Source: Candidatus Gastranaerophilales bacterium (lineage in GTDB: Bacteria; Cyanobacteriota; Vampirovibrionia; Gastranaerophilales; Gastranaerophilaceae). Taken from it: a stretch of 64,000 nucleotides of DNA. The stretch lies in NCBI GenBank assembly GCA_944322885.1, contig CALUQH010000017.1, positions 6,787 to 70,786 on the forward strand, in the 5' to 3' direction. Shown one piece after another: positions 1-64,000 of this stretch. Below the pieces are notes generated by a model, which was not told the DNA's origin, ran no database searches, and was given only the letters and a program-made list of their open reading frames with translations. Made by a program: the position numbers and the translations under genes. Position 1 is the first letter of the stretch. The number at the start of each line of letters is the position of its first letter.

Positions 1-53
1 CCCCTTACCCTCATATATTCCATTAATCCGCAACTTTATGTTATAATTTTTTT

Positions 54-428
54 ATGCTGAATATAATTTCAATATTTTTAGGCGGCGGAATTGGTGCTGT
101 TGTAAGATATCTTATAAGTTGTAATATGGCAAAATATTTTGAGATAAATCTTCCTGCCGCAACATTTTGTGTAAATATTATCGGATGTTTTATAATAGGT
201 TTTTTATATATTTTATTTATAGAAAAAGCAGAAATATCTCCCGCATTAAAACTGGCATTAACAGTAGGTTTTTGCGGCGGGTTAACAACATTCAGCACTT
301 TTTCGCTTGAACTTTTTGAAATGATTGGAAATCATCAGTTTTTTTATGCCTTTGCATATATAATTTTGAGTGTTACAATATGTTTATTAATGACAGTAAC
401 AGGAGCTTATCTTGCAAAACTTATTTAA
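54..428 (+). CDS. crcB: Fluoride efflux channel CrcB/FluC
   Basis: 124 aa, 4 TM; GGGIGAVVRY, NIIGCFIIG and GFCGGLTTFSTF motifs typical of CrcB. Confidence 0.95.
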   Translation: MLNIISIFLGGGIGAVVRYLISCNMAKYFEINLPAATFCVNIIGCFIIGFLYILFIEKAEISPALKLALTVGFCGGLTTFSTFSLELFEMIGNHQFFYAFAYIILSVTICLLMTVTGAYLAKLI

Positions 429-1254
429 ATTTGACAAACTTAATTTTATAACAGCCGGTATGCCCTTAAGAACGGGAAAGGGAAGTTATCCGGCAGCATT
501 TGATGTCCTAAAAGAAATGAAACTTGACGGAATGGAGCTTGAATTTGTTCACGGCGTAAGAATGAATGATGAACACAGGGCATTTGTAAAAGAACAATCT
601 AAAGATTTTGTAATTACAGCTCATGGCCCTTTCTATATTAATCTTAACTCCAAAGAAGAAGAAAAGATTGACGCAAGTGTTCAGAGAATTATAGATACGG
701 CTTCCGTAGCACAGCAGGCAGGGGCTTTCAGTATAACTTACCATGCAGCTTTTTATATGGGCGGGGATAAGCAGACTGTTTATAATCAGGTTAAAAAACA
801 GACGAAACGCATAATTGATGTTCTTGAGCGGGAAAAAATAAATGTCTGGGTCCGCCCTGAAACAACGGGAAAAGCTACACAATGGGGCGATATTGATGAA
901 ATTGTAAATCTCTCAAAAGAATTTGAGCAGGTTTTGCCCTGTGTTGATTTTTCACATCTCCATGCAAGAACTGCGGGGCAATATAATACTTATGACGAAT
1001 TTTCATATGTTCTTGAAAAAATCGGAAAAGAAATCGGCCAGTATGCACTCGAAAATTTCCACGGGCACCTTGCAGGAATTGAATATACAGCAAAAGGTGA
1101 GCGGCAGCACCTTAATCTTGAAGAATCAGATATGAACTATAAGGATTTGTTAAAAGTTCTGAAAGAATTTAATGCAAAAGGCGCGATAGTGTGTGAAAGC
1201 CCTAATATTGAAGATGACTGTAAACTTTTAAAAGACTTTTATACAGCTCTTTAA
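412..1254 (+). CDS. Endonuclease IV-like AP endonuclease (xylose isomerase-like TIM barrel)
   Basis: HGPFYINLNS, HAAFY, RPETTGK, DFSHLHAR, HQHL-type metal ligand pattern of Nfo/AP endonuclease family 2; overlaps crcB. Confidence 0.8.
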   Translation: MQNLFKFDKLNFITAGMPLRTGKGSYPAAFDVLKEMKLDGMELEFVHGVRMNDEHRAFVKEQSKDFVITAHGPFYINLNSKEEEKIDASVQRIIDTASVAQQAGAFSITYHAAFYMGGDKQTVYNQVKKQTKRIIDVLEREKINVWVRPETTGKATQWGDIDEIVNLSKEFEQVLPCVDFSHLHARTAGQYNTYDEFSYVLEKIGKEIGQYALENFHGHLAGIEYTAKGERQHLNLEESDMNYKDLLKVLKEFNAKGAIVCESPNIEDDCKLLKDFYTAL

Positions 1255-1623
1255 TTATTTAACGAGGCCTTCTGTTTCGTTGTACATAACCATATAAAAA
1301 TCAGGACTTGTCATGTTCGGATTTTTCTTCATAAATTTTTTTACGTCAAAATTCTCCAGATACTTATCCAGTTTTTTTTGAATTTTTTCATTGTCTTCGT
1401 GTTCGCTTTTTAGTCTGGCAATGTACTGATTTGTCATGGCTAAAACTTCGTCTTCCGTTAAAATAGGCTGGCCGCCGATTAAAACTTCATCCGGCTCATC
1501 TTCGTCAATATATTTTTTTAATTCTTCTTTGGGATCTTCTTTCTGCCGTCTGCCGTTGCTGTCAGATGAAGTCGATGATGAAATTGCTCTGTTTCCGAAA
1601 GGATTGTTAACACTGTTAAACAT
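1255..1623 (-). CDS. Hypothetical acidic protein (paralog of 1838..2224)
   Basis: ORF track 1255..1635; ATG at 1623 preferred (GAGG RBS 8 nt upstream); C-half similar to next gene. Confidence 0.7.
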   Translation of the reverse strand: MFNSVNNPFGNRAISSSTSSDSNGRRQKEDPKEELKKYIDEDEPDEVLIGGQPILTEDEVLAMTNQYIARLKSEHEDNEKIQKKLDKYLENFDVKKFMKKNPNMTSPDFYMVMYNETEGLVK

Positions 1624-1657
1624 AGGATGCCTCAAAGTTAATAATTTGCATGCTTTT

Positions 1658-1684
1658 AAAACGGATATAAATAAAAAAACTTTA
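1658..1684 (-). promoter_or_regulatory. sigma28/sigmaD-like promoter
   Basis: Minus strand TAAA-N15-TCCGTTTT upstream of the 1255..1623 gene. Confidence 0.5.
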
Positions 1685-1774
1685 ATTAATCATATAAATG
1701 AAGTATATATTAAATCCTTTCTAATTCGTAAATGGTTGGTGAGTGCCAGAATTTAATATCTCTTCACAAAAACT

Positions 1775-1802
1775 TAAAGATTTTTTTATAAATGTCCGTT
1801 AT
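1775..1802 (+). promoter_or_regulatory. sigma28/sigmaD-like promoter
   Basis: TAAA-N16-TCCGTTAT, 35 nt before ATG 1838. Confidence 0.55.
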
Positions 1803-1837
1803 ACCAATTGTAAAAAAATTACAGAAAGGATAGGTAT

Positions 1838-2224
1838 ATGGAAATTACAGGAGTAAACTCAAAAGCTTACACATCAGCTGCAGCTGCAGTGGAAGAAGAT
1901 GAAGAATTACAAGAAGCACAGGAAGAACAAACTCAAGAATACGGTGTTTCAGTAAAAGAAAAAGAAGAAAACGACAAAGCAGAATTTTCTTCTTCTGATT
2001 ATGATGAGGCAGACGTTAAGGAAAAAGCTGAAAATTATCTTAAAAACCTTATATTTGTTGGTGGTTTGACAGATGCATCAACAGCTGCCTTACAAAATTA
2101 TCTTAATACATTTGATGTTGCAAAATTTATTAAAGACTATGGCCCGTTTACATCAACATCCGAGATTTCAGCAGCTATGTATGCGGCTGTCGGAAGCTTG
2201 ATTAAACAGCAGGAAGATGAATAA
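1838..2224 (+). CDS. Hypothetical acidic protein (paralog of 1255..1623)
   Basis: 128 aa ORF, AAGGATAGG RBS, followed by terminator. Confidence 0.8.
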   Translation: MEITGVNSKAYTSAAAAVEEDEELQEAQEEQTQEYGVSVKEKEENDKAEFSSSDYDEADVKEKAENYLKNLIFVGGLTDASTAALQNYLNTFDVAKFIKDYGPFTSTSEISAAMYAAVGSLIKQQEDE

Positions 2225-2254
2225 AAAAAGAGGCTTAAAAAAGCCTCTTTTTTT
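2223..2254. terminator. Bidirectional intrinsic terminator
   Basis: A7-GAGGCTT-AAAA-AAGCCTC-T7 between convergent genes. Confidence 0.9.
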
Positions 2255-2269
2255 ATTATAAAACTAATC

Positions 2270-3829
2270 TTATTTCTTTTGAGATTTGTCCGCAATTTCA
2301 GAATCAACCCTTAAAAATACAGGTTTTATATCTTCTTTTGAGATTAATTTACCTGTCTTTATGTTGTCTGCTGTCAAATCATCCAATTTTGTTTTAAGGT
2401 TAAATGAAAGCTGGCGGGCCATATCAGCCGCAATGTTCGGACAGTAAGGATAAATAAGTGCACTGATAATACACATAATATCAAGAACATTTGTGAGCAC
2501 CTGACCGCATTCAATCATTTTTTCTTCTTTGGCAAGTGTCCATGGTGCATTGTCCTGAACGTATTTGTTTGCGGCATCTACAAGTGAAATAATTTCAAGC
2601 GACGCTTCCGCTATCTCAAAATTATCAAAATGGTTTTTTACTATCTGAACAGTGCCTAGTGCTTTTTTAGCAAGCGGATTTTCACCCTTGAATTCCGGTT
2701 TAACCTCGCCGTCAAAATATTTTACAAGCATAGAAAGGGTTCTGTTTAGTAGATTTCCCATGCTGTTTGCAAGGTGGGCATTAACTTTTTCTTTAAAGTC
2801 GTCATCCGAATAGTTTCCGTCGCGTCCGCAGGGAGCGGATGATGCCATATAGTATCTGAAAGCATCAGGATGTTCCAAATTGAAGCTTTCAAGCACAGAT
2901 GTCGGCGAAATTACGTTGCCTAAAGATTTTGACATTTTAGATTCGTCTATTGTAATCCATCCGTGCGCAAAGATATGTTTTGGCAAAGGTAAATCAAGTG
3001 CCATCAAAAATGCCGGCCAGTAAATACTGTGGAATTTCAGAATATCTTTTCCGATAACATGAACATCTGCAGGCCAGTATTTTTTGAAAGTATCGGAAGG
3101 GTTTTCCGTGTCAAATCCGAGAGCGGTAATATAATTTGATAAAGCGTCAATCCAAACATATATAGACTGTTCGCTGTCGCTTAAGACATCAATTCCCCAC
3201 TGAACATTTGATTTGGCGCGGGAAACAGATATGTCCTGAATATCTTCAAGCTGGTTTAAAACTTCGTTTGCTCTGAATTGTGGAACAATAAAGTCAGGAT
3301 GTTCTTTTATATATTTAATTAAAATATCTTTGTATTTTGTAAGTTTGAAGAAATAGTTTTCTTCTTTTACAACTTCAGGTTTTTTCAGGTGGTCGGGGCA
3401 AAGACCGTCTTCTGTTAAATCTTTCGGATTTAAAAAACATTCACATCCCTGACAGTATAAACCTTCATAGGAATGTTTGTAAATATCGCCCTGTTTAAGA
3501 AGTTTGTCAAAAATTTTCTGAACAATTTTTTCGTGGTCTTCATCGGTTGTTCTGATAAATTTTTTGTAATCAATATCTAAAGCCTTCCATGCGTCTTTAA
3601 ATTTTTGGGCATTCATATCGCAGAGTTCTTTAGGTGTAATCCCTTGCGCTGCTGCGGTTTTTTGAATTTTTATACCGTGTTCGTCAGTGCCTGTAAGAAA
3701 ATACACATCATCACATCTTTGTGTATAGTGTCTTGCAATAATATCCGTCAATATTTTTTCATAAGCGTGTCCGATATGCGGAGCGCCGTTTACGTAGTCT
3801 ATAGCCGTAGTAATATAGTATTTTTCCAT
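2270..3829 (-). CDS. metG: Methionine--tRNA ligase (short form, no C-terminal tRNA-binding domain)
   Basis: YYITTAIDYVNGAPHIGHAYE (HIGH), GTDEHG, YVWIDAL, KMSKS. Confidence 0.97.
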   Translation of the reverse strand: MEKYYITTAIDYVNGAPHIGHAYEKILTDIIARHYTQRCDDVYFLTGTDEHGIKIQKTAAAQGITPKELCDMNAQKFKDAWKALDIDYKKFIRTTDEDHEKIVQKIFDKLLKQGDIYKHSYEGLYCQGCECFLNPKDLTEDGLCPDHLKKPEVVKEENYFFKLTKYKDILIKYIKEHPDFIVPQFRANEVLNQLEDIQDISVSRAKSNVQWGIDVLSDSEQSIYVWIDALSNYITALGFDTENPSDTFKKYWPADVHVIGKDILKFHSIYWPAFLMALDLPLPKHIFAHGWITIDESKMSKSLGNVISPTSVLESFNLEHPDAFRYYMASSAPCGRDGNYSDDDFKEKVNAHLANSMGNLLNRTLSMLVKYFDGEVKPEFKGENPLAKKALGTVQIVKNHFDNFEIAEASLEIISLVDAANKYVQDNAPWTLAKEEKMIECGQVLTNVLDIMCIISALIYPYCPNIAADMARQLSFNLKTKLDDLTADNIKTGKLISKEDIKPVFLRVDSEIADKSQKK

Positions 3830-3856
3830 ATTTGTCCTTCTGTGTTTATTTTATTG

Positions 3857-3889
3857 CCTTCCCTCATGGGAGGTTTAGGGAGAGGGTTA
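3857..3889. repeat. Degenerate copy of the G-rich palindromic element found at 52.5-56.2 kb
   Basis: CCTTCCC-TCAT-GGGAGG-TTTA-GGGAGAGGG: hairpin plus GGGNGAGGG tail, intergenic. Confidence 0.55.
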
Positions 3890-3920
3890 ATCCTCTGCTA
3901 TTAAATTTTATCATAAAAAA

Positions 3921-5540
3921 TTATTTGTGTTTAAAGATTATGTACCTGAAACCGCTGTCAATTATTTTTTCTGATGTGTAATTGTTTTTTACAAACTCGC
4001 AAAAACCAAGCGCATAGTCCTGACAAATGTATTGGAAATAGTAATCTTTCATATTGAGGTTGTTGAAAATAATATATTCAGGCGGATTTTTTCTGTAATG
4101 TTCAATAATGTTCTCTTCACCGAAAGCTTCAATATACAAAGGAAGCAGGGAATTATAATAATCATCGGATTTTATTCCCGCAAGAAAGTTTACGGTCATT
4201 CCTTCGGGGAAAATTACTGCATTACCCTTTGAATTTTTAAGGTATTCAATAAGCTGATTTGTACTTTCTGCATAAAATTTTTGTGTAAAAATTGTTCCCT
4301 TATCCGTAGAAATTTCACACTGCGTTAGTTTAAGAGTGTTAAAATTAACAATCATTATAAAAATACAGGCAATAATAAAATAGATGCCTGTTGTTTTTTC
4401 AAGTTTTTTCGGAATATATGCGAAAAGAAGCGCAAGAAAAGCGGTTAAAAGTATTGATATATAATATGTTCCGTAACTTTGTAAAAGCAATACCCAAAAA
4501 ACTTTTGCACCTGCAGCGAGCGCTGATAACACGAGAATTAAAAGTTTTAAGTTGAATTTTTTATAACTGCATAGTGCAAATATTAGCAATAGTAAGGGTA
4601 AAAAGCCGAACGCGATTTTGAAATTGCCTGTGAAAAACCACAAAAATGAAAGCCATCCGATAACAGACAAGGCGATTGAACCGTATTTATTTTTATCAAA
4701 AAAATAAGCCCCGCCAAGAATTGCCCCGAACGGAATTACAAATTTTAAAAATAAAATAAAATCAGTAATTAAAACTTTCGGGTGAAAATAAATTCCGCTG
4801 TTCTGATAAAAATACATCAGAGTCTTGCTTTTAGCCATGGATTTTACAACGGCTAAAAAGCTTATTAAATCGGAAAATCTTAAACCCTGAATGAATAAAA
4901 TTCCGTAACTTATTACAGGCGCGCAGATAAAACTCAAAAGAGCCTTCCGGTTTTTCTCTTTTATGATAAAAAATAGGACGACTAACCCGTATAAGAGAAA
5001 ATCGTATTTGCATGTAATACAAATTCCCGCTAAAAATGAGCTTATGCAAAGGTCTTTATTTTTTCCTGTTTCGGTGAAATTTAGCAGGAAGTAAAGCGAA
5101 TACAAAAATGCAATCAAACCATACAAAACAGCCCAAGAATACGGAAAATGAAAATTAAATATTGCAGTAGTAGTAATTCCGACAGCAATCGTAAAAAGCC
5201 CGAGCGAAAAACTCAAAAACTTTGATAGAAACTTGCTTGCAATTAAATAAATTCCGCTTACCGTCAATAAAGAGCAAACAGCACCAATTCCGTACAGTGT
5301 TGAAAGTTTTGCTCCGAATATTGCATATAACACTGCATTAATCTGGTAAGCCAGCGGGCCGTAAATATTAAATAGATCTTTGTATAAAACTTTTCCCTCT
5401 AAAATTCTTTCGGGATAGTAAACTTCCCGTCCGAAATCTATTAAAATTCCCGAATAATGTCCGCAGAACAATATAAGCCCTAAAATGCACAATACCCATA
5501 AAATAATAAGGTATTTATTCTCTTTCAATATCCCTTTCAT
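3921..5540 (-). CDS. Polytopic membrane protein, probable GT-C fold glycosyltransferase
   Basis: DFGREVYYPERILEGKVLYKDLFNIYGPL loop after TM1, many TM helices, soluble C-terminal domain; ATG 5540 preferred over 5576. Confidence 0.6.
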   Translation of the reverse strand: MKGILKENKYLIILWVLCILGLILFCGHYSGILIDFGREVYYPERILEGKVLYKDLFNIYGPLAYQINAVLYAIFGAKLSTLYGIGAVCSLLTVSGIYLIASKFLSKFLSFSLGLFTIAVGITTTAIFNFHFPYSWAVLYGLIAFLYSLYFLLNFTETGKNKDLCISSFLAGICITCKYDFLLYGLVVLFFIIKEKNRKALLSFICAPVISYGILFIQGLRFSDLISFLAVVKSMAKSKTLMYFYQNSGIYFHPKVLITDFILFLKFVIPFGAILGGAYFFDKNKYGSIALSVIGWLSFLWFFTGNFKIAFGFLPLLLLIFALCSYKKFNLKLLILVLSALAAGAKVFWVLLLQSYGTYYISILLTAFLALLFAYIPKKLEKTTGIYFIIACIFIMIVNFNTLKLTQCEISTDKGTIFTQKFYAESTNQLIEYLKNSKGNAVIFPEGMTVNFLAGIKSDDYYNSLLPLYIEAFGEENIIEHYRKNPPEYIIFNNLNMKDYYFQYICQDYALGFCEFVKNNYTSEKIIDSGFRYIIFKHK

Positions 5541-5633
5541 ATTACAAAATTTAACAAATAAAAGATTAAAAAGCAATTTTTCGGCAAAAATATTTTTTAT
5601 ATAAATAAGTGTACAAAGGTAAAAGGTGGTACT

Positions 5634-6020
5634 ATGGCAATAGGTTGGGCAAATAATTTGGATTTACTGGCGCAAAGCGGTGTTTTGGATTTTGATGCAC
5701 CTGCTTACGTATTAGGTCAGCCGCCGAGATATGTAGGAAATCCCGGGCCTGTTACTCCGCTTGTTGACAATCCTCCGAGAGTTCCGGGCTTTGAACAGCC
5801 GAAAGTTGATGAATTTAAGCCGTCAAAGAATAATAATCTTGTCAAAACTCCTGCATGGAAAAAGTGGTTGTTCGGACTTGTTGCCGCCGGAGCATTGATT
5901 TTTACGGGATTTAAATTTAAATCTAAAATTGTTCCGTTTTTTAAAAATGCACCGGAAAAGGTTGGAAATTTTTTCTCAAAAGGATGGAAAAAATTCACAG
6001 GGCTTTTTAAGAAAAAATAG
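5634..6020 (+). CDS. Hypothetical protein, Pro-rich with a C-terminal TM helix
   Basis: 128 aa, AAGGTGG RBS, hydrophobic WLFGLVAAGALIFTGF. Confidence 0.75.
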   Translation: MAIGWANNLDLLAQSGVLDFDAPAYVLGQPPRYVGNPGPVTPLVDNPPRVPGFEQPKVDEFKPSKNNNLVKTPAWKKWLFGLVAAGALIFTGFKFKSKIVPFFKNAPEKVGNFFSKGWKKFTGLFKKK

Positions 6021-6032
6021 TAATATGAATGT

Positions 6033-7097
6033 TTAACTTATTTCTTCAGGCAAAAGACTAAATTCCTCTACCGTTGAGTAGTCTGTAGGAAGAACAAAGA
6101 CAATATGTTTTGATGTTGCCTTTTTATCCATCTGCATTAGTTCAATCATTTTTTCCTGATTAAATGGGGGAATTTCACGGAAATTGAATTTTTTTATTAC
6201 ATCATCAGCAAAAAATTTGTAGTTTTTATCAATCAAATTTCTCTTAACCGCGAGATTAAATGCGAATTTAAGCCCCTCAACAACGGCTTCACCGTGTGTG
6301 TATTTTTTGTAATTGGTAATTTTTTCGATTGCATGGCCGTAAGTGTGCCCGAAGTTTAAAATTTTTCTTAATCCGCTTTCTGTTTCATCTTTTTCAACAA
6401 CGGAAATTTTTAGTTTTACGCAGATTTCTATGAGTTTGGAAAGAGTTTTTTCATCACGGCTTAGAATATCTGAAGTTTTTTCGCTTAAAAAGTTTGTGAG
6501 GTTTAAATCTTCACCGCACCTGCAGCTTTTTTCAATAAAAGCGTATTTGACAACTTCACCCAGACCGCTTTTAAACTGCCTGTCATCAAGGGTTTTTAAA
6601 AATCCTGGATTGATAAAAACAGCATCGGGCTGATAAAACGAGCCTACGAGATTTTTTCCGTAATTTGTATCAATTGCCGTTTTTCCGCCGACAGAACTGT
6701 CAACACAGGCCAAAAGGGTTGTCGGTACCTGAATATAGCCTATACCTCTCATGTAAGTTGACGCTGCAAATCCTGCCATATCTCCGACAACGCCGCCGCC
6801 TATTGCAACAATTGCATCATGGCGCGTAAGTTTCATTTTCAGGGCTTTTTCAAGAATTCTTTTATAATTTTTGAAATTCTTTTCTTTTTCGCCGTCTTTT
6901 AATACAAATTTTTGAGATTTGTCAAAGCCTAGTTCTTTTCCGTATAGCTTTTCAACCTTTTCCGATATTACAACAAGAAAGTTTTTCCCGTTTAAAAAAG
7001 ATAAAATTTGTTTTTTTAATGCAGAAACCGTACAACTTTCTATAAAAATAGGATAGCTTTTATTTTCAGATTTAATATTAACTGACAGATTAATCAT
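6033..7097 (-). CDS. aroB: 3-dehydroquinate synthase
   Basis: GGGVVGDMAGFAASTYMRG, PTTLLACVDSSVGGKT, LNFGHTYGHAIE. Confidence 0.97.
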   Translation of the reverse strand: MINLSVNIKSENKSYPIFIESCTVSALKKQILSFLNGKNFLVVISEKVEKLYGKELGFDKSQKFVLKDGEKEKNFKNYKRILEKALKMKLTRHDAIVAIGGGVVGDMAGFAASTYMRGIGYIQVPTTLLACVDSSVGGKTAIDTNYGKNLVGSFYQPDAVFINPGFLKTLDDRQFKSGLGEVVKYAFIEKSCRCGEDLNLTNFLSEKTSDILSRDEKTLSKLIEICVKLKISVVEKDETESGLRKILNFGHTYGHAIEKITNYKKYTHGEAVVEGLKFAFNLAVKRNLIDKNYKFFADDVIKKFNFREIPPFNQEKMIELMQMDKKATSKHIVFVLPTDYSTVEEFSLLPEEIS

Positions 7098-7599
7098 TGA
7101 TTACCCCGAGAATTTCTTTGACGATATTATAGGGAGTTTTTCCGGTTGTGTCAATTGTGTGGTTTGCTTTCAGGTAATTTTTCTCTCTGTTTTTCATTAT
7201 ATTTTCAATTTTTTCAAGAGAAAAATTTCTTTTTAAAAGCGGTCTGTGGGTTTCGTTTTTTATTCTGTTGTAAATTTCGTCGGCTGCTGCTTTGAGATAA
7301 ATTACAACTCCGTTTTCAAGCATGATTTTACGGTTGTCTTCATTTTCAAAAGCTCCGCCTCCGGCACTGATTATTTTTTTCTCGCCAGTGCAGAATTTTT
7401 TTATTTTGTCTGATTCAAGCATTCTGAAAAAAGGCTCGCCATGTTTCAAGAAAATTTCCGAGATTTTTTTCTGTGTGCTTTTTTCAATCTCGCTGTCAAT
7501 ATCTATAAGAGAGTATTCAGGCAGCGTTTTAGAAAGCTCTTTACTCACTGTTGTTTTTCCGCTGCCCATCATGCCGATGAGGATTATATTTTTATTCAT
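7090..7599 (-). CDS. aroK: Shikimate kinase
   Basis: LIGMMGSGKTT, DIDSEIE, GEPFFR, GGG, RPLL; upstream of aroB. Confidence 0.95.
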   Translation of the reverse strand: MNKNIILIGMMGSGKTTVSKELSKTLPEYSLIDIDSEIEKSTQKKISEIFLKHGEPFFRMLESDKIKKFCTGEKKIISAGGGAFENEDNRKIMLENGVVIYLKAAADEIYNRIKNETHRPLLKRNFSLEKIENIMKNREKNYLKANHTIDTTGKTPYNIVKEILGVIND

Positions 7600-7618
7600 A
7601 AGAATATTTTACAATAAA

Positions 7619-7648
7619 AAAATACCTGTTTAACTAACAGGTATTTTT
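7619..7648 (-). terminator. Intrinsic terminator after ctpA
   Basis: AAAAATACCTGT-N6-ACAGGTATTTTT inverted repeat. Confidence 0.8.
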
Positions 7649-7666
7649 CTTATAAAATTTGTTTAT

Positions 7667-8890
7667 CTATTGAGCTGCAATTTCCTGACCATTTGTCATT
7701 TTGCTCAACACTTCTATTGCTTTTTTCAATTGAACATCGTTTTTATTTTTTACATCTTCTTCTGTCAGTTTAACTTCAATATCGGGTGTAATTCCTTTTT
7801 TGTTAATATCTGTTCCGTTAGGTGTCAGATATTTTTGGATTGTAATGTTTATGCCTGATTCATAAGGAAGTTTGTTGATTTCCTGAACAAGACCTTTACC
7901 GAAAGACTGCTCGCCGATAATGATTGCTCTGTGGTTGTCTTTCATTGCTCCCGAGAAGATTTCTGAAGCCGAAGCCGAACCTTTGTTAATCAAAACAACA
8001 ACCGGTTTGTTTGTATAAACTCCTGCAGCTGCTCTTTGAGTTTCTTTGTATCCGTCCCTGTCAACCGTGCTGACAATTGTTCCGCCGTCAAGGAACATAT
8101 CCGAGATATAAATAGCGTTTGTTAAAAGTCCGCCGGGGTTTGAACGGAGGTCGATAATAAACCCTTTTTTATCTCTGTTGTTGTTTAATATTGTTCCGAA
8201 TTCAGCTGTTGCATTTCTGCTGATAAAAGAGCTCAATCTGATATAGCATAAGTCATCGGGAACTTTGATATTTTCAGTCGGAATTTTTTGTGAAATTGAT
8301 TTAACTTCAATTTCAGCACGCGTAATAGTGTATAATTTCGGTTCCATTCCCGCACGTTTTACAAGAAGAGTAACTTGTGTACCTTCCTTACCTCTGATTT
8401 TATCGGCAGCTTTGTCAACAGTAATCCCTTTTGTGCTTACACCGTCTATTTCAAGGATTTCGTCATCAGCTTTCAATCCTGCTTTTTCCGCAGGGGTGTC
8501 TTCGATAGGCGCAATTACCATTAATTTGCCGTCTTTAACCCCGATTTGGATACCGATACCTTTCAGCGAACCTTTGATAGAACTTGTTTCTTCCGCAAAT
8601 TCTTTAGGATCCAAAAATTTTGTATAAGGGTCGTTTAAGCTTGCAACCATTGTATTGATTGCTACATAAGCGTCTTCATTTGTTTTAATCTGATTGTCAT
8701 ACTTGTGGCGCCATTTTGCCCAATCCTGCGAGTTGTTTGTCTGGTCGACAAATTTGGTATTAATCAATCTCCATACGTTGTCATACAAATCAATCGGGCT
8801 GTATGCAAATACGTTATCTCTGATTACCCAGCCTGACAGGAACAAAAATGCCCCGAAAAATATAATGCTTTTCTTCATAATGTTTCTCAT
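7667..8890 (-). CDS. ctpA: S41A C-terminal processing peptidase with PDZ domain
   Basis: LNDPYTKFL, GIGIQI PDZ, DLRSNPGGLL, SASASEIFSGA (Ser), FGKG (Lys). Confidence 0.93.
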   Translation of the reverse strand: MRNIMKKSIIFFGAFLFLSGWVIRDNVFAYSPIDLYDNVWRLINTKFVDQTNNSQDWAKWRHKYDNQIKTNEDAYVAINTMVASLNDPYTKFLDPKEFAEETSSIKGSLKGIGIQIGVKDGKLMVIAPIEDTPAEKAGLKADDEILEIDGVSTKGITVDKAADKIRGKEGTQVTLLVKRAGMEPKLYTITRAEIEVKSISQKIPTENIKVPDDLCYIRLSSFISRNATAEFGTILNNNRDKKGFIIDLRSNPGGLLTNAIYISDMFLDGGTIVSTVDRDGYKETQRAAAGVYTNKPVVVLINKGSASASEIFSGAMKDNHRAIIIGEQSFGKGLVQEINKLPYESGINITIQKYLTPNGTDINKKGITPDIEVKLTEEDVKNKNDVQLKKAIEVLSKMTNGQEIAAQ

Positions 8891-9054
8891 TCTTAAATTA
8901 TGTCCTCCAAATACTTCTAACCATTTTGTTGCACAACTTATTTTATTAGATGTAATTTTTCAAAAAAAGTTTCCGAAAAATTTTTTGGCTAAAAGTGTTT
9001 TTTAATAATATAATAACATAATTCTTTAAAAATGCTACATTATGAGTAAAAAAC

Positions 9055-9210
9055 TTATTTTTTTTCACTTCCAATCAGAAGATATGTAAGCAGATCAAGT
9101 CTTGAAAAAGCTTCGGTATAGCTTTCCAGTGTTATTTCCAGAGAATTTTTAATACTTTCGCGTGTAACTTCTATTGAAGTAATCATTTCTTTTTTCAAAT
9201 TTTTTTCCAT
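9055..9210 (-). CDS. Small 51-aa protein absent from the ORF track
   Basis: Hand translation MEKNLKKEMITSIEVTRESIKNSLEITLESYTEAFSRLDLLTYLLIGSEKK; GAGG RBS; homolog at 27608..27760. Confidence 0.75.
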   Translation of the reverse strand: MEKNLKKEMITSIEVTRESIKNSLEITLESYTEAFSRLDLLTYLLIGSEKK

Positions 9211-9304
9211 ATTTTAACCCTCATATTTTTACAAATTTATTATATAATAATATTTTAAAAAATCAATAAAAATGGAAATAAAATTAAAAATTGTTAAAAA
9301 ATAA

Positions 9305-9346
9305 TGTCAGTAAGGCTGATTTTCAGAAGTGTCAATATGGTTGATA
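9305..9346. promoter_or_regulatory. Tandem operator pair upstream of XRE gene 1
   Basis: TGTCAG-TAAGG-CTGATT at 9305 and TGTCAA-TATGG-TTGATA at 9330, 25 bp apart. Confidence 0.55.
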
Positions 9347-9355
9347 ATGAATTAC

Positions 9356-16224: not shown

Positions 16225-19131
16225 TTAAAACAGGCTTAGCTGTTCTGATTTGTTCTGCTCTTTTTGTTCCTTTTCAAATTTTGAATATTCCAGTAAATCT
16301 TGTTCAATTTTGGCTAAAAACGGAGATATTTCAAGATTTTCCGATTTACCGTATACTGTTCGTTTAATTGCACGGCTTAAGAATAAACGTTCTTTTGCTC
16401 TTGTCATACCAACATATAAAAGTCTGCGTTCCTCTTCAATTTCTTCGGGCGTTTGTGCGCGGTAAAGCGGTAAAATTCCGTTTTCCAAACCTGTTATAAA
16501 TACACAGTTGAATTCAAGACCTTTTGAAGAATGAAGCGTCATCAAAGCAATTCTGTCAGCACGTCTGTCAAGAGTATCGGATTCTTTTAAGAGAGAAACC
16601 TCATGGATAAAGTCTTTTTTATCTGGGAATTTTTCTGCAATCCAGAGAAGGTATTTTTGAACATAATCTTCAATTTCATCTGTAAAATTTTCTTTTAATT
16701 GTTCTGTAATGGGTTTGTCATCCGTAAGGTTTTTAAGAAGTTTCTTTACGGGCGGTCTGTCGCAGAGCATATCGTCGGAAAGTTTTACAAAAGGCATTCC
16801 GGATCTTTCAAGAGCGTTTAAAATCGGTTTTAACTGTGCTGATGTTCTGTAAAGAATTGCAAAATCTGAAAAAGTGTAATCCTCTCTTGCTCCGTCAGAT
16901 CTGTCAGAATCAATTGAGAAAAAACTGTGTCCGCCGATAAGATTTTCAATAGTGCTTACAACAAATTCGGCTTCTGCGTTATCTGTCGGGGCTGTATGAA
17001 TTGTAATTTTATCGTGCAGTTTGTTGTTGTGCGAAACTGTATTGTATGCATCAATCATCTGGTTTGAAGCATTAACAATATTTTCTGTTGAACGGTAATT
17101 ATTTTTAAGATTAATTATTTGAACATTTTTATAATCTTCTTTAAAATTATTAAAGAATTTTGAATTACCTCCGCGGAAACCGTAAATCGCCTGATTAGGG
17201 TCGCCGATTGCACAAATATTACCGTTTTCGGGAACAAGAAGTTTTATAAGTTTATACTGATTTTCGTCAATGTCTTGATATTCGTCGACCGAAACGTATT
17301 TATAGCGTGATTGATAACTTTCTTTTACATCGGGATATTCTTCAAAAAGTTTTACCGTAAGCTTTATAAGGTCGTCAAACTCAATCATGTTTTCGGGTAT
17401 CACACTGTATAGAGCTTTTTCCTGTTCGCTGATTACATTAAAATCTTCACTTAATCCCGCTTTATCATAATTTTCTTTTAATATTGCAAGGCAGAGTGAA
17501 TGGAAAGTATGAATATTAATTTTTTCGGCTCTGTCCTTCAAAAGCTTTTGAAGCCTTTCATACATCTCTTGTGAGGCGCGGCGCGTAAAAGTTATTGCAA
17601 GACACTGCTGAGGTACTGCTCCGTTTTCAATCAAATGTGCGATACGTCGTGTCAACACAGTTGTCTTACCCGAACCCGGGCCTGCGATTATTAAAAGCTG
17701 ATTATTTGTATTTTCAACAGCCGCCTGCTGAAATTCATCCAGACCATAATGCTTCTCTGTTTCAGCTTCCGAATGAGTATCTTTAACCTGCGGGATATTA
17801 AATTCCTTATGAGAAACAGTATAATTCTCAACTGTTTTTAAAGGAGTTTTCGGGATATCAATATCAAATTTAAGGTTTACAGAGTTTTTTTTTACAAGTT
17901 CATTTTCTTCAAAAAGTCTTATGACTCCATATTCTCCGTCATATCCCGCGTGTTTTATAACCTGACCTTTGCGCAGGCGCGAAATTCCTTCTCCAAGGAG
18001 CGGAAAATCTTTTGAAAGGTCTTCTGCCGGAACATCTCTTAATATAGAAAATTCAGAACCGAATTTTGAAATTAAACGCTCATATTCTTTTGTAACGGAT
18101 TTCGCAGACGGGCCGACGCCTAAGATTTCCGAAATAATTTCAGGCAGAGGAACAAGGCTGTAAACTTCCCCCGCCGTATCAGGTTTGAAAGTATTATTGC
18201 AACCTCTGTCAGCGAGTTCACAAACTCTATTTAAAACCCCTATTGTCATCGGTTTTCCGCAAACAGGACAGATACCGTTTAGTTTTTTAGTTTCTTCGGG
18301 TGTCATACAGACATTGCATTTTCGGTGTCCGTCTTCGTGATATTTACCTTCTTCGGGGAAAAATTCGACTGTGCCGACGTATCCTTTTCCTGTTTTTAAG
18401 GCGTTCATAATACTGTAATAATCAGGGTTTGTGTCAAATACAGTTGCTTCGCGGGCAAGTTTGGAAGGCGAATGCGCGTCAGAGTTTGATACAAGTCTGA
18501 ATTTATCAAGTTTTGACACCCGCCAATTCATTTCGGGGTCGGATGAAAGACCTGTTTCTACGGCAAAAATATGTTCGGATAAATCCCCGTAACATTCTTC
18601 GATTGAATCAAAGCCGGATTTTGAGCCAAGAACAGAAAACCATGGAGTCCAGATATGTGCAGGGATTATAAAAGTGCCTTCTCCGGATTCAAGAGCCGTT
18701 TCAAGAAGATTTCTTGAATCCAAACCTAATATCGGACGCCCGTCAGAATTTATATTACCTATTGCATCGAGTTTTTGTCTGAAATTTTGCGCGGTGTCAA
18801 TATCAGGTGCAAAAACTACATGGTGAACTTTTCTTGTTTTGTCACCTTTTTTGTAAATTGTTGAAATTTCAACCGAAAGAATAAACCTTACAGGATTTGA
18901 GGTTGTAAAAATTTGTTTTTCTATTTCGGGTTTAAGTCTGTAGGCGCCCTGTCCGTCAGGAACAAGTTTTTCTTTAATTTCATTAAACCATGCAGGATGC
19001 GTAAAATCCCCCGTTGCAATCAAGTCCAGTCCTTTTTTCTGCGCCCACATTGCAAGATGTTCCAAATCACAGTCTTTGCTTGTTGCACGTGAATATTTTG
19101 AATGTATATGTAAATCGGAATAGAAAACCAT
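16225..19131 (-). CDS. Fusion of PHP/EndoQ-like (TIGR00375/YqxK-type) nuclease domain and UvrD/Rep SF1A helicase
   Basis: N-term DLHIHSKYSR, TGDFTHP, PAHIWTP, SNSDAHS, Cys4 finger; C-term AGPGSGKT, VDEYQD, GDPNQAIYGFRG, NYRS, TLHSSKGLEF, EERRLLYVGMTRA. Confidence 0.88.
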   Translation of the reverse strand: MVFYSDLHIHSKYSRATSKDCDLEHLAMWAQKKGLDLIATGDFTHPAWFNEIKEKLVPDGQGAYRLKPEIEKQIFTTSNPVRFILSVEISTIYKKGDKTRKVHHVVFAPDIDTAQNFRQKLDAIGNINSDGRPILGLDSRNLLETALESGEGTFIIPAHIWTPWFSVLGSKSGFDSIEECYGDLSEHIFAVETGLSSDPEMNWRVSKLDKFRLVSNSDAHSPSKLAREATVFDTNPDYYSIMNALKTGKGYVGTVEFFPEEGKYHEDGHRKCNVCMTPEETKKLNGICPVCGKPMTIGVLNRVCELADRGCNNTFKPDTAGEVYSLVPLPEIISEILGVGPSAKSVTKEYERLISKFGSEFSILRDVPAEDLSKDFPLLGEGISRLRKGQVIKHAGYDGEYGVIRLFEENELVKKNSVNLKFDIDIPKTPLKTVENYTVSHKEFNIPQVKDTHSEAETEKHYGLDEFQQAAVENTNNQLLIIAGPGSGKTTVLTRRIAHLIENGAVPQQCLAITFTRRASQEMYERLQKLLKDRAEKINIHTFHSLCLAILKENYDKAGLSEDFNVISEQEKALYSVIPENMIEFDDLIKLTVKLFEEYPDVKESYQSRYKYVSVDEYQDIDENQYKLIKLLVPENGNICAIGDPNQAIYGFRGGNSKFFNNFKEDYKNVQIINLKNNYRSTENIVNASNQMIDAYNTVSHNNKLHDKITIHTAPTDNAEAEFVVSTIENLIGGHSFFSIDSDRSDGAREDYTFSDFAILYRTSAQLKPILNALERSGMPFVKLSDDMLCDRPPVKKLLKNLTDDKPITEQLKENFTDEIEDYVQKYLLWIAEKFPDKKDFIHEVSLLKESDTLDRRADRIALMTLHSSKGLEFNCVFITGLENGILPLYRAQTPEEIEEERRLLYVGMTRAKERLFLSRAIKRTVYGKSENLEISPFLAKIEQDLLEYSKFEKEQKEQNKSEQLSLF

Positions 19132-19142
19132 ATTTTATACCC

Positions 19143-19925
19143 CTAATCAGATGTTATCTGCCATTTTTCGAGCATTTTGTCAAGTTTGCCCGTTTTTTTA
19201 AGATTATCCATTATATAATCAACCTGCTGTAAAAGTCTTTCAGACTCAGGTTCTTTTCTGAAAACAACTGCATAAGGTTCTTTTGAATAGCGTTTTTTCA
19301 GAAGTCTGACAGATTTATCACGTATTATATAACGTAAAAGTATTGTATCATCAGCAATCATTCCGTTTGCCTGTTTTGCTTTCAGCGCTTTGTATGCCTC
19401 ATCATAACCTTTAAAACCTAAAACAGATATCCCCGGAACGTTTGAGCGGAGATTTCTTTCACTGGTTGAGCCAAATACTATAATAAGTCTTTGATTTTCA
19501 AAATCGCTAAGGCTTGTAGCCTTGCTGTCGCTGTTAACCATTATTGCCTGACCCGCAATATAGTAAGGAATTGAAAAATTTAATATCTGTTGTCTTTGCC
19601 GCGTAATTGACATTGCAGCCACAAGCATATCAACTTCCCCCGAGGCGAGTTTCATTATACGGTTTGAAGCCGTGACAGGAACAAATTCCACCTTTGTTTC
19701 ATTTCCGAGAAGTGATTTAGCAATTGTTCGTGCAAGTTCAATATCAAATCCCAGAAGATTACCTTTTTCGTCCCTGTAACCGAAAGGTGCAGCGTCTTCT
19801 CTCACCCCGACAATAATCTTATCCCTTTTATATATTTCAGACAATACATCTGATTTTGGCTGTTTTTTCCCGCAGCCGCAGAATATAAAACATAAAAACA
19901 AAATAACTAAAAAAATCTTCTTCAT
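19143..19925 (-). CDS. Amino-acid ABC transporter substrate-binding lipoprotein (family 3)
   Basis: Lipobox-like FCGC, GFDIELAR, RIMKLASGEVDM, FSIPYY; ATG 19925 preferred. Confidence 0.88.
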   Translation of the reverse strand: MKKIFLVILFLCFIFCGCGKKQPKSDVLSEIYKRDKIIVGVREDAAPFGYRDEKGNLLGFDIELARTIAKSLLGNETKVEFVPVTASNRIMKLASGEVDMLVAAMSITRQRQQILNFSIPYYIAGQAIMVNSDSKATSLSDFENQRLIIVFGSTSERNLRSNVPGISVLGFKGYDEAYKALKAKQANGMIADDTILLRYIIRDKSVRLLKKRYSKEPYAVVFRKEPESERLLQQVDYIMDNLKKTGKLDKMLEKWQITSD

Positions 19926-20123
19926 AATAAGAAAATGATATCCGAACAAATGCTGAAAGTCAATTACAAAAAGCCCTGACGATATTCAAATAGCCTGCGT
20001 GGATAACCGCTTTTGGCAATGTTTCTTATAACAAATGAAGTACATAATCTAGTATTAGTTTGTTTTTTAAAAAAAATATTTTTGGGGTTTTTCGAAAAAA
20101 GCCCGCAACACAAGGAGGTAAAA

Positions 20124-22172
20124 ATGACTATTAAAAAACTTACTGTGGCAGCTGCAATTGCCGTTGGAATAGCAACGTGTTCCTTGAATCAGGCAATGGC
20201 GGCTTGTCCCTGCGCAGCTCCGGAAACTCCGGCACCGTGCGCAGAACCTTTACCTGTAGTTACAGGTCCTGCATGTCCGTGTGAAACCACAAAACCGAAC
20301 ACATGTTCAAAATGCAAAAAAGCTATGCCTGATTGTGACTGTCAAAAACAGGACCCGTGTGAAGATCCTTGCAAAGACCCTTGTGATCCTTGCGAAAAAA
20401 AATCTGACTGCGGCTGTCCTGATGAAATCAGCTGCGATGAACCGGCAGAACCGGCTTGCGCAATATGTCCGCAGACAGGCAAACCCGACAGAAAAGATAT
20501 GAAACAGGTTTACGGTTATCCTAACGCAATCTACGGTACTAACAACTATGTAGGCCAACCTGCAAACTCTATCTTCTCAACAGATACACCGATTGCGTCT
20601 ACACCGCGTGTACTTTCTTCAAACGTTAACGGTACAACTATCTCTTCACAAGGACAGGTTACAGGTGCAGCAACCGAAATGCCCTGCCTTAACGAAGCTC
20701 CTACACGTCATAACGGTATTCCGATTGACAGAAATGAACGCTTGATGGACGGTAACAACTGCCCTATAGACTTCCAGTCTACAAACTCAATTGATGCGGT
20801 CAGAAAATCTTTTGTACCGTATGAAATTCCAAACCAGATAATGCAAACTACAGGTGCTGCCGCAAACCTGGGCGGATGCCAGTTTCCCGATGTCCCGAAC
20901 GGTTTCTGGGCAGCATGCGACATTGATAAATTAGCTATTAACGATGTTGTAGTAGGTTACCCAGACGGATATTTCAAACCTAACAGAAATATTTCACGTG
21001 CAGAATTTGCTACAATACTTGTTAAAGGTTTCAACCTTGACAAATGCGATATGCCGAGAGAAGGCTTATTCAAAGACGTTCCTATGAGCAACTGGGCTAA
21101 CGCTGCAATTGCCAAGGCTGTTGATGAAGACCTGTTAAAGGGCTACCCCGACGGTAACTTTAAACCAAACCATCCTGTAACAAGGGTTGAAGCTTTAACA
21201 ACAATTGCTAAAGGTATGACCTGCGACATTGACCAGTGTAAAGCTGATGAAATCTTAAGCAAATACGCAGACGGTGCTTCTATTCCTAACTGGGCAAGAA
21301 TTCCGGTTGCAAAATCACTTGAAAACGGTGCTTTGAAAGATTCACCAAACCCGAACATGATTATGCCGAACAAAGAAGCTACCCGCGCAGAAGTTGCTTC
21401 TATGATGCAGACAGTCAGAGTTGCATTAGGCTATGACACTAACCCGAAAACAGCTAACAATATCTGCCCTGCTTGCCCTGTAAACAAAAATGCTTTCGTT
21501 GAACAGGAAGAAATCGTTAAAATTCCTACTTTAAAAGTAAAAATGATTGACCAGTTAACCGCAAAATCATCTCACGTAGGCCAATACTTCAGAGCAAACA
21601 CTCTTGAAGACGTAACAATTAACGGTGTAACATATCCTTGCGGTTCAACCGTAACAGGTCAGGTAGTAGAAGTTATCAGACCTTCAGGATGTGACAAAGG
21701 TGCTTTGAAATTGTCATTTACCGAAATCAAAAACGGCGACTGCAAAACTAAATTACCTAAACAAATCTTGCAGGCACAGGTTAACAAATCAAAACAGGTT
21801 AACCCTGTTGCAAGACTGGTTGAAATGCCGTTCACACTTGCAGGCTCGTTAGTCGGTGTAGCAGGCAGAACAGTCGGCGGTGTTGTAACTAACCTCGGTA
21901 ACGCTGTTGAAAACGTATCTAACGACGCAGGTTATATGTTAGGACACGTATTCCAGGGACAATTCGGTGCTGCTGCACGTAACTTAGGCGACGGCTTATG
22001 GGAAACAGTTAAAGCTCCGGTTGATGTTACAAGAACTGCTCTGTCAGGTACAATGGGCTTATTCCAGACTACAGGCGACGAATTTGCTTACCTTGTTGAC
22101 CCGCGCGGATACAAAATCTCCGCTGTTAACCCAAGAGAACACATTACTATTGCTTTTGGCTGTTCAGAATAG
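20124..22172 (+). CDS. Secreted S-layer homology (SLH) domain protein with a Cys/Pro-rich N-terminus
   Basis: AAGGAGG RBS before ATG 20124, signal peptide, three SLH repeats (FPDV..GYPDGYFKPNRNISRAEFA; FKDV..GYPDGNFKPNHPVTRVEA; ATRAEVA). Confidence 0.88.
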   Translation: MTIKKLTVAAAIAVGIATCSLNQAMAACPCAAPETPAPCAEPLPVVTGPACPCETTKPNTCSKCKKAMPDCDCQKQDPCEDPCKDPCDPCEKKSDCGCPDEISCDEPAEPACAICPQTGKPDRKDMKQVYGYPNAIYGTNNYVGQPANSIFSTDTPIASTPRVLSSNVNGTTISSQGQVTGAATEMPCLNEAPTRHNGIPIDRNERLMDGNNCPIDFQSTNSIDAVRKSFVPYEIPNQIMQTTGAAANLGGCQFPDVPNGFWAACDIDKLAINDVVVGYPDGYFKPNRNISRAEFATILVKGFNLDKCDMPREGLFKDVPMSNWANAAIAKAVDEDLLKGYPDGNFKPNHPVTRVEALTTIAKGMTCDIDQCKADEILSKYADGASIPNWARIPVAKSLENGALKDSPNPNMIMPNKEATRAEVASMMQTVRVALGYDTNPKTANNICPACPVNKNAFVEQEEIVKIPTLKVKMIDQLTAKSSHVGQYFRANTLEDVTINGVTYPCGSTVTGQVVEVIRPSGCDKGALKLSFTEIKNGDCKTKLPKQILQAQVNKSKQVNPVARLVEMPFTLAGSLVGVAGRTVGGVVTNLGNAVENVSNDAGYMLGHVFQGQFGAAARNLGDGLWETVKAPVDVTRTALSGTMGLFQTTGDEFAYLVDPRGYKISAVNPREHITIAFGCSE

Positions 22173-22238
22173 CGTAAGCTGACAAAACATAACAGTCAAT
22201 TCCATTAAAAACAGTAATTAATTTATTCTAAGCCTGGG

Positions 22239-22268
22239 GAAACCGGTATCTTATAAGATACCGGTTTC
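22239..22268. terminator. Terminator between convergent genes
   Basis: GAAACCGGTATCTT-AT-AAGATACCGGTTTC, 14-bp stem. Confidence 0.85.
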
Positions 22269-22279
22269 TTTATGCAAAA

Positions 22280-22903
22280 TTAAACTCTGTCAAAATTTAA
22301 CAGCTTAAAACCGCGTTTTTTCTTTTCAAGTTCAACGTCAGGAAGCTCGTAACATTTTATGCAGCGTGCTTCATAAGTTTCATCCCCGCCTATCATAATC
22401 AGAGGTGAATTTTTGTCAGCAGGTTTACCGTCAATAAGGCGCTGGGTGCGAGTTGCATTTTCACATCCGCATTTCATACATACGGCATGAAGCTTATCCA
22501 CTGTTGTTGCTATACACATTAATTCAGGCATACTTCCGAAAGGTTCGCCTTTAAAGTCAAGTTCCAGACCTGTGCCGATTATTTTTTTGCCTTCATCCAT
22601 CAATTTTGAAATGACTTTTACGATATTGCTGTCAAAAAATTGGAGTTCATCAATTGCGATTACCTCATCTTCAGGTTTTACAACACTCATAATCTGAATT
22701 GCGTGCTTAACCTTTATTGCATCAAGCCATAGGCCGTTTCTTGATTCTATATAATCGCCTTTTGCTCTCGTATCAATATCTGGGGAAATTACTTTTACTT
22801 TTTTCTTTGCAATAATTGAACGTCTTATTCTGCGCAAAAGCTCCTCTGTTTTACCGCAGCTCATAGGACCTGTGATTAATTCAAAACTATACCCGTACAT
22901 CAC
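22280..22903 (-). CDS. tdk: Thymidine kinase
   Basis: GPMSCGKTEEL, IDELQFF, GLELDFKGEPFG, Zn-binding CMKC...C, IGGDETYEARC. Confidence 0.96.
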   Translation of the reverse strand: MMYGYSFELITGPMSCGKTEELLRRIRRSIIAKKKVKVISPDIDTRAKGDYIESRNGLWLDAIKVKHAIQIMSVVKPEDEVIAIDELQFFDSNIVKVISKLMDEGKKIIGTGLELDFKGEPFGSMPELMCIATTVDKLHAVCMKCGCENATRTQRLIDGKPADKNSPLIMIGGDETYEARCIKCYELPDVELEKKKRGFKLLNFDRV

Positions 22904-22954
22904 TATCTCCTTACAAAAAAATTATACATCTTTCATAAATTATTTGAAAGTAAA

Positions 22955-23752
22955 TTAATGTAAAATTTTATCACGCAGTTTTTTTAAGCCGGCGCCATAG
23001 AAATATCGCAGCTGTTCAGGGAAGTTGTTTTCAATATCCACAAGATACATGCTGAAAACGCTGAAAGCTTTGATAAGAAAAACAATTTCGGTATTTTTTG
23101 TCCAAGTGACTTTCGGCTGCATATTTTTAAAAGGTTTTGTTATTCCGAAAATACCTTCACTGTTATCCGCCGTCAGGAAGATAAATTTGTCATTTTTATA
23201 ATGGTCAAGCATTGAAATTCCGGAATGTTCAAACACAGTTCCGAAATTACAGATAAAATTGTCGTATTTTACAATTTTAATATCAAGTCCTCTGTTATAA
23301 GCGTCAAGAAGATGCTGTTCGAGATATTTAAAATCGTGCGACCAGAGTGCAACAAAAATATTATCCCTTGCGGTTTTAACAATTTCAATTAATTTGTCGT
23401 AAATCTTAATCGTGCCCGAAACCGTTAAAACAGGTTCGGTATAGCTGTCCTCTTTTAGGTCTGGCAATTTTTTTTCAAGAAAGTTAATTGTTGAATCAAT
23501 CTTTCTTTTATAACGCTTTGTTAATTCTTTCGGTTTTATCGGGGTATATGTCACTGGTTTTGTGTTGGAAGGAATTACAATATGCATTGTTTCAAGAACT
23601 TTTAGGGTATCGTAAGTTCTTGACTGCGGAATATTTGCAAGTTTGCTGACCTCATAACCCGTTGCAGGAAACTTTTTCAAAAGCGCAACGTAGACCTTTG
23701 ACTGGTATTCATTAAGCCCGATTTCTTTTAATTTTTCAATTACTTCATCCAT
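22955..23752 (-). CDS. TrmB-family transcriptional regulator
   Basis: LKEIGLNEYQSKVYVALL..ATGYEVSKLANIPQSRTYDTL wHTH plus C-terminal effector domain. Confidence 0.88.
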   Translation of the reverse strand: MDEVIEKLKEIGLNEYQSKVYVALLKKFPATGYEVSKLANIPQSRTYDTLKVLETMHIVIPSNTKPVTYTPIKPKELTKRYKRKIDSTINFLEKKLPDLKEDSYTEPVLTVSGTIKIYDKLIEIVKTARDNIFVALWSHDFKYLEQHLLDAYNRGLDIKIVKYDNFICNFGTVFEHSGISMLDHYKNDKFIFLTADNSEGIFGITKPFKNMQPKVTWTKNTEIVFLIKAFSVFSMYLVDIENNFPEQLRYFYGAGLKKLRDKILH

Positions 23753-23883
23753 AAAATGAGTTTAGCCGATTTTTGAATTTTGTGCAAGAAAAAATTGGTA
23801 GATAGAAAGTTAGAATGATAAGAACTTTAGTAATGACAGAAGCCACTAATGCAAAACTGAGTGGCGGATGGAACGGCACGTTC

Positions 23884-24798
23884 CTAAGCTCTCGGGTGGG
23901 CTTCGTTATAAACTTCTTTTAAATGCTGTGTTGAAACATGGGTATAAATTTGCGTGTTTGAAATGCTTGCATGCCCCAGAAGCTCCTGCACAACTCTTAA
24001 ATCCGCTCCGTTTTCTATCAAATGGGTTGCAAAACTGTGACGGAACACGTGGGGAGTAACGTGTTTCGGGAGATTTATTTTTTCCACAACATCGTTAATA
24101 ACGTTTCTTATAGTCCTTGTTTGGAGTCTGTAGCCTGTATTATTTATGAAAACAGGGGAATTTTCATCCTGAGGGGGAACCGGAAAACCTTTCGGTACAA
24201 GTGCTCTTGCAGTTTCAATATAACGTTCGAGATAATTTTTTGCTCTGTCTGTGACAAGAATTATACGTTCTTTTGAACCTTTTCCGAAAACTCTTATTTC
24301 GTTATGTTCAAGGTTTAAATCTCCGAAATTCAATCCTGATAATTCGGATATACGCATACCTGTTGCCCACAACAATTCCAAAATCGTTCTGTTCCGGTAT
24401 CCTGCAGGAGTTTCAATTTTTGTATTATTCAAAATTTGTTCGACTTCATCAGGGGTCAAAAATTTCGGCAATGATTTCGGACGTTTGGGATTTATCAGAC
24501 TCATTGCAGGATTTGAGTCAACTTTTCGCTCGCGGTATAAGTATTTGTAAAAAGTTCTTAATGATGCGATTTTTCGTGCTAAGGTCGTTTTTTTATAATT
24601 GAATTTTTGTATAAAATGCAAATATTCCCTGATTTTAGAAAGGTCAATGTCTTCGCATGAAACTTCATCCATCCAGACAAGAAAGCTCAAAATATCCGAA
24701 CAATAAGCCTTTGCCGTATGTTTAGAAAAGTTTTTTTCCGCAATTATATACGATTTAAAATCTTCAAGGTCCTGTTTGGAAATTGTGTTGATACCCAT
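23884..24798 (-). CDS. xerC: Tyrosine recombinase XerC/XerD family
   Basis: SKHTAKAY, RNRTILELLWATGMRISEL, GKGSKER, HVFRHSFATHL, LGHASISNTQIYTH; XerC versus XerD not resolved. Confidence 0.88.
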   Translation of the reverse strand: MGINTISKQDLEDFKSYIIAEKNFSKHTAKAYCSDILSFLVWMDEVSCEDIDLSKIREYLHFIQKFNYKKTTLARKIASLRTFYKYLYRERKVDSNPAMSLINPKRPKSLPKFLTPDEVEQILNNTKIETPAGYRNRTILELLWATGMRISELSGLNFGDLNLEHNEIRVFGKGSKERIILVTDRAKNYLERYIETARALVPKGFPVPPQDENSPVFINNTGYRLQTRTIRNVINDVVEKINLPKHVTPHVFRHSFATHLIENGADLRVVQELLGHASISNTQIYTHVSTQHLKEVYNEAHPRA

Positions 24799-24900
24799 GT
24801 TTTCTACACCGTTTACATTATTGATTTTTTACAGTTACTATTATACAATATTTTTAGAATAATTAAAATAGTCAACTTCTAACCGGTTGCAGGAGAAAAC

Positions 24901-26754
24901 ATGAATTATAAAAAATTATTAATATCATCTATCGTCGTTATGACTGCGTTATCTACACAGGTGTATGCAAAAGAACTTCAGGCTCAGGTTCAAAAAAATA
25001 CAGCGAATGCAGCTAAACAAACTGCTGCCGCACCTGCGAAATCAGCAACCCAAATTTATCCGGAAATTGCAAGGCTGATTGAATACAACCACTGCGCAGA
25101 AGCAGATAATAAAATTCGCGAACAGTTAAATCTTAAACCAAATGACATTAATCTTCTTGCTTTAAGAACTGTTTCTATGGCTAAACAGCATAAACTTGAC
25201 CCTGCACAAAAAGAGCTTGATAAACTGCTGAAACAATACCCCAAAAACCCTACTCTTCATTATGCTCAGGGGCTTGTTTATCTGCAAAGAACCACATCTT
25301 CCGATGTTGACTATATAAAAAATACACGTGCACTTATAAATTCATCTCTCAGAGAATTTGTAAATGCAGTAAATCTTAACAGTAAATACTATGAAGCTTA
25401 CAATGCAATGGGTGTTGCAACTTTAAAACTCGGCAATACAAACGATGCAATGGATTTGTTTAATACAGCATTAAAGATTAATCCTTCATTTGCAACGGCT
25501 TACGATAATATAGGTGTTGTGGAAATGATGAACGGTAATTTGGATTCTGCCGAAAATTACTTTATGAAAGCTATGAAATACAATTCCCACAACCCGACTG
25601 CATGGTATCACATGGCTCAGGTTGAAACTTACAGAGGAAATTATTCAAAAGCTTTAACATGGGTAAACCACTCTGTTCATGTTAACCCTAATTCTTCACC
25701 TGCTTTGACTTTGCAGGGTGAATTATATCTTAAGCAGGGTAACCAGGCCGCCGCAATAAATTCTTTCAAAAAAGCACAGATTGTAAAACCGGAAAATGCA
25801 AGACCTTATCTAAACCTTGCAACAATTTATGAAAACCGTGCAGATGAAGAATTTGCAATGGAACAGTTGAAAACCGCAATTGCAATTAACCCCGGCTATA
25901 CAGAAGGCCGTTTGAAAATAGCTAACATGGCACTTCATATTAAAAAATATGATCAAGCTCTTGATTACTATTCAAAATTGGTTGGTGATGAAAATTATAA
26001 CGATGAAGCTATAATCGGTCTTGCCAATACATATTATGAAATGGCTAAAGAAAGAGGCGGTAACGAGGGCATAACTACTAACAAAGAAGTTTATCTTGCT
26101 TACGACTATGTAAACAAAGCTATTGAACAGTGCCCGAATGATTTAAAACTTCACCTTGCAAAATTAAAACTTGCAAGACTTGTCCACCAGGCTCCGCTTG
26201 CAAAAGACAGTCTTAACTATATTATTCAGGCTGCAGGCAACAACCTTATGGACAGCGTAATTAAAGGTGAGGCTTACCTTGCAATGGGCAGAGAAAAAGA
26301 TGCTGTTTATACTTTTGAAAACGCTATCAATTTCTCTAACAATGTTGATGATGATTTATACCTTGCTGAAATTCTTGTACATAACAAACAGTTTAGAACG
26401 GCAAGACAGGCCTTGCAAAAAGCTTTGATGAAAGACCCTGATAATGTTATTGCAAAAAATGGTATTGCGTATATTAATCTTTGTGAAATCAAATCAAATG
26501 AATTCTTTGATATTGCGCAAAGACAGTATCAGGAAAAGAATTATGCTTCAGCAATCGAATACTGCAACCGTGCTATAGATTTCTATCATAACAGTTCGCA
26601 GATTGCAAAACTGAAAGCTATGTCGTATGAAAAAGAACTCAACTACAGAGGCGCTGTTAAATACTATCAACAGTATCTGGCTATGAATCCTAACGCTTCC
26701 GATAAAGTTGAAATTCAAAAGAAAATAGAAAAATATAAAGTAAAAGCTCAATAA
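24901..26754 (+). CDS. Secreted tetratricopeptide-repeat protein
   Basis: Signal peptide; many TPR-like repeats (AYNAMGVA, AYDNIGVV, AWYHMAQV). Confidence 0.88.
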   Translation: MNYKKLLISSIVVMTALSTQVYAKELQAQVQKNTANAAKQTAAAPAKSATQIYPEIARLIEYNHCAEADNKIREQLNLKPNDINLLALRTVSMAKQHKLDPAQKELDKLLKQYPKNPTLHYAQGLVYLQRTTSSDVDYIKNTRALINSSLREFVNAVNLNSKYYEAYNAMGVATLKLGNTNDAMDLFNTALKINPSFATAYDNIGVVEMMNGNLDSAENYFMKAMKYNSHNPTAWYHMAQVETYRGNYSKALTWVNHSVHVNPNSSPALTLQGELYLKQGNQAAAINSFKKAQIVKPENARPYLNLATIYENRADEEFAMEQLKTAIAINPGYTEGRLKIANMALHIKKYDQALDYYSKLVGDENYNDEAIIGLANTYYEMAKERGGNEGITTNKEVYLAYDYVNKAIEQCPNDLKLHLAKLKLARLVHQAPLAKDSLNYIIQAAGNNLMDSVIKGEAYLAMGREKDAVYTFENAINFSNNVDDDLYLAEILVHNKQFRTARQALQKALMKDPDNVIAKNGIAYINLCEIKSNEFFDIAQRQYQEKNYASAIEYCNRAIDFYHNSSQIAKLKAMSYEKELNYRGAVKYYQQYLAMNPNASDKVEIQKKIEKYKVKAQ

Positions 26755-26784
26755 TAAATAATTCAACTACTACCAGACCGGGAT

Positions 26785-27039
26785 ATGAAAAAGTTCGATA
26801 TAAGAAAAACATTTGAAATATTTTTGAGAGAGCCCATCAGTGTATTAACTGAAGGGCTGTTTCAACTTGTGAGCATCGAGAATAATATATTTAACCAGAA
26901 ACCTTATGTAAATGTTGATTTTGTCAATAAAAAAACTCAAATAACCGTTGTTAACAGCGAAAAAATGTATAACCTGTTTCAAAAAGTTTTATTTAAAAAC
27001 AAGTTGAAAAAGCAGAAAGAAAAGGCTGCAGGTAAATGA
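26785..27039 (+). CDS. Hypothetical protein
   Basis: 84 aa ORF overlapping the engB start. Confidence 0.5.
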   Translation: MKKFDIRKTFEIFLREPISVLTEGLFQLVSIENNIFNQKPYVNVDFVNKKTQITVVNSEKMYNLFQKVLFKNKLKKQKEKAAGK

Positions 27040-27611
27040 TAAAATATATGCAGGCAAAATTTTTAATAAGCGCTGAAAAACTCTCGCAGTGTCCTTCTTA
27101 TACACTGCCCGAATTCCCGCTTTTAGGACGTTCAAATGTCGGAAAATCCTCGTTTATAAACGCGCTTGCAAACCAGAAAAAACTGGCAAAAACTTCCAAT
27201 ACTCCGGGGAAAACCAGATTAATAAACTTTTTCCAGTTCTCTGATAAATTTATGATAGCTGACTTGCCCGGTTACGGCTATGCAAAAGTATCCAAAGAAG
27301 CACAAAACAGATGGCAGAAATATCTGGAAGAATATTTACTTAAACGGGAACAAATATCTTCATTAATTCAGCTCATTGACGGCAGACATGAAATTCAAAA
27401 AAACGATTTTCAGATGAGAGAATGGGTTGAGGCTTATAACCTTCCGATATTCACTATTGTGACAAAAATGGATTACGTCCCGAAATCAAAAACATTGAAT
27501 GTTATAAAAAATGTTGAAAAACAATTTGGCGGAATTGTTTTACCTTTCAGTGCAGAAGATCACAGGTATAATGAAGGGATATTTGAACATATTTTGAATT
27601 TGGGTGATTAG
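27036..27611 (+). CDS. engB: Ribosome biogenesis GTP-binding protein YihA/YsxC
   Basis: GRSNVGKSSFINAL, TSNTPGKTRLINFF, DLPGYGYA, TKMD. Confidence 0.96.
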   Translation: MIKYMQAKFLISAEKLSQCPSYTLPEFPLLGRSNVGKSSFINALANQKKLAKTSNTPGKTRLINFFQFSDKFMIADLPGYGYAKVSKEAQNRWQKYLEEYLLKREQISSLIQLIDGRHEIQKNDFQMREWVEAYNLPIFTIVTKMDYVPKSKTLNVIKNVEKQFGGIVLPFSAEDHRYNEGIFEHILNLGD

Positions 27612-27760
27612 TCATCTTTATCACCTATTAACAGATACATAATCATGTCTAATCTGCTGTTAAGTTCCGTATAAGTTTAATAACAGACATCAAAATTGTT
27701 TTTTGCCGCTTCTTTACATATTTCAATTTCTCTTAAAATTCGTTTTTTATTAATTTCCAT
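27608..27760 (-). pseudogene. Homolog of the 51-aa ORF at 9055 with one in-frame TAA
   Basis: Hand translation MEINKKRILREIEICKEAAKNNFDVCY*TYTELNSRLDMIMYLLIGDKDD; TAA at 27677-27679 aligns with Glu; AGAGG RBS. Confidence 0.75.
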
Positions 27761-27777
27761 TATTATTAATCCTCTTT

Positions 27778-27822
27778 TGCTAGTGGTACTAATTGTGCAT
27801 ATTGTTAGTATAGCTAACAATA
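27778..27822. promoter_or_regulatory. Tandem operator pair upstream of XRE gene 2
   Basis: TGCTAG-TGGTA-CTAATT at 27778 and perfect TATTGTTAG-TATAG-CTAACAATA at 27800-27822 (core at 27803, 25 bp spacing). Confidence 0.65.
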
Positions 27823-27827
27823 ATTAA

Positions 27828-28040
27828 ATGAACAAGGCTTATTTACAAAAATTAGCAAATCGCATAAAGGAGCTTCGGGCAAAACAAGGATTGACTCAGG
27901 ACGATTTAGCCTCAGAATGTGTATCAAGAGGAATGATAAGCCTGTTAGAAACTGCAAGAACAGATATAACTGTTTCAAAATTAAAATGTATAGCTGATAA
28001 CCTTGGTGTTGATATGAAAGACTTATTTGATTTTGACTAA
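27828..28040 (+). CDS. XRE-family HTH regulator (controller-protein-like)
   Basis: IKELRAKQGLTQDDLA..VSRGMISLLETARTDITVSKLKCIADNLGV; paralog of 9356. Confidence 0.9.
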   Translation: MNKAYLQKLANRIKELRAKQGLTQDDLASECVSRGMISLLETARTDITVSKLKCIADNLGVDMKDLFDFD

Positions 28041-28047
28041 CTAATTA

Positions 28048-28617
28048 TTATATCCACTCAGGATAATAATTAATCTCTATTATTTTATTAGTCTTTAACC
28101 TTGCATGCCCGCCTTTTATAAAGTTTGTAAGCGAACCTGTCGGGGGAAGAATAGTGAGCGCCCATTTTAAAGGAAATACCCAGAGGCTTCTGTCCTGCCC
28201 GAAACGTTCATAGGTATAATCAATCTTACTCGCATCTATATTTTCAAATTTAAAATCCCCGAAAATTATACTTGCAGGAATACCGTTCATTCCGCTTGCT
28301 ATTATTGTTTCAATTCTGGCAGGGACTGTTGTTCCTTTCGGGATAATTATTTTTCCGTTGTAGACAACATCGCTTACAACACGAAATGTTACAGGCTGAC
28401 CTTCATATATGTGGTTTTCATCTTTGATATCTTCAGTAATATGCAGCCGTATAGGGATTTTTACAGTGCTTTCGTAATTGTAATTCAAGTGTGCTGCAGG
28501 TTTTTCCACATGAACACTTTTGAAATACGCATCAGCAAATTCATCTCTGACGACCTCCGAAAAACAGGGAAGCGAAATGCAGTATAGAAGTACAGCCGTA
28601 ACAATAAATTTATTCAT
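28048..28617 (-). CDS. Hypothetical exported beta-rich protein
   Basis: Signal peptide; EGQPVTFRVVSDVVYNGKIIIPKGTTVPARI resembles TrbI/VirB10-like beta domains. Confidence 0.65.
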   Translation of the reverse strand: MNKFIVTAVLLYCISLPCFSEVVRDEFADAYFKSVHVEKPAAHLNYNYESTVKIPIRLHITEDIKDENHIYEGQPVTFRVVSDVVYNGKIIIPKGTTVPARIETIIASGMNGIPASIIFGDFKFENIDASKIDYTYERFGQDRSLWVFPLKWALTILPPTGSLTNFIKGGHARLKTNKIIEINYYPEWI

Positions 28618-29305
28618 ATTTTAATTTTTCCTTAGAACCGCTTTTGATTTTTTCTTCAAGTAACTTTCTGTTATTTACGGAAGTCAGTAAAAAATTTTGA
28701 TAATTCGGATTTTCTAAATATTCATTATCCGCAAGATAAGAAGGGTATTTTGTAAAAATATATTCGTAAATACGTGCCAGTCTTTTAGAGGTCAAATTTT
28801 TATTTGAAATAAAATCCTGATAGTGCTGCGGAAAAGCCTTATTTATAAATGTGATGAGTGCAAGCGGGTTATATCCGGCTTTCACCATATAATCTACGGC
28901 TCTTTTGTCCGCAACAAGTTCAAATTTTTTCGGAGCTGCTTTTATTTGAAGTGCCGTAAGCCATCCATTGCCCATTCCGTCAAAAGTTCTTGAAGCATTT
29001 GAGATTTGTCTTGCAAGATATGCTGCAAGTTCATTATCATCTTCAATATATTTGTAATATTCATTAAACATTACAATCTGTCTGCTTGTAACAGTTGTAT
29101 CCATTTTTAAAAGCGAATCTTTCGCATCTTTGTCATAAACAAAAATTATTCTGCCCTCAATTTTATTTGCATTTAAAATTTCAGTTCCGACTTTGTTAAT
29201 TCTGCTTTGAATACTGTGTTCCTTTATAATTTCTTCATCAGTAACCGCAAAAGCCGCAGAGGTTAACAGAAATAAACCCGCAAAGATAATTATATATTTT
29301 TTCAT
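28610..29305 (-). CDS. Exported M48-peptidase-like protein lacking HExxH
   Basis: DDNELAAYLARQISN at the HExxH position; ELVADKRAVDYMVKAGYNP; ATG 29305 preferred. Confidence 0.7.
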   Translation of the reverse strand: MKKYIIIFAGLFLLTSAAFAVTDEEIIKEHSIQSRINKVGTEILNANKIEGRIIFVYDKDAKDSLLKMDTTVTSRQIVMFNEYYKYIEDDNELAAYLARQISNASRTFDGMGNGWLTALQIKAAPKKFELVADKRAVDYMVKAGYNPLALITFINKAFPQHYQDFISNKNLTSKRLARIYEYIFTKYPSYLADNEYLENPNYQNFLLTSVNNRKLLEEKIKSGSKEKLKYE

Positions 29306-29448
29306 ACTTAACTCCATTTTGATTTTAAATATCATATAGTAAATCATAATATTAGTCAAAATAAACATATAAAAATACATTAAATAAAGGATTAAAATGA
29401 CTTTATTGCAGGTTAAAATATAAATGGGTTAAGTAATATCTTTTAGGA

Positions 29449-29670
29449 GTGGCTTTTATGGAGGAAATTTTTTATCCGCAAAATAACGGCGAAATCTCAA
29501 ATTCTATTACCCAGAGTTGGACAGAACAGGCATTAGAATGCTATTCAATAAAATGCGACTGCTCAAAATGTTCTCTTAAAAACGGAAACTATTCTTTCAA
29601 ATGCCAGATGCCGAAAGTAATTGATATACTAATCGGTTCTGTCGGAAAACCGCGCATCAACCCCGCATAA
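29449..29670 (+). CDS. Small Cys-rich hypothetical protein
   Basis: GTG start, AGGA RBS overlapping, C-x4-C-x-C-x2-C-x10-C. Confidence 0.65.
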   Translation: MAFMEEIFYPQNNGEISNSITQSWTEQALECYSIKCDCSKCSLKNGNYSFKCQMPKVIDILIGSVGKPRINPA

Positions 29671-29710
29671 TGTACAGCTCCTTTTATTTTAAAGACAAAA
29701 TGTAATTCTC

Positions 29711-29734
29711 AGACGGATTTAGAAAAATCCGTCT
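29711..29734 (+). terminator. Intrinsic terminator
   Basis: AGACGGATTT-N4-AAATCCGTCT followed by a T-run. Confidence 0.8.
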
Positions 29735-29764
29735 TATTTTTTTATGTTTCTACGTGCGCAGCGC

Positions 29765-29792
29765 AAAAAAAACGCCGTTTTTCGGCGGCGTA
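29765..29792 (-). terminator. Intrinsic terminator for the minus-strand small-gene pair
   Basis: ACGCCG-N8-CGGCGT with a T-run on the minus strand. Confidence 0.7.
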
Positions 29793-29866
29793 AATGTATA
29801 TATGTATTGTTATAAATTTTTACTATCCCAAATCTCGGCAGCTGTTCTTCTTAACAGCAGAGTCTG

Positions 29867-30079
29867 CTATTTAGTAAAACCTTCTTTGTGAAACTTCACA
29901 AGCTTTGCAAGATGCCATTCTCTTGCATCCAGTTCATCTATTCTGTTTTTTATATCTTCAAGTTCTGCTAACAATGTTGTCAAATCTTTGCGCTGCGGAA
30001 CCTGAGGTGCAAAATGCTCCTCATCTTCGCACCACGAAATAGGAAAACAATTGTTTTCAAAAAGTTCTTTGTTATTCAT
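29867..30079 (-). CDS. Hypothetical protein with C-terminal coiled coil
   Basis: 70 aa, AAGGAGTG RBS. Confidence 0.75.
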   Translation of the reverse strand: MNNKELFENNCFPISWCEDEEHFAPQVPQRKDLTTLLAELEDIKNRIDELDAREWHLAKLVKFHKEGFTK

Positions 30080-30103
30080 TGCACACTCCTTAGTTAGTTG
30101 AAA

Positions 30104-30328
30104 TTATGCATTTTCTTTCTTTTGATACTGTGTGATAAATGCATGAATCATATCAACAAGATCAAATTTGCCGTACTTAAACGGATAGGGCTTATTTGCA
30201 TATTCACTGTCTGTAATTTTTTGTAAATCCCTAACCTGCTGATAGTCAAGTGAATTAAAATCAAAACTTGTCATTTCACCGTAATCTACCATCAAATCTT
30301 CCATATCAGTAAATTTTTTTTCATCCAT
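30104..30328 (-). CDS. Hypothetical acidic protein
   Basis: 74 aa, AAGGAGTG RBS. Confidence 0.75.
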   Translation of the reverse strand: MDEKKFTDMEDLMVDYGEMTSFDFNSLDYQQVRDLQKITDSEYANKPYPFKYGKFDLVDMIHAFITQYQKKENA

Positions 30329-30365
30329 GAGTACACACTCCTTATAAAATCTGTCAACAAAATGT

Positions 30366-30393
30366 ATATCGGAAAGGTTTTCGAAAAACTTTA
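30366..30393 (-). promoter_or_regulatory. sigma28/sigmaD-like promoter
   Basis: Minus strand TAAAGTTT..., TAAA-N16-TCCGATAT, one mismatch to the sigmaD -10 GCCGATAT. Confidence 0.65.
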
Positions 30394-30503
30394 AACTTTT
30401 TAGCGGCTTTGTTACATATTTTTACAAATCATTCATTTAGAGGTTTGACTTTTAATCTAAAATCATTAACATGACAGTACAAGGTAGAAATTGAGTGCGT
30501 AGT

Positions 30504-31052
30504 ATGGCTAATAATAATCTTCTTGCCGGTGTTTATGCCGGATTAACAAATACATATTCTTATCTTGCTTCTCAGTACCCGAACGGTTTAACACTGGAAA
30601 ATTTAACCGAAGCAAGAACCAACACATCCAATCTCGGGGTTTTAAACCAAACATTTGCATCATATCTACAAAACAACTTTGCCTCTATAGACGATGACGG
30701 AGATGGCATTATTACTTCTGACGAAATGAGCAATCTTTCAAACAGAATATCAACCCAAGGACTTACGAGAACTGAATTAACTCAATTGTATGCGTCAGGC
30801 TGCTCGGGACTTTCAGAAAGCACAATGTCAAAAATTCTTGAACATTTTGATGAAATGGATACAAACCATGACGGAAGAATTACGAGTGCCGAAATTTCAG
30901 CTTACGACATAAATTGTGCGAGAATGGAAGTGGAAGATGAATTTAATAATAAACGTGCAACTGATATGTCTGTATTTTACGGCGACAGTTCATCCTCTTC
31001 TTCTGATACTTACAGTCTTTTAAGCTACAAATACAAATCAAATAACGATTAA
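30504..31052 (+). CDS. EF-hand domain protein
   Basis: DDDGDGIITSDE and DTNHDGRITSAE canonical EF-hand loops; ATG 30504. Confidence 0.85.
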   Translation: MANNNLLAGVYAGLTNTYSYLASQYPNGLTLENLTEARTNTSNLGVLNQTFASYLQNNFASIDDDGDGIITSDEMSNLSNRISTQGLTRTELTQLYASGCSGLSESTMSKILEHFDEMDTNHDGRITSAEISAYDINCARMEVEDEFNNKRATDMSVFYGDSSSSSSDTYSLLSYKYKSNND

Positions 31053-31086
31053 TATACACACTTAACTTAGTAACATTTCGGAAAGG

Positions 31087-31112
31087 AAATGACTCCCCGT
31101 AAGGAGTCATTT
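31087..31112. terminator. Bidirectional terminator
   Basis: AAATGACTCC-N6-GGAGTCATTT. Confidence 0.85.
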
Positions 31113-31142
31113 TATTTTAATATTGAAATCGATATAATAAGT

Positions 31143-32462
<1,320 letters not shown>

Positions 32463-32529
32463 TCATAAAACTTTCAACTTTGCAAGTAGGTTATCTGGTT
32501 TAAATATATGATGTTCATCATAACAACAT

Positions 32530-33675
32530 ATGATAAACTTCTTAATTATGGATAAAACAGAATTACATAAAAAGTTTGAACAAATTTATTCTCAAAAACT
32601 GGAACCTAAGATTATACCGCTGGAACAGGAAAGGAAAGGATCTTCCAACGTATTAAATACCTGGGGCTGGATTGCTTGTCTTTTATTTTTAATTTCTATC
32701 GGGGGATTTTTATTATTCAAAAAAGCTAATATATTAATCCTTGTTATTCCCGCTTTCATTATATTCTTAATTGTAGGGAAAAAGCAGAATGATTTCAGAC
32801 GTAAAATAAAACACCAGCTTTTAATGGAGATTTTTTCATTATTCGGACAATTTAATTACAGTGATAAAGAACTTATTACCGAAAAAGAAATTCGTAAAAC
32901 AGGATTATTCCGCTATTTCAGGCATAAAACAGATGATGACCGAATTACCGGTAATTACAAGGGCATGGATGTAATGCTTGTTGAAACAAAGTTAACCCAT
33001 GCAGAAAAACGCAGTAATAATTATCAAAAAAACATTAACGAAAACGAAGCCATTGATTTTAAAGGCTTAATTGTAAAAACAGTTTTAAATAAACCTTACA
33101 AAGGGAAAACTCTTTTACATCAAAAAGCTATCGGGCAAACCGGACAAAAACAGGCAATCAAGTCATTTTTGTCAGAAGATTTTGGGGATGAAAAGGCTGA
33201 TAAAATAGCTAACTCAAAGGTTGTTGATGTCGTAACCGGAGTTTTGTCATTCGCGGAAAAAATTCCGGTAAAAAATGTGAAGTTGTCATCAGACGGGCTT
33301 TCGTTCGATTTTGGAAGAGAAAAAGAAACTAATATTGACAGAAAACTAAAAGAAGTCACCCTTGAAGATCCGGAATTTAATCAAATGTATGATGTGTATT
33401 CAGATGATCAGGTAGAAGCCAGATACATCATTACACCAACATTTATGGAAAGATTAAAAAACATAAGAGAAGTTATCGGAGGATTTGATGTCCATTGTAT
33501 GATAGAAGATAAATACATTACTTTATTTATCTCAACACCGGTAAATTTCTTTGAAGTAGGCGACGTATCAGTACCGCTTGATAATAAGCAAATTTACGAA
33601 AAAGTATTTATACAATTAATTTCAATATTTAATCTCATTCATTACTTTAAATTGGATAAAAAACTAGGCTTATAA
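32530..33675 (+). CDS. DUF3137-like membrane-anchored protein
   Basis: Two N-terminal TM, DDRITG, FKG, LEDPEFNQMYDVYSDDQVEARYIITPTFMERL; next to lemA. Confidence 0.7.
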   Translation: MINFLIMDKTELHKKFEQIYSQKLEPKIIPLEQERKGSSNVLNTWGWIACLLFLISIGGFLLFKKANILILVIPAFIIFLIVGKKQNDFRRKIKHQLLMEIFSLFGQFNYSDKELITEKEIRKTGLFRYFRHKTDDDRITGNYKGMDVMLVETKLTHAEKRSNNYQKNINENEAIDFKGLIVKTVLNKPYKGKTLLHQKAIGQTGQKQAIKSFLSEDFGDEKADKIANSKVVDVVTGVLSFAEKIPVKNVKLSSDGLSFDFGREKETNIDRKLKEVTLEDPEFNQMYDVYSDDQVEARYIITPTFMERLKNIREVIGGFDVHCMIEDKYITLFISTPVNFFEVGDVSVPLDNKQIYEKVFIQLISIFNLIHYFKLDKKLGL

Positions 33676-33689
33676 GAAAGGAATTTAAA

Positions 33690-34238
33690 ATGGAAATTTT
33701 ACTTTTAATTGTTGCAGTTGCAGTTATCGGACCTTATTTGGTTTATATTCAGCTTATCCAAAAGAAAAATAAAGTTAAAGAAGCTGAAGGAAGTATTGAT
33801 GTCCAGCTAAAAAAACGTTACGATTTAATCCCTAATATTTTGACTATTGCCAAAAAATTTATGGAACATGAAAAATCTTTGATTGAAGATATTACAAAAC
33901 TCAGAATGAGAGCGGCATCAGCTCAGGATATGTCAGAAAAAATAAAACTCGACAATACAATTAAAGGTAAAATGGATCAATTAATGGTAAATGTGGAAAA
34001 TTATCCGCAATTGAAATCAGATGCAACCATGGTTCAGGCAATGCAGACTTACGCCGAAGTTGAAGAACATATTGCAGCGGCAAGAAGATTTTATAACAGT
34101 GCAGTGAATGATTTGAATAACGCTGTCGAAATCTTCCCCTCATCTGTTATTGCAGGTATGCTGAATATCAAAGCCAAACCGTTCTTTGAAGTTCAGGAAA
34201 GCGAAAGAAAATCTATAAATGCTGCAGACATTCTATAA
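33690..34238 (+). CDS. lemA: LemA family protein
   Basis: IDVQLKKRYDLIPN, VENYPQLKSD, EEHIAAARRFYNSAV. Confidence 0.93.
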   Translation: MEILLLIVAVAVIGPYLVYIQLIQKKNKVKEAEGSIDVQLKKRYDLIPNILTIAKKFMEHEKSLIEDITKLRMRAASAQDMSEKIKLDNTIKGKMDQLMVNVENYPQLKSDATMVQAMQTYAEVEEHIAAARRFYNSAVNDLNNAVEIFPSSVIAGMLNIKAKPFFEVQESERKSINAADIL

Positions 34239-34260
34239 CAAAAATATAAAAGATATAATT

Positions 34261-34295
34261 AAAAAAACCTTTCAGCTCACGCCGGAAGGTTTTTT
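34261..34295. terminator. Terminator between convergent genes
   Basis: AAAAACCTT...AAGGTTTTT inverted repeat. Confidence 0.65.
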
Positions 34296-35676
34296 AATTA
34301 TCTGACAAATAACTGTGAAGTTTACTTTTAACTTTATAAATAATATGCTTTATACTGCCGAAATATCCAAAAAACATTATTGTAGAAGCACTTACCCAAG
34401 CAATAGGCCCCGCATAAAACATTCCGATATAACCGAATTTAATCGCCAAATATACAGCAGCGAATGCCCTCATTACAAGTTCTGCTATACAGGCCAGCAG
34501 AGGGAATAAAGTTTCTCCCATACCTTGCAGTGCATTCCTGTAAATGAATATTTGCCCGAGAAAGAAATAGAATAATGTGCTTATTAATAAATATTTGTGC
34601 GCAATGTCAATTATTTCTTTTGTGGTTGTCCCGATAAATGCCTCAATAACATCGGTTCCCCATATTCTCATTACAAATGCCATAAGAATACTCAACACTA
34701 TATTTATTGTAGAAGTTTTTATGACACCCAATCTTATCCTTTTAAATTTTCTTGCCCCGAAGTTTTGAGCGACATAAGCAGCCAGTGCGACTCCGAATGA
34801 CATCATAGGTAGTGTCGCTATCTGCTCGATTCTTAGGGCTGCTGTCAAAGCGGCTATTACGTTTGAACCGAAAGTGTTGCATACACTTTGAATAATCAGA
34901 ATACTTATCCCGATAATTGAAAATTGAACAGCCATCGGTACTCCGACTCTCAAATGTTCGTATGCTGATTCGTAAAAGTTTTTGTCTAATTTTATAAACC
35001 ATTCTGTTCTTCTTATATGCAGAATAGGAAATTTGTATTTTATAAAGAATATACAAAGGATTACAGATACAGCTTGAGATAGAATTACCGCAATTGCAGA
35101 GCCCGGAACCCCCAAATGAAATATCTGTATGAATATTAAAGCAAGTACAATATTAATTAATGATGCAACAATAAGGAAATATAAAGGCGTTTTGCTATCC
35201 CCCAATGCCCTTATTATGCTTGATAACATATTGTATAATGTTGTAATAATTAAACCTATAATAATTATTTCCACATACCAAAAAGCGTTATGATAAATGT
35301 TATCCGGTACATTCATCCAGTGCAAAATCGGATTAATAAAAATACTGCACGCTACAGAAAAAACAAGTGTAACAATGGTACTCAGAATTGTAGAAACAAT
35401 AAAAGAATTTTTAACACCATGTATATCTTTGGCACCGTATCTTTGTCCTGTTATTACCGCAAATCCGTTAGTTAAACCTACAATAATAAAAGTTATAAGA
35501 AAAAACACCGGCGCAACAGCTCCAACTGCCGCAAAGGATTCTACACCTAGTGTTCTTCCTACAATTACAAGGTCAGCAATGTTGTATAATTGCTGGAAAA
35601 TGTTGCCTATAAGCAACGGTACTGAAAAAACAAGGATATGTTTTAATGGGTCACCCTTGGTCATGTCGGTAATCAT
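34294..35676 (-). CDS. MATE-family efflux transporter
   Basis: PLLIGNIFQQLYNIADLVIVG, GQRYGAK, RALGDSKTPL, 12 TM. Confidence 0.92.
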   Translation of the reverse strand: MITDMTKGDPLKHILVFSVPLLIGNIFQQLYNIADLVIVGRTLGVESFAAVGAVAPVFFLITFIIVGLTNGFAVITGQRYGAKDIHGVKNSFIVSTILSTIVTLVFSVACSIFINPILHWMNVPDNIYHNAFWYVEIIIIGLIITTLYNMLSSIIRALGDSKTPLYFLIVASLINIVLALIFIQIFHLGVPGSAIAVILSQAVSVILCIFFIKYKFPILHIRRTEWFIKLDKNFYESAYEHLRVGVPMAVQFSIIGISILIIQSVCNTFGSNVIAALTAALRIEQIATLPMMSFGVALAAYVAQNFGARKFKRIRLGVIKTSTINIVLSILMAFVMRIWGTDVIEAFIGTTTKEIIDIAHKYLLISTLFYFFLGQIFIYRNALQGMGETLFPLLACIAELVMRAFAAVYLAIKFGYIGMFYAGPIAWVSASTIMFFGYFGSIKHIIYKVKSKLHSYLSDN

Positions 35677-35738
35677 AAAAAAATAACCTTTTTTGACAAA
35701 TTCTCATAAAATATTATAAATGAAAAAAATTTTTTTAT

Positions 35739-35765
35739 TAAAGTTTTTTTATCTGATGCCGTAAA
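35739..35765 (+). promoter_or_regulatory. sigma28/sigmaD-like promoter
   Basis: TAAAGTTT..., TAAA-N15-GCCGTAAA, 26 nt before ATG 35792. Confidence 0.55.
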
Positions 35766-35791
35766 ATATATAAAACGATAAAGGAAGTTTA

Positions 35792-37147
35792 ATGGATATA
35801 AATTCTTTATTAAAACTATTTAAATCGGTTGATGTGAATAATGATTTAATAGTTTCCAGGGAAGAATTTGAAAATAGTAATGTAAAAGGCTCTGTATGGG
35901 AAGATAAGCTAAAACCTGATACCGGTATAGCAGCCTTTGTTATACGTGGATTAGCTGTTGAACATGAGAATAATGAAAATGATAAAAATATGAGCGGTTT
36001 TGACAAAATGCATTCCAAACTTGTATCAAAAGGTATACAGCCTGTTTTTTATGATGACAGGAGCGGATATATGTTTTACGGGAATTATATTAGATTGTAC
36101 ACAAAAGATATAAAGACTTATGATGATATTCCCGATGCTCAAACAGAAGGTTTAAAAGATGCAAAAGGTGTTGATATATCTAATCTTCAGCTTACAGATG
36201 AGCAACTTTTGAATTTGGTTATTGATGATTATACTACAATGTCTGACGAACAGAGAGCTGTTTTTGACAAATACAAATATAATATGGATAAAATGGGCTG
36301 TGGTATTGAAAGTTTACATGAAATCGGCTACACAGGTTATGGAACGGCAGCTCTTTTAGATCAAAAATACTGTCCCCATGATATTTATAATGATAAAGTC
36401 AAATCATCAACAGATATAGGGACAAATATAAATTCAAATGAAGACCCGTCATGGCATGTTGCAGCAATGCTTTCAATAATGCATAAAACAGCACCTGATG
36501 CAGAAATAGTTCACTATTGCGTAACTGATATGGATCCAAAAGTTCAGACAAATCAATTAGCTGAGGCAATTAATGATATTATAGAAAAAAATAAAACTCT
36601 TCCTGATGCTAAAAAGGTTAGGACAATTGTTATAGGCTACGGTTTTTATCCGCAAAACCTGAATTATGAAGAAAATATAGCCCTGTGCAGAAAAGCAATA
36701 GAGGAAGGTATATTTATTTGTTCTAATAATACTGAGGAATTATATGGCATAAGTTTAAATGGGACAGACAGAAATCCAAAGGGTGATGTAAATTCTCCCA
36801 AAAGTTACAGCTTAGTAACGTGGCAGGATGAAAATGATTTAAAAAATATAAAAAAAGAAGTTTTAGATACAAAGTTTTTGTATATTCCTCAACAGCATTT
36901 AACAATAGCTCACGGCGATGGCAAAAGTATTCAATATGAGGGTGCTGATGGAGGTGTATGCTGGTCAAATTCTGTTGGAACTTTGTATAATACTTTTTTA
37001 AGCATAAAACATGATTTGAAACCGCAGGAATTTATTGATTTATTAATGGAAACATCAGATGAATTGAATGTAAATGGTGTTTATTGTGGAAGATTACTGA
37101 ATGCGGAAGCTGCAATGAATAAGCTGGAAAGTAAAGTTGGAAATTAA
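35792..37147 (+). CDS. Subtilase (S8)-like protein with N-terminal EF-hand and Cys at the expected nucleophile position
   Basis: DVNNDLIVSREEF; ALLDQ (Asp), SWHVAAMLSI..TAPDAEI (His), GGVCWS, C-terminal GRLLNAEA. Confidence 0.6.
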   Translation: MDINSLLKLFKSVDVNNDLIVSREEFENSNVKGSVWEDKLKPDTGIAAFVIRGLAVEHENNENDKNMSGFDKMHSKLVSKGIQPVFYDDRSGYMFYGNYIRLYTKDIKTYDDIPDAQTEGLKDAKGVDISNLQLTDEQLLNLVIDDYTTMSDEQRAVFDKYKYNMDKMGCGIESLHEIGYTGYGTAALLDQKYCPHDIYNDKVKSSTDIGTNINSNEDPSWHVAAMLSIMHKTAPDAEIVHYCVTDMDPKVQTNQLAEAINDIIEKNKTLPDAKKVRTIVIGYGFYPQNLNYEENIALCRKAIEEGIFICSNNTEELYGISLNGTDRNPKGDVNSPKSYSLVTWQDENDLKNIKKEVLDTKFLYIPQQHLTIAHGDGKSIQYEGADGGVCWSNSVGTLYNTFLSIKHDLKPQEFIDLLMETSDELNVNGVYCGRLLNAEAAMNKLESKVGN

Positions 37148-37245
37148 TGCTTGAAATTTAAAATTTTTTATGAGAAGATTTAACTCGGCGGTTGTGAGAT
37201 ACAAATTTTAACACATCGTTTCTAACAAATTGAATATAAAAATAT

Positions 37246-37319
37246 GGCAAGGTAGCTCAGCTGGTGAGAGCGCACGGCTCATACCCGTGAGGTCGAGAGT
37301 TCGAATCTCTCCCTTGCTA
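37246..37319 (+). tRNA. tRNA-Met(CAT), probably elongator; CCA not encoded
   Basis: CACGG-CT-CAT-AC-CCGTG arm, paired G1 acceptor, no triple G-C anticodon stem; Ile2 not fully excluded. Confidence 0.9.
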
Positions 37320-37327
37320 TTTAATTT

Positions 37328-37352
37328 AGAGGGTTTTAGATACCCTCTTTTT
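37328..37352 (+). terminator. Terminator after tRNA-Met
   Basis: AGAGGGT-N7-ACCCTCT-TTTT. Confidence 0.8.
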
Positions 37353-37417
37353 AATGCGAAAATCCTGTGTGTAATTATATTTTAAAGTCCGATTTGGTAG
37401 GAAATCAAATATTAAAA

Positions 37418-37441
37418 TGTCATCCTGAACTTGTTTCAGGA
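37418..37441. repeat. Isolated GTCAT-tagged REP-like palindrome
   Basis: TGTCA-TCCTGAA-CTTGT-TTCAGGA. Confidence 0.55.
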
Positions 37442-37571
37442 GTATATAATAGTGAGACATTGAGCCAATTTGTACAGGTAGGAAGCTGCTTGATGTTGTA
37501 TTCTTAAACGGGCGGCTTACTTAGCAAAAAAAATATTTTTAAGTTTTTATCCTTAATGAAAGGATTTCCTA

Positions 37572-37970
37572 ATGATAATTCAAAATAAACCTCAAATTAA
37601 TTTTAAAGCCTCAATTTCTGAGCAAGTTAGATATCAATTATACCGACAGTTATCAACAAGTTCAACAAAACTCAAATCTGCAAAATTGCTTGAAACTCAA
37701 CTTGAAAAACAGATAAAAAATATTTCTCAATGGGGTTCTTCTGACTCAGAAATAGTTATTGTAAAAGATTATAGAGGAAGGTATGGATTGGGACTGCAAT
37801 ATAATGTTACATCTACGATGAAATTTGCTTGTCCTATTAAATTACATTTAGGTAAAACAGAACTATCTCAGTTTCTTGCCCTAAAAGAATATGATATTAT
37901 AAATACTGAAAATACCATTAAGTATTTGTATGCAAAATTTGGCGGTGGATTTTTCAACCGCTTTAAATAA
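37572..37970 (+). CDS. Hypothetical protein
   Basis: 132 aa, AAAGGA RBS, N-terminal PQINFKA. Confidence 0.75.
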   Translation: MIIQNKPQINFKASISEQVRYQLYRQLSTSSTKLKSAKLLETQLEKQIKNISQWGSSDSEIVIVKDYRGRYGLGLQYNVTSTMKFACPIKLHLGKTELSQFLALKEYDIINTENTIKYLYAKFGGGFFNRFK

Positions 37971-38246
37971 CAACATTTCCGTTTATATTTTTATTTAAGA
38001 AATTAAGATAATACGGCATACGAAATCGATGTCTTTAGCAAAAAACGTTTAAATACAAAGAAAATTTGCTTTCGCTTAAAAAGGAAGAAATCATAAGCAA
38101 AAAGGATGTTACCATAGCTTCTTTAAGTTTTTATAAATTTTTTGGGCGGGCAGTTGTGACTAGTTATTCTTGCTGCCGCAAATAATTATTTAAAGAGTTA
38201 CAATTACACTAACATAAAACTAACAAAAAAATTTTATATTTACATT

Positions 38247-39041
38247 ATGCAAAGATTGTTGGTATTATGTTTAACTGTAATAATCGGCTTCTTTACCCCG
38301 GTTTATGCACATGAAGTCAAATTTATTCAGGTAACAGATGTTCATCTGACCCAAAATAATTCTCAATATTTAAAGGATTTTGTAACTGATGTTAATACAA
38401 AATACAGTGACATAGATTTTGTTGTTTTCACCGGCGATAATATTGATAAACCAAGAGAAGAAGATTTATCTCTTTTTCTTGAGATAATAAAAGATTTAAA
38501 ATTCAAGTCTTACGTTTTGGCAGGGAATCACGATTTAGCGAAAAACCAAAATCTTACTCATGATAAATACATGAAATTAGTCAGAAAAAAATTAGGGACA
38601 TATCACAGTTCAAAATCAAATTATGTTTTTAAAAAAGGCGATATTGTTTTTATCACTATGAATGGTGTTAAAGAAATTATCCCCGGACCTAACGGTTATT
38701 ACAAAGAAAAAGAACTTATCTGGCTTGATAAAATGCTGACTAAGTATTCAGATAAAAAAGTTGTTATTTTACAGCATTTTCCGGTGCTTGATACGCCAAT
38801 TAGAAATCATAGTCTTTATAAAAAAGAACAGTATCTGGAAGTTTTAAAAAAGCATAATAATGTAATCGCAATAATATCCGGTCATTACCATCACAACAGG
38901 GAAGAATTTTGTGATAATATTTATCATGTTGTTACCAAAAATTTTACGAATAACAGATATTATAAATTAATTGAAATTGAAGACGGATTTGTGTATACAA
39001 GGCTGATTGATAATAAAGATAATATGCCAGAGGTTTTATAA
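38247..39041 (+). CDS. Exported calcineurin-like metallophosphoesterase
   Basis: Signal peptide, TDVH, FTGDNID, GNHD, QHFP, SGHYH. Confidence 0.88.
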   Translation: MQRLLVLCLTVIIGFFTPVYAHEVKFIQVTDVHLTQNNSQYLKDFVTDVNTKYSDIDFVVFTGDNIDKPREEDLSLFLEIIKDLKFKSYVLAGNHDLAKNQNLTHDKYMKLVRKKLGTYHSSKSNYVFKKGDIVFITMNGVKEIIPGPNGYYKEKELIWLDKMLTKYSDKKVVILQHFPVLDTPIRNHSLYKKEQYLEVLKKHNNVIAIISGHYHHNREEFCDNIYHVVTKNFTNNRYYKLIEIEDGFVYTRLIDNKDNMPEVL

Positions 39042-39042
39042 G

Positions 39043-39735
39043 ATGTCTGATAATTTAACAGAAGCAAAAATTTTGATAGTAGAAGATGAACCTCAGATAA
39101 ACAGGCTTATTGAACTTGTTTTACTTTCTGCCGGTTATTACAAAATTCAAAAGGCATTTGACGGGTTGAAGGCACTTGAAATTATAAAAAATGATAGACC
39201 TGATTTAGTTCTTATGGATGTAATGATTCCTGAATTGGATGGATTTGATTTGTGCAAAATGATTAAAAATGACGAGGTTTTAAAATTTGTTCAGGTAATA
39301 ATGCTGACAGCAAGAAAAATGGAAGAAGATATCTTGAAAGGGTTTGAAAACGGAGCGATTGACTATATTTCAAAGCCCTTCAGCAATAAAATTCTCCTTG
39401 CCAGAATAAAGGCTCATCTGGAAAACTCCGGAATTAATTATTCAAACAAAATTTACAAAAATATTGTCCTTGATAATCTTAAAAAAACAGTAAAAATTGA
39501 TGAAAAGTCTGTTGATCTTACAAATTTTGAGTTTAAAATTCTTGATATACTAATGTCCAATATCGGAATTGTTTTTTCCAGATCTCAATTGCTTCAATAT
39601 TTGAGAGGAAACGATGGTTTTGAAATTTCGGAGCGCGCAATTGATGTGCAAATTGTGAACTTAAGAAGAAAACTCGGAGATTTGGGAGAAAGTATTGAAA
39701 CCGTCCGCGGGATGGGATATAAACTTAAGGAGTGA
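39043..39735 (+). CDS. OmpR/PhoB-family response regulator
   Basis: VEDE, LMDVMIPELDG, LTARKMEED, KPF, RAIDVQIVNLRRKL, VRGMGY; ATG 39043. Confidence 0.93.
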   Translation: MSDNLTEAKILIVEDEPQINRLIELVLLSAGYYKIQKAFDGLKALEIIKNDRPDLVLMDVMIPELDGFDLCKMIKNDEVLKFVQVIMLTARKMEEDILKGFENGAIDYISKPFSNKILLARIKAHLENSGINYSNKIYKNIVLDNLKKTVKIDEKSVDLTNFEFKILDILMSNIGIVFSRSQLLQYLRGNDGFEISERAIDVQIVNLRRKLGDLGESIETVRGMGYKLKE

Positions 39736-39741
39736 TATAAA

Positions 39742-41139
39742 ATGAAAAAAAGAGATAAATACTGGTTAACAAGATTATTTCAATCTTTAATTATAGTTTT
39801 AATTTTTCTTTTTATTTCTCTATTTAATATAATTCAGTTTAATCATTCTTATATGGAAGAAGAACAAAAAGAATTACAGGTTTTTACAAGGCAGATTGAA
39901 TGGGCGGTTTTTCCCTATCTAAAAAATAAAGATTTTGAAACAATAAAAAAATATACAAATGATTTCAAAGATGAAGATATTGCAATCAGAATTTTTGATA
40001 CAGATAAAAAGTTGATTGCATCATCAAAAAACGATAATTCAAATAGCATTTTATCCTATAACATTCCTGTATTGCCGGGAAAAGAAAATAAATGGGATAC
40101 ATACAGACATTCCATAAAAAATAAAATGATAGGAGATGTCAAAGAAATTAATGTTGACAATAACAAGTATTACCTCGAAATAACAATTTCCGAAGACGAT
40201 GTAATCGGGACAATTGTAAAGGGGCAGATGACATTAATGATTTTTTTCGGGATTTGCGTTCTCATCCTATTGTGGGGGTTATTAGAAGTATTTTACAGAA
40301 CCCAAAAGACTTTCAATGGATTTGAAGATAGTGTAATAAAAATTGCAAACGGTGAACTTGATACCCCGATTGATGTTCCTAATCTGGAACTTTTGGAAGA
40401 ACTTTCAATGTCGGTAAAAAAAATGACAACAAGATTAAAAAATCAAATTCAACGTTTAACCCAACTTGAAGAATATAAATCAAATTTTCTTCAAAATATC
40501 ACTCACGAAATCAAAACACCGATAACTGCAATAAATTCCGCAATAGAACTTATAGAAAGCAACAATTCTATTACAAATAACGATAAAGAGTGTTTTGAAA
40601 TAATCAGATTTCAGATAAAATCAATTAACAAACTTGTAAATGATATTTTGACTCTTTCAGAAATAGAAGTTGCAAAAACCGAAGAAAAGAAACATTTTGA
40701 AAAATTCAATCTTAATTCTATGATAGAAAAAAATATTTCTAATTTTTCGCATTTACCTATAAAAATTAATTTTGTCCAAAACGCGGACTCTGAATTTTTC
40801 GGTAATGAGGAATTACTCTCAACTGCCTTATCAAACCTTTTAACTAACGCCATCAGATATTCAGGTTCGGATAAAATTGACGTTATTTTTGATAAACAAA
40901 ACGGGCAGATTAAATTGTCCGTGAAGGATTATGGTGCCGGAATCGAGCAGAGGCATCTTGAGCATATTTTTGAAAGGTTTTACAGGGTTGATAAGGCAAG
41001 AAGCCGGCAAAACGGCGGCTCAGGCTTGGGGCTTGCAATCGTAAAAAATATTGTTGAGCTTTATAACGGAAAAGTGATTGTTGAAAGTGAGCCGAATAAA
41101 GGTACGATGTTTACAATTATATTGCCGGAAGGAGTTTAA
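39742..41139 (+). CDS. Sensor histidine kinase (HAMP-HisKA-HATPase)
   Basis: THEIKTP, NLLTNAIRY, DYGAGI, FERFYRVDKARSR, GSGLGLAI. Confidence 0.95.
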   Translation: MKKRDKYWLTRLFQSLIIVLIFLFISLFNIIQFNHSYMEEEQKELQVFTRQIEWAVFPYLKNKDFETIKKYTNDFKDEDIAIRIFDTDKKLIASSKNDNSNSILSYNIPVLPGKENKWDTYRHSIKNKMIGDVKEINVDNNKYYLEITISEDDVIGTIVKGQMTLMIFFGICVLILLWGLLEVFYRTQKTFNGFEDSVIKIANGELDTPIDVPNLELLEELSMSVKKMTTRLKNQIQRLTQLEEYKSNFLQNITHEIKTPITAINSAIELIESNNSITNNDKECFEIIRFQIKSINKLVNDILTLSEIEVAKTEEKKHFEKFNLNSMIEKNISNFSHLPIKINFVQNADSEFFGNEELLSTALSNLLTNAIRYSGSDKIDVIFDKQNGQIKLSVKDYGAGIEQRHLEHIFERFYRVDKARSRQNGGSGLGLAIVKNIVELYNGKVIVESEPNKGTMFTIILPEGV

Positions 41140-41141
41140 CA

Positions 41142-41561
41142 ATGTGGAAGGTTTACGCTGTTTTGTCTGCCGTATTTGCTTCACTAACCGCAATATTTTG
41201 TAAAATGGGTGTCAAAGGAATAAACGCAAATCTTGCAACGGGCATAAGAACTATTGTAATTTTGATTTTGATTTGGGGAATAGTTTTTGCAACTCATTCG
41301 GCAGATCAAATGAAAGAATTAACATATAAAAATTATTTGTTTTTAATAATTTCCGGTATTGCAACGGGGTTATCCTGGCTTTTTTATTTTAAAGCAATAC
41401 AAATCGGTGATTTATCGAAAATTGCGCCAATAGACAAATTAAGTCTTGTATTAACCATGATTTTGAGTTTTATAATTTTTAAAGAAGCAGTAACAATCCC
41501 GTTAATTATGGGAGCTTTATTAATTGTAAGCGGAGTTATTGTTCTTTTGTGCTTTGCATAA
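41142..41561 (+). CDS. EamA/DMT-family transporter
   Basis: SAVFASLTAIFCKMG, SGIATGLSWLFYFKA, APIDKLSL. Confidence 0.88.
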   Translation: MWKVYAVLSAVFASLTAIFCKMGVKGINANLATGIRTIVILILIWGIVFATHSADQMKELTYKNYLFLIISGIATGLSWLFYFKAIQIGDLSKIAPIDKLSLVLTMILSFIIFKEAVTIPLIMGALLIVSGVIVLLCFA

Positions 41562-43176
41562 TATTTTCTGTTTTTTCAATAACTGAATATTTAATGCCTT
41601 TAATCTTTACCTTAACAGGCAGGTTTTCAAGTTCTTTATTTCTGGTTATAACAAGATGATTTTCCTTATCTAATTCTTTACCAAGCCACATTAAATCATC
41701 ATCTGTTTGAAAGTTAACATGCTGTAGATTTGAATAATATAAAAGGCTGTATTTTTTGCCTGTTTTGTATGTTGAAATTGTGTAATTATTCTCTTTTGCA
41801 AGTTTGGCAAATTTCATTAAATCATCTTGTCCGTAGGAGTAATCAAACTTATACACAAAAGGTGTTAAGCAGCCTGACAATACGGAAATAAAAATTATCG
41901 TTGAAATAAAATTTTCAAATCTTTTGTTTCTCAAAATCAGCAAAAGATTTAAACTGGCAAAAGGTACTATCAAAATAAACGAAATTATCTGAATTGGGAA
42001 AAAATCCTTATAAACAGACGCCGGCAGAACAAATTTAGCAAAGCAGACAGCAAAGGCTCCCGACAAAAATATTGCATTCATAATTATTAATGATGTTTTT
42101 ATTGCTTTGTTATCTTGTTCCATATATTTCATCCAAATATCACCTATTATTACTGCAATAAAAGGATAAATCGGCAGAATATATGTAATTAACTTTGCAC
42201 CTGATGAACTGAAAAACAAAAGTGTTATGAGAACCGTAACCGTATTAAGAATTAAAAATTTTTCTAAGTTATCCGCTTGACAAAAGTTAAATCGAAAATC
42301 TCGTATTTTTAATTTTCGGGCAATTCCTGTGAAAAATTCCGGCAAAAATAGAAATATATGAGGAAACAATCCCCATAATAAAGTTAAAAGATAAAAATAC
42401 CATGGCTGACTTCTGTGGATTACATCAGAGCCTAAAAATCTCAAAATATGATGTTTATAAATATATTCCTCAAAAAATAATCCGGGGTATGTTTTAAGCA
42501 TTAAAATATGCCATGGCAAAACAATTACAAGAAACAGTATAATCCCGAAGAAAGAATATTTAAAAGTTTCTCTGTAAGTTTTGAAAAGAATAGTTGAAAC
42601 AGCAATTGTTCCGGCAGGAATTACAAAACCCGGAATTCCCTTTGCCATTAAGGCAAGTCCGGTAAAAATATAAGTCAAACACCAAAATATTTTTTTATTT
42701 TTTTCATTGGTAAAAAATGTGTAAAAATAACATAAAACGGCACTTGATACAAAACTCGTTAAAACACTGTCCAAAATCGCAATTTTTGTAATCAAAATGT
42801 ATTCTAAAGATGTTAAAAGAACAGCACATGTTATAAAAGCATATCTGATATCTTTAACTTTTTTGCAAATTCCGAAAAGCAGCCCCAGCGGTAAAAGCGA
42901 AAGTAAAACAATCGGCAGTCTTGCGGTTAATTCATTTGTTCCGCCAAAAATTTTGAACGCAAAACATTCTATCCAAAAATAAAGCGGAGGTTTTTCAAAA
43001 AAGTAATCCCCGTTTAAATATAGCGTCAAAAAATCACCGCTCTTAAGCATTGAACGCGCCATATCAACATACCTTGTTTCATCAACATCCAATAAAGGAT
43101 ATGAACCTAAAAACAAAAAATATCCGCATAACAAAATCAAGGTTAATATTAAATATAAAATAAAATCTTTCTTCAT
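41536..43176 (-). CDS. ArnT/PMT-like (GT-C) lipid-linked glycosyltransferase
   Basis: DVDETRY, FFEKPPLYFW, ARLP, ALMAKG, HRSQPWYFY, KLITYILP. Confidence 0.88.
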   Translation of the reverse strand: MKKDFILYLILTLILLCGYFLFLGSYPLLDVDETRYVDMARSMLKSGDFLTLYLNGDYFFEKPPLYFWIECFAFKIFGGTNELTARLPIVLLSLLPLGLLFGICKKVKDIRYAFITCAVLLTSLEYILITKIAILDSVLTSFVSSAVLCYFYTFFTNEKNKKIFWCLTYIFTGLALMAKGIPGFVIPAGTIAVSTILFKTYRETFKYSFFGIILFLVIVLPWHILMLKTYPGLFFEEYIYKHHILRFLGSDVIHRSQPWYFYLLTLLWGLFPHIFLFLPEFFTGIARKLKIRDFRFNFCQADNLEKFLILNTVTVLITLLFFSSSGAKLITYILPIYPFIAVIIGDIWMKYMEQDNKAIKTSLIIMNAIFLSGAFAVCFAKFVLPASVYKDFFPIQIISFILIVPFASLNLLLILRNKRFENFISTIIFISVLSGCLTPFVYKFDYSYGQDDLMKFAKLAKENNYTISTYKTGKKYSLLYYSNLQHVNFQTDDDLMWLGKELDKENHLVITRNKELENLPVKVKIKGIKYSVIEKTENIMQSTKEQ

Positions 43177-43363
43177 AACTATCCTTAATTTCAGGGGTTA
43201 ATTTAAGAATAAAAAAGATTTGTTAGTTTTTTGTTAGCAAAGTATTTTTCAGATGAGAGAAAATGCAAAAATGAGAATTGATAAATTTCAGAGATAAATT
43301 AAAAAATTTTATTTTTTATCTTATTTATAATATAATTTTATAAGATAGAGAAGAGATATTAAT

Positions 43364-44710
43364 ATGGAACAAGAGTTGCGCGATAAAGTTAAAAAAGCTG
43401 TTAGAGAGTATTATAATGAAGTTTATGAGAAGCCGAGGGATTTTAAATACATTCCTGCTTCCGGAAAACTTCTGGGTTGTGAAGAATTAGAAGCAATGGT
43501 AGATGCTTCGCTTGATATGTGGCTGACGGCAGGAAGATTTAACGATAAATTTGAAAAGGAATTTGCGGACTATCTGGGCGTAAAATTTGCGCTTTCCACA
43601 AATTCAGGTTCAAGTGCTAATTTGTTGGCACTTTCTGCTTTAACTTCTCATAAACTTGGAGATAAAAGGCTTAAAAAAGGTGATGAGGTCATCTCTGTTG
43701 CGGCAGGGTTCCCGACAACGATTAACCCTATAATTCAGCAGGGGCTTATTCCTGTCTTTGTTGACTGTGAAATCGGGACATACAATATTGACGCTGAAAA
43801 AATTGAAGAAGCTATAACCGATAAAACAAAAGCAATATTTTTGGCGCATACATTGGGTAACAGTTATGATTTGGATAAGATTGTACATTTGTGCGAAAAA
43901 TATAATTTGTGGTTAATAGAAGATAGTTGTGACGCTTTAGGCGGCGAGTTCAAGGGTAAAAAACTCGGTACAATAGGACATATCGGGACTTACAGTTTTT
44001 ATCCGGCACACCACATGACCATGGGCGAGGGCGGGGCTGTTGTTACAAATGACCCGCAGCTGTACCGCATAATTTTGTCATTCAGAGATTGGGGGCGTGA
44101 CTGCTGGTGTAAACCCGGAAAAGATGATACATGTAAAAAACGTTTTCAAATGCAGCTCGGTAATCTCCCCTTCGGGTATGATCATAAATACACATATTCA
44201 CATATAGGATTTAATCTTAAGATAACTGATTGGCAGGCGGCTCTCGGCTGCGCACAGTTGAAAAAACTCCCGCAGTTTATTCAAAAAAGAACACATAATG
44301 CACAGTATCTTATGAATAAATTGTCGGATTTAAAAGATTATTTAATATTGCCGGAAATAAGAGAAGGTGTTAAACCGTCCTGGTTTGGATTTTTAATTTC
44401 AACTAAACCGCCCCTTTCCAAGCAAAAACTTGTAGAATATCTTGAAAGTAACGGTGTCGGGACAAGACAGCTTTTTGCAGGTAATATTTTACGCCAGCCG
44501 ATGATTGTGGATAATGACATCCAATTAAGAATAGGTAACTCAAAACTTCTTAACTCAAAGGAGTTGAATGAACAACATTATAAATTACTCCCCAATACTG
44601 ATTTCATTATGAATAATACATTTTGGGTAGGAGTATTTCCCGCTTTATCGGAAAAAGAACTTGATAAGACATCTGAACTTATTCATAAATTTGTTAAGGA
44701 AAATAAATAA
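43364..44710 (+). CDS. rfbH: CDP-4-keto-6-deoxy-D-glucose 3-dehydrase (E1, RfbH/DdhC)
   Basis: DMWLTAGRF, NSGSSANL, AHTLGN, SFYPAHHMTMGEGG (His in place of Lys), RDWGRDCWC..C [2Fe-2S] motif. Confidence 0.93.
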   Translation: MEQELRDKVKKAVREYYNEVYEKPRDFKYIPASGKLLGCEELEAMVDASLDMWLTAGRFNDKFEKEFADYLGVKFALSTNSGSSANLLALSALTSHKLGDKRLKKGDEVISVAAGFPTTINPIIQQGLIPVFVDCEIGTYNIDAEKIEEAITDKTKAIFLAHTLGNSYDLDKIVHLCEKYNLWLIEDSCDALGGEFKGKKLGTIGHIGTYSFYPAHHMTMGEGGAVVTNDPQLYRIILSFRDWGRDCWCKPGKDDTCKKRFQMQLGNLPFGYDHKYTYSHIGFNLKITDWQAALGCAQLKKLPQFIQKRTHNAQYLMNKLSDLKDYLILPEIREGVKPSWFGFLISTKPPLSKQKLVEYLESNGVGTRQLFAGNILRQPMIVDNDIQLRIGNSKLLNSKELNEQHYKLLPNTDFIMNNTFWVGVFPALSEKELDKTSELIHKFVKENK

Positions 44711-45564
44711 TGAATATTCTTTTGACAGGTTCCGGCGGATTTATAGGCAGAAATTTAAAAGAGTATTTACAGGATAAATATACTCTGTTTTGTCCGAGAA
44801 GTTTTGAACTTAATCTCGCATCAGAAACAGATGTTAAAAAATATTTTGATACTCATAAAATTGATTTTATAATTCACTGTGCGTCTGTGGGCGGAGCAAG
44901 AGGTATAGATGATGCTTTTGATACGGTAGAAATTAATATTTCTATGCTTAATAATCTTTTGAAATTTAAGAAGAACGATGTCAGGGTTATATTATTCGGT
45001 TCAGGTGCAATGTATGATAAGTCGAGAAATCTTCATAAAGTTAAAGAAACCGAAATCGGGCAGGTTGTCCCGAAAGATTTATACGGCCTATCAAAATTGA
45101 AGATAGCTGAAATAGTTCAAAAGCGGGATGATATTTTATGCCTTAATATTTTTGCATGCTACGGCTATAATGAAAAAGAAAATCGTTTCCCGAGTTATGC
45201 AATAAATCAGGTTCTGAATAATCAAGATATAATTATTAATCAAAATGTTGTTTTTGATTATTTATTTGTTGAAGATATGCAAAAAATTGTTGAGCATTTT
45301 ATTAAAATTAGACCGAAACACAAGATTATTAATATTACCCCGTCTGAAAGCATAAGTCTTTTAGATATTGCCGGAATTGTTAACAATTTTGATGGTAACA
45401 GAAGAAAAATTGACATAAAAGTATCTTCATTAAATAATGAGTATACAGGCGATAATTCTGTATTATTAGAAGAAATTCCGAATTTTGAATTTACTTCTAT
45501 GCAGGAGGGGTTAAAAAAATTTTATTGTTATAAAAAAGATAATTTACATGTGATGAATAAGTGA
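44710..45564 (+). CDS. NAD-dependent epimerase/reductase (extended SDR)
   Basis: TGSGGFIG, YGLSK. Confidence 0.85.
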   Translation: MNILLTGSGGFIGRNLKEYLQDKYTLFCPRSFELNLASETDVKKYFDTHKIDFIIHCASVGGARGIDDAFDTVEINISMLNNLLKFKKNDVRVILFGSGAMYDKSRNLHKVKETEIGQVVPKDLYGLSKLKIAEIVQKRDDILCLNIFACYGYNEKENRFPSYAINQVLNNQDIIINQNVVFDYLFVEDMQKIVEHFIKIRPKHKIINITPSESISLLDIAGIVNNFDGNRRKIDIKVSSLNNEYTGDNSVLLEEIPNFEFTSMQEGLKKFYCYKKDNLHVMNK

Positions 45565-45575
45565 GAGGATTATAT

Positions 45576-46394
45576 ATGAATAGTTTAGAAAAGAAAATGA
45601 TAAATACATTAATAGATTTAAAAGAGAATCATCATGTTGTCGGGATAAAAGCAGAATTCGAAGCTGAAGGCACAAGGCTTGAAGAAGCTATGCGTTTAAA
45701 AGAAATTGTTACAAAGGCCGGATTGGATTTAACAATTAAAATTGGCGGCTGCGAGGCAATAAAAGACATGTTTGAAGCCAGAACAATAGGTGTTAATACG
45801 ATTGTTGCCCCAATGATTGAGACGGCCTATGCGTTAAAAAAATTCGTTCTTGCCACTAAATTTGTTTTTCCGGAGGAAGAAAGAAAAGATATAAAATTTT
45901 TAGCTAATATTGAAACGATTACAGGTTTTAAAAATTTAGATGAGATGATTTCGTCTGAATATTTTAAAGATATTGATGGTGTTGTTCTCGGACGTGTTGA
46001 TATGACTGGTTCTATGGGATTAACAAGAGAAGATATTAATTCCGAAGAGATTTTTGAAATAGCTGATTCAATGGCAGTTAAACTGTTGGACGTAAATAAG
46101 GAAATGGTTATTGGCGGTGGTGTTTCCGCTCATTCTTTACCGTTTTTTAAACGTTTGCCTAAAGATGCTTTGACAAGATTTGAAACAAGAAAAATTATTT
46201 TTGATGCTAAAAAAGCAATGGAAGATAAAAATGCTGACAAAGGGATATTAAAAGCTGTCGGTTTTGAACTTATGTGGCTGAGAAACAAGAGAGAATTTTA
46301 TAAAATGATTTTTGAAGAGGATGCACACAGATTAACTATGCTTGAAACGAGATACAAAAAATTGATTGAAGAAGCCGGCGGTGTGTATGCTTAA
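45576..46394 (+). CDS. HpcH/HpaI aldolase/citrate lyase family protein
   Basis: IKIGGCEA, IVAPMIET, NIET, GVVLGRVD; ATG 45576. Confidence 0.7.
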   Translation: MNSLEKKMINTLIDLKENHHVVGIKAEFEAEGTRLEEAMRLKEIVTKAGLDLTIKIGGCEAIKDMFEARTIGVNTIVAPMIETAYALKKFVLATKFVFPEEERKDIKFLANIETITGFKNLDEMISSEYFKDIDGVVLGRVDMTGSMGLTREDINSEEIFEIADSMAVKLLDVNKEMVIGGGVSAHSLPFFKRLPKDALTRFETRKIIFDAKKAMEDKNADKGILKAVGFELMWLRNKREFYKMIFEEDAHRLTMLETRYKKLIEEAGGVYA

Positions 46395-47052
46395 CAATAT
46401 AAGCAATTTTATTTTTGATTTAGACGGAACTATTATAAATTCGTCTGATGAAGTATTACGTTGTTTTGAAAAGGCTTTTAAATCAGCTGATTACCCGATA
46501 AACGTAAAAAATTTGAATTCTGATATTATAGGACCGCCTTTAAAAGAGATTATAAAACTTATAGCACCGGAGTTAACAAATGAATCAATTATTGAAAACG
46601 TAATGTCAAATTTCAGAAAGATTTATGATTATGATGAAGATGATATAAGCTACATTTATCCGGGGATTTATGACTTGTTAAAACGTTTATCATCATCAGG
46701 AAATAAATTGTTTATTGCAACTTTTAAACCGAACATTCCTACAATGCGAATTGTAAAACAGTTTAAATTAGATATGTTCGAGGATGTATACACAATTGAT
46801 AAATCCGGAAAATCTGTTTCAAAAACTGAAATGATAACTGATATTTTATTGAGATACAATTTGAATAAAAATGAAACCGTAATGATAGGAGATGCTTTGA
46901 GTGATATTAATGCAGCGAAGCAAGCGGGAGTATATTCTGTGGCTGTTCTCTGGGGCTATGGAAATGATAAAACAGCGTTAAAATCTAATGCTGATATTTG
47001 TATTAACTTGGATGATTTGGACAAAATTAAAAATTTACAAGGAATAATGTGA
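46387..47052 (+). CDS. HAD-family phosphatase
   Basis: FDLDGT, ATFK, MIGDALSD. Confidence 0.88.
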   Translation: MLNNISNFIFDLDGTIINSSDEVLRCFEKAFKSADYPINVKNLNSDIIGPPLKEIIKLIAPELTNESIIENVMSNFRKIYDYDEDDISYIYPGIYDLLKRLSSSGNKLFIATFKPNIPTMRIVKQFKLDMFEDVYTIDKSGKSVSKTEMITDILLRYNLNKNETVMIGDALSDINAAKQAGVYSVAVLWGYGNDKTALKSNADICINLDDLDKIKNLQGIM

Positions 47053-47054
47053 TT

Positions 47055-48830
47055 ATGGCAAAAATTAAACTTTCCGATTATATAGCAAAACGATTAAAAG
47101 AGCATGGTGTGGAACATTTCTTTATGGTATCGGGCGGCGGTGCTATGCACCTTAATGACAGTTTAGGACGCGTTTTGTCCTATACTGCAAATCATCATGA
47201 ACAAGGCTGTGCAATTGCTGCTGAAGGCTATGCCAGAGTTAATCAAAGACTTGCTGTTGTTAATGTAACAACAGGTCCCGGGGGATTAAATTGCTTAAAC
47301 GGAGTTTTCGGACAATGGACAGACTCTGTGCCTGTTTTATATATTTCGGGACAGGTAAAATATTCAACAACACTGGCTTCTTGTAAAGAAATTCCTTTAA
47401 GACAATTAGGGGATCAGGAAGTTGATATTATAAGCGTTGTAAAACCGCTTGTCAAATATGCCAAAATGGTTACGGAACCGAATGAAATAAAATATCATAT
47501 TGATAGAGCGATTTATGAAGCTACCCATGGCAGAAAAGGTCCGGTATGGCTTGATATACCTATGAATGTTCAAGCAGCTTTAATTGATGAAAATGACTTA
47601 ATTGAATATGAGCAGCCTAAGCCTGATAACTATGATTTGAAGATAGAGGATGTTATAAATAAATTAACTTCGGCTAAAAGACCTCTTATCGTTGCAGGGT
47701 ATGGTATAAGACTTTCAAAACAAGAAAACACATTTTTAAAATTGTTAGAAAAAGCAGATATTCCCGTTGTGACAACTTTTAACGGTATGGATTTATTGCC
47801 GTCAGGTCATAAGAATTTTTGCGGACGAATCGGTACTGTGGGGCAGAGAGCAGGGAATTTTACTTTGCAAAACGCTGATGTAATTTTGTTTTTAGGGACA
47901 AGGAATAATATAAGGCAGGTTAGTTATAACTGGGAAAATTTTGCAAAAAATGCCTATAAAATTGTAGTAGATATTGACAGGGCTGAGTTAGATAAACCGA
48001 CTGTTGAGCCTGATTTAAAAATTAATGCGGATTTAAACGAATTTTTACCTGCTTTAGAAAAAGAATTCCCTGTATTAAATGTGGAAGAGTGGTTAAATTT
48101 CTCCAAAAATCTCTTACAAAAGTATTCATTTGAAAATACTGCAGAATATCATTCTAATTCCGATATTATCAATGTTTATGACTTTGTACATAAATTAACT
48201 GATGCTATGTCTGAAAATGATATTATGATTGCCGGTAACGGTTCGGCTTGTGTTTGTTCACATCAGACAGCAATCGTAAAAGAAAATCAGAGGATTTTTT
48301 GGAATTCGGGTGATGCTTCTATGGGTTATGACCTGCCTGCGGCTCTTGGAGCTTGTTATGAAGCGAATGGACGGAATGTTGTTTGTCTTACGGGTGATGG
48401 CTCAATAATGATGAATATTCAGGAATTACAAACAATCAAATTTAATAAACTGCCGATAAAAATATTTGTTATAAATAATTCGGGATATTCTTCAATAAGG
48501 CAGACTCAAAGGAATTTCTTTAACGGACATATGACAGGTTCGGGAGTCGACAGCGGCGTAAGTGTTCCTGATTTTTGTAAATTAGCAGAAGGCTTTGGGA
48601 TTAAATCGGTTAAACTTTCTGATCCTATTTCCTTGAAAGAGGATATTAAAAAAGTTTTATCCTTTAACGAGCCTGTTATTTGTGAAGTCGTCACAGAAAA
48701 AGAATATGCCTTTTCTCCGAAATTATCCGCAAGAAAGTTGGACGACGGTACAATGATTTCGCCGTCACTTGAGGACATGTTTCCGTTTTTAGACAGAAAC
48801 GAGTATCAGGAAAATATGATATTTGAATAA
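47055..48830 (+). CDS. ThDP-dependent acetolactate-synthase-like enzyme (YerE-like by context)
   Basis: HHEQGCAIAAEGYAR, TTGPG, MGYDLPAA, GDGSIMMNIQEL, INNSGY. Confidence 0.85.
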   Translation: MAKIKLSDYIAKRLKEHGVEHFFMVSGGGAMHLNDSLGRVLSYTANHHEQGCAIAAEGYARVNQRLAVVNVTTGPGGLNCLNGVFGQWTDSVPVLYISGQVKYSTTLASCKEIPLRQLGDQEVDIISVVKPLVKYAKMVTEPNEIKYHIDRAIYEATHGRKGPVWLDIPMNVQAALIDENDLIEYEQPKPDNYDLKIEDVINKLTSAKRPLIVAGYGIRLSKQENTFLKLLEKADIPVVTTFNGMDLLPSGHKNFCGRIGTVGQRAGNFTLQNADVILFLGTRNNIRQVSYNWENFAKNAYKIVVDIDRAELDKPTVEPDLKINADLNEFLPALEKEFPVLNVEEWLNFSKNLLQKYSFENTAEYHSNSDIINVYDFVHKLTDAMSENDIMIAGNGSACVCSHQTAIVKENQRIFWNSGDASMGYDLPAALGACYEANGRNVVCLTGDGSIMMNIQELQTIKFNKLPIKIFVINNSGYSSIRQTQRNFFNGHMTGSGVDSGVSVPDFCKLAEGFGIKSVKLSDPISLKEDIKKVLSFNEPVICEVVTEKEYAFSPKLSARKLDDGTMISPSLEDMFPFLDRNEYQENMIFE

Positions 48831-48846
48831 TTTACCAATAGAATTA

Positions 48847-49836
48847 TTATATGGTTTTTTTTCTATATTTAAAAGAAAATAATCCGCAAAGTAAATTTAT
48901 TTTTCTATTGTATTCATCAATTTTTATCTTTTTATACAAATATATTTTTCTCTTAATATATTTGAGTAATATTATGTATCGTGGAAATCCTTTTATTTGT
49001 GTTAAGATATCAAACAATAAATTTATATCATATTGATACCATGATGCAATATCACTATAAAATTTATTCAGACTTCCATGTATTAATTTTGCATTTGTAA
49101 TCAATGTTTTCTGTTTCAATTTATCATCTTTCATATATGACATAATTTCACAGAACCCAAGCATCCACTGCATTTTTCTGCTTCTGTTGCATACTTCTGA
49201 ATTTTTAAGACCTCTGGTATATGAACAATCAGTTTTTAATTCCATACCGTTTTCAACAATGGCTTTTTGTATTACATAAATTTTACCGCCATTGTTTAAA
49301 AAATTTATAACGGGTATTAAATGTGGAAACAGAGTATATATATTGTCAACAACATTTCTCATAACCGCATCATTAAATTCTGATGTGTTGAATATAATTG
49401 CCGGTATAAATGTTAGTTGACCAATTTGGCATTCTACCATTGTATCTGTTTTTTCTTCGTATGCATATCTTGAAATACAAATAATTTTTTCATTATTATT
49501 AACGGCTTTTTCCACTTCCGTCCAATTAGAAAAATCATATTTATCATCATCTGCTATTATCCAGAGATACTGACGATTCGCAATTTCCATTGCTTTGGCA
49601 ATATTGCCGGAAAGCCCGATATTGTATTTATTTTTTTGATATTTTAAGTTGGGATACTTTTTTTGCCATTCTTCAACAACATTTTTGGTTTTATCTGTTG
49701 AATTATTATCTAGAACAAGTATATTATAATCTTTTACAGGAGATTTTTCGTCTAAAATTTGCTTAAATGTATTTTCAACGTGTTCTGCTCTGTTGTATGT
49801 TATTAGTATTATTTGTAATTTCTCTTTTATTGACAT
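48847..49836 (-). CDS. Glycosyltransferase family 2
   Basis: ILITYNR, LDNNSTD, WIIADDD; ATG 49836. Confidence 0.88.
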
Positions 49837-50858
49837 ATATTTTCCTTTCTTAACACCCACTCAAGCATTTTTCTTATACCATCTTCTTTAGAGACTTTAG
49901 GAGTCCAGCCAAAAGTTTTTTGGGCTTTTGTTATATCTGCGACAAATACTTTCTGATCACTTTCTCTTGGCGGTAGTTTTGTATAGTTCATTTTTATATA
50001 TAATTCATTTTCAAGAAATGTAAAAAGCTCTAAAAGAGAAAGGCTGTTTTCAATTCCGCCGCCGATATTAAATACTTGTCCTTTAGCTGTATCTATGTGC
50101 TCAGGTGCAGACAAATAAAGTTTAATCATATCTTCCGCGTGTAATACGTCCCTTACCTGCTTGCCATTACCTGAAATTGTAAATAATGTTGTTTTATCAT
50201 TTTTAGTTTCAACCGCTTTCTGGCAGAACCAGCTAATCCAGCCCTGATCATAGGTGCCGAACTGCCTTGCTCCATACATTGATGAATGTCTGAATACTAT
50301 TGTTTTTAACCCGAATATTCTTGCCCAATCAAGCATATATTGATCTGCTGCACCTTTTGAACACCCGTATGGTGAGTGAAAATCGAGGTGAACGCTTTCA
50401 TCAAAGCCTTCAGGGAACTGTTTACAAATATATCTTGTTGGCGTTTCTTCATAATCAAGATATTCAAAATCTCCGTAAACTTTATTAGTAGAAGAATAAA
50501 CAACGACAGATTGTGGTGAAAATTGTCTTACTGCCTCTAATACATTGAAACTTCCAAGTACATTGGTTTCAAAATCTAACCGCGGGTTTTGAATAGATGT
50601 GGTCATTGCAACCTGTCCGGCAAGATGATATATTATATCCGGTTTGTAATTTTTTATTACGTTCGAAATTTTTTCAAAATCATTTGTATTTTCTTTTACA
50701 AACTCAAAATTTCCAATTGATTTAAGCCATTTTAAATTTTCATCGCCGCCAATGCGTGAAAGATTGTCATATATCAATAATTGATTATTTTGTTTTAAAA
50801 TTTCGGATGCAATATTCGAACCAAGAAAACCGCAGCCGCCGGTAATTAGATATTTCAT
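49827..50858 (-). CDS. rfbE: CDP-paratose 2-epimerase (CDP-tyvelose epimerase)
   Basis: [64 protein letters not shown]. Confidence 0.88.
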
Positions 50859-51733
50859 TTGTTCAGCCTTTCAATTTCAACAATTTTTTTCAAACCTTCC
50901 TGTACAGGAACAAGCGGTTTCCACCCTAACAGGCGTAAACCGCTTGTATTAACTTCATAGCTTAATACTTCATTTTTTCTGTATGGTACTGCACCAAAAT
51001 TAAGGACAGTTGTTGTGTTGTTTAGTAGATTTTTAATTAAAATAACGATGTCTTTAATTTTGGTGCGCGCGCCGGTACCTACTTCAAATGTGTTAGTTTT
51101 ACCTAATAATATTTTTTCATAATTTTCGACAATACATTTATATGCGGAAAGCACGTCATCTATATAAATAAAATCTCTTGTTTGTGAACCTTCTGTTAAA
51201 TCTATTTTTTCAACATTATTTTTTAACTGTTCAATTATCCAGGCAATAAATTTATTAGGTTTATCATTTGGTCCGTAAAAATGATCAAGTTTTAAATTGA
51301 CACATTTAATGTTGTCACAATATAAAGAAAGCCAATCCGCAAAATGACTTTTGGTCATGGCATAAGGATTGATATTTTTGACGAGTATAGTACCGGTATT
51401 TATAAACATTTTTACATCATGTTTTACGGCCTCATCAAGAACACTGCATGGAAATTCAACATTAGCTTTAATCATATCTGTTATATTTTCCTTGTTTCTG
51501 CCGTAAACAGTAGCTGTATGAATGACAATATCAATTTTATTTTCATCAAATATCTGTCGAATAGGAGTTTTATCAAGATAATATATTTTTGCATTTTTCT
51601 CATTTTCATACGCAAATTGTTCCATTTGATTCAATGCAAGAGCAATAATTTTGTACCCGTATTCAAGAAACATTTTGCTTAATCTTGTACCTAAATAACC
51701 TGTTGCTCCCGTAATTAATATTGTTTGATTCAA
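50855..51733 (-). CDS. CDP-4-keto-3,6-dideoxyglucose 4-reductase (paratose/abequose synthase-like)
   Basis: [41 protein letters not shown]; upstream of rfbE; TTG start. Confidence 0.7.
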
Positions 51734-51866
51734 AATGAAACTTCCTATTTTGTTTTTTCCCCTGAAATCCTTATGTTTTTATTTAATACCATGGACAGTT
51801 CCATTTTTCAAGAAAAATATAAGTGTAATGTTTGTTATCCTGTGTATATAGCGGGCAGTTATAAAT

Positions 51867-53012
51867 CTATCCGAGTTTTCTTTTAAATGTCCTTCCGGCA
51901 AGGGTTAAAGTTATTAGGGCAATTATAATCAGCGGGATTAGATTTATGAAAACATCTGCAAACCCCATTCCTTTTAAAAATATTCCGCGGGTTAAAACCA
52001 TAAAAAATCTAACAGGATTAAGCCAAGTCAAATATTGCAGAGCAACCGGCATATCCTCTATCGGAGAAATAAATCCGGACAAAAGCACCGCAGGCATCAT
52101 AAATGTCATTGCGGATAAAATTGCCTGCTGCTGGGTGTTGCAGATTGCAGAAAAATAAAGTCCGACGCCGACTATCGCAAGCAGAGAAATAAAAATTGAA
52201 ATCATAAACAAAAGGAATGAGCCGGCAAACGGGATATGGAAAAATATAATTACAATTCCGGTCATAATCATAGTTAATGCCATTGCAATAATAAGAGGCG
52301 GGATTGATTTGCCCAGCAGAATTTCAAAAGAGGAAAGAGGGCTTACGATAAGCTGGTCAAAAGTTCCGAGTTCTCTTTCGCGCGCTATTGACAAAGATGT
52401 TAAAATTAAAGTCGTGACAAGCGAGAGCATTGCAACAATTACTGTTAAAATATACCATTTATATTCAAGGTTTGGATTAAACCAGTTACGGACAGATATA
52501 TTTATATTTGCACCGCTCATAACTCCCTCGCCCCGTGCGGGAGGTTTTGTTGATGAAGAAACTTCCGCCCCGTAGCCTGTAATTATTTGTGATGCATAAC
52601 CTGAGGCAATAGATGCCGAATTGGTTTGCCTGCCGTCTGAAATTACCTGAACAGTTGCTGTTTCCCCTGATTTGATATTTCGTGAAAAATCATTATTTAT
52701 CATTAATCCAATCTGGACTTTTTGTGTATCAAGTTTCTTTTTAAAATCCGCTTCATTATCCACATAGTAAAAATTTCTGAATCTCGGCGAATTTTCAAAC
52801 CTTGATAATAATTCTCTTGATTCGACACTTTGAGAACGGTCAAAAACAGCTGTATCAATATTTTGCACTTCCATTGTCGCAGCGTTTGAAAAAATCAAGA
52901 GCTGCACTATCGGAAGCCCGATAATTATCCCTTTTGTTTTCGGGTCATTCCAGATTGTTATAAATTCTTTTTTCATCAGCGCAAGAACTCTGCGGAAAAA
53001 ATCTCTTAACAT
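51867..53012 (-). CDS. ABC-2 permease (YbhR-like)
   Basis: ARERELGTFDQLIVSP, LSGFISPIEDMP; carries a partial palindrome insert (KPPARGEG). Confidence 0.9.
   Translation of the reverse strand: MLRDFFRRVLALMKKEFITIWNDPKTKGIIIGLPIVQLLIFSNAATMEVQNIDTAVFDRSQSVESRELLSRFENSPRFRNFYYVDNEADFKKKLDTQKVQIGLMINNDFSRNIKSGETATVQVISDGRQTNSASIASGYASQIITGYGAEVSSSTKPPARGEGVMSGANINISVRNWFNPNLEYKWYILTVIVAMLSLVTTLILTSLSIARERELGTFDQLIVSPLSSFEILLGKSIPPLIIAMALTMIMTGIVIIFFHIPFAGSFLLFMISIFISLLAIVGVGLYFSAICNTQQQAILSAMTFMMPAVLLSGFISPIEDMPVALQYLTWLNPVRFFMVLTRGIFLKGMGFADVFINLIPLIIIALITLTLAGRTFKRKLG
52524..52544. repeat. Palindromic element, partial copy, in-frame in a permease
   Basis: TCCCTCGCCCCGTGCGGGAGG. Confidence 0.8.
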
Positions 53013-53025
53013 TTTATTATCTCCA

Positions 53026-54189
53026 TTATGGTTTTTCCTCGCCTCGTGCGGGTGAGGGTGCCCGAAGGGCGGGTGAGGGGTATTTTTCCAGCCTCATAGA
53101 AGTATTTTTATAAACAGCGGCAAATAAAATCAAACCGAGTATCGTCAAATATATTGCATTGGCAGTAACAATTTCGGGTACTGTTCCCGCCATAAACTCG
53201 CTTTCTATAAACGAAACATAATATCTTGGCGGTAAAATTCTTGTCAGATGCTGGAAAAATACCGGCATGGAATTTATCGGGAACATTAAGCCTGAAAGCA
53301 TTAGAGCCGGCATAAATCCTACACTCATGGCAACCATGCTGGCTAAGAATTGATTTTTCAATACTGATGAAACATTTAACCCTATTCCAAGTGATGTAAA
53401 GAGGAATAAACTGCTTACCAGCAGCAAGACAAAATAATTCCCCCTGAATGGTATTTGAAAAATAACAATGCAGAGAAAAATATTAAATGTGAGCGACAAC
53501 ATTCCTAAAATGAAATACGGAATATATTTGCCTAAGACTATATGAATTGTTTTTACTGAGGTTGAAAGCATGGCTTCCATAGTTCCTCGCTCCCATTCGC
53601 GTGCAACAACAAGCGAGGTTAATAAAATTCCGATTAGAGTCATTGTGATTGCGATTGATCCGGGAACAATAAAATAATGACTGTTTAAATCGGGATTGTA
53701 CCATGTTCGGACTTCGGTATTTATTGCAGGTTGTTTTGCGGAATTTGCATATTTGCTCGTTGCAAGCCAGTTGTTTGCAATTGCAAGAGCATAACTTTGA
53801 ACATAATTTGCCGTATTAACTTCCGAACCGTCTGTGATTACCAGTAAATCGGCATTTTGTCCTCTTGCGAGTTTTGTTGAAAAGTCGTTAGGGATTATAA
53901 CTGCTCCTTTAATTTTTGAACGGGCAATCGCGGTTTCAATATCTTTTACATTATCAAAATATATTGAATTAACGTATTTGCTGTGTCCGAAAGATTTGAC
54001 AAGCGTCGCAACTTCAGGCGTCGGGTCATCATTTTTAATCCCCATCGTAACTCTGACAGAATCCAGATTTATCCCGTACATATAAATCAGGATAGAAATT
54101 AAGGGCAGTACAAATGCGATTATTATACTGCTCGGATCGCGGAGAATTTGTTTAATTTCTTTTTTTATAAGCGCAAGAAGTATTTTCAT
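53026..54189 (-). CDS. ABC-2 permease (YbhS-like)
   Basis: RDPSSIIIAFVLP, AREWERGTMEAMLST; C-terminal PSPALRAPSPARGE comes from the element. Confidence 0.9.
   Translation of the reverse strand: MKILLALIKKEIKQILRDPSSIIIAFVLPLISILIYMYGINLDSVRVTMGIKNDDPTPEVATLVKSFGHSKYVNSIYFDNVKDIETAIARSKIKGAVIIPNDFSTKLARGQNADLLVITDGSEVNTANYVQSYALAIANNWLATSKYANSAKQPAINTEVRTWYNPDLNSHYFIVPGSIAITMTLIGILLTSLVVAREWERGTMEAMLSTSVKTIHIVLGKYIPYFILGMLSLTFNIFLCIVIFQIPFRGNYFVLLLVSSLFLFTSLGIGLNVSSVLKNQFLASMVAMSVGFMPALMLSGLMFPINSMPVFFQHLTRILPPRYYVSFIESEFMAGTVPEIVTANAIYLTILGLILFAAVYKNTSMRLEKYPSPALRAPSPARGEEKP
53037..53080. repeat. Palindromic element, full copy in the permease 3' end
   Basis: Minus strand CCCCTCACCC-GCCCTTCGGGCA-CCCTCACCCGCAC-GAGGCGAGG. 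Confidence 0.9.
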
Positions 54190-55760
54190 TCTTTTTCACT
54201 CTCCTTTATAAGCGTTATAAAAGTTTCTTCCATTGTTTTTGCGCGGGCTTTGTCCTTTAATTCCTGCGGAGTTCCGAGAGCGATTGTTTCCCCGTGATAG
54301 AAAAGACTTATTCTGTCGCAGTACTCTGCCTCGTCCATAAAGTGGGTTGTTACAAGTATTGTTACTCCCTTTTTGGCAAGGGATGTAATATGGTTCCAAA
54401 AATCGCGCCGTGTCAGAACATCAACGCCGGATGTCGGCTCATCAAGAAACAATACGGGCGGATTATGGATTAGAGCGCATGCCATTGAAAGACGCTGTTT
54501 TAAACCCAGCGGTAACTCTTCGCTTTTTTGGTCTGCATACTCTTTTAAACCAAAAACTTCAATAATTTCCTGAACTTTAGATGCTCTGTTTTTAAATTTT
54601 ATGCCGTAAGCTGATGCAAAAAATTCAAGATTTTCTCTGACGGTAAGGCTTCCGTAAAGCGAGAATTTTTGCGCCATATAGCCTAAATTTGAGCGTGCTT
54701 TTTCTGGATCTTTTGTAATATCAATTCCCATAATTCTTGCTGTTCCGTTTGTCGGTTTGGCAAGCCCGCACATCATCTTGAAGGAAGTTGATTTTCCAGC
54801 CCCGTTAGGTCCGAGAAGTCCGAAGATTTCTCCTTTTTGTATGCAAAATGAGTTGTTTTTTACAGCATAAAAATTTCCGTATTTTTTTTCAAGATTATCT
54901 GCCTCAACGGTATAAAATTCGGATTGTCCCCTCACCCGGCACTTTGTGCCACCCTCTCCCGCATGGGGCGAGGGTAAAATGTCTGTATATTCGTAATTTT
55001 TAGCAATCAAAGACTCTTCCTGCTTATATCCGCCCATAAGATCAATTACTTTATCTTCAAATTCTTGTGCCGTTGCCCCCAAATCATGCGGTTTACCCTC
55101 ATAAATTACTCTTCCTTTGTCTATAACAACTGCGGTATCAAAACTGTGGGCTTCATCCAGATACGCTGTTGACCATAAAACTGTTGTTTCGGGGTTTATC
55201 ATTTCACGCACCATTTGCATTAAATCTTTGCGTGAAATCGGGTCAACCCCGACAGACGGTTCGTCGAGAAGCAGAAATTCGGGATTGCCGAGAAGAGTAC
55301 AGGCTAATCCGAGTTTCTGTTTCATTCCGTCCGACAATGCACCTGCAAGTCTGTCTTGAAACGGCGCAAGTTTTGTAAATTCAAGCATTTTATTAAGTAT
55401 TGACCCCTCACCCTTAATCCCTCTCCCGCAAGGGGCGAGGGAAATTCCTTTTAAATCCGCATAAAGTGTCAAGTTTTCAATAACCGTTAAGTCTTCATAA
55501 AGCCCGAACTTTTGAGGCATATAACCGATAAGCGGTGTTAATTCGTCTTTTTGGGTTACAGGATTAAATCCGAGTGTTAAAATTTCTCCTTTATCGGGAA
55601 CTAATAGTCCGATAATTGTCCGTAAGAGCGTGGTTTTTCCCGCTCCGTCAGCGCCCATTAACCCTGTGATTTTACCTTTTTCAATATTCAGAGAAAGGTT
55701 ATCAAGAGCTGTTATTTTCCCGAAAGTTTTTGTTAAGTTTTTAATTTCTACGGTGTTCAT
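54186..55760 (-). CDS. Dual-domain ABC ATP-binding protein (YbhF-like)
   Basis: GADGAGKT/LLLDEP and GPNGAGKS/LFLDEP; two in-frame element inserts; first signature reads LSDGM. Confidence 0.92.
   Translation of the reverse strand: MNTVEIKNLTKTFGKITALDNLSLNIEKGKITGLMGADGAGKTTLLRTIIGLLVPDKGEILTLGFNPVTQKDELTPLIGYMPQKFGLYEDLTVIENLTLYADLKGISLAPCGRGIKGEGSILNKMLEFTKLAPFQDRLAGALSDGMKQKLGLACTLLGNPEFLLLDEPSVGVDPISRKDLMQMVREMINPETTVLWSTAYLDEAHSFDTAVVIDKGRVIYEGKPHDLGATAQEFEDKVIDLMGGYKQEESLIAKNYEYTDILPSPHAGEGGTKCRVRGQSEFYTVEADNLEKKYGNFYAVKNNSFCIQKGEIFGLLGPNGAGKSTSFKMMCGLAKPTNGTARIMGIDITKDPEKARSNLGYMAQKFSLYGSLTVRENLEFFASAYGIKFKNRASKVQEIIEVFGLKEYADQKSEELPLGLKQRLSMACALIHNPPVLFLDEPTSGVDVLTRRDFWNHITSLAKKGVTILVTTHFMDEAEYCDRISLFYHGETIALGTPQELKDKARAKTMEETFITLIKESEKE
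54928..54975. repeat. Palindromic element, full copy in-frame in the ABC ATPase linker
   Basis: CCCCTCACCC-GGCACTTTGTGCCA-CCCTCTCCCGCAT-GGGGCGAGGG. Confidence 0.93.
55404..55442. repeat. Palindromic element, full copy in-frame in ABC domain 1
   Basis: CCCCTCACCC-TTAAT-CCCTCTCCCGCAA-GGGGCGAGGGA. Confidence 0.93.
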
Positions 55761-55766
55761 TGTTTA

Positions 55767-56177
55767 TTACCCCTCACCCGACACTTCGTGCCACCCTCTC
55801 CCGCAAAGGGGCGAGGGTGAAGCTATTTCCTTTATTAAAAACTCATAGCAGCCTTCTATATTGTCGTCAATTTCATTATTCCAAAACCTAATTACTTTAA
55901 AATTTTGTTTTTCAATATAAAAAGTTCTTTGTATATCTGAAAAAGAACCATTATGATGTCCGCCGTCGATTTCTATAATAAGTCGTTTTTCCAGACAAAC
56001 AAAATCAGCAATATACTTATTATCTATTGGAAATTGTCTGCGGAATTTTACTCCAAGTTTAGAGTTTCGTATTATCTGCCACAATTTACGTTCTTGCATT
56101 GTTTGTTCTTGACGCATTTGTCTTGCAAATTCTTTTATATATTGTGCATAATATCTGTGTTTTTTATTAGTTACCAT
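55767..56177 (-). CDS. DUF559 (Vsr/PD-(D/E)XK-like) endonuclease
   Basis: ARQMR..T.QERKLW, KFRRQFPI..YIADFVCLEKRLIIEIDGGHH, VIRFWNNEI; last residues (PSPLCGRGWHEVSGEG) encoded by the element. Confidence 0.9.
   Translation of the reverse strand: MVTNKKHRYYAQYIKEFARQMRQEQTMQERKLWQIIRNSKLGVKFRRQFPIDNKYIADFVCLEKRLIIEIDGGHHNGSFSDIQRTFYIEKQNFKVIRFWNNEIDDNIEGCYEFLIKEIASPSPLCGRGWHEVSGEG
55770..55817. repeat. Palindromic element at the 3' flank of the DUF559 gene
   Basis: CCCCTCACCC-GACACTTCGTGCCA-CCCTCTCCCGCAAA-GGGGCGAGGG. Confidence 0.93.
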
Positions 56178-56198
56178 TGAGTCCTCTTTATTTTTATT

Positions 56199-56238
56199 CC
56201 CTCGCCCCCTTTGCGGGAGAGGGATTAAGGGTGAGGGG
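56199..56238. repeat. Palindromic element at the 5' flank of the DUF559 gene, inverted relative to 55770
   Basis: CCCTCGCCCCC-TTTGCGGGAGAGGG-ATTAA-GGGTGAGGGG; supplies the stop codon of the HlyD gene. Confidence 0.93.
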
Positions 56239-57085
56239 TAATATCAGTTAAATCCACCTTAATAGTTACAGGCATACCCTGACGCAAGTATTCATCTATA
56301 TCATAAATATAAACTCTTATACGATAAACCAGATTTGTTCTTATATCTGTTGATTGGACGGTCTTAGGTGTAAATTCCGCAACAGGAGAAATATATCCGA
56401 CCTGACCTTTGTATTCTCTTTTATTGCCTGTTTTGGGATCAGTTGTGTCTGTGTAAACTTTTACGGTTTGTCCGTATTTGATGTTGCCTAAATCTGTTTC
56501 GTTAACATAAGCACGCACCCATACAGGTTTTGTTTTTGCCATTGTGTAAACCGGCTGGCCTTTAGATACATTTGCTCCCAGTTCCTGAACTCTTATCATA
56601 ATTATTCCTTCTTCCGGTGCATAGACTTTTGTATAATCCAGCTGGTTTTTAGCAAAATTTTTCTGTGCAACTGCGCCGTCATAATCAGCTTTTGATTTGT
56701 TTTTTGTGTTCAATAAGGTGTCATAATCCTGTTTTGAAATCGTATTATCCTCAACCAGAGGCGCTTGACGTTCAAATTTTGATTCGGCATCGTTTTTCAG
56801 GGCAAGTGTTTTTTCAACATCGGCCTCTGCCTTTTCCAGATTTGATACATAATCCTTATCATCTAGAATGGCTATTAACTCACCTGCTTTTACAGTATCG
56901 CCTTCTTCTTTCAGCATTTTTTCAATCTTGCCCGCTACCTGAAAACTTAAATCAACCTGCCGGATTTCAATGTTGCCGTAAAGCGTAAGTTCATTTTCTG
57001 TTTTACGGTTTTTAAAATACAAAAATCCTAAAGTCCCGCAAACGATTAAAACTAATAATATCAAAACGATTGCTTTTTTCTTCAT
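56225..57085 (-). CDS. HlyD-family periplasmic adaptor (YbhG-like)
   Basis: LYGNIEIRQVDLSF, WVRAYVNE, GYISPVAEFTPKTVQS..RTNLVYR. Confidence 0.92.
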   Translation of the reverse strand: MKKKAIVLILLVLIVCGTLGFLYFKNRKTENELTLYGNIEIRQVDLSFQVAGKIEKMLKEEGDTVKAGELIAILDDKDYVSNLEKAEADVEKTLALKNDAESKFERQAPLVEDNTISKQDYDTLLNTKNKSKADYDGAVAQKNFAKNQLDYTKVYAPEEGIIMIRVQELGANVSKGQPVYTMAKTKPVWVRAYVNETDLGNIKYGQTVKVYTDTTDPKTGNKREYKGQVGYISPVAEFTPKTVQSTDIRTNLVYRIRVYIYDIDEYLRQGMPVTIKVDLTDITPHP

Positions 57086-58407
57086 AATTGACCTCCGACG
57101 GCTTTATATAATGTGAAATAATTTACTATTCTCTGTGTTTTTGCCTGTGCGTAATTTGTTTGCGTATTTATAAATTTATTTTCTTCTGCCAGATATTCAG
57201 GCTCGGAAATAACTCCTTGTCTGAGTTTTTTTTGTGCGTTTTGGAAATTCTGTGTTTCATAATTAAGCTCTGATTTTGTATTATTCTCTATTTGTTTATC
57301 ATGTTTGATTATACAAAGCGATGTATTAACTTCTTTGACAGCCTCCAAATTCGTCTGATTATAGTCCTCAAAAAGTTCTTCATACTTTGCTTTTTGAATT
57401 TTTAAATTTGCAACCTTCATCCCGCCTTTAAAAATATCCTGCGTTGCACCTGCTAAAATTGCTGCAAGTGAAGATTCCCATGAAAAAAATGTCCCGGGTG
57501 CTATGGTATTAAAAGCCCACACGCCGACAATATTAAATCTCGGGAAAAATTCTTTTTTAGCAACTCTTACATCAATTTTTGCTTTTTCAAGATTTGCCTC
57601 TGCCATTTTCACATCAGGTCTTGCAAAAATTACATCAGAACTTATTTCGTCAGGGATTTTGCCGGAATATTCAAAACTTTCCAAATCTCCTACCTTCATA
57701 TCAGCAATATTTGAGGAAGAATTCCCTGTCAAAACCGCTAGCTGCATCATTGCTGTTTCGCGTTCCTTTTGTAATTTTTCGAGAGAACTTTTGCCTGCTT
57801 CTACACTTTTTTTAGCATTATTCAACTCAGTTAAACTTATAACTCCGCGTTCATATTTTTTAATGCTTCTGTTTAAAATTTCTTCCTGATTTTTTACAAT
57901 TTTTGTTTGTCTTTCAATCAAATCGTCATACTGCAGAATATTTGTATAAACAGTTGCGACATCGGTTAAAAGTGCTAAATAAATTGTTTTTTCATTAAGT
58001 TTTGCAGCCTCCCAGCTTTTCTTTACCGATTTCGTTTTATCCCTGTTTTTCAAAAGTAAATCTGCCTCATAACTTGCCATAAAAGGAAGTATAAAAGCAT
58101 TATCTTTTAATTGAAAAGTGTCCAGTTCAGGAACTTTTATCCCAAGATAATTTGCGCTGACACTGAATGAAGGGAGTTCTTTCCCCAGAGAATATTTTGT
58201 CTGCTGGCGGTACTGTTCAACAACATAACCGGCTTTTTTTAAGTCATGGTTGTTATTCAACGCATCCTGAATATAGCAGTTCAAGTTTTCATCGTTAAAC
58301 CTGTTAAAAAATTCAATATTCAATTCCTGAATATCAACCGCAAAGCAGCTTTGTGCCATAAACAGCAAAACTAATACAAGGAGCAGTTTTTTAATCCTAA
58401 TTTGCAC
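57082..58407 (-). CDS. TolC-family outer membrane efflux protein
   Basis: Signal peptide, ALNNNHDLK, ARPDVKMAE, FFPRF, LYKAVGG. Confidence 0.9.
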   Translation of the reverse strand: MQIRIKKLLLVLVLLFMAQSCFAVDIQELNIEFFNRFNDENLNCYIQDALNNNHDLKKAGYVVEQYRQQTKYSLGKELPSFSVSANYLGIKVPELDTFQLKDNAFILPFMASYEADLLLKNRDKTKSVKKSWEAAKLNEKTIYLALLTDVATVYTNILQYDDLIERQTKIVKNQEEILNRSIKKYERGVISLTELNNAKKSVEAGKSSLEKLQKERETAMMQLAVLTGNSSSNIADMKVGDLESFEYSGKIPDEISSDVIFARPDVKMAEANLEKAKIDVRVAKKEFFPRFNIVGVWAFNTIAPGTFFSWESSLAAILAGATQDIFKGGMKVANLKIQKAKYEELFEDYNQTNLEAVKEVNTSLCIIKHDKQIENNTKSELNYETQNFQNAQKKLRQGVISEPEYLAEENKFINTQTNYAQAKTQRIVNYFTLYKAVGGQL

Positions 58408-59044
58408 CCTCCTTTATAACACTTTTAATATAAAGTTTTACATTTTCTTTTATAATTTTAATATCTTCTTCACAGAAGTCATCCTGCCCGAGAGGTCTAA
58501 GCGAGAATGCCGGAAGAATACGCGGAGAATTTACCTGAGAAAGCATGAAGAGAGTTTTAAATATAACAAGCCTGTCATTAACATCTTTGTTTAAAACTCT
58601 TGCAACCACAGCTCTCATATAATCCAGAACCGGAGATTTGACTATAAAATCGGGTTTTTGCTGTTCTTTTAACAGCAAAACTATTAAATCCGAAGAAATA
58701 TTTGTATAGAAAAAGTCAACGAATTTTTCGGATATAACCATTAGCAAATCAGCACATTCATCAATGCTCATACTTTTGGGATTTTTATTCAAATCAAGAA
58801 AATTTTTGGAGTATTCAATCTGTTTTTCAAGGAGATTTTCGATAATACCGTTGTACAATTCTTGTTTTCCGCCCCAGTAATATGAAATCATGCAAAGATT
58901 TACATTAGCTTTTTTGCAGATTTCTCTGATGCTTGTTCCGTCAAACCCCTTTTGTGCAAAAAGCTTTGTTGCAGCCTCTAAAATTCTTGTTTTTGAATTT
59001 TCATCTTTTTCATTATCATAGACCATAATGTAATTATAAAACAA
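58397..59044 (-). CDS. TetR-family regulator (CecR/YbiH-like)
   Basis: ILEAATKLFAQKGFDGTSIREIC..ANVNLCMISYYWGGKQELY; heads the efflux operon. Confidence 0.88.
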   Translation of the reverse strand: MFYNYIMVYDNEKDENSKTRILEAATKLFAQKGFDGTSIREICKKANVNLCMISYYWGGKQELYNGIIENLLEKQIEYSKNFLDLNKNPKSMSIDECADLLMVISEKFVDFFYTNISSDLIVLLLKEQQKPDFIVKSPVLDYMRAVVARVLNKDVNDRLVIFKTLFMLSQVNSPRILPAFSLRPLGQDDFCEEDIKIIKENVKLYIKSVIKEGAN

Positions 59045-59057
59045 ACGTTTGATTTTG

Positions 59058-61565
59058 TCAATAATCCTTCAAAAATCTTCCGGTAATGCTGTTTGAATTT
59101 TTTGCTATTTCTTCAGGTGTGCCTGTGGCGACTATTGTTCCGCCCTCTTCTCCGCCACCGGGGCCCATATCAATTATATAGTCAGCATTTTTAATCACAT
59201 CTAAATCGTGTTCAATAACAATAACAGTAGCGTTGTTATCAATAAGCTTTTGAAATACCGCGAGTAATGACTGTACATCTAACGGGTGTAAGCCTATTGT
59301 AGGTTCATCAAAAACAAAAACTGTATCTCCTTGTTTTTTACTCATTTCGGATGCCAGTTTTAAGCGCTGTGCTTCTCCGCCTGAAAGACTCGGGGTTGCT
59401 TCTCCCAGTGTAAGATACCCAAGACCCAGATCTTTTAATACCTGTAGTCTTTGTTTTACCTGATTTAAATCTTTGCAGGCCGAAAGTGCGTGGTTTATAT
59501 CCATTGACATAAGCTCCGGCAGGGAATATTTTTCTTTGGATTTAGATGTATATTTAAGATTTTCTGCCTGTTTTGAATATCTCGAACCTCTGCAGTCGGG
59601 GCAGGGTATGTCAACATCGGGCAAAAATTGGACATCAAGACTTATACTTCCTGTTCCGTCACATGTCGGGCAGCGCAGGGCTCCTGTATTATAAGAAAAA
59701 TCACCGGCTTTGTAATCTAATTCTTTAGCGGTTTGTGTTTTTGCAAAAATTTTTCTGAGTTCATCATGAACATTAGCGTAAGTCGCAACCGTTGAGCGGA
59801 CATTAATGCCGATTGGAGTTGCATCTATAAGTTTTACCTGTTTAATTCCATCGGCATTTATACTTTTTATGTGTTCGGGAAGTTTTTTACCGGATATTTT
59901 ATTTTGTAACGCCGGAATTAAACTTTCAAGAATCAGTGTTGTTTTGCCTGAGCCTGAAACTCCCGTTACCACGGTAAGTTTTCCTTTAGGGATGCGTACA
60001 TCTAACGGTTTGACGGTGTGAACAGATGATGTTGAAAGATTAATTTCACCGTCTGAAAATATATCAGAACTGTTTATCTTTGTCCTTATTTGTTTGTTAT
60101 TATTTCCTGATAAAAAAGGACCGATTTTAGAAGCTTGATTTTTTACAATATCAGAAATTATTCCCTGTGTAATAACTTCACCGCCGTCTGCGCCGGAATC
60201 TGGGCCGAGTTCGATAATCCAATCGGATTCTGATAAAATTTGCGTATCGTGGTCTACAAGCACTACGGAATTTCCATCCTCAACAAGATCATGCATTACT
60301 GTGTTTAATCCTTTAATGTTTGCCGGATGCAGGCCAATTGAAGGTTCATCCAGAACATATAGCACGCCTGTTGTTCTGTTTCTGACTGAACGGGCAAGCT
60401 GCATTCTCTGCCTTTCTCCTGTTGAAAGTGTTGAGGATGCTCTGTCAAGAGTCAGGTATCCAAGTCCCAAATCCATTAATCGTTTTGCGGTTGTTTGAAA
60501 AGATTCGCAGATTGACTCGGCCATAGGACGCATTTCTTCGGGAAGAGAGGAAGAAACGCCGTTTACACATTTTATGAGTTCTGATAATGTCATTGTGCAG
60601 GCCTGATCAAGAGATATTCCGCAAAGTTTTGGAGCTCTTGCTCTTTCTGAAAGACGTGTTCCGCGACAGGCAGGACAGATATCTTCTTTGAGGAATTTTT
60701 CTACACGCTTCATTCCTTTTTCATCTTTTACTTTTTTCAGGGCATTTTCTACTGTGTACACGGCATTATAGTATGTAAAATCAATTTCTCCTGCCTGATT
60801 TGTATTTTTTGCCTTATAGAAAATATGCTTTTTTACTGCAGGGCCATGAAAAACTATATCCCGTTCTTCTTTTGTCAATTCACGAAACGGAACATTAGTT
60901 CGCACACCCATTTCACGGCATACATCGGTCATTAAAGACCACATAAGAGAGTTCCACGGGAGAACGGCCCCTTCATCAATTGTAAGCGATTCATCAGGAA
61001 CAAGAGTAGATTCATCAACTGTTCTGATTGTTCCGACACCTCCGCAGTGTTCGCATGCACCTTGACTGTTAAAAGCAAGTTCTTCGGCTCCCGGAGCATA
61101 AAAATGTATTCCGCATTCAGGGCATACAAGTTCTTTTTCGGCGGCAACAAGAAGCGTCGGCTCAAGATAGTGTCCGTTCGGGCATCTGTGGTTTGCAAGA
61201 CGCGAATACATTAAACGCAGACTGTTTAAAAGTTCCGTCCCTGTTCCGAATGTGCTTCTGATACCAGGGACACCCGGACGCTGGTGAAGTGCAAGAGCTG
61301 CCGGAACATATAAAATCTCATCTACCTGGGCTTTGGCTGCCTGTGTCATTCTGCGTCTTGTGTATGTCGAAAGTGCCTCAAGATATCTTCTTGAACCTTC
61401 TGCGTATAAAACACCCAGTGCGAGAGAAGATTTCCCCGAGCCTGAAACTCCTGCAATCCCTACAATTTTGTTAAGCGGAATATCAACATCAATATTTTTT
61501 AAGTTATGAACTTTTGCCCCGCGAACAATTATTTTATCAGGCTTTAATACGTTGTTATTCTGCAT
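59058..61565 (-). CDS. UvrA paralog (short class II/UvrA2-like)
   Basis: GVSGSGKSS, LSTGERQR, LDEPSIGLH, GVSGSGKT, LSGGEAQRLKL, Zn fingers; 835 aa and apparently lacking the UvrB-binding insertion. Confidence 0.85.
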   Translation of the reverse strand: MQNNNVLKPDKIIVRGAKVHNLKNIDVDIPLNKIVGIAGVSGSGKSSLALGVLYAEGSRRYLEALSTYTRRRMTQAAKAQVDEILYVPAALALHQRPGVPGIRSTFGTGTELLNSLRLMYSRLANHRCPNGHYLEPTLLVAAEKELVCPECGIHFYAPGAEELAFNSQGACEHCGGVGTIRTVDESTLVPDESLTIDEGAVLPWNSLMWSLMTDVCREMGVRTNVPFRELTKEERDIVFHGPAVKKHIFYKAKNTNQAGEIDFTYYNAVYTVENALKKVKDEKGMKRVEKFLKEDICPACRGTRLSERARAPKLCGISLDQACTMTLSELIKCVNGVSSSLPEEMRPMAESICESFQTTAKRLMDLGLGYLTLDRASSTLSTGERQRMQLARSVRNRTTGVLYVLDEPSIGLHPANIKGLNTVMHDLVEDGNSVVLVDHDTQILSESDWIIELGPDSGADGGEVITQGIISDIVKNQASKIGPFLSGNNNKQIRTKINSSDIFSDGEINLSTSSVHTVKPLDVRIPKGKLTVVTGVSGSGKTTLILESLIPALQNKISGKKLPEHIKSINADGIKQVKLIDATPIGINVRSTVATYANVHDELRKIFAKTQTAKELDYKAGDFSYNTGALRCPTCDGTGSISLDVQFLPDVDIPCPDCRGSRYSKQAENLKYTSKSKEKYSLPELMSMDINHALSACKDLNQVKQRLQVLKDLGLGYLTLGEATPSLSGGEAQRLKLASEMSKKQGDTVFVFDEPTIGLHPLDVQSLLAVFQKLIDNNATVIVIEHDLDVIKNADYIIDMGPGGGEEGGTIVATGTPEEIAKNSNSITGRFLKDY

Positions 61566-61637
61566 TTGAACTCCCCGAACACCTATTTTACAAATAAATT
61601 ATAACATGTAATATTTATTATACATATTGATAAAGTT

Positions 61638-62333
61638 TTATATAATTTCTGTTTTTAATTCTTTTTTCCACTGCCAATAAAAGTAAATTGCGAGAATAAA
61701 ATATACCCCCCACATTAAAACCGTTGAATATGCTCTTGTACCATGGATTACAAGATTTAACCACATAACAAAACAAAGTCCGTTGACAAATATCCATACA
61801 ATCCACTGTTCTATAGCACGTTTAACCGTCAAATACATCCCGAGAATTGATAAAAATGTTGTAATTCCGTCAATTACAGGACTTTTGTCATTGAAGAAAT
61901 TTAACAGTATTACTGATATTAGACAGCCGATAATCCCGATACCAGTAAGTATCAGGCGTTGTTTATTCTTTAACCTTATTTTTATTATTTCGCCGGATTC
62001 TTTTTTAAGATGTTTTTTCCATCGAAAAATTCCGAGAATCTGCATCGGGATGTAATACAAAAGGTAAAGAAGCATATTGCCCCAGAGCGCGTTCATAAAC
62101 GAAAGATAAATATAGCACCCCGAACCGGTTAATCCGAAAAAATAACAGGAAATTTTTCCTTTTCCCGCAATAATTGTATATAAAATACCGCATATTGCAT
62201 TGATAATTGCGGCAGGACTGTCTTTTAAGACAAAAGCATTTACCAGAATTATTACAAGCACAACTGCCAAACCTACAATTTCAAATGGTTTCCAGCCCTG
62301 CAATTCTTTTGTTAGAAATTCTGTGATTTTCAT
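61638..62333 (-). CDS. pnuC: Nicotinamide riboside transporter PnuC
   Basis: AGKGKISCYFFG, DGITTFLSILGMYLTVKRAIEQWIVW. Confidence 0.85.
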   Translation of the reverse strand: MKITEFLTKELQGWKPFEIVGLAVVLVIILVNAFVLKDSPAAIINAICGILYTIIAGKGKISCYFFGLTGSGCYIYLSFMNALWGNMLLYLLYYIPMQILGIFRWKKHLKKESGEIIKIRLKNKQRLILTGIGIIGCLISVILLNFFNDKSPVIDGITTFLSILGMYLTVKRAIEQWIVWIFVNGLCFVMWLNLVIHGTRAYSTVLMWGVYFILAIYFYWQWKKELKTEII

Positions 62334-62358
62334 TATGAGCATTGTATAATGAATTTAC

Positions 62359-63309
62359 ATGAAAGTACAGGCGATTTATAATAACAAAATTTTAAAAAAA
62401 GGATTGGAATTTGCCTCAGATAACAGTTCATTATTTGTTGCAACAGCTTCCCTTGCACTTTCAACAGTTGCAAGACCGATTGCAATAATGGCAACACCTG
62501 ACACTAATATAGAAAACAAAAAATATGCCTGTGCAAAATCACTTGCATCAAGTGCCGTCGGCTATTTTTTAATGCTTGCGGCTTCTTCTCCGGTAGCCAA
62601 AGCTGTTAAAAATATTGATAAAAGACCTTACAAATATTTAAAAAAATCTACGGTTGAAAATTTAAAAGCAGGTGCAAACAATCTGAAATCTTCCGGAAGA
62701 TACAAATTTGCAACACAATTATTCAAACTCGGTCTGGGCTTTTTAATTGCTGTTCCTAAATCAATAATGACCTGTTCTTTAATTCCGCCTTTCATGTCAG
62801 TTCTGTTTAACAAAAAAACGTATGATGAGCAGAAAAATAAAAAAATATCATTCACAGGCAGCGGAACAAAAGGTCTTTCCAAATTAATCGGAAAAGCAAT
62901 GGACACATCATTTGTCCAAAAAATGTCAGAAAAATTTCACAACACGAATTTTGAACAGCATATAATTTCTCTGACAGACGCTGCTGCAACAACGGCATTT
63001 ATAACTCAAACCGCACACAGCTCAAAAATTGAGCAGTCAAGAAAAAAAGCTCTTATGTACAATGCCGCAATTTCAACAGGACTTTGTATTGCAGGCGGCT
63101 ATGCAATCAACGGAATGCTTAACAAACCCACAGAAAAATTCATTAAGAATTTTTCAGAAGCAAACAAAAATTCTCCAAAACTCGGCAAATATATAGATGG
63201 AATAAAAGTTGCCAAGCCTGCTTTAATTCTCGGCGGAATTTATTATATAATTATACCTTTAATATCAACATTTCTCGCAGACAGGGTTGATAAGAAAAAT
63301 ATTCAATAA
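62359..63309 (+). CDS. Hypothetical membrane protein
   Basis: 316 aa with several moderately hydrophobic helices in two halves. Confidence 0.75.
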   Translation: MKVQAIYNNKILKKGLEFASDNSSLFVATASLALSTVARPIAIMATPDTNIENKKYACAKSLASSAVGYFLMLAASSPVAKAVKNIDKRPYKYLKKSTVENLKAGANNLKSSGRYKFATQLFKLGLGFLIAVPKSIMTCSLIPPFMSVLFNKKTYDEQKNKKISFTGSGTKGLSKLIGKAMDTSFVQKMSEKFHNTNFEQHIISLTDAAATTAFITQTAHSSKIEQSRKKALMYNAAISTGLCIAGGYAINGMLNKPTEKFIKNFSEANKNSPKLGKYIDGIKVAKPALILGGIYYIIIPLISTFLADRVDKKNIQ

Positions 63310-63313
63310 CGGG

Positions 63314-63973
63314 TTATTGATATTTTGACGGTTCTTTTTTTAGTTTTTCAACGGTTTTTTGCTGGTTTCTTATATATACGCTGTTATTGATATTTGCAGG
63401 ACGCTTTATAAGAGTCCAGAGCTGGCCTCCGCTAAGTTTTTTACCTTCCAACCCTTTTTCTTCTATACGGTGTTTTAAATAAGCTTCGACATACTTAAGC
63501 TGTTTTTCACGCGAAAGTTTGCAATATTCTCTATAAGTACATTTGTTTTCTACTCGCAGGCTGTCAAAACTTGTTTTATCCATTTGGATTAAGCCTGTAT
63601 ATTTTCCTGTACTGTTTTTAACTTGTGGGTCAAAATGAGATTCTCCATATATAATTGCACAAAGATCTTCGGGTTTACAATTTAATCGTTTGGCGGTTGC
63701 TTCAATTTCTTTAAAAAATTGTAATGAAATATTCGGATCCGGCTTATATTTGTTCTGCTTAACCTTTGCTTCCGCTTCCATTACATTGCGCCAATCCTCA
63801 CATAATTTTAAAATTTTGGGTGATGCAGAATTAGTATCATATACTTCAGAATTATTATTTTTTTTAGTGGTATTTATTTTATCCCACAGACTGATTTTCA
63901 TCCAATCTGCATTAAATGTTTTATTCAAATTCAGTTTGAAGTTTTCTAAATAGTTTGTTTCAGGGGCTTTCAT
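63314..63973 (-). CDS. Lytic transglycosylase (SLT-like) domain protein
   Basis: DLCAIIYGESHFDP..N..GKYTGLIQM; start near the window edge, uncertain. Confidence 0.75.
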   Translation of the reverse strand: MKAPETNYLENFKLNLNKTFNADWMKISLWDKINTTKKNNNSEVYDTNSASPKILKLCEDWRNVMEAEAKVKQNKYKPDPNISLQFFKEIEATAKRLNCKPEDLCAIIYGESHFDPQVKNSTGKYTGLIQMDKTSFDSLRVENKCTYREYCKLSREKQLKYVEAYLKHRIEEKGLEGKKLSGGQLWTLIKRPANINNSVYIRNQQKTVEKLKKEPSKYQ

Positions 63974-64000
63974 CGGCGGACGCCATTGGATTTTTTTGTC

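What the first reader, a model, noticed from the sequence alone, without database searches (positions are those of the whole stretch)
52524..55442. The palindromes insert in-frame and write new peptides into transporter proteins in different reading frames
Seen: ABC ATPase domain 1 gains SLAPCGRGIKGEG (55404-55442, 39 nt) and its linker gains LPSPHAGEGGTKCRVRG (54928-54975, 48 nt, different frame). One permease gains KPPARGEG in an extracytoplasmic loop, and the other ends in PSPALRAPSPARGE using the opposite strand. The HlyD gene takes its TAA from an element, and DUF559 ends in PSPLCGRGWHEVSGEG. Copies differ by 1-2 nt in the loop (CAA/CAAA, GGGG/GGGGG), which keeps internal copies in frame. 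Established: Rickettsia palindromic elements similarly add peptides to surface loops. Inference: selection filters frame-preserving insertions, a route to de novo protein sequence.
Basis: partly seen in the sequence, partly recalled or inferred. Interest (0 to 1): 0.8.

Follow-up and report, generated by a model that had tools for sequence, protein, structure and literature searches.

The report
Triplex-motif repeats inserted in-frame into transporter genes
Short GC-rich repeats of the known BoxC / intrastrand-triplex family have landed inside the genes of an efflux pump in a chicken-gut Melainabacterium, where they are read through as extra peptides, and the same repeats flank a small DUF559 nuclease gene in many phyla, which may be what moves them.

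Summary
The window (Candidatus Gastranaerophilales, 34% GC) has six GC-rich elements, all within 52.5-56.3 kb and none elsewhere. They lie inside or at the ends of a ybhGFSR-like efflux operon.

Orthologous operons about 95% identical in DNA lack them. The ATPase is 494 aa there and 524 aa here (+12 aa in NBD1, +18 aa in the linker). Permease 2 gains 10 aa relative to 87%-identical orthologs. Every net length change is a multiple of 3, and dN/dS is 0.05-0.14.

These are not plain palindromes. They are tripartite BoxC/PIT/"TMECO" intrastrand-triplex motifs (CCCTCGCCC-loop-GGGAGAGGG-spacer-GGGTGAGGG), described by Holder et al. 2015 as always intergenic in E. coli and without a known mobility gene.

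Two points appear to be new:
- They insert in-frame into genes, recurrently at three hot spots in the ATPase, and also in ADH, CysS and PanC genes in other metagenome contigs.
- DUF559 (Vsr-like nuclease) genes are flanked by inverted copies: 13/15 genomic and 14/15 IMG/VR relatives. E. coli ycjD has a degenerate hairpin at its 3' end and a full copy about 170 nt downstream.

The insertions are not clean, because the flanking codons are replaced. The claim that loop length keeps copies in frame does not hold. A mobilising role for DUF559 is inferred, not shown.

The parts
56199..56237 (+). Full tripartite triplex-motif (TM) unit: CCCTCGCCC / CCTTTGC / GGGAGAGGG / ATTAA / GGGTGAGGG. It forms the left boundary of the DUF559 cassette. 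It encodes the last HlyD residues (TPHP) and supplies the HlyD stop codon (TAA = 56225-56227, inside the ATTAA spacer).
   Evidence: (inverted repeat I1, 97% complementary to the copy at 55403-55435)
55767..56177 (-). DUF559 gene (136 aa), a Vsr-like PD-(D/E)XK nuclease. It sits between hlyD and the ATPase gene only in some lineages. Its last 16 residues and its stop codon come from the TM unit at 55771-55817.
   Evidence: PF04480, E 4.5e-34; whole cassette absent from L001/L003; fold matches 3hrl, 3r3p, 1vsr
55771..55817 (-). Full TM unit with a 14-nt spacer that forms its own small hairpin. It is the right boundary of the DUF559 cassette and lies inverted relative to 56199-56237.
55392..55448 (-). 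ATPase NBD1 variable segment GISLAPCGRGIKGEGSILN (residues 105-123), containing a full TM unit at 55405-55441. It replaces the 7-aa NVPHEFE of insert-free orthologs (net +36 nt). It lies between the Q-loop and the signature motif, between two predicted helices.
54909..54992 (-). ATPase inter-NBD linker segment EYTDILPSPHAGEGGTKCRVRGQSEFYT (residues 257-284), containing a full TM unit at 54929-54974. The net gain over the 10-aa linker of insert-free orthologs is +54 nt.
   Evidence: a contig from an RNA-Seq-labelled run spans 54922-55072
53029..53085 (-). Degenerate TM unit in the opposite orientation (CCCCTCACCC - GCCCTTCGGGC - ACCCTCACCCGCACGAGGCGAGG). It encodes the permease-1 tail YPSPALRAPSPARGEEKP and overlaps the start of permease 2. 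Orthologs end VPSRPNIERQKQQ or VSARQPEERQVEK.
52515..52562 (-). Permease-2 segment VSSSTKPPARGEGVMS (residues 151-166) containing a hairpin-only TM remnant (52524-52544). It lies in the large loop between transmembrane helices 1 and 2. L001/L003 have it with a 3-nt in-frame difference. The 87% and 79% identical orthologs L008 and L006 lack it (net +30 nt here).
51867..59044 (-). Host operon: TetR/CecR-like regulator (58397-59044), TolC-like OEP (57082-58407), HlyD-like adaptor (56225-57085), [DUF559], two-NBD ABC ATPase (54186-55760), and two ABC-2 permeases (53026-54189 and 51867-53012). The layout matches E. coli cecR-ybhGFSR.

Best explanation
[quoted passage not shown] Each unit has a pyrimidine arm (CCCTCGCCC), a purine arm (GGGAGAGGG) and a mirror-image third block (GGGTGAGGG).

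Shown:
- In this Gastranaerophilales lineage the units have been copied into an efflux-pump operon.
- The surviving copies sit where extra residues are likely to be tolerated: the variable loop of the NBD1 helical subdomain, the inter-NBD linker, an extracytoplasmic permease loop, and C-terminal tails.
- Their net length change is always a multiple of 3.
- Four or five of the six reading frames of a unit are free of stop codons, so ribosomes read straight through. The peptides are rich in P, S, G, E and R, and differ with frame and orientation.

Inferred mechanism: copying is started by the Vsr-like DUF559 nuclease, whose gene is itself bracketed by an inverted pair of units. The nuclease would act on a folded unit, which carries a conserved G.A mismatch in its stem. 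The break would then be repaired from another copy. Repair of this kind would account for four features: the flanking codons are replaced, the same three sites are used again and again, units at one site differ in orientation and subtype between strains, and two units in one gene can carry an identical nested segment.
For: Insertion relative to orthologs:
- Of the window protein plus its 120 closest ATPase orthologs (79-97% identical), 52 carry no insert at any of the three sites; the insert-free orthologs aligned or fetched are 494 aa, and the window protein is 494+12+18 = 524 aa.
- DNA alignment to L001/L003 (95% and 94% identity) gives the indels directly.
- The permease-2 insert is absent from L008 and L006.

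Purifying selection: dN/dS is 0.05-0.14 in all six operon genes.

Family identity:
- Four units fit three 9-nt blocks with allowed triads.
- The published pattern is 5'-CCCTCNCCC N3-6 GGGNGAGGG N3 GGGNGAGGG, and its commonest E. coli type ('A mm') has the same CCCTCGCCCC/GGGAGAGGG mismatch (PMC4666352).
- The exact hairpin occurs in more than 120 metagenome contigs of 35-73% GC. GGTGAGGG follows within 70 nt on the 3' side in 52/78 cases and on the 5' side in 0/78.

Open frames.

Link to DUF559:
- Inverted TM-type repeats flank 13/15 genomic relatives of at least 42% identity, from at least five phylum-level groups. Their scores exceed the maximum of 286 control pairs.
- The same holds for 14/15 IMG/VR relatives.
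- The arms and the third block covary between lineages: 44 perfect 9/9 matches on the 3' side against 6 on the 5' control side.
- Both DUF559 genes found among 80 TM-bearing metagenome loci lie within 56 nt of the unit.
- E. coli YcjD ends in a degenerate hairpin, and a full TMECO lies about 170 nt downstream. MG1655 has only 23 TMECO copies (PMC4666352).
- The cassette is present or absent between hlyD and the ATPase gene in close relatives.
- The fold matches a DUF559 structure, the I-Bth0305I homing endonuclease and Vsr. D71, H75 and D81 are invariant and E69 is nearly invariant.

Repair or gene conversion:
- All eight presence/absence combinations of the three sites occur, needing at least 8, 12 and 10 changes on the tree.
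- Units at site 2 occur in both orientations.
- An identical 60-nt nested segment sits in two units of one gene.
Against: - No nuclease activity, cleavage site or transposition event has been observed.
- ATPase inserts also occur where no DUF559 gene is present at the locus (L172, L174).
- 78 of the 80 metagenome loci with the hairpin have no DUF559 nearby.
- The inverted pair around DUF559 occurs in both arrangements, with the third block proximal to the gene in most lineages and distal here. That is unusual for a transposon with fixed ends.
- No target-site duplication is visible.
- Holder et al. found no mobility gene near the E. coli copies and no movement in long-term evolution lines.
- Translation of the inserts is inferred. 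The only expression evidence is contigs from runs labelled RNA-Seq, which may contain DNA.
- The AlphaFold model of the ATPase is poor (mean pLDDT 54.7), so surface exposure is not shown.
- This copy of the ATPase has LSDGMKQ in place of the invariant LSGGMKQ signature motif, so this allele may be impaired.
Confidence: 0.72

Rival explanations
1. The elements were already present at these sites in the ancestor and have been lost in the insert-free lineages. The pattern would then reflect deletion, not insertion.
For: A 12-nt in-frame deletion inside the site-1 unit in L004 shows that units decay. Presence and absence are scattered over the ortholog tree. Triplex motifs are reported to promote local rearrangement (PMC4666352).
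Against: Insert-free alleles do not look like deletion scars. They carry their own conserved 7-, 10- and 6-aa segments (NVPHEFE in 53 sequences, TLLKDIxDCT, NKARAK). The inserts are about 70% GC in a 34% GC genome. The more distant orthologs L008 and L006 lack the permease-2 unit. The same element family lies in unrelated genes in other contigs.
Confidence: 0.1
2. Each site was hit once, long ago. The patchy distribution comes from homologous recombination that shuffles insert-bearing and insert-free alleles between co-resident strains. No nuclease is needed and there is no ongoing mobility.
For: Insert-bearing alleles at a given site share flanking substitutions whatever the insert subtype: GI... 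at site 1, EY... at site 2, RKALEL...ELP at site 3. Divergence extends into the flanks (ESLIAKNY versus xSKIAENY). All eight combinations of the three sites exist.
Against: Allele shuffling alone does not explain opposite orientations at site 2 (TPHPNPLPQGARE versus LPSPHAGEGGTKCRVRG). It does not explain the identical 60-nt nested segment in two different units of one gene, the six copies clustered beside a DUF559 cassette with none in the other 60 kb, or the cross-phylum spread of near-identical units. It probably contributes alongside the main explanation.
Confidence: 0.3
3. DUF559 does not move the units. It is a free-standing homing-type selfish gene that targets existing inverted TM doublets, or a host factor that processes triplex or hairpin DNA. 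The units would spread by another route.
For: Inverted doublets without a gene exist, in the same arrangement as most DUF559 flanks: L043, L049, L055, L077, L090, L092, and five doublets in E. coli. The closest characterised fold relative is a homing endonuclease. Most units have no DUF559 nearby. Both flank arrangements occur.
Against: The flanking units covary in sequence with the DUF559 lineage. That is expected if the protein recognises its own units. No other candidate enzyme was seen next to the units in any locus examined.
Confidence: 0.3
4. The insert-bearing genes are decaying pseudogenes, and the peptides are never made in a working pump.
For: The NBD1 signature motif in the window reads LSDGMKQ, whereas all 26 other sequences in the A1 alignment have LSGGMKQ. 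No protein-level evidence exists.
Against: Four consecutive ORFs spanning about 3.9 kb stay intact in an AT-rich genome. dN/dS is 0.05-0.14. The same inserts are kept in several independent assemblies with an intact LSGGMKQ (P0001, P0003). Contigs from RNA-Seq-labelled runs cover the insert regions.
Confidence: 0.08

Closest known systems
[quoted passage not shown] 1990s; Hoyne & Maher 2000; Holder et al. 2015, PMC4666352)
   Same: The three 9-nt blocks are the same (CCCTCNCCC, GGGNGAGGG, GGGNGAGGG). The conserved G.A stem mismatch matches E. coli 'type A mm'. Both occur as single units and as inverted pairs, are found across phyla, and are linked to locally variable regions.
   Different: The second spacer here is 5 or 14 nt, against 3 nt in the published pattern. 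The copies here lie inside coding sequence and are read through, whereas the 23 E. coli K-12 copies are all intergenic. Here they cluster next to a DUF559 gene, and Holder et al. reported no associated mobility gene.
Rickettsia palindromic elements (RPE; Ogata et al. 2000, 2002, as reviewed in PMC10969869)
   Same: Small repeats inserted in-frame into unrelated genes, adding a peptide while the host gene stays intact. They have been proposed as a source of new protein sequence.
   Different: RPEs are about 100-150 bp, are restricted to Rickettsia, and encode one conserved peptide per family. These units are 37-47 nt, occur in many phyla, are read in several frames and both orientations, and have a triplex-type architecture.
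REP / REPIN repeats and their RAYT transposases
   Same: Short structured repeats occur singly and as inverted doublets. A small single-copy gene is bracketed by inverted copies of its own repeat type, and the repeat sequence covaries with the gene lineage.
   Different: RAYTs are HUH/Y1 transposases related to IS200/IS605. The gene here is a DUF559 PD-(D/E)XK Vsr-like nuclease. REPs are extragenic, and no triplex-type third block is described for them.
Vsr endonuclease and the EDxHD homing endonuclease I-Bth0305I (PDB 1vsr, 3r3p); DUF559 structure NGO0050 (3hrl)
   Same: The predicted fold of the window's DUF559 matches them (Foldseek E 6e-7 to 3e-2). The conserved acidic and histidine residues are present (E69, D71, H75, D81).
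   Different: The gene is free-standing, not inside an intron or intein. It has no partner cytosine methyltransferase gene in the window. Its substrate is unknown.
Intragenic MITEs and small repeats read as ORF fusions (ERIC, Correia/NEMIS, cyanobacterial MITEs; PMC10969869)
   Same: Small non-autonomous repeats that can end up in-frame within genes.
   Different: Those elements have terminal inverted repeats and target-site duplications and derive from IS elements. No duplication, IS-type ends or transposase is seen here.

Membership tests
BoxC / PIT / TMECO intrastrand triplex motif | Three consecutive 9-nt blocks: CCCTCNCCC, GGGNGAGGG, GGGNGAGGG | tested here: met
   Four units match all three blocks exactly: 56199-56237 (+), 55771-55817 (-), 55405-55441 (-), 54929-54974 (-). 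Two further copies are degenerate (53029-53085, 52524-52544).
BoxC / PIT / TMECO intrastrand triplex motif | Loop 1 of 3-6 nt and loop 2 of exactly 3 nt (pattern in PMC4666352) | tested here: not met
   Loop 1 is 5-7 nt. Loop 2 is 5 nt (ATTAA) or 14 nt with its own small hairpin. These are therefore a spacer variant of the published pattern. Long-spacer forms are also common in metagenomes.
BoxC / PIT / TMECO intrastrand triplex motif | The third block mirrors the purine arm using allowed triads (G*G.C, A*A.T, T*A.T), and all three blocks covary | tested here: met
   GGGTGAGGG read backwards against GGGAGAGGG gives 9/9 allowed triads. Lineage variants change all three blocks together, for example CCTTCTCCC/GGGAGAAGG/GGATGAGGG and CCCCTCCCC/GGGGAGGGG/GGGGTGGGG.
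BoxC / PIT / TMECO intrastrand triplex motif | Forms a DNA triplex | not testable with these tools
   Only the hairpin part could be folded (-8.6 to -13.3 kcal/mol, z -1.5 to -2.8). Triplex formation was shown in vitro for the E. coli motif (PMC4666352).
BoxC / PIT / TMECO intrastrand triplex motif | Intergenic location (as in E. coli K-12) | tested here: not met
   Three copies are internal to ORFs and three overlap ORF ends.
Rickettsia palindromic elements | In-frame insertion into otherwise intact protein genes | tested here: met
   Net +36, +54 and +30 nt relative to orthologs. The ORFs are intact and dN/dS is 0.05-0.14.
Rickettsia palindromic elements | About 100-150 bp in size, one conserved peptide per family, found in Rickettsia | tested here: not met
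   The units are 37-47 nt, are read in at least three frame/orientation combinations, and the organism is a Gastranaerophilales.
Rickettsia palindromic elements | Inserted at surface-exposed positions compatible with the fold | tested here: inconclusive
   The inserts fall between predicted helices (residues 104-119) and in the unstructured linker (260-282), but the model is poor (mean pLDDT 54.7). The position of the permease loop rests on the positive-inside rule only.
REP/REPIN-RAYT system | A single-copy gene flanked by inverted copies of the repeat | tested here: met
   True for the window (I1), 13/15 genomic relatives and 14/15 IMG/VR relatives. The maximum control score was 29.
REP/REPIN-RAYT system | The gene encodes an HUH/Y1 (IS200/IS605-like) transposase | tested here: not met
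   The only Pfam hit is PF04480 DUF559, and the fold matches Vsr-like nucleases.
MITE | Terminal inverted repeats plus a target-site duplication | tested here: not met
   Filled/empty comparisons at the cassette, sites 1-3 and permease 2 show no duplication. The flanks are replaced instead.
DUF559 / Vsr-like PD-(D/E)XK nuclease | Sequence and fold membership with conserved catalytic-type residues | tested here: met
   PF04480 at E 4.5e-34. AF2 pLDDT 83.8. Foldseek hits 3hrl, 3r3p and 1vsr. D71, H75 and D81 are invariant and E69 at least 90% conserved in 67 sequences.
DUF559 / Vsr-like PD-(D/E)XK nuclease | Nuclease activity on a defined substrate | not testable with these tools

The most novel reading that the evidence does not exclude
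DUF559 Vsr-like nucleases are the unidentified partners of the BoxC / intrastrand-triplex repeats. The relationship would resemble REP-RAYT but be built on a PD-(D/E)XK nuclease that recognises the folded, mismatch-bearing unit and triggers copy-and-paste repair. That would explain the cross-phylum spread of these repeats, the genomic instability around them, and, in AT-rich genomes, their repeated conversion into protein sequence.
Probability: 0.35. Interest if true: 0.85.

Novelty: new variant of a known kind. Interest (0 to 1): 0.68.

Why it matters
BoxC/PIT/triplex-motif repeats have been known in E. coli since the 1990s and occur in hundreds of genomes. Neither their function nor how they spread is known, and the main study found them only between genes and found no mobility gene.

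This locus adds natural before-and-after alleles at nucleotide resolution, showing that the repeats enter coding sequence and are kept there as extra peptides. It also points to a candidate enzyme, DUF559, which has an E. coli homologue (ycjD). That makes the question testable in a model organism.

For protein evolution, this is a second system, independent of Rickettsia RPEs, in which selfish repeats add loops to essential-type proteins. It comes with many population variants, so the tolerance of each site can be measured.

Tried and rejected
- **ATPase structure.** The AlphaFold2 model from the 27-sequence alignment was too poor (mean pLDDT 54.7) to map the inserts. Only its secondary structure was used.
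- **PDB sequence search.** It aligned NBD2 best and gave no direct structural placement of the NBD1 insert.
- **Rfam.** No family matches the region; the single hit is a sub-threshold chance match to nuoG.
- **A supposed remnant at the empty site.** I first read GGGCGAGGA at the empty hlyD-ATPase junction of L001 as a leftover of the cassette. Comparison with L173, L174 and L175 shows it is simply the native HlyD C-terminal codons (T-G-E-D/E). Rejected.
- **Are ATPase inserts tied to a local DUF559 gene?** No. L172 and L174 have inserts without the gene.
- **A clean empty site for ycjD in E. coli.** A ycjD-less strain (CU568-3) carries a different gene island between sapF and fabI, so the comparison was uninformative.
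- **DUF559 adjacency among random TM hits.** It is low (2/80). The association runs from gene to repeat, not from repeat to gene.
- **Literature.** Searches for DUF559, Vsr-like plus palindromic, intrastrand triplex, and BoxC found no paper linking DUF559 to these repeats. The library is incomplete, so this is not proof of novelty.

Full report
**1. What is in the window**

The region 51.8-59.1 kb carries, on the minus strand:
- a TetR/CecR-like regulator
- a TolC-like outer-membrane factor
- a HlyD-like adaptor
- a 136-aa DUF559 gene
- a two-NBD ABC ATPase
- two ABC-2 permeases

This is the layout of E. coli cecR-ybhGFSR, with DUF559 as an extra gene. The window has 29-44% GC over 2-kb windows (about 34% typical).

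The only G+C-rich motif copies of the type CCCTCNCCC/GGGNGAGGG lie between 52524 and 56240. There are six of them, and the other 60 kb has none apart from two isolated chance 9-mers. The hairpin pattern occurs 3 times against 0.00 expected in 100 shuffles.

The closest DUF559 locus in the genome collection (99% identical) is a Candidatus Gastranaerophilales MAG. Sequencing runs holding the ATPase gene are mostly chicken-gut and manure metagenomes.

**2.

Every listed peptide is present and in the gene's frame:
- SLAPCGRGIKGEG: 55404-55442
- LPSPHAGEGGTKCRVRG: 54927-54977.
- KPPARGEG: 52524-52547
- Permease-1 tail YPSPALRAPSPARGEEKP: 53029-53082, from an element in the opposite orientation
- HlyD stop codon TAA: 56225-56227, inside the element spacer
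- DUF559 tail PSPLCGRGWHEVSGEG: 55770-55817

The two ATPase copies use different frames of the element.

**3. Are these insertions?**

Yes.
- Among the window protein and its 120 closest ATPase orthologs (79-97% identical), 52 carry no insert at any of the three sites. The insert-free orthologs aligned or fetched are 494 aa, and the window protein is 524 aa = 494+12+18.
- The whole operon of L001/L003 is 95% and 94% identical in DNA. It lacks the DUF559 cassette and both ATPase units, and it has a shorter permease-1 tail.
- The permease-2 unit is shared with L001/L003, with a 3-nt in-frame difference. It is absent from orthologs 87% and 79% identical (L008, L006), which read AEILPKN-NGASIN where the window reads AEVSSSTKPPARGEGVMSGANIN.

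All net length changes are multiples of 3: +36, +54 and +30/33 nt, plus +45 nt at a third ATPase site in L004 and a -12 nt internal deletion in L004. dN/dS between the window and L001 is 0.05-0.14 for all six genes.

Contigs from three chicken-gut runs labelled RNA-Seq cover the site-2 unit (54922-55072) and the permease-2 unit (52286-52925) without any skip. This is weak evidence, because such contigs can contain DNA.

**4. The insertions are not clean**

- At site 1, 21 nt of the empty allele are replaced by 57 nt (NVPHEFE becomes GISLAPCGRGIKGEGSILN).
- At site 2, TLLKDIKDC becomes EYTDILPSPHAGEGGTKCRVRGQSEFY.
- Against a second element-free linker type (DYKAPEVELT), the gain at site 2 is a tidy 18 codons.

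The element cores are 37 and 46 nt by regex, or 38 and 47 with the trailing G. Neither is a multiple of 3, so loop length alone does not keep the copies in frame.

**5. Population picture**

The ATPase has three hot spots: after ADLK in NBD1, the linker after NY, and ELK-x-KA near the C-terminus. They carry 33, 29 and 40 distinct sequence states.
- All eight presence/absence combinations occur.
- At least 8, 12 and 10 changes are needed on a neighbour-joining tree built from the remaining columns.
- Site 2 carries units in both orientations in different strains (TPHPNPLPQGARE versus LPSPHAGEGGTKCRVRG).
- In L176, the site-1 and site-2 units both contain an identical 60-nt nested segment, in opposite orientations. 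It is inserted within the pyrimidine arm at the position of the stem mismatch.

These features point to repeated sequence exchange among copies, together with allele shuffling between strains, rather than a few ancient independent hits.

**6. What the element is**

Each full copy has three blocks: CCCTCGCCC, a 5-7 nt loop, GGGAGAGGG, a 5- or 14-nt spacer, and GGGTGAGGG.

GGTGAGGG follows within 70 nt on the 3' side in 52 of 78 cases and never on the 5' side.

A literature search by sequence found Holder et al. 2015 (PMC4666352). This is the BoxC / PIT / 'TMECO' intrastrand triplex motif, 5'-CCCTCNCCC N3-6 GGGNGAGGG N3 GGGNGAGGG. According to that paper:
- it was found 3610 times in 262 proteobacterial genomes;
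- it forms a triplex in vitro;
- its most frequent E. coli type ('A mm') has the same CCCTCGCCCC/GGGAGAGGG mismatch;
- the 23 E. coli K-12 copies are all intergenic;
- no transposase or integrase was found nearby;
- the loci are unusually variable between strains.

The window's copies differ in the length of the second spacer. Rfam has no matching family.

**7. In-frame copies elsewhere**

Among low-GC metagenome contigs carrying the hairpin, four have ORFs reading through it:
- a Zn-dependent alcohol dehydrogenase, with the unit inside the ADH_zinc_N domain
- CysS, between the catalytic and DALR domains
- PanC, inside the Pantoate_ligase domain
- a DUF2344 protein

Four or five of the six frames of a unit are free of stop codons. 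So reading these units into protein is not peculiar to this operon.

**8.

In the window, DUF559 is bracketed by an inverted pair of units: 56199-56237 and 55771-55817 (for the related repeat I1, 33 nt and 97% complementary). The whole cassette is present or absent between hlyD and the ATPase gene in close relatives.

- Of 15 genomic relatives at least 42% identical, 13 have flanking inverted repeats scoring above the maximum of 286 control pairs. These come from Gastranaerophilales, Patescibacteria, Dehalococcoidia, Pseudomonadota and rumen MAGs. Distant DUF559 genes do not have them.
- An independent IMG/VR set gives 14 of 15.
- The flanks are all triplex-type, and the three blocks covary by lineage.
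- Many homologues carry unit-derived peptides at their termini, for example SPLAGEEEFQHE..NSGEG at the N-terminus and TPHPSPLPQGARG at the C-terminus.
- In E. coli K-12, YcjD ends ...RSPSP* within a degenerate hairpin, and a full TMECO lies about 170 nt downstream. With 23 copies in 4.6 Mb, I estimate the chance of that proximity at about 0.002.
- ycjD is present in 3378 of 5426 complete E. coli genomes.
- A published screen found DUF559 genes enriched 14-fold among predicted programmed-inversion targets (PMC9881135). Inverted flanks would produce that result.
- The predicted structure (pLDDT 83.8) matches a DUF559 crystal structure, the homing endonuclease I-Bth0305I and Vsr. D71, H75 and D81 are invariant.

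**9. Limits of the DUF559 inference**

- Inserts occur without a local DUF559 gene (L172, L174).
- Only 2 of 80 metagenome loci with the hairpin have DUF559 nearby, though both lie within 56 nt of it.
- The inverted pair occurs with the third block proximal to the gene in most lineages and distal here.
- No target-site duplication is seen.
- No activity is known.

The alternatives are that DUF559 is a homing-type parasite of existing doublets, or a host factor acting on these structures. The evidence does not exclude either.

**10. Verdict**

It is wrong on the loop-length argument, and it does not identify the element.

The element family is already known. Its presence inside genes, the hot-spot dynamics and the DUF559 association appear not to have been described in the literature I could search.

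Noticed in passing
window 55317-55337 (ATPase residues 142-148): The NBD1 signature motif reads LSDGMKQ here. All 26 other sequences in the A1 alignment, including the closest insert-bearing ones, have LSGGMKQ. A Gly-to-Asp change in the ABC signature motif may impair ATP hydrolysis at that site, or it may be a sequencing error.
   Followed up: partly
L176 (contig of P0004), ATPase sites 1 and 2: An identical 60-nt segment (CTCAGCCCTTCGGCATACAGTCTCACTAGGCTCATTCTTCGCCTGTTCGAACTTGCATCC) is nested in the pyrimidine arm of both triplex-motif units of one gene, in opposite orientations. It sits at the position of the stem mismatch. Either a second small element targets that position, or the two units have exchanged sequence by gene conversion.
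   Followed up: partly
L054 (2899-2921), L057 (12266-12288), L085 (5182-5204), L074 (166-188): The same hairpin lies in-frame inside a Zn-dependent alcohol dehydrogenase, CysS and PanC, and ahead of a DUF2344 domain, in low-GC metagenome contigs. Pfam domains continue on both sides of the element in the ADH, CysS and PanC ORFs.
   Followed up: partly
L144 (E. coli K-12 NC_000913.3 1351040-1351900; locus 7040-7900): Downstream of ycjD there is a partial duplicate of the gene's 3' end (GGAGACGGTGCTGGAGAATATTC... occurs twice), followed by a full TMECO unit. ycjD itself stops inside a degenerate hairpin. ycjD is absent from about 38% of complete E. coli genomes, and one ycjD-less strain has a different efflux-gene island at this position.
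   Followed up: partly
L004 (site 1 of the ATPase; aligns to window 55392-55448): The closest relative (97% identical ATPase) has a 12-nt in-frame deletion that removes the hairpin but keeps the third block (GISLSGIKGEGSILN). It also has a 45-nt unit at a third site that is empty in the window.
   Followed up: yes
window 52684-52944, 54929, 55403, 55770-55802 (run X1, chicken-gut DNA): Assembly contigs of public runs break, or continue into unrelated sequence, exactly at the element copies. This is expected if other copies or strain variants are present in the same sample.
   Followed up: no
L043, L049, L055, L077, L090, L092 (metagenome contigs): Inverted doublets of the unit lie 65-160 nt apart with no gene between them. 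L055 and L049 have the third blocks facing inward. This is the arrangement that flanks most DUF559 genes, and E. coli has five such doublets (PMC4666352). They may be empty or gene-less cassettes.
   Followed up: no
window 14719-14794 and 15550-15622: Two tRNA-Ala genes (anticodons TGC and GGC) lie about 750 nt apart, and a tRNA-Met lies at 37245-37320. None is related to the finding.
   Followed up: no
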